20,000 nt of DNA from Chiloscyllium plagiosum. Lineage: Eukaryota. The DNA lies in assembly GCF_004010195.1 (NCBI RefSeq), contig NC_057719.1, positions 27,881,974 through 27,901,973 of the forward strand, read 5' to 3'. Positions 1-20,000 of the stretch are shown one piece after another. Numbering within the stretch: position 1 is the stretch's first letter; each line of letters opens with the position of its first letter. The notes below the pieces were generated by a model. That model was not told the origin of the DNA. It saw nothing but the letters and a program-made list of their open reading frames with translations, and did not search any database. Position numbers and translations under genes: made by a program.

Positions 1-550
1 GAGTTCCTCCTCTCTGGAATTTACATGTTACTGCAGAAAGTTATACCTAATGATTAAATGGTGTACCTGGAATATCAAGGGAAGTCACTCAGCAATTAAG
101 AAGAAGGTGGTACTTTTGAATCATAGAAAGAAGGTGGATATTGCTTTGTTACAGGAGACACATTTGGATGATAGGGAGCATTTGAAACTACAGCAGAAAG
201 GTTTTGATCGGGTTTACTTTTCATCATTTAATACCAGAAGTAAGGGAGCGGCTATATTGGTTAGGAGGAATCTCCCATTTAAGTTACTAAATTGTGTTAA
301 AGACATACACAGGAAGAATATGGTGTTTTAAATGTTTATTGCCCTCCAGCTCATCCCTCAAATTTTTGGTAGATACGTTTTCTAAACTGATCAGTTTTGA
401 GCCCCGGCATATCATTATAGGGGGAGATTTCAACTGTTTCATGGATCACACAGTAGACAGGTTGCCTAAAGGCCCTTTAATACACTCTGTACAAACTAAA
501 CAACTAGTGGATCTGTGTGCGGAGTTGAGTTGGTGGACTTCTGGAGGAGT

Positions 551-880
551 CTCCACCCTACAAGCAGGGAGTTTATTTTTTTTTCCCAATCCGCACAGAT
601 GTCACACCAGGATTAATTTTTTTCTGACCCCTGTGGCAACCCTGGACCTGGTGGTACCTTGTACAATTGGTAATATTACCATCTTTGATCACACTCCAGT
701 GTTGAAAATGTGTTGCTCCACCCTACAAGCAGGGAGTTTATTTTTTTTTCCCAATCCGCACAGATGTCACACCAGGATTATTTTTTTTCTGACCCCTGTG
801 GCAACCCTGGACCTGGTGGTACCTTGTACAGTTGGTAATATTACCATCTTTGATCACACTCCAGTGTTGAAAATGTGTTG
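551..880. repeat. 165-bp tandem duplication (551-715 / 716-880)
   Basis: Two near-identical copies run CTCCACCCTACAAGC...GTTGAAAATGTGTTG, with only about 2 substitutions seen. Each unit includes the first ~15 nt of the adjacent insertion. Confidence 0.95.
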
Positions 881-1094
881 CTGGAAAAGCGCAGCAGGTC
901 AGGCAGCATCCAAGGAGCAGGAGAATCGACGTTTCGGGCATGAGCCCTTCTTCAGGAAAGCCCTTCGTGAAGAAGGGCTCATGCCCGAAACGTCGATTCT
1001 CCTGCTCCTTGGATGCTGCCTGACCTGCTGCGCTTTTCCAGCAATACATTTTCAGCTCTGATCTCCAGCATCTGCAGTCCTCACTTTTCCCTTT
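866..1094 (+). mobile_element. Miniature fold-back Penelope-like terminal element (family A) with 12-bp TSD
   Basis: Inverted arms 868-954 and 968-1054 (87 bp, 1 mismatch) flank a 13-nt spacer, and the right arm extends to ...CAGCATCTGCAGTCCTCACTTTTCC. TSD TCACACTCCAGT lies at 854-865 and 1095-1106. The L1 frame (DHTPV|HLLVK) rejoins when the insert is removed. Confidence 0.88.
923..958 (-). ncRNA. Minimal type-I hammerhead ribozyme motif (intact core)
   Basis: The minus strand reads UUC-CUGAAGA-A-GGGC-UCAU-GCCC-GAAAC-GUC-GAUUC. This gives the conserved core, a 4-bp helix II, a loopless palindromic helix III (ACGU) and a GUC cleavage triplet at 930-928. Helix I is weak. Confidence 0.7.
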
Positions 1095-1656
1095 TCACAC
1101 TCCAGTACACCTGTTGGTTAAGATTAAGGACGTTACAGTGGGTTCAAGACACTGGCAAATGGATCCCTTTATCCTCAAGGATAATAAGCTGGCAGAGTAT
1201 TTCTCTAGGGAATTTCCAGCGTTCCTAGCCATTATCTCAGGCTCGGTTAGTCGTCCAACCATCCTTTGGGAAACTGCCAAAGCCTATGCAGGGGGTTAGT
1301 TATTTCCTACTTTGCCAGTGGGAAGCAGCAGAAGGACAAGCAGCAAAGTCCACTCGAGGCATGGTTGAAGGCTTACTTTGATAGGCTCTCGTTGGTCAAG
1401 CTACAGTGGATTATGGTGCTGCGGTCTGCATTGAATTCCGTGCTCACTCAGATGGCAAAGAAGGGGCTTACCTTTGCAAAGCAAAGGTTACATGAGCATG
1501 GTGACAGACCAGGCAAATAATTAGTATATCTCGCCTGGAAAAGGAATGCCCCACAACCCATTACAGCGATTAGGGAAGGGTCTGGGAACCTAACATGTGA
1601 CTCCAAAACTATTAATGTGGCATTCCAGAGATTTTACTCTAAGTAAACCAATCTGA

Positions 1657-1686
1657 GGGTTGAGGGGAGGGGAGGGGAGGGGTGGG
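1657..1686 (+). repeat. (GGGGA)n purine microsatellite, potential G-quadruplex
   Basis: GGGTTGAGGGGAGGGGAGGGGAGGGGTGGG has six G-tracts and sits inside the L1 fragment. Confidence 0.7.
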
Positions 1687-1963
1687 TCAAAATGAAATCT
1701 TTTTTAAAAAGATCTGGAGCTCCTGGGCGTGACCCCCCACAAGAATCCTTTCTCAATGCCCCCTTATCAGATCAAGAGGTGCAGGAATCTATGAAGCAGC
1801 TTCAGAGTGGAAAGATGCCTGATGAACTTCCCAGCGAATTATATAAGGAATTTATAAGCATACTATCAGGCCCAATGCTCAATATGTTTAATGACCAATA
1901 CAGCCATGATTGTCTGGCACCATCTCAGAGGCGCCAATATTTCACTTATTCTTAACAATTGGA

Positions 1964-2404
1964 TGCTGGAGGCAAGGGTAATGGGTTAACAAGGTGAAAA
2001 AGCATTCATTATGTAGTGCCATTTAATAAGATGAGGCATTCAATATGTAAAGTCAGTTAACAAGGCGAAAAGCCTTCACCATGTGAAGCCAGTTATTCAT
2101 TGTTTAACAGCAGATGACTTAATCTTTACTATTGACACTCGCTGATTGTAACGGTCACCCAATCGATATATGCATGTTGCCTTATCTGGATGCTCCTCCT
2201 TGTAAGCGACTATATAATTCCTTAAGAAACTGCTGTTCCAGAGAAGACCGAGAACTCATGTCGCTGTGCATACGGGCAATCATTCTCTCTCCCTCCAGAG
2301 TCTGGAATAAAGATGAAGGAGGTAAAACCATATTGTGTCTCAGAGGTTGCTTCGACTGATACGGGGATAGGCAAAACAGGACGACACGTAAGCTAGCGTC
2401 AACA
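1964..2404 (+). mobile_element. Probable solo LTR (441 bp)
   Basis: It starts TG and ends CA, with imperfect inverted termini (TGCTGGAGGC / GCGTCAACA). TATATAA lies at ~2211 and AATAAA at ~2306. U3-like internal repeats (GTTAACAAGG-GAAAA twice) and retained CpGs are present. The flanks TGGA (1960-63) and TGGT (2405-08) form a 3/4-matched 4-bp TSD. Confidence 0.65.
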
Positions 2405-2614
2405 TGGTCTGCAGCCCTTCCAAATGACAAGTCAAAATGGCATGAAATTGTGAATCAATGCTGATCATGAAATGCTGCTTAATGATACACAGCATATTGA
2501 TCTTACTGAGACTTAGTTTGTAGCTACCAAAAGAAAATGTACTAAAAGGAAAGCTGCTTTAGGATTTATTAGCTTAGGGTAATACCAAGGTTTGTGCAGA
2601 ACACAATTGCTGTT

Positions 2615-2820
2615 GCATGAGAAGCTGTGGATTCGAGAACTTGAGTGCATAACTCAAGCTGACATTTAACTGAATGCCAGATAGTTACACACAGGGAATC
2701 ACAATGGCAAAATGCTGCAGTCTCAACTTCAAGGTACCTTGATACATACTTCCATCATAATGGCTCTTGTGGAGCCTTCTATGCAAAATTTCTCCTACAT
2801 TCACTTGAGCTTTGAACCAG
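2615..2820 (+). mobile_element. Very old SINE remnant, DeuSINE/SacSINE1-like
   Basis: Patchy similarity to recalled consensus segments (GAAG..GTGG.TTC.AG..CTTGAG..CA.AA.TC.AG.CTGACA and TTGTGG.AGC.TT.CT.TGC.AAATT..CCTACATT). Judged from memory, not aligned. Confidence 0.35.
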
Positions 2821-3034
2821 GAAGGGGTTCTGCATCAATATGGTAGTTTTTGATCTTAAACAGGATGTAACAAATCGCTGTGCATGTCTGACAGCTTTTA
2901 CAGATCTTGTGTGCTTCAGAAGTGCCCTTAAATGTATCACAAAATACAATACCAACGACTAACACGGGCAATACTGTCACAGGATTAAGACATAGATTGT
3001 CCTCCCAATCTAATCCCTTGATAATATCAGATCA

Positions 3035-3220
3035 GCAAGCCTAAACTCTGAAATTTCCTCCCTGAATACTCATTTTGTCCTTGAACTCACCTCTTTGACT
3101 AATGTATTGGTCACCTTCCCAATACCTTGCCCTTTCAGAGAAAATCATTTTACTTTCGGCCTCAATGACTCACACGATTCTTTTTCTACAACGCGAGACA
3201 CTAAATAAATCTACATTGTT
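3035..3220 (+). mobile_element. L2-type 3' tail remnant
   Basis: CCTAAACTCTGAAATTTCCTCCCT...CCTTGAACTCACCTCTTTGACTAA...TTGGTCACC...TTTTCTAC...ACTAAATAAAT resembles the conserved L2 3' end. Confidence 0.55.
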
Positions 3221-3402
3221 GGATTTTGAAGCAAATTTGCTCAGACTACCTGAATAGATTCTTCAATGATCATAATTATAATAGAGACCAAAAAACCAAT
3301 GACATTCAGCATGTGAATGCCAGACAGTGACAGGTGGGAGAAGGTCACCCTGACTTGCTGAAATCTGGGCAGTCACCAGACTGAATGAGTTTTAAAAGAA
3401 AC

Positions 3403-4066
3403 GAAGAAGAAATTGCTGGAAAACCTCAGTGGGTCTGGCAGCATCTTTGGGGAGAAATCAGACTTAATGTTTTGGGTCGAGTGATCCTTTAGAGGATTAA
3501 CTGATTTCTCCTCACAGACATGGTGTGGTGAAACGGTTAAAAATTATGTCCCAATACATGTGTGAATCTAACCGGAATGGAGGTGTTGCTTAGTCCCGTG
3601 TGAATCTTATTACACACCTCCCCGTGTGAATCTTCTTATCTGTATGTAACCAGAATGGAATGTGTTTTTTAGCCTTGCTCTGCTGTTCACATGAATGTTT
3701 ATATCTGGAAAAGAGTATATCAGCTGGAAAAGTCTCCAGTTCGGTGAGTCTGCTCTGGGGTTGCGTTTAACCGCCGAGCGTGGGTTGTTGGCAACCGCTC
3801 TACGAGAACTGACGGCTCCCAGTTCCGGTAACATGTAGAGTGAGTATAAGCCAGACCCGTTGTAAGTATGAGACCTGGTTGTGGCGACGCTGCGGGGAAT
3901 AAAATGCTCATATTCTAGCAGACTCGCCTCTTGGTCGTTTGTTCTGTGTCAGACTACTCTCCTACGAACCTGACCTTGAGAATTTTTTAAAACACATGGC
4001 CAGACCACCTGAGCTTTTCCAGCAATTTGTTTCTGTTTCCAATCAACAGCATCCGCAGTTTTCACA
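3403..4066 (+). mobile_element. Older fold-back PLE-terminal element (family B), split by a solo LTR
   Basis: The left arm AAATTGCTGGAAAACCTCAG..GGTCTGGCAGCATC..GGGGAGAAATCAGACTTAAT is inverted relative to the right arm ATTAACTGATTTCTCCTCACAGA|CCAGACC..CTGAGCTTTTCCAGCAATTT. A diverged 13-bp TSD reads TTTTAAAAGAAAC (3390-3402) / TTTTAAGAGAAGC (4067-4079). Confidence 0.75.
3524..3994 (+). mobile_element. Solo LTR (471 bp) with exact 5-bp TSD
   Basis: Termini are TGT...ACA, with TSD CATGG at 3519-3523 and 3995-3999. TATAA lies at ~3845 and AATAAA at 3898-3903. U3 has a repeated GTGTGAATCT (x3) and AACC[G/A]GAATGGA (x2). The host element rejoins across it. Confidence 0.9.
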
Positions 4067-5724
4067 TTTTAAGAGAAGCTTCATTTCAAAGACATAAACT
4101 CAAACAAAAAGCAAATCACCATAATTTTTAGAAAATGTTGTACACAGAGCTTTGGACTGAGCTAATGCTCAGCATTATAACTCAGACATTGTAAACAATG
4201 ATGTGTGTACAAATTGGGGGGTTCTGTGAAATTAAAGTAACTTGATACATACACACATGAATGGGTTAGAACAAATGAACCAAGGCAACCAAAGTACTTG
4301 AGAATTTTATACAATATCCCACATACCCTATAACACTCTGGTACTTCAGTTCAGGTGACAAGGTAAACACTTCATCTTATGTAAATCGCAACCATTAACT
4401 TTTTGCCAACATGTGTTATCTGATATTGCAGTTCTTTCTTAAGAAACACAATTTTAAAATTAAGTGTTTTAAAAATGTGTACATTTAAAAGCAAGCATAA
4501 GAAAATCTCTTCAGGGTGGAGGGCACATAGACCATCTCTGTTACAACGGACTGTTTTAAAGCATAGCGAATGGTACTATTGCTGACTCAGATCTCAAAAA
4601 GACTTTTAGAATATATGTGGTCTTCAACAATACAATGGATCCTTCTAAAAGATGTAAAACAATGGTTCCTACCTCAGACATCAAAGTGGGAGTTAACACA
4701 TTTATTGTCTTTTAGCTAAGGCAATCCATAAATGCGTCTGGCTTAAAACCCTGGATTACTCAACCCTCATTGTGGTTAGGATGACCCAGTCTGGAAGTCA
4801 CTTTTACAAGTTGAAACTGTATAAAACTGACTGTACAGCCACCTTGATGTGTAGAATGCCAAGTCTTTGAGAACTACTCTCAGATGGAAGCTTTCTGCAA
4901 GGGAGGATTTAGAGACAAGGATATTTGCAAACCAAATTCTGGTGTGTTGAAAGGAATGTGAATTAAATAAGATCAAGGATTTCTCTCCCTCCCAAAAAAA
5001 ACCCATCTACTAAACTACTGAAGTCATCATGTTAATAATGAATTCAAACAATTATGGTAATGATGATAATGATACCTATGGTTGATATACCACACTGATT
5101 TATTGGGACATTCTGCTTATTGTCTTATCTGTAAAATAATAAAATACTCATGTAATGTCTTGTCAAAACTTCCATTTCAAGGAACCTTCAGTAAATAACT
5201 GCTAACAAAATAACCTAAAATCTTTTTAAACAAGAGCTTTACTCCAGTTATACAGGGAGTGTCGACAAGAATGCTTCTCTCAAATTCAATTATTTTATCT
5301 TTTAAAAAACACAAAAAGGATGTTTGAATGTGTCCATTTTCAGATGTCCATCACAATCTCAAGAACAATTTCCAAGTACCAATTGCAAAACAAACTTTCT
5401 ACTTTCTTTCAATTACCAGAAATGAATAGCACAAATATCAATCTTACAACTCAAATCACTTACTATGCCTGTCAAATTTGATCTCAATTATTTTGTGAAC
5501 TAGCTCTTCTTCAAACATGAAATGAGCAAATTGAAACAATACGAAAACTAAATCAGCAGATTAAAATACAGAATATCCAAAGTTTACTAAAGTATCAATC
5601 AACAACGCTCGCTGATTTGTGCCAATGGCTACTACCTGGAAACATTTAAGTTTAAAAAAATTACAGTTACCTTCGCATTACAACAAGTTCAGGGCCAACA
5701 GTGAAAGGTAGCAGCACTGATATT

Positions 5725-5840
5725 CCCCAAGGACATTGTGGTTCAAGAAGGCACTCATCACGACTTAAGGGCAACTAGGGACAGACAATAAATGCTGGCC
5801 AGCCAGTGACACCCATACTGCATGGGTTAATAAAAAAAAA
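5725..5840 (+). mobile_element. 3' end of a CR1-like LINE/SINE with A-tail
   Basis: GTGGTTCAAGAAGGCA..CTTAAGGGCAACTAGGGA..GACAATAAATGCTGGCCAGCCAGTGACACCCA..AATAAAAAAAAA. A related copy lies inverted at 8735-8825. Confidence 0.6.
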
Positions 5841-6619
5841 GCATAAGTTTCCAGAAAAATGGAAAGCCATATCCATGAAACATGGTGCCAACAAGTAGCT
5901 CTGCTGCTGGCTTCTTCTAAGCTTCCACAGCCATTCTGCATTTATAGCTGTTCCTTATTGTCACTGGTACGGTGGAACCCAAACCACAAAAACATATGAA
6001 TGCTTCACTTGCAAGTTATTAAAGCTTCGTAATATGTGCACTGATGTTAAAAAATCTGGAAGCACTTACTGATTAAATATTAATTGAGCACCAACCCCTA
6101 TGCAAACATAGATCTAAATACCATTCTGCTTCAATATTTTCTGCATACTCCATTCAGGGCAAAGCAAGCATATAGATAAGCAACAACAGTTGACAAAAGC
6201 TTCCCACCACTGATGTTTCTTTTGCAAAGACACAGACTTACTTCAATTATAACTCTCAAACATCTCATTCAAATAATAATTTCTCAAAAACTTAAGGACC
6301 TCTATACCAAGTATAATGCTCTTAAATCAGGCTACAAACTAAGATAGGCCATTAGAAAACCCAACAAAAAGTGTCACAATGTTTATCTTCAGCAGTTTCT
6401 GCAACTGAATTTGGTGCAAGCAACATTACAAACGATAGAACAAGTAGCATAAAAGGACAATAGACAATACAAAGCAAGAGAGAATTAAGAGCCACAATAG
6501 CAGTGCTCTGTGGCCACTGGGTGAGATGTCCAAGGAATCTGCATATCTAAAATAACTCTGCACTTATAAAAGGAGATTATATTCAGCCTCCCAACGTCAG
6601 CTTGATCAATAGAAGGCAA

Positions 6620-6790
6620 AGTACAGAACACAAAACAGTACACCAAATAAACTGGCCCTTCAGCTCACCATGTTGCCATTCTAAATTAACTCCAACTGCC
6701 TGCCCATGGTCCCTATTCCTTTATTCCCAGCCTATTTGTGTGTCTTGTCGATATATCTCTGAAATGTTGCTTTGGTATATGCTTCTACCT
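6620..6790 (-). mobile_element. CR1 3'-end remnant
   Basis: ACAGAACACAAAACAGTACA...GGCCCTTCAGCTCACCATGTTG resembles the reverse complement of the CR1 3' stem-loop and tail seen at ~16960-17013. Confidence 0.45.
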
Positions 6791-7656
6791 CTTGAAAAGT
6801 ATTACTAACGTTTATAATTTGATTGTTAAATAAGCTTTAAGCATTTTAAAAAGTCAGTCCAACTTTAAGAAATCTAAAAACCTTAATTTAAATCTACTTT
6901 TCTTTATGCACCCAAGTGTGGAATGGGTTCACGTTAGATCCTAGCTTACATAAGCTTCTGTGACATTTTACTTTATCAAAAGCTAGTAAATGACAAATGC
7001 TTCTTAATGTGTCACTCATTACAGCTCAGTTATGTTGAAATAGCAGCAAGCACCACCATGGGGGGGGGGGGCGGAATTCAAAACTACTTCACCAAAGTCA
7101 TGTTGTGACTGAAATCAACATCTTTAGCACAGATTATGTGCAGTTAGTAAACTTGTTTCATGTTTTTATGTCCATTGTCAGGTGCACTCAGCAATATTCC
7201 CACTCCTGATAATGGTCCTACAAAGCAAGTAGAAGGCAGAGGCTACACAGGTGGTTACCCAGTGAAGGTAGGTTGCCATGTCCAAGAACCCGTGAACACT
7301 ATTTAATAAAACTGGACTGTGAGCAGAGGTGTAAGAGGAAACTAAAATTGGCTATTTAATAAAAATTGAATACTTCTCACTCGTCCATTGTGCAACTATA
7401 CAAAGCTCTCAGCAATCTTCAAACACCTACGCACTCTTATTAATTTAAGAGCATGTTGCCTCTTCTAAGTACCAATGGCAGATTTACTGTTGGGTAAACT
7501 TTAAGACTGAAATTTCTGGGCATTATAACTTCAGAAAGCTTTTTCCAGACGTGGCACTCTGTGGAATGACATAAGAACACAGCAACAGAAATTCAATATT
7601 AAACAAATATTAACAACTACTAATGCTGTTAATTGGCATTTAAAGTTTTCAGATTG

Positions 7657-7717
7657 ATACAATGGAAAACAATAAAATTGTATAGCTTCTAAACTATACA
7701 ATGGAAAACAATAAAAT
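7657..7717. repeat. 22-bp direct repeat
   Basis: ATACAATGGAAAACAATAAAAT occurs at 7657-7678 and 7696-7717. Confidence 0.9.
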
Positions 7718-7718
7718 A

Positions 7719-8190
7719 CAGGTAGTTCTCCTATGACCCTGTAATTGCATTCCAGCAACATCTTGCTTAATAGAAATAATGGGGCCTTTGAGAAAAGTGG
7801 GGTTGGGGTAGACCAGCAGAAAGCATCAATTACGATTGCTCAAAAATCACTAAAAGTCTAACACAAAGTATAACACAGCCTGAATGAAGGTTGAAATCAT
7901 ATTTATTAATGAAGCAAAAGTAAATTTAACACAGTACATTTAAAAAAAATGTAAGAAAGCTGCTCTCTGTACAATACCTCTCAGAAACATGCTCTCAGCA
8001 GCTGCCATCAGCACATGTGCAGAATGGCACAGATATCGGCATGTGTGCAGGACAACACGGACATTGGTGCATTCGCAAAAAGCAGCGCGCGAACCAATCC
8101 TTGCTGGAATTGGCTACTATGAATGGAGATGAGTGCTCCCGAAACTACTGTTCCCTAATTCTTCTGGCACGTTACAGGCAAATCATGCCT
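7719..8190. mobile_element. Possible pogo/Tigger-like DNA transposon fragment (one end only)
   Basis: TA|CAGGTAGTTCTCCTAT resembles a Tigger-type terminal inverted repeat (TIR) after a TA site. Internal ~27-nt degenerate repeats (TGTGCAG...) lie at ~8015-8090. No matching right TIR was found, so the right boundary is approximate. Confidence 0.35.
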
Positions 8191-8734
8191 TAAAATTAAA
8201 TAATGTTAATTTTAAGAGATTATATTAATCCGGTTTGTTCTATACACGTGAAGTGGAAAACATTAAAAAAAAGATTGATAACATACAGAAAGAGTTTACT
8301 TTGAAAGTACCCAGAAAACCCAATACTCTTTGGGATATAAGAAAGCAAAGTGTCCTTTTTCCATTCGTCAGCAGGTCATATACATGTTGATGGCCAACAT
8401 GAATTGCTTATAGCAGCTCTTGAACTTAAACAGCCTTAAATTAAATTTATTTCCACAGTCATTACCTCAATAACTTATGTTTTCTCGGATCTCAGTTAAT
8501 TAAGCATTCTTTTGCTGACAGGTTTAAAATTAGTCAGCTCTCCATTGCAGCCTCCTTCATACCCCTCAATTCCCCGACCACCAACCACCTTTCCTGAGCT
8601 GATGCAATCTCAAGACGTTAGCTAAAGGCAATCACTAATCCTAGACTTGTGCTTACTTTAAAACATCTATTTCCCATTGTCTACTAACTATTTCACCTGC
8701 AGTAAGTCCTTAGAGGAAGTATTTTAACTTCCAA

Positions 8735-8825
8735 TGGGACAAGGACATCACTGACAAGGCCAGTATTCATGGCTCATCCATAATTGTCCTTGAGAAGGTG
8801 GGACTGAGCTATCTTCTTAAAGCTG
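8735..8825 (-). mobile_element. 3' end of a CR1-like element (same family as 5725-5840)
   Basis: CATCACTGACAAGGCCAGTATTCATGGCTCATCCATAATTGTCCTTGAGAAGGTGG is a diverged reverse complement of 5725-5840. Confidence 0.55.
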
Positions 8826-10311
8826 TCACAAGTACCTGATTATATATTTCATGTATTGAGTTATAAGTTTTAATTTTAGAAATTGAATTTAAAATGTCAA
8901 TAAGTGGAAATATCTGATTAACAAGCTGGTGAACCAACCTGAAAGTAGTTCAATTAAAACAGACCATGGCAATCACAGCTTTGAAGGGAAGATGTGTATT
9001 GCTGGTATGGTTATAAAAGGTGTTCACAGGTAGGACTACAATAGTCATTTTGACTTTGTTTGGAATATCTCAAAATATGTCACCGAGCTAAAGAGATAAG
9101 ATTACGATGGGTGGGTAGTATTTTTTTGCTAGGCTTTATCTGAATGCTCTCTTACAGAAAGCAAGCTGCTTAACTTGGAGATAAGAAGAGAGAAGGTCTA
9201 TAGCAGCTGCAAAGTGAGTGAAGAGCTATCAGAAAAAAGTATGTTTGTTTTGAATGTCACTAAACAAAAAAGGTGTGATGTGCAACTTGAAGAGTTGCAG
9301 GTTGCTGTGCCGAACACTACTGGAAGGATTTCAAAGTAACTTGTACCCAGGAGATAACTGGAACATTGAGGAACAATGCAGTGAATAATAAGGAGCTGTG
9401 GCATACTTGGTTTTGAGTCAAAAAAAAGGAAACAGAATATAAATCCAGATCCCCTTGTAGTAATTCTTAGTAAACTATAGTGTTAAGAATTAAAGCAAAC
9501 ACTGAAAAATTATGTAAATAGTAAAATCTTTTAAACACATGAAATCTAGTGTAGTTCTTTTAGTTGATCATTCAAATATTTAACTTTCACTTTAAACATG
9601 TACAGTCTCTAGAGACTATTGCATTTTGTTATGATCTATCTGGTACAGTTGATTTCAAAGAAGTCATAACGTTAAGACATTGAGATAGGGCCCTTAAATT
9701 AAATTGCTAGTTGCTGGTAATCAAATAGGATTGCTTGCTTACTCTCACCTATGTTAGGATCAACAATGCATCCAAAAACTGGATTCACCCTCCAATATCT
9801 TTGCAAACTAGTTCAAAGTATCCTCACCCCGAGACCAGATAGGGTTTTCAATCTGCTTAGAAGATTTGTGTGAGTCCATTGTTGTTAAATTCCCTACAAT
9901 TATATTAAAGCTACCCAATCTCCTTCTAACCACCATCTTGTATAGCATCCTGCTCTAAGCTGCTAACGACAACATTCTGGCTGGTGCAGTCTCCCATTAT
10001 TGCTTAGTCACCAATCACCAATTATCATGTACCTCTTTACCAAAAACAATTCTAAAGCAAACTGAGACACTGATTCCCCTCTCTTCTATGTTGAGGAATC
10101 TCGAACTTTCACTGAGTCAGTAAGTCTAAGCTAGAGGGTGATAGGTCTACTGTAGCCACATTCGCAGAGGGCAATATACCATTTATCTCCCACACTGTAA
10201 TTCAAACATAGCATGCTTTACCATATTTTGGTCTATATTATCCATACCTACTAATTAGATAGGGTTGACATGGTATTTTTAAAAGACAAACAGCCACTAG
10301 GCTCTGTACTC

Positions 10312-10427
10312 CAACAAAGGAGGGGGAAAAAAACTGGAGGCTCAAATATTGGCATGTGTCAAACATCTTCAACAAAGGAGGGGGAAAAAAACTGGAGGCT
10401 CAAATATTGGCATGTGTCAAACATCTT
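10312..10427. repeat. Perfect 58-bp tandem duplication
   Basis: CAACAAAGGAGGGGGAAAAAAACTGGAGGCTCAAATATTGGCATGTGTCAAACATCTT occurs at 10312-10369 and 10370-10427. Confidence 0.95.
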
Positions 10428-10588
10428 CCAGTAGATAGCATAAAGAAAGCGAATCCAAGAAATGGATGATCAGAAATATTTACTTGACCAAGGGCAGACA
10501 GAGGAACAGGCAACAAGGGAGATAGTGTGCTCACAATTTCAGGGTGGCTTTTCTAATCCATAACTATTTAAATGTGCACTGCTACAAT

Positions 10589-10830
10589 AACATAAGATAG
10601 AAGTAGATGATATTGGGCTTGACCACTGATCTGTCATTCAATACCATCATGGTCAATCTTGGGCTTTAAATTCACTTTCCTACCCCATCTCATATAGGCT
10701 ATTACCTTAGAGATTAAAAATGTCAGTAATGGAGTGTTCACAACCATCTTGGTTAGAAAACTCCAAAGATTTACAGCTCTTGCAATTAAAAATTGCTCAT
10801 CTTAGTCATGAACTCTTTATCCTGAGACAA
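10589..10830 (-). mobile_element. Old CR1 3'-end fragment
   Basis: AACATAAGATAGAAGTAG..CATTCAATACCATCATGG..GGTTAGAAAACTCCAAAGATTTACA matches the reverse-complement pattern of the CR1 ORF2 C-terminus (LWN.LP region) and 3'UTR. Recalled, not aligned. Confidence 0.55.
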
Positions 10831-12215
10831 TACTCTACTGCTCTCTAAAATTAAGCAATCTTTGTTGGCTGTCATAGACAAAAGGCATTACAAGTGATAG
10901 CACCGCAAGCAGGACAATATTCAGCATTACTGTAGAAGGAAACAAAACAGGACAAAAAGTCTGTGCTGCCTGAACAACTGGCAAAGGTTCTGACCTCTGG
11001 TCAATATTAGATGACTTTTCTTCAAAACATAAACGTAGTTACCAGATGAGAAATAATCACACAAATGAAATTTGAACACAGTCACCAAAACCTAGCTATA
11101 GTCAATTTGTTTGGACACACCACTGCAAACAAAACATCCAGTAGTCTTCATTCCCAATGACTGCCTAGACTGTTGGTATACTTTGTGAAAGGTCTTAGGA
11201 ACATACATGGATGCCTTCCAGAAACATTAACCATGCAGATTCACTTGAAGATGTATATCACAAAAGCAGTGGAGTGTGTTTCAATAGAAGTTATTTCAGA
11301 TGGAAAAGTATTTTCTTGTAAATACGCTGGGAATTACCCTTAAACCAATGTTATAGAAATATTATTCATTTTAACTAAATAGGTAACTTTAGGCAGGTGG
11401 AGAAATTGGAATGATAATACAAAAAATTCAAATATAACCTCAATCAACCTTCATAAACTACCATCTTCTCTGAAGCAGACATGAAGTAGAAAACCTGACC
11501 ATTTTAATTGAAGTCAATGAGAAAGTGGATAACAGAAAAGAATAACTTTCAAATGGTACATTTGTGCAGTGTATTCTGGTGCCAGATTTTATTTGAAGGT
11601 CATTTCGCTGCAATATGTTCACAGAATTCCTTCAAACTTTTGAAGTAAGTTGCATGATCTGGGATGAATTTTTACCAAAAACTTCACCCAATGGCCCATC
11701 TTTTCATTGACTGAACAAGAACTTTGCTCTCTGATAATACTTTCGAGACTAGTCCGTTGCTAGCTCAGTGAAGCATAATTTCCTTGGTCTTTGCAACCTT
11801 TGGCAGGTCAAGTACCTAGAGTCTCAAATACAGTCAGATCAGTTTCCAATATATAGTAATATGGCGTTGAACATCCATTAACTGAATAGCTCCTAAAGAT
11901 ACTCCTCTATTTTGTTGGCATAATCAGTTTTTCTTGAGCATTTCTCATGTAACCAAAATTTTTTTTTTTGCATTCTAACATGCCTGTTACATTGGGCATT
12001 TTATTATGTTAATGACACTATGCAAATACATATTGTCATCATCCATACCTGCCACAATGAAGTGGTAAGCCAACTTCTTAAAACATCATAGTTTATGTAG
12101 GAAAGGTATTTGGACAATGCATTAGGTGGAAAGTTTGGAATTGTTTATTCCGTGATGTTGAACGATTGTTCTCGTCCATCCAAGCACAAGTTCTAATTTG
12201 GGATGCTTGCATAAC

Positions 12216-12440
12216 AGTCAAAGATTGGGGTGCTGGAAAAGCACAGCTGGTCAGGCAACATCACAGGAGCAGGTGAATCAACGTTTCAGACACAAGCCCT
12301 TCATGAGGAATCCTGATGAAGGGCTTATGCCTGAAACATTGACTCTCCTGTTCCTTGGATGCTGTCTGACCGGCTGTGCTTTTCTAGCACCACACTCTTC
12401 GACTCTGATCTCCAGCATCTGCAGTCCTCATTTTTTCCAC
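12216..12440 (+). mobile_element. Fold-back PLE-terminal element (family A, diverged) with 11-bp TSD
   Basis: Inverted arms are centred at ~12309, and the right arm extends to CAGCATCTGCAGTCCTCATTTT. The TSD reads GCTTGCATAAC (12205-12215) / GCTTACATAGC (12441-12451). A decayed hammerhead GAAUC-CUGAUGA-A-GGGC-UUAU-GCCU-GAAAC-AUU-GACUC lies at 12308-12345. Confidence 0.85.
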
Positions 12441-12454
12441 GCTTACATAGCCTC

Positions 12455-12790
12455 GAGGTACACAATGCTGATATGGAATGCCTGCTGGTGAAGGCAGTGA
12501 ATGTTCAATGATGGGGTGCCAATCAAGTACAGCTATAATAACATTCAAAGAAGGGATCATTTCCAACTCCTGCCTCATAAATAGTGAAAAGGCTTCAGGT
12601 AGTCAGGAGTTGAGTTACTCCCCACAATATTCTCAGCCTTTGACCTGCCATAATATCTACTTGGTTAGTATCTTGTGGCCATAATATCTACTTGGTTGGT
12701 CGAGTTAAATTTTTGGTCAGAATGTCAGCAACTGCAAACTAATATGGGAAGATGGTCAGACTACCCCTTTTGGAGAAAGTAGTTGACTGG
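12455..12790 (-). mobile_element. Decayed CR1-group LINE RT C-terminal fragment
   Basis: The reverse complement resembles the 'DQKLNW..HI..VA..AGQRL.IL..VT.LL' region. An internal 20-bp duplication GCCATAATATCTACTTGGTT occurs at ~12647 and ~12678. Confidence 0.55.
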
Positions 12791-14057
12791 TAATGGTACA
12801 ACAAATTTATAATGCGGTATACTTGGTGAAAGTGAGGATGACCAAAGAAAATCAACGGTTATGGTACTATAAATGTAATAACAGCACATACAAATTTAAA
12901 ACTTTTTTTAATACAAATTTGGAAATGCAAGGATTTGAATCAAACACATCTAAGCTTTTGGTCTGAAGTAATCAATTTAGACCATGTGGATCAAAAAATA
13001 CAATATAATTATTGTTCATATTTAGTTTGTAATTTTAAAACATGTTTGAAGCTTTATTCACTATTAATAACACTTTTTGAATGCAAAGACAAAAGAACAT
13101 ACTGGCAATACGCCTTGCTGCAGTAATTAAGCCGCTCTACAGAATTCTCAGTGGAAAATATAAACCCCAATTCCTGTAAAACGATCAATACCAAAACTGA
13201 TATAACCCAATGACAATTTCCCTTCATCTACTTTGAAAGTAGAAAGCCAAATACTAGACGTCCAACACAATGACTCAAAAATAACCATCTTCAAAAGAAA
13301 TTTGGATCATCAGTGGGATCAGCGTTACCGCAAGAAAATGAACAAGGAAATACATTACCTCTCCTGCCCCTACAAAAGTTTCGTCAGAGCTTACAAGTGT
13401 CCAGAAAAATAAATCGCTGGTGTGGCTTGAAGAACTTGTCACAATTAAACCAAGTAATTAAATACAACTCCACAACACAGTACGACTTTTCACTAAAACC
13501 ACGAAATAGTTTTAGAGGCTTAAATCAAACGTGGCGGACATTTCGAAGCATACTGTCCCCCCAGGAAGGGTATTCCAATTAACATAATGTAAAATGAAAA
13601 AAAAACATAATTACATTAAAATCCGAACAAATAAGCAGAGACTCTCGTAAATGCCTCCTGAAGCTCCAGACCAGTTCCAGGTAAAGACACTCATCACCCA
13701 CTCGTCCTTATGGAGCCCTATCCCGACAACAGACAAATCCCGACACATCAGCTTGATGCCGGGGGTCCCTTAAACAAAGCGGCCCAAGGTCACCCGGAGA
13801 GAGGGAGGCCAGCCTCCCGCCAGCAGGCAGCAGCCTTTCCCCAGGACTGAGTGTCCAGGCCGAGTTCCAGCTCCACAAAATGGCGACGTGGATCCCGGAG
13901 CCAGAGTCCCGGGAGCTGCAGCCATTCTCCACTAAACCCAACACTACCCCCTCCCTCGGCTCTGGGCGATCGAAAACAGACATCGGCCTCCTCCACGACA
14001 ACAGGGTTCGAGCAGGACCCGCCCCCTTCCCTACCGAAAGCGGCCGCACTCACTCAC

Positions 14058-14086
14058 CACTTCTTCTCGGTACCGGGCGCCTGCAT
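14058..14086 (-). CDS. Predicted first coding segment (MQAPGTEKK + 2 nt, phase 2) within predicted exon 14058-14120; gene unidentified
   Basis: The minus strand reads ttttatag|GGATCGAGC...GCGAG ATG CAG GCG CCC GGT ACC GAG AAG AAG TG|gtgagt. The donor is strong, the acceptor is plausible, and there is a purine at -3. The ATG could instead belong to a uORF. Confidence 0.5.
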
Positions 14087-14261
14087 CTCGCGCTTATTGT
14101 CCTCGCCGGGGGCTCGATCCCTATAAAACTCGCAGCCACCGGGCTCTCGCTGTCTCTTGTTGGGAGGCTCGGGTCAGGCAGCCGCTTGGATCGTCACATC
14201 CGAGTCATAACTCTACGATCCCACCAAAACACAAGAATGGCGCCCGCTAACTTGCACTTAC

Positions 14262-14325
14262 ACCTCCGCGAACACCAACTTTCTGTCGGCCGCTTGTCGT
14301 CTCCCCTCCAACCCCCAAAGCTCTC
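14262..14325 (-). other. Predicted non-coding exon 1 (TSS approximate)
   Basis: It ends GCGGAGGT|gtaagt (donor at 14261), contains no ATG, and lies directly downstream of the motif cluster. This implies a 141-nt intron at 14121-14261. Confidence 0.55.
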
Positions 14326-14327
14326 CT

Positions 14328-14435
14328 TGCGTCAGCCTCACGCGCGCCTGACGTGATTGCGTCATGTGCGCGCATGTTCCCTCCACGTCCCGCCCCCTAT
14401 CCCGGCCCCGCCCCCCTGGCTGGAGGCTCCACGTG
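14328..14435 (-). promoter_or_regulatory. Proximal promoter motif cluster: 3 CRE/ATF half-sites, NRF1-like palindrome, 2 GC boxes, E-box
   Basis: TGCGTCA 14328-34, TGACGTG 14349-55, TTGCGTCA 14357-64, TGCGCGCA 14367-74, CCCGCCCC 14389-96, CCCCGCCCC 14406-14 and CACGTG 14430-35. Confidence 0.75.
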
Positions 14436-14499
14436 CCCAAGGCATCAGCTGTGCGGCAATGCCACGCTGGACAGACAATTTGCCAGCGATGCAAAGGGG

Positions 14500-14600
14500 T
14501 TAATGAATTGGGTCACTGGGCCCGAAGCGTTAACTCCGTTTGCCTCTCTACGAATGATGTCAGACCTGCTGAGATTCTCCAGCAATTTATGCTTTCGTTT
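14500..14600 (+). mobile_element. Single-arm PLE-terminal element (family B) next to the promoter
   Basis: GGGTCACTGGGCCCGAAGCGTTAACTCCGTTTGCCTCTCTAC..GTCAGACCTGCTGAGATTCTCCAGCAATTT is homologous to the arms at 3403-4066. Hammerhead helix II (GGGUC/GGCCC) is retained, but the core is mutated. Confidence 0.7.
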
Positions 14601-14754
14601 AATGCGGTTCAGCGAACCCAAACACGAACGCAGGAAATAAACCAACATACCCAACATCTAGGGATGGGGAGACATAATTAGGAAATGGGGTCAAATAAAA
14701 TAATTTTGTGATCATTTACATTTGCTTGATCGCATTGGCTTGCTTGTGGCTACT

Positions 14755-15800
14755 CAACATAGAACATGGAAAAAATTGCCCTTCAGCCCATCATATTCAC
14801 ACCGTCATGAAGAATCAATCAATTCCACAGCATATAGCTTGTAATAGTGCATGTTATGGTGTCTCAGATGCTCGTCTACTTTTAAATGACGTCAGGGTGT
14901 TCACCACCTCAAATCTTTTAAATCACACAATACCAGGTTTTTTAAACTTTGTCCACCCAAGTCCAACACCAGCACCTCCCAGTCAAGACAAACCTTTTTG
15001 GTAGTGAGTTCCAGATATCCATCAATTTTCATGTCATCTGCAAACTTACTGATCATGCCTCCTACATTCATGTCTAAATCATTACTGTATAATAATTAGT
15101 TTTCTTACAACTGGAAACATCTTCACCACATCCACTCTGTCTTGGTCTCTCAGTATTTGTAAGTTTCAGTGACATTTCCCCACCTCATCCTTCTGAACCC
15201 AGAGTCCTCAACTACTATTCGTATGACAAGCCCTTCATTGCCGGGATCATTCTTGTAAACCTCATCTGGACCTCTTCCAATGGCAGCACTTCCTTCCTTA
15301 GATATGTGGCCTAAAACAGCTCAAAATATTCCAAATATGTCATCCACACTTGTGTTCTAGCCCTCTCAAAACAAATGCTAGCATTGTTTTTGCATTCCTA
15401 ACTGCCTACTGTTAATCTTAAGAGAATTCTGAACTGGGTCTCCTAAATGCTTTGGTGCTACAAATTTTCAAAGTTTTTTCCCATTTAGAAAATAGTCTTT
15501 TTCAGGATGGCAGCCAGTGACTAATGGAGTTTCACATAGTTCAGTGTTGGGACCACAACTCCTTATGTTATCCATCAACAAACATTAAGCAAAAAGGAAA
15601 TGAGGGCATTGTCGCTAAGCGCCAGGTAATGTTGAGAAAGTGGGAAGGCTGCAGAAAGAGTGGGAGAGTGGGAAAAGTAGTGGCAGATGGAATACAATAT
15701 GGAAAAATGTGCAGTTATCTGTTTTGGTAGCAAGAAGAGAAGCATATATTATTTTATAAACTGAAATGAATGCTAACATTGCATTTGATTTCCTAACTAC
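14755..15800. mobile_element. Cluster of decayed CR1 fragments in both orientations
   Basis: The minus strand at ~15025-15057 encodes MISKFADDMKI (RT FADD motif). The minus strand at ~15225-15335 resembles LEY..QFW.PYLRK.VL.LE.VQ.RFTRMIP. The plus strand at ~15520-15563 gives TNGVSHSSVLGPQL (cf. SGVPQGSVLGP). Confidence 0.75.
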
Positions 15801-16088
15801 CAACTGAAGCTGCACATTGCTGTAGGTCTGGAGTCACATGAAGGCCAGACAGGTGAGGGTGGGAGAATGACGTGAGTGAGCCAGATGCAACTTGGACCTT
15901 ATTCAAAAGCTACTTTTGTTAAAACAAAGAAGTTCTTTTTGTCCTTTGTTTACTTTAAACATGTTGGTGCATGATATATGCTTAAATCAGTGATGATTCT
16001 CTGGTGGGATGACAATTCAAGTTATAATATGACAAAGAGCCAGTTACTCTACAACACAATTTCTGACATGAAACAACAATAATTGTAA

Positions 16089-16240
16089 GGCAAAGGTGTG
16101 GACTGCAGATGCTAGAAACCAGAGTCCAGATTAGAGTGGTGCTGGAAAAGCACAGCAGATCAGGCAGCATCCTGACCTGATTTTCCTACTCCTCGGATGC
16201 TGCCTGACCTGCTGTGCTTTTCCAGCACCACCCTAATCTA
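16089..16240 (-). mobile_element. Fold-back PLE-terminal element (family A-related) with exact 14-bp TSD and central deletion
   Basis: AGATTAGAGTGGTGCTGGAAAAGCACAGCAGATCAGGCAGCATCC is inverted against GGATGCTGCCTGACCTGCTGTGCTTTTCCAGCACCACCCTAATCT. TSD AACAATAATTGTAA lies at 16075-16088 and 16241-16254. The hammerhead segment is absent. Confidence 0.88.
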
Positions 16241-16280
16241 AACAATAATTGTAAAACAATCTAGAGGAATTTGTATTCAA

Positions 16281-17013
16281 GGACTTATACACTTAATGGT
16301 AAGGTCCTGAACAAAGAGACCTTGGAGTGCAGGTTCATAGCTCTTTGAAAGTGGAGTCGGAAGTAGATAGAATAGTGAAGAAGGCATTTGGTATGCTTTC
16401 CTTTATTGGTCAGAGTATTGAGTACAGGAATTGAGAGGTCATGTTGCGGCTGTACAGGACATTGGTTAGGCTGCTGTTGCAATTCTGGTCTTCCTATCAA
16501 AAAGATGTTGTGAAACTTGAAAGGGTTCAGAAAAAATTTGCAAAGATGTTGCCAGGGTTGGAGGATTTGAGCTATAGGGAAAGGCTGAACAGGCTGGGGC
16601 TGTTTTCCCTGGACCATCGGAGGTTGAGGGGTCACCTTATAGAGGTTTACAAAATCATGAGGAGCATGGATAGGATAAATAGACAAAGTCTTTTCCCTGG
16701 GGTCGGGGAGTCCAGAACTAGAGGGCATAGGTTTAGGGTGAGAGGGGAAAGAAATAAAAGAGACCTAAGAGCAACTTTTTCACACAGAGGCTGGTACATG
16801 TATGGAATGAGCTGCCAGAGAAAGTGGTGGAGACTGGTACAACTGCAACATTTAATAGGCATTTGGATGGGTATATGAATAGGAAGGGTTTGGAGGGACG
16901 TGGGTCGGGTGCTGGCAGGTGGGACTAGATTGGATTGGGATATCTGGTCGGCATGGATGGGTTGGACCGAAGGGTCTTTTTCCATGCTGTACATCTCTAT
17001 GACTCTATGACTC
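16281..17013 (+). mobile_element. 5'-truncated CR1 LINE (HER1-like), ORF2 C-terminus plus 3'UTR
   Basis: The ORF MLRLYRTLVR..QFWS.YQKDVVKLERVQKKFAKMLPGLEDLSYRERLNRLGLFSL..RRLRG.LIEVYKI..SRTRGH is the canonical CR1 C-terminus. It ends in an 8-mer tail (CTCTATGA)2. A possible TSD reads TGTATTCAA (16272-80) / TGTATTGAA (17014-22). Confidence 0.95.
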
Positions 17014-17279
17014 TGTATTGAATAAAATGTAAAATAAAGTCTTGCTTTTTGTGAACTTCCATCAGATATCACTCAAATATTAGAAAATAAAGATTAGCAC
17101 TTTATAGTGTATAGTGTATGAGAGCTAGTTAGTTATCAAATCTACATACTGCATGTCATGAAATGCCATGTATGTTTGATTTAGATCTTTTTAGTTTCAG
17201 GTCTCATCCAAGAGCTGGCACCTTCAAAAATACAGTATTTCTAGAGTTTTTTTAAAAGAAGAGAATAGCATAGAATAAA

Positions 17280-17492
17280 ACAGAATATCCACAATGTGGA
17301 AACAGGCCATTTGCCCCAATAAGTCTACACTGACGCTCCAAAGAGTATCCCACCCAGATCCATTCCCCTACCCTATTACTCTACATTTACCCTTGACTAA
17401 TGCACCTAGCCGACACATCCCTGATTGCTATGGGCAATTTGCTATGGGCAATTTAACATGGCCAATTCACCTAACCTGCAGATCTTTGGACA
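17280..17492 (-). mobile_element. 5'-truncated V-SINE (HE1-like) with CR1-derived tail
   Basis: The minus strand begins GTCCAAAGATCTGCAGGTTAGGTGAATTGGCCATGTTAAATTGCCC (V-domain-like) and ends ..GGCCTGTTTCCACATTGT, resembling the CR1 3' end at ~16970-16990. Confidence 0.75.
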
Positions 17493-17849
17493 CAGGTGCC
17501 TTCAATCAATGAAATAAATGATGGTATTGATAAAACATAAATATGATACTTCAATTTGAGCATGAGATGCTTGTATTATGCCAGAAGCTCAAATGTATGT
17601 ATAACTAAAAAGATGAGAACCGTAATAATTTTAAATTACTGAATCGATTTTCAATAAATCCCCTGCATATAACACAATGATAAAAATAGAAATGCATTTT
17701 AAACAATAATTCAGTGGAATGAATATATTGCAATAAGTGAACTGAAACTGTGCTCTCTAAATCAGTGGTAAACCAAGCAACTATTGTATTCTTTGGAAAG
17801 CCAAAAAAAGGTTCTGGCTTCCTCAGTGCTTTAATATATGCTATGTTAA

Positions 17850-17986
17850 TATATTCTGTGATATGATAATAAATTCTGTGAGCATGATCTTAATCTCCAC
17901 AACCACCTGATGAAGGAGCGACACTCCGAAAGCTAGTGCTTCCAAATAAACCTATTGGACTATAAACTGGTGTTGTGTGATTTTAA
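17850..17986 (+). mobile_element. Short PLE-terminal element (family C) with 9-bp TSD
   Basis: It contains a hammerhead motif followed by AATAAA, and is flanked by CTATGTTAA at 17841-17849 and 17987-17995. Confidence 0.7.
17904..17938 (+). ncRNA. Minimal type-I hammerhead ribozyme motif
   Basis: CAC-CUGAUGA-A-GGAG-CGACA-CUCC-GAAAG-CUA-GUG gives helix I CAC/GUG, helix II GGAG/CUCC, a palindromic helix III AGCU and the triplet CUA (17933-17935). Confidence 0.72.
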
Positions 17987-18049
17987 CTATGTTAACAAAG
18001 TAATATATTAATACCAACTAATGCAGATGTGAAAGATCACAAGTTTCAT

Positions 18050-18466
18050 GCCTTGGTCTTTGACTTTGATGCACCATACATGCTCATCTGTCTCGGTCTG
18101 TCTGCACCCTTTGATTCAACCGACCATAGCATTCCCCTTCAATACTTGTCCCAGTCCAGGAGAGTGGAACTGCCTCAACCAATTCCACATTAACTTATCC
18201 AATCATACTCAAGAAGTCCACTGCCTGTCTTCCCCTTCATGTAATCAGCTGAAATAATCCCACATTTTGTAATTTGCTTACTACACTTTTCTGACTCTCC
18301 ATCTCTTTCCTTCTGCTTTACAATCCTCCATAAAATTCATCAAACATTTTGTCACGCTTTTAATCTCACCATATTTGCTTTAGTGTCAGTTTTTTGGATG
18401 ATGGTATGCTTGTGAAATATCTTTGAACATTTCAATTCATTAAATATGCCATATACATGCAAGTTA
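18050..18466 (+). mobile_element. Internally deleted L2 LINE (RT fragment joined to 3' tail)
   Basis: It encodes MLICLGLSAPFDSTDHSIPLQ (cf. LLDLSAAFDTVDHSILL) and LNQFHINLSNHTQEV (cf. L.WF.SYLSNR.Q.V). An L2-like tail follows, ending TGCCATATACATGCAAGTT. Confidence 0.75.
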
Positions 18467-19683
18467 ACGCCATTATGCCAAGTTTATTACTAATAAGATA
18501 CTACAATTGGTTCCAGCACTCCTAAACTGAAGGGAAGTCTAGGATTAATGACAATCTTTTATTACACTGTCATGTCTTATTGAGTAGCACACTGGAAATC
18601 AAACCTTGCTATTCCCAGAGTTGTTACAAAAGTTATAAATTTTAATATAAGTACCAAAGTTCCCCAACATACCTGATTTTCTGACCCAGGTTGATAGAAA
18701 GCGTGAACCAAATTTCTGTACTAAACAATACTTACTATTTATTACAAGTAACTGGACTCTAGCCACAAGTAAATAGTTATAAACTGGTATATAACACAAC
18801 AAATTAAAACTTTAATTCTCTTTTAAATTTCCCTCACGCACAGACAAACAAAGACGGAAAAATAGGAGTGGTTCAGTGGTTCTATTTGTATGTTATTGAA
18901 ATGATCCTTATGATCTTTACTTTGTAAGAATGCTACTTTCTGTTGCCCTACTCTGGATGCTTCCATTGATTCACAACAGACACTGCATGATTGGTTCACT
19001 TATAAAAGGTCTGTGACTTGACAGGCAAAACTCTCAGCTAACAGCAGCTGATATGTGAAAAATGAAGTGGTTTTCTTCAGGTTTAAAATAGGTTTTGACT
19101 GCAGAAAACAACTTCAATGCTGATGGAGATCAAATCTTTTCTCTGTATGTTGTTCTCATCCCCAAGTTGTTTAGTTACCTGAAAGCACAGGCAAACATTT
19201 TTGTCATCAACAATTGGTCACTAGTTCATAGACCAACACCTTTTTTGCCACCCAGCTGTATCTGTACCCAGAACCCCTCAGCTCCGATTTGTCTGTGCCC
19301 ATTTCAATTACTGCTTAGTTACAAACAGATATTTAAATAATGCTTGCAAGAAGTATCAGGTTGCTTGCTTTTAAAATATGCATCAATCTTTAAAAACGCT
19401 TGTTTTAGAACAGGTATTTCTCATTTCAGTTCATGATTTTAAAAAGAGCAAAGCTAACAAGACATAGTCTTTACAACAACATACCCCCAAGTTCCTAACT
19501 TCAGAGTTTATTGTTGATTGCTTTCTTGAGATCCCTCCTTTAAAATTGTCTATCTGGGCAAGGAGGGGTGAGGAAGAACAGAAGACATTTTCCTTGGTTT
19601 GTTTCTTGGCCTGGCCATGGTGGCCATTAATAAATCCTGGCAGTATGTTGTAGAGAGGGTTCTCAACTGCATTATGTCTGCTA

Positions 19684-20000
19684 GGAGAAAGTGAGGACTG
19701 CAGATGCTGGAGATCAGAGCTGAAAAAGTGTTGCTGGAAAAGCGCAGCAGGTCAGGCAGCATCCAAGGAGCAGGAGAATTGACATTTCGGGCATGAGCCC
19801 TTCTTCAGGAATGAGGAAAGTGTGCCAAGCAGGCTAAGATAAAAGGTAGGGAGGAGGGACTTGGGGGAGAGGCGTTCGAAATGCGATAGGTGGAAGAAGG
19901 TTAAGGTGAGGGTGATAAGGTGAGGGTGATAAGCCAGAGTGGGGGTGGGGCCGTAGAGGTCAGGAAGAAGATTGCAGGTTAGGAAGGTGGTGCTGAGTTC
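19684..20000 (-). mobile_element. 3' end of a longer family A Penelope-like element, continuing beyond the window
   Basis: 19684-19810 is nearly identical to the arms at 866-1094. It continues into a C/T-rich (minus strand) UTR-like region. The hammerhead core CUGAAGA (19808-19802)...GAAA-UGUC shows CpG-type decay in helix III. Confidence 0.85.

Follow-up and report, generated by a model that had tools for sequence, protein, structure and literature searches.

Four asymmetric insertions and related copies

The window, i.e., the whole 20,000-nt stretch of DNA analyzed here, contains four small hairpins (E1–E4) that, judged from non-coding anatomy, resemble very short, dead tail-end copies of Penelope-like elements (PLEs) in a shark-type genome. 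All four share one asymmetric design, as the sequence-only reading had proposed: an inverted, tail-less arm is joined to a longer forward arm with a one-sided extension (tail) of 29–39 nt, between target-site duplications (TSDs) of 11–14 bp. They do not form the single family assumed there, and fall instead into two repeat families, A (three subfamilies: E1, E3, and E4) and B (E2). The same design recurs in several unrelated families in the window. The labels E1–E6 and A–C are our own, and positions within elements are counted from hammerhead position 17 (= 0), which places C3 at −27 in family A.

E1 (866–1094, plus strand) lies between exact 12-bp TSDs at 854–865 and 1095–1106 (plus). Its inverted arm (866–958, minus; family A, −30 to +62) carries an intact minimal hammerhead core on the minus strand, and a 5-nt junction insert (959–963, plus) separates it from the forward arm (964–1094, plus; −30 to +98), which ends in a 36-nt tail and has a G in place of C3 in its core. 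The two arms mismatch at 3 of 93 nt. The 5 junction nucleotides, together with the next 3, reproduce an 8-nt stretch found 16 nt off in the inverted arm (p = 0.008), and this junction does not complete helix I beside the core. Read at the protein level, a lone tail-less piece of the E1 subfamily is also present in a Chiloscyllium plagiosum gene model, with one copy of a 5-residue repeat on either side.

E2 (3401–4066, plus; family B) measures ~190 bp net of a nested insert and is flanked by 11-bp TSDs with one mismatch (3390–3400 and 4067–4077, plus). Homology in its inverted arm (3401–3490, minus) extends to about the G8 region of the core, with an uncertain end at about −22 to −29, while the forward arm (3497–4066, plus) starts at about −1, the predicted cut site, and ends in a tail of about 29 nt (4038–4066, plus). 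This arm is split at 3524–3994 (no strand assigned) by a solo-LTR-like insert, a putative label given for its TG...CA ends, within a 5-bp duplication (3519–3523 and 3995–3999).

E3 (12214–12438, plus) has 11-bp TSDs with two mismatches (12203–12213 and 12439–12449, plus) and belongs to the second family-A subfamily; its inverted arm (12214–12311, minus; −31 to +65) and forward arm (12312–12438, plus; −29/−28 to +97, tail of 32 nt) are identical at 77 of 93 positions and meet flush, with a 1-nt overlap. E4 (16089–16240, minus; exact 14-bp TSDs at 16075–16088 and 16241–16254, plus) represents the third subfamily. There, the forward arm (16089–16172, minus) runs from +17 to the 3′ end, with a tail of about 38–39 nt, and is followed by a 6-nt junction insert (16173–16178, minus) lying within a 9-nt exact match to the neighboring arm (p = 0.003). 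The inverted arm (16179–16240, plus) extends from +1, the first base after the predicted cut, to about +58/59; the aligner placed its start at +1 against E1 and at +2 against E5, whose +1 base differs. Compared with the sequence-only reading, boundaries of E1 and E4 were kept, E2 now begins at 3401 rather than 3403, and E3 moved from 12216–12440 to 12214–12438.

We evaluated the TSDs against 20,000 random position pairs per element, with boundaries fixed to ±2: 0 pairs matched as well for E1, 6 for E2, 107 for E3, and 0 for E4. With wide boundary windows, the E3 TSD was not significant (80/400) and that of E2 was marginal (9/400). Targets were AT-rich in most cases. Whole inserts, including the fifth described below, span 70–230 bp and lack an ORF and a direct pLTR pair; the earlier claim of "no ORF" needs the qualification that chance ORFs cross E1 and E3, and the one scanned, through E1, has no Pfam match.

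Further copies lie nearby. E5 (19683–20000, minus) is a long, tail-bearing family-A copy, 96% identical to E1, which passes through −30 without inversion at that point and reaches at least −219 before running off the window; it carries an Inr-like motif whose A falls at −31, and this 7-mer occurs at about 1.2% of positions. E6 (14920–14988, plus; family C) is a probable fifth inverted insert, with 10-bp TSDs including one mismatch (14910–14919 and 14989–14998, plus) and arm ends near +30 and +46, neither of them at the hammerhead. We take its forward part to be the family-C tail, for which the window holds no reference. Two lone tail-less copies complete the set: a family-B arm (14506–14598, plus), which starts near the hammerhead core and has a 6-bp flanking repeat that may be chance, and a family-C copy (17850–17986, plus) with a minimal hammerhead at 17907–17935 and an exact 9-bp TSD (17841–17849 and 17987–17995). 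Both end where inverted arms end, suggesting that this end is a start site.

Hammerhead motifs and the positions of arm ends

A pattern scan of the window placed the minimal hammerhead motif with a 4-bp helix II at 967, 12313, and 17907 on the plus strand and at 955, 12307, and 19808 on the minus strand. These motifs, typical of PLE ends, belong to families A and C, and most copies are mutated. The four insertions differ in their hammerhead content: E4 has no core, E2 has only a partial core, and the forward core of E1 has the G at C3. No hammerhead was among the 14 Rfam matches, and free folding of four segments gave the hammerhead fold as the minimum-energy structure in none, with helix II formed in 3 of 4. 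A microRNA precursor was also rejected, all 14 Rfam matches being below the gathering threshold.

The inversion point lies at the hammerhead upstream edge in E1 (−30/−30) and E3 (−31/−29), in agreement with the sequence-only reading. Across the 10 arm ends of the five inverted inserts, E6 included, 6 fall at this edge or at the predicted cut site, the latter in E4 (+1) and E2 (about −1). When one end is counted per insertion, p ranges from 0.011 to 0.18, so that the clustering is suggestive only, and E6 breaks at ~+30/+46; the proposed "ribozyme-delimited template" is hence suggested, and no more.

At the E3 junction, the 5′ strand pairs with its own 3′ strand at 5 of 6 helix I positions, and at 6 of 6 with the undecayed strand of E1, compared to 3 of the first 4 positions in the contiguous context. 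A flush −31/−28 join as in E3 could thus complete helix I, and some fold-backs would perhaps be better ribozymes than their parent, although this is a single case noticed after the fact.

Comparison with published elements

The inverted layout of E1–E4 is already in print for the PLE class, which makes the earlier description as an "under-described system" an overstatement: no new kind of mobile element appears to be involved. In published descriptions, cited throughout from the available portions of each source, the PLE unit comprises an adjacent inverted pLTR, an 8–10 bp TSD, and a 31-bp tail on one side (PMC3846280), or an inverted 5′-truncated copy and a 30–40 bp tail (PMC8557442). Endonuclease-bearing (EN+) units thus resemble the inserts here in the head-to-head truncated copy on the 5′ side, the one-end 30–40 nt tail, the variable TSD of ~10 bp, and the mostly AT-rich targets (PMC3846280, PMC8557442, PMC8969392). 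The inserts here differ in having no ORF and no direct pLTR pair within their 70–230 bp, in TSDs of 9–14 bp compared to 8–10 bp in rotifer PLEs (PMC3846280), and in templated junction inserts, which the available descriptions of the PLE unit do not mention. This fit, together with recurrence in several unrelated families, supports the earlier suggestion of a "stereotyped product of PLE integration." The origin of the inverted structures is called undefined in the available published work. Our literature search turned up no publication on mini fold-backs of shark PLEs, PLE twin priming, or PLE strong-stop products, which is weak evidence given that most subscription papers and Repbase/Dfam were outside its scope.

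Poseidon of Anolis (PAc) is alike in layout, with the hammerhead about 60–100 nt upstream of two ends 30–40 nt apart and both target strands used. The purified lizard protein nicks both strands and extends them, and it initiates at two internal positions that bound the tail (PMC11167929). Hammerhead cleavage was dispensable in vitro for PAc, and the study detected neither RNA reads that end at the cut nor any in vivo sign of cleavage (PMC11167929), whereas two arm ends here (E4 and E2) lie at the predicted cut.

Minimal type I hammerheads typical of metazoan PLE ends share with the motifs predicted here a CUGANGA core, an extra base before helix II, a palindromic 4-nt helix III, and a short helix I, and likewise occur as many solo motifs and as opposite-strand pairs, 100–700 bp apart (PMC4209133). 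By comparison, helix II here would be 4 bp, in predicted motifs that are mostly mutated. Non-LTR retrozymes are also non-coding, hammerhead-bearing, and PLE-derived, and form head-to-tail tandem arrays (bioRxiv 10.64898/2026.07.22.740005), in contrast to the single head-to-head inserts here; this assignment was rejected, only head-to-head or lone copies and no head-to-tail tandem units being present in the window.

Neither RT nor GIY-YIG coding sequence turned up in the window, and protein searches with end translations yielded none, so that the mobilizing enzyme is unseen. These searches for a partner yielded 0 hits, 2 of 28 candidates (both belonging to a host gene model), 0 of 1, and 0 by phmmer, and gave no support to an ORF of the element beginning within these ends. 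Among 6 window ORFs scanned, Pfam matched 1, the endonuclease of a host LINE, and no PLE enzyme. Pattern-scan matches in viral (0) and metagenome (3) contigs and prokaryote genomes (1) were all dropped as chance since these GC-rich loci match only 22–25 nt.

Probable assembly at insertion and alternative explanations

Overall, we favor, with a probability of roughly 0.7, that the inserts are extremely 5′-truncated, endonuclease-bearing PLE retrotransposons, each assembled at insertion and now dead. For their assembly, we infer twin priming. The element's GIY-YIG endonuclease would nick both target strands 10–14 bp apart; one nick would prime reverse transcription at an outer start site (+97/98), yielding the tail, and the other would prime at an inner start site (+58 to +65), yielding none. 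Both antisense cDNAs would be short, often halting close to −30, the possible 5′ end of the RNA, and host end-joining would link their ends by 0–3 nt of microhomology, at times after short templated addition. The product would be a head-to-head fold-back of two cDNAs, one per target nick, joined end to end. In L1 twin priming, two target-primed, microhomology-joined cDNAs similarly give a 5′ inversion inside the TSD; in L1 the two arms derive from distinct stretches of the RNA, while the arms here overlap almost fully, form a hairpin, and have no poly(A) tail.

What is observed in the sequence is the TSD, the inverted tail-less arm, the forward tail-bearing arm, and a variable junction. In 4 of the 5 inverted inserts (E2, E3, E4, and E6), each arm has private bases lacking in the other, which argues that the arms were copied separately. 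In the same four, the inverted arm extends further 5′ than the forward arm while the tail is on the forward arm only, suggesting that neither arm is a DNA copy of the other. The inserts at the E1 and E4 junctions are templated from nearby sequence (p = 0.008 and 0.003).

A more specific and tentative proposal is that these minis are paired run-off ("strong-stop"-like) cDNAs, i.e., that RT would start about 100–130 nt from the RNA 5′ end at both target nicks and run off at the transcription start at −31 (the hammerhead front edge) or at the hammerhead cut at +1. If so, twin-primed PLE integration and in vivo cleavage by a minimal hammerhead would both have left traces in the genome that can be counted; for such cleavage, the literature covered offers no in vivo evidence. 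A genome-wide pile-up of ends at −31 and +1, with private arm sequence, would favor twin priming over self-priming, and would also provide evidence on the start position of the RNA and on whether the ribozyme is active in cutting in vivo; herein lies the value of the stubs as footprints of PLE integration.

Self-priming, in which an antisense RNA (or cDNA) would pair with itself at a short palindrome and so prime synthesis of the second arm, would still make the inserts a PLE product and appears unlikely. It was proposed, on an antisense template, for head-to-head palindromes of rotifer Penelope elements (PMC3846280); fold-back of antisense RNA predicts the further reach of the inverted arm at the junction seen in 4 of 5 inserts, and short snap-back synthesis could account for the inserts of E1 and E4. 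Yet these two junctions contain non-contiguous inserts and no plain overlap, a pure DNA fold-back is unable to give each arm private sequence, and the tail-bearing ends adjoin the TSD at +97/98 in E1, E3, and E4, the position expected under target priming on sense RNA. Extension of both target strands in vitro (PMC11167929) also speaks against it. Slightly less probable still are non-autonomous fold-back families (MITE-looking or retrozyme-like), transcribed and retrotransposed as hairpin units, perhaps as a flush head-to-head join completes the ribozyme. Non-autonomous PLE derivatives are described in published work, and the helix I strand supplied at the E3 junction fits this view, against which stand the incomplete helix I at the E1 junction, the coreless E4, and four different junctions in four subfamilies. 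No junction is shared among E1–E4, or among the five with E6. With one copy per subfamily in the window, these unique junctions are no proof of a one-off origin, and templated junction inserts would be inherited too if the hairpin were copied as a unit. The MITE-looking family moving as a unit, as first suggested, finds no support here, the E1 subfamily also being present as a long copy uninverted at −30.

Under the preferred reading of PLE copies assembled at insertion, E1–E4 would be, as elements, ordinary dead stubs, of note since in annotation they can pass for MITEs and microRNA hairpins. Being short and non-coding, with near-perfect inverted repeats enclosed by direct repeats, they do resemble MITEs or terminal inverted repeat (TIR) remnants of a DNA transposon, an origin we regard as very improbable. 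The fixed-length TSD expected of such a TIR was not observed: TSD lengths vary (12, 11, 11, 14, and 10 bp for E1, E2, E3, E4, and E6, and 9 bp for the lone family-C copy), and the arms are unequal by the 29–39 nt tail, in contrast to the symmetric terminal inverted repeats of MITEs, which together largely refute this origin. The same sequence also occurs as lone arms and as a long copy.

Fold-back inserts and repeat families

All four fold-back inserts proposed by the sequence-only reading, namely E1 (866–1094, +), E2 (3401–4066, +), E3 (12214–12438, +), and E4 (16089–16240, −), are present, with its coordinates right to within 2 nt. The target-site duplications (TSDs) of 11–14 bp that it reported were confirmed: we measured 12 bp (exact) for E1, 11 bp with one mismatch for E2, 11 bp with two mismatches for E3, and 14 bp (exact) for E4. 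When boundaries were set by homology, 0, 6, 107, and 0 of 20000 random pairs, respectively, were as good; with wide boundary windows, the E3 TSD was not significant (80/400). These counts, like those on arm ends and junctions, are drawn from the window, a repeat-rich region of about 35–46% GC with one stretch at 52%, plus one Chiloscyllium plagiosum protein. The repeat's only match outside the window was in a C. plagiosum gene model, where a quarter of the query aligned at 90% identity.

E1, E3, and E4 belong to repeat family A, each as a separate subfamily (about 82–84% for E1 vs E3). E2 is a member of family B, and nested within it is a solo-LTR-like insert flanked by a 5-bp duplication. Also present in the window are E5 (19683–20000, −), a long family-A copy with 96% identity to E1, and lone tail-less copies of family B (14506–14598) and family C (17850–17986). 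E6 (14920–14988), whose forward part is presumably a family-C tail, is a probable fifth inverted insert with a 10-bp TSD.

E1 folds into a single long hairpin (z = −28.6). The hairpins at 896–1025 and 16134–16233 matched a number of microRNA models in Rfam, with E-values as low as 1e-8 but scores always below the gathering threshold, and we rejected a microRNA identity on these scores. Both are a trap for annotation and, if transcribed, possible dsRNA sources.

Arm anatomy and origin of the inverted form

On a scale where hammerhead position 17 is 0 (C3 at −27 in family A), the forward, tail-bearing family-A arms terminate at +97/98, like E5, and the inverted arms at +62, +65, and +58/59, hence a one-sided extension of 32–39 nt; in E2 it is about 29 nt. 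Lone copies end where the inverted arms of their own family do. According to a rotifer study, the typical Penelope-like element (PLE) unit has an adjacent inverted pLTR, a TSD of 9–10 bp, and a one-sided tail of 31 bp (PMC3846280), and the Naiad paper describes the same design throughout PLE clades, with a 30–40 bp tail (PMC8557442). The inverted copy and one-sided tail are shared here, with a tail of about 29–39 nt against 31 bp in the rotifer unit. From this published anatomy, it is clear what the inserts work like. They exist, they recur, and a miniature version of the described PLE insertion pattern explains them. Four non-coding features would place them among PLEs, a group defined by an RT + GIY-YIG ORF. 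Neither a MITE nor a retrozyme fitted the inserts. Minimal hammerhead motifs are mostly solo pieces of truncated PLEs, and some form opposite-strand pairs 100–700 bp apart (PMC4209133). Our literature search, with most subscription papers outside it, found no account of shark mini fold-backs and no templated junction inserts or run-off products in PLEs.

Junction-side ends (inverted/forward) lie at −30/−30 in E1, −31/−29 in E3, about −22 (uncertain, to −29)/−1 in E2, +1/+17 in E4, and about +30/+46 in E6, with no two junctions alike among inverted inserts in the window. The E1 junction carries a 5-nt insert within an 8-nt exact match to the adjacent arm (p = 0.008), the E4 junction a 6-nt insert within a 9-nt exact match (p = 0.003), and the E3 junction is flush with a 1-nt overlap. 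For 4/5 inverted inserts, 5′ bases missing from the forward arm are present in the inverted arm, and the tail is on the forward arm only. Thus, neither arm is a DNA copy of the other, from which we infer an external template for both. The purified PLE protein of a lizard nicks both target strands, extends them, and initiates at two internal RNA sites, which bound the tail (PMC11167929). In the simplest reading, each target nick would yield one cDNA, each from a different start site, and the two would then be linked by microhomology-type repair; jointly with the PLE assignment, we give this a probability of about 0.7. Self-priming on an antisense template, the published alternative (PMC3846280), likewise predicts an inverted arm that reaches further at the junction, but alone does not yield the non-contiguous inserts seen at the E1 and E4 junctions, and we consider it improbable.

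The E1 subfamily occurs in three forms: as a fold-back in E1, as a long copy in E5, and, read from protein, as a lone tail-less piece between copies of a 5-residue repeat. These forms favor fold-backs being assembled at each insertion, as judged from one copy per subfamily; with that sample, some hairpins may nonetheless have spread secondarily as units. At E3, the junction strand pairs 5/6 helix I positions (6/6 with the undecayed 3′ strand; 3 of the first 4 in the E5 context), giving a longer helix I (12303–12350) than in the contiguous element. This completion, a single after-the-fact case, would suit such units, but the E1 junction supplies no such pairing.

Arm ends relative to the hammerhead

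The data hint at breakpoints bound to the ribozyme, as proposed. Of ten arm ends, six lie in one of two 5-nt windows (−31 to −29 or −1 to +1), superseding 7/8 from a looser list. With the upstream window picked post hoc from the data, this clustering has p = 9e-5 to 0.008, varying with the assumed range, if ends are taken as independent, but only 0.011 to 0.18 with one end per insertion, and both E6 ends lie elsewhere. The lone copy at 14506 starts near the hammerhead core, as does the apparently exonised piece in the C. plagiosum protein P0001 (about −31 to −25, protein-level reading). E5 extends past the core to at least −219, and so does the family-C copy, which reaches about −85 provided that its TSD is correct. 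E5 has an Inr-like motif with its A at −31, a type of motif present at 1.2% of positions.

Penelope of Drosophila virilis has its start site 46 nt upstream of an intron, and the end of that intron corresponds to helix I (PMC4209133), a precedent for initiation just upstream of the ribozyme. Given this precedent and arm ends near the ribozyme front edge, cDNA run-off at an RNA 5′ end could plausibly account for the arm ends. Since this front edge, and not the cut site, is the commoner landmark, "ribozyme-delimited", if taken to mean cleavage, applies to E4 and the E2 forward arm alone. Run-off combined with in vivo hammerhead cleavage is a reading that we consider less likely than not.

Neighborhood of the inserts

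E1 lies in a decayed LINE (50–1950, +), which we take to be L1/Tx1-like and whose N-terminus is of AP-endonuclease type (Pfam PF03372, E 7.6e-7). A 165-bp tandem duplication there (551–717/716–882; copies overlapping by 2 nt and differing at 2 of 167 nt) covers the left-hand TSD of E1 together with ~15 nt at the start of its inverted arm, and is therefore later than, or concurrent with, the E1 insertion. The C. plagiosum FUBP3-like gene model (P0001/P0002) has at its end a family-A PLE stub, apparently exonised and flanked by two copies of a 5-residue repeat; this could be either a genuine alternative exon or an artefact of gene prediction.

Around E3, minus-strand open-frame stretches near 13290–13420, 11560–11800, 11190–11300, and 10430–10500 may be exons of a putative gene, in which case E3 would be intronic; the region 13700–14500 is rich in GC and CpG and resembles a promoter or first exon. 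Past E4 in window coordinates, a LINE 3′ fragment (16270–17015, +), presumably CR1/L2-type, ends in short tandem repeats and gave no match in a Pfam search. The segment 17285–17490 resembles, we assume, the 3′ part of a shark SINE/LINE, and 10309–10424 is a 58-bp tandem duplication with 98% identity.
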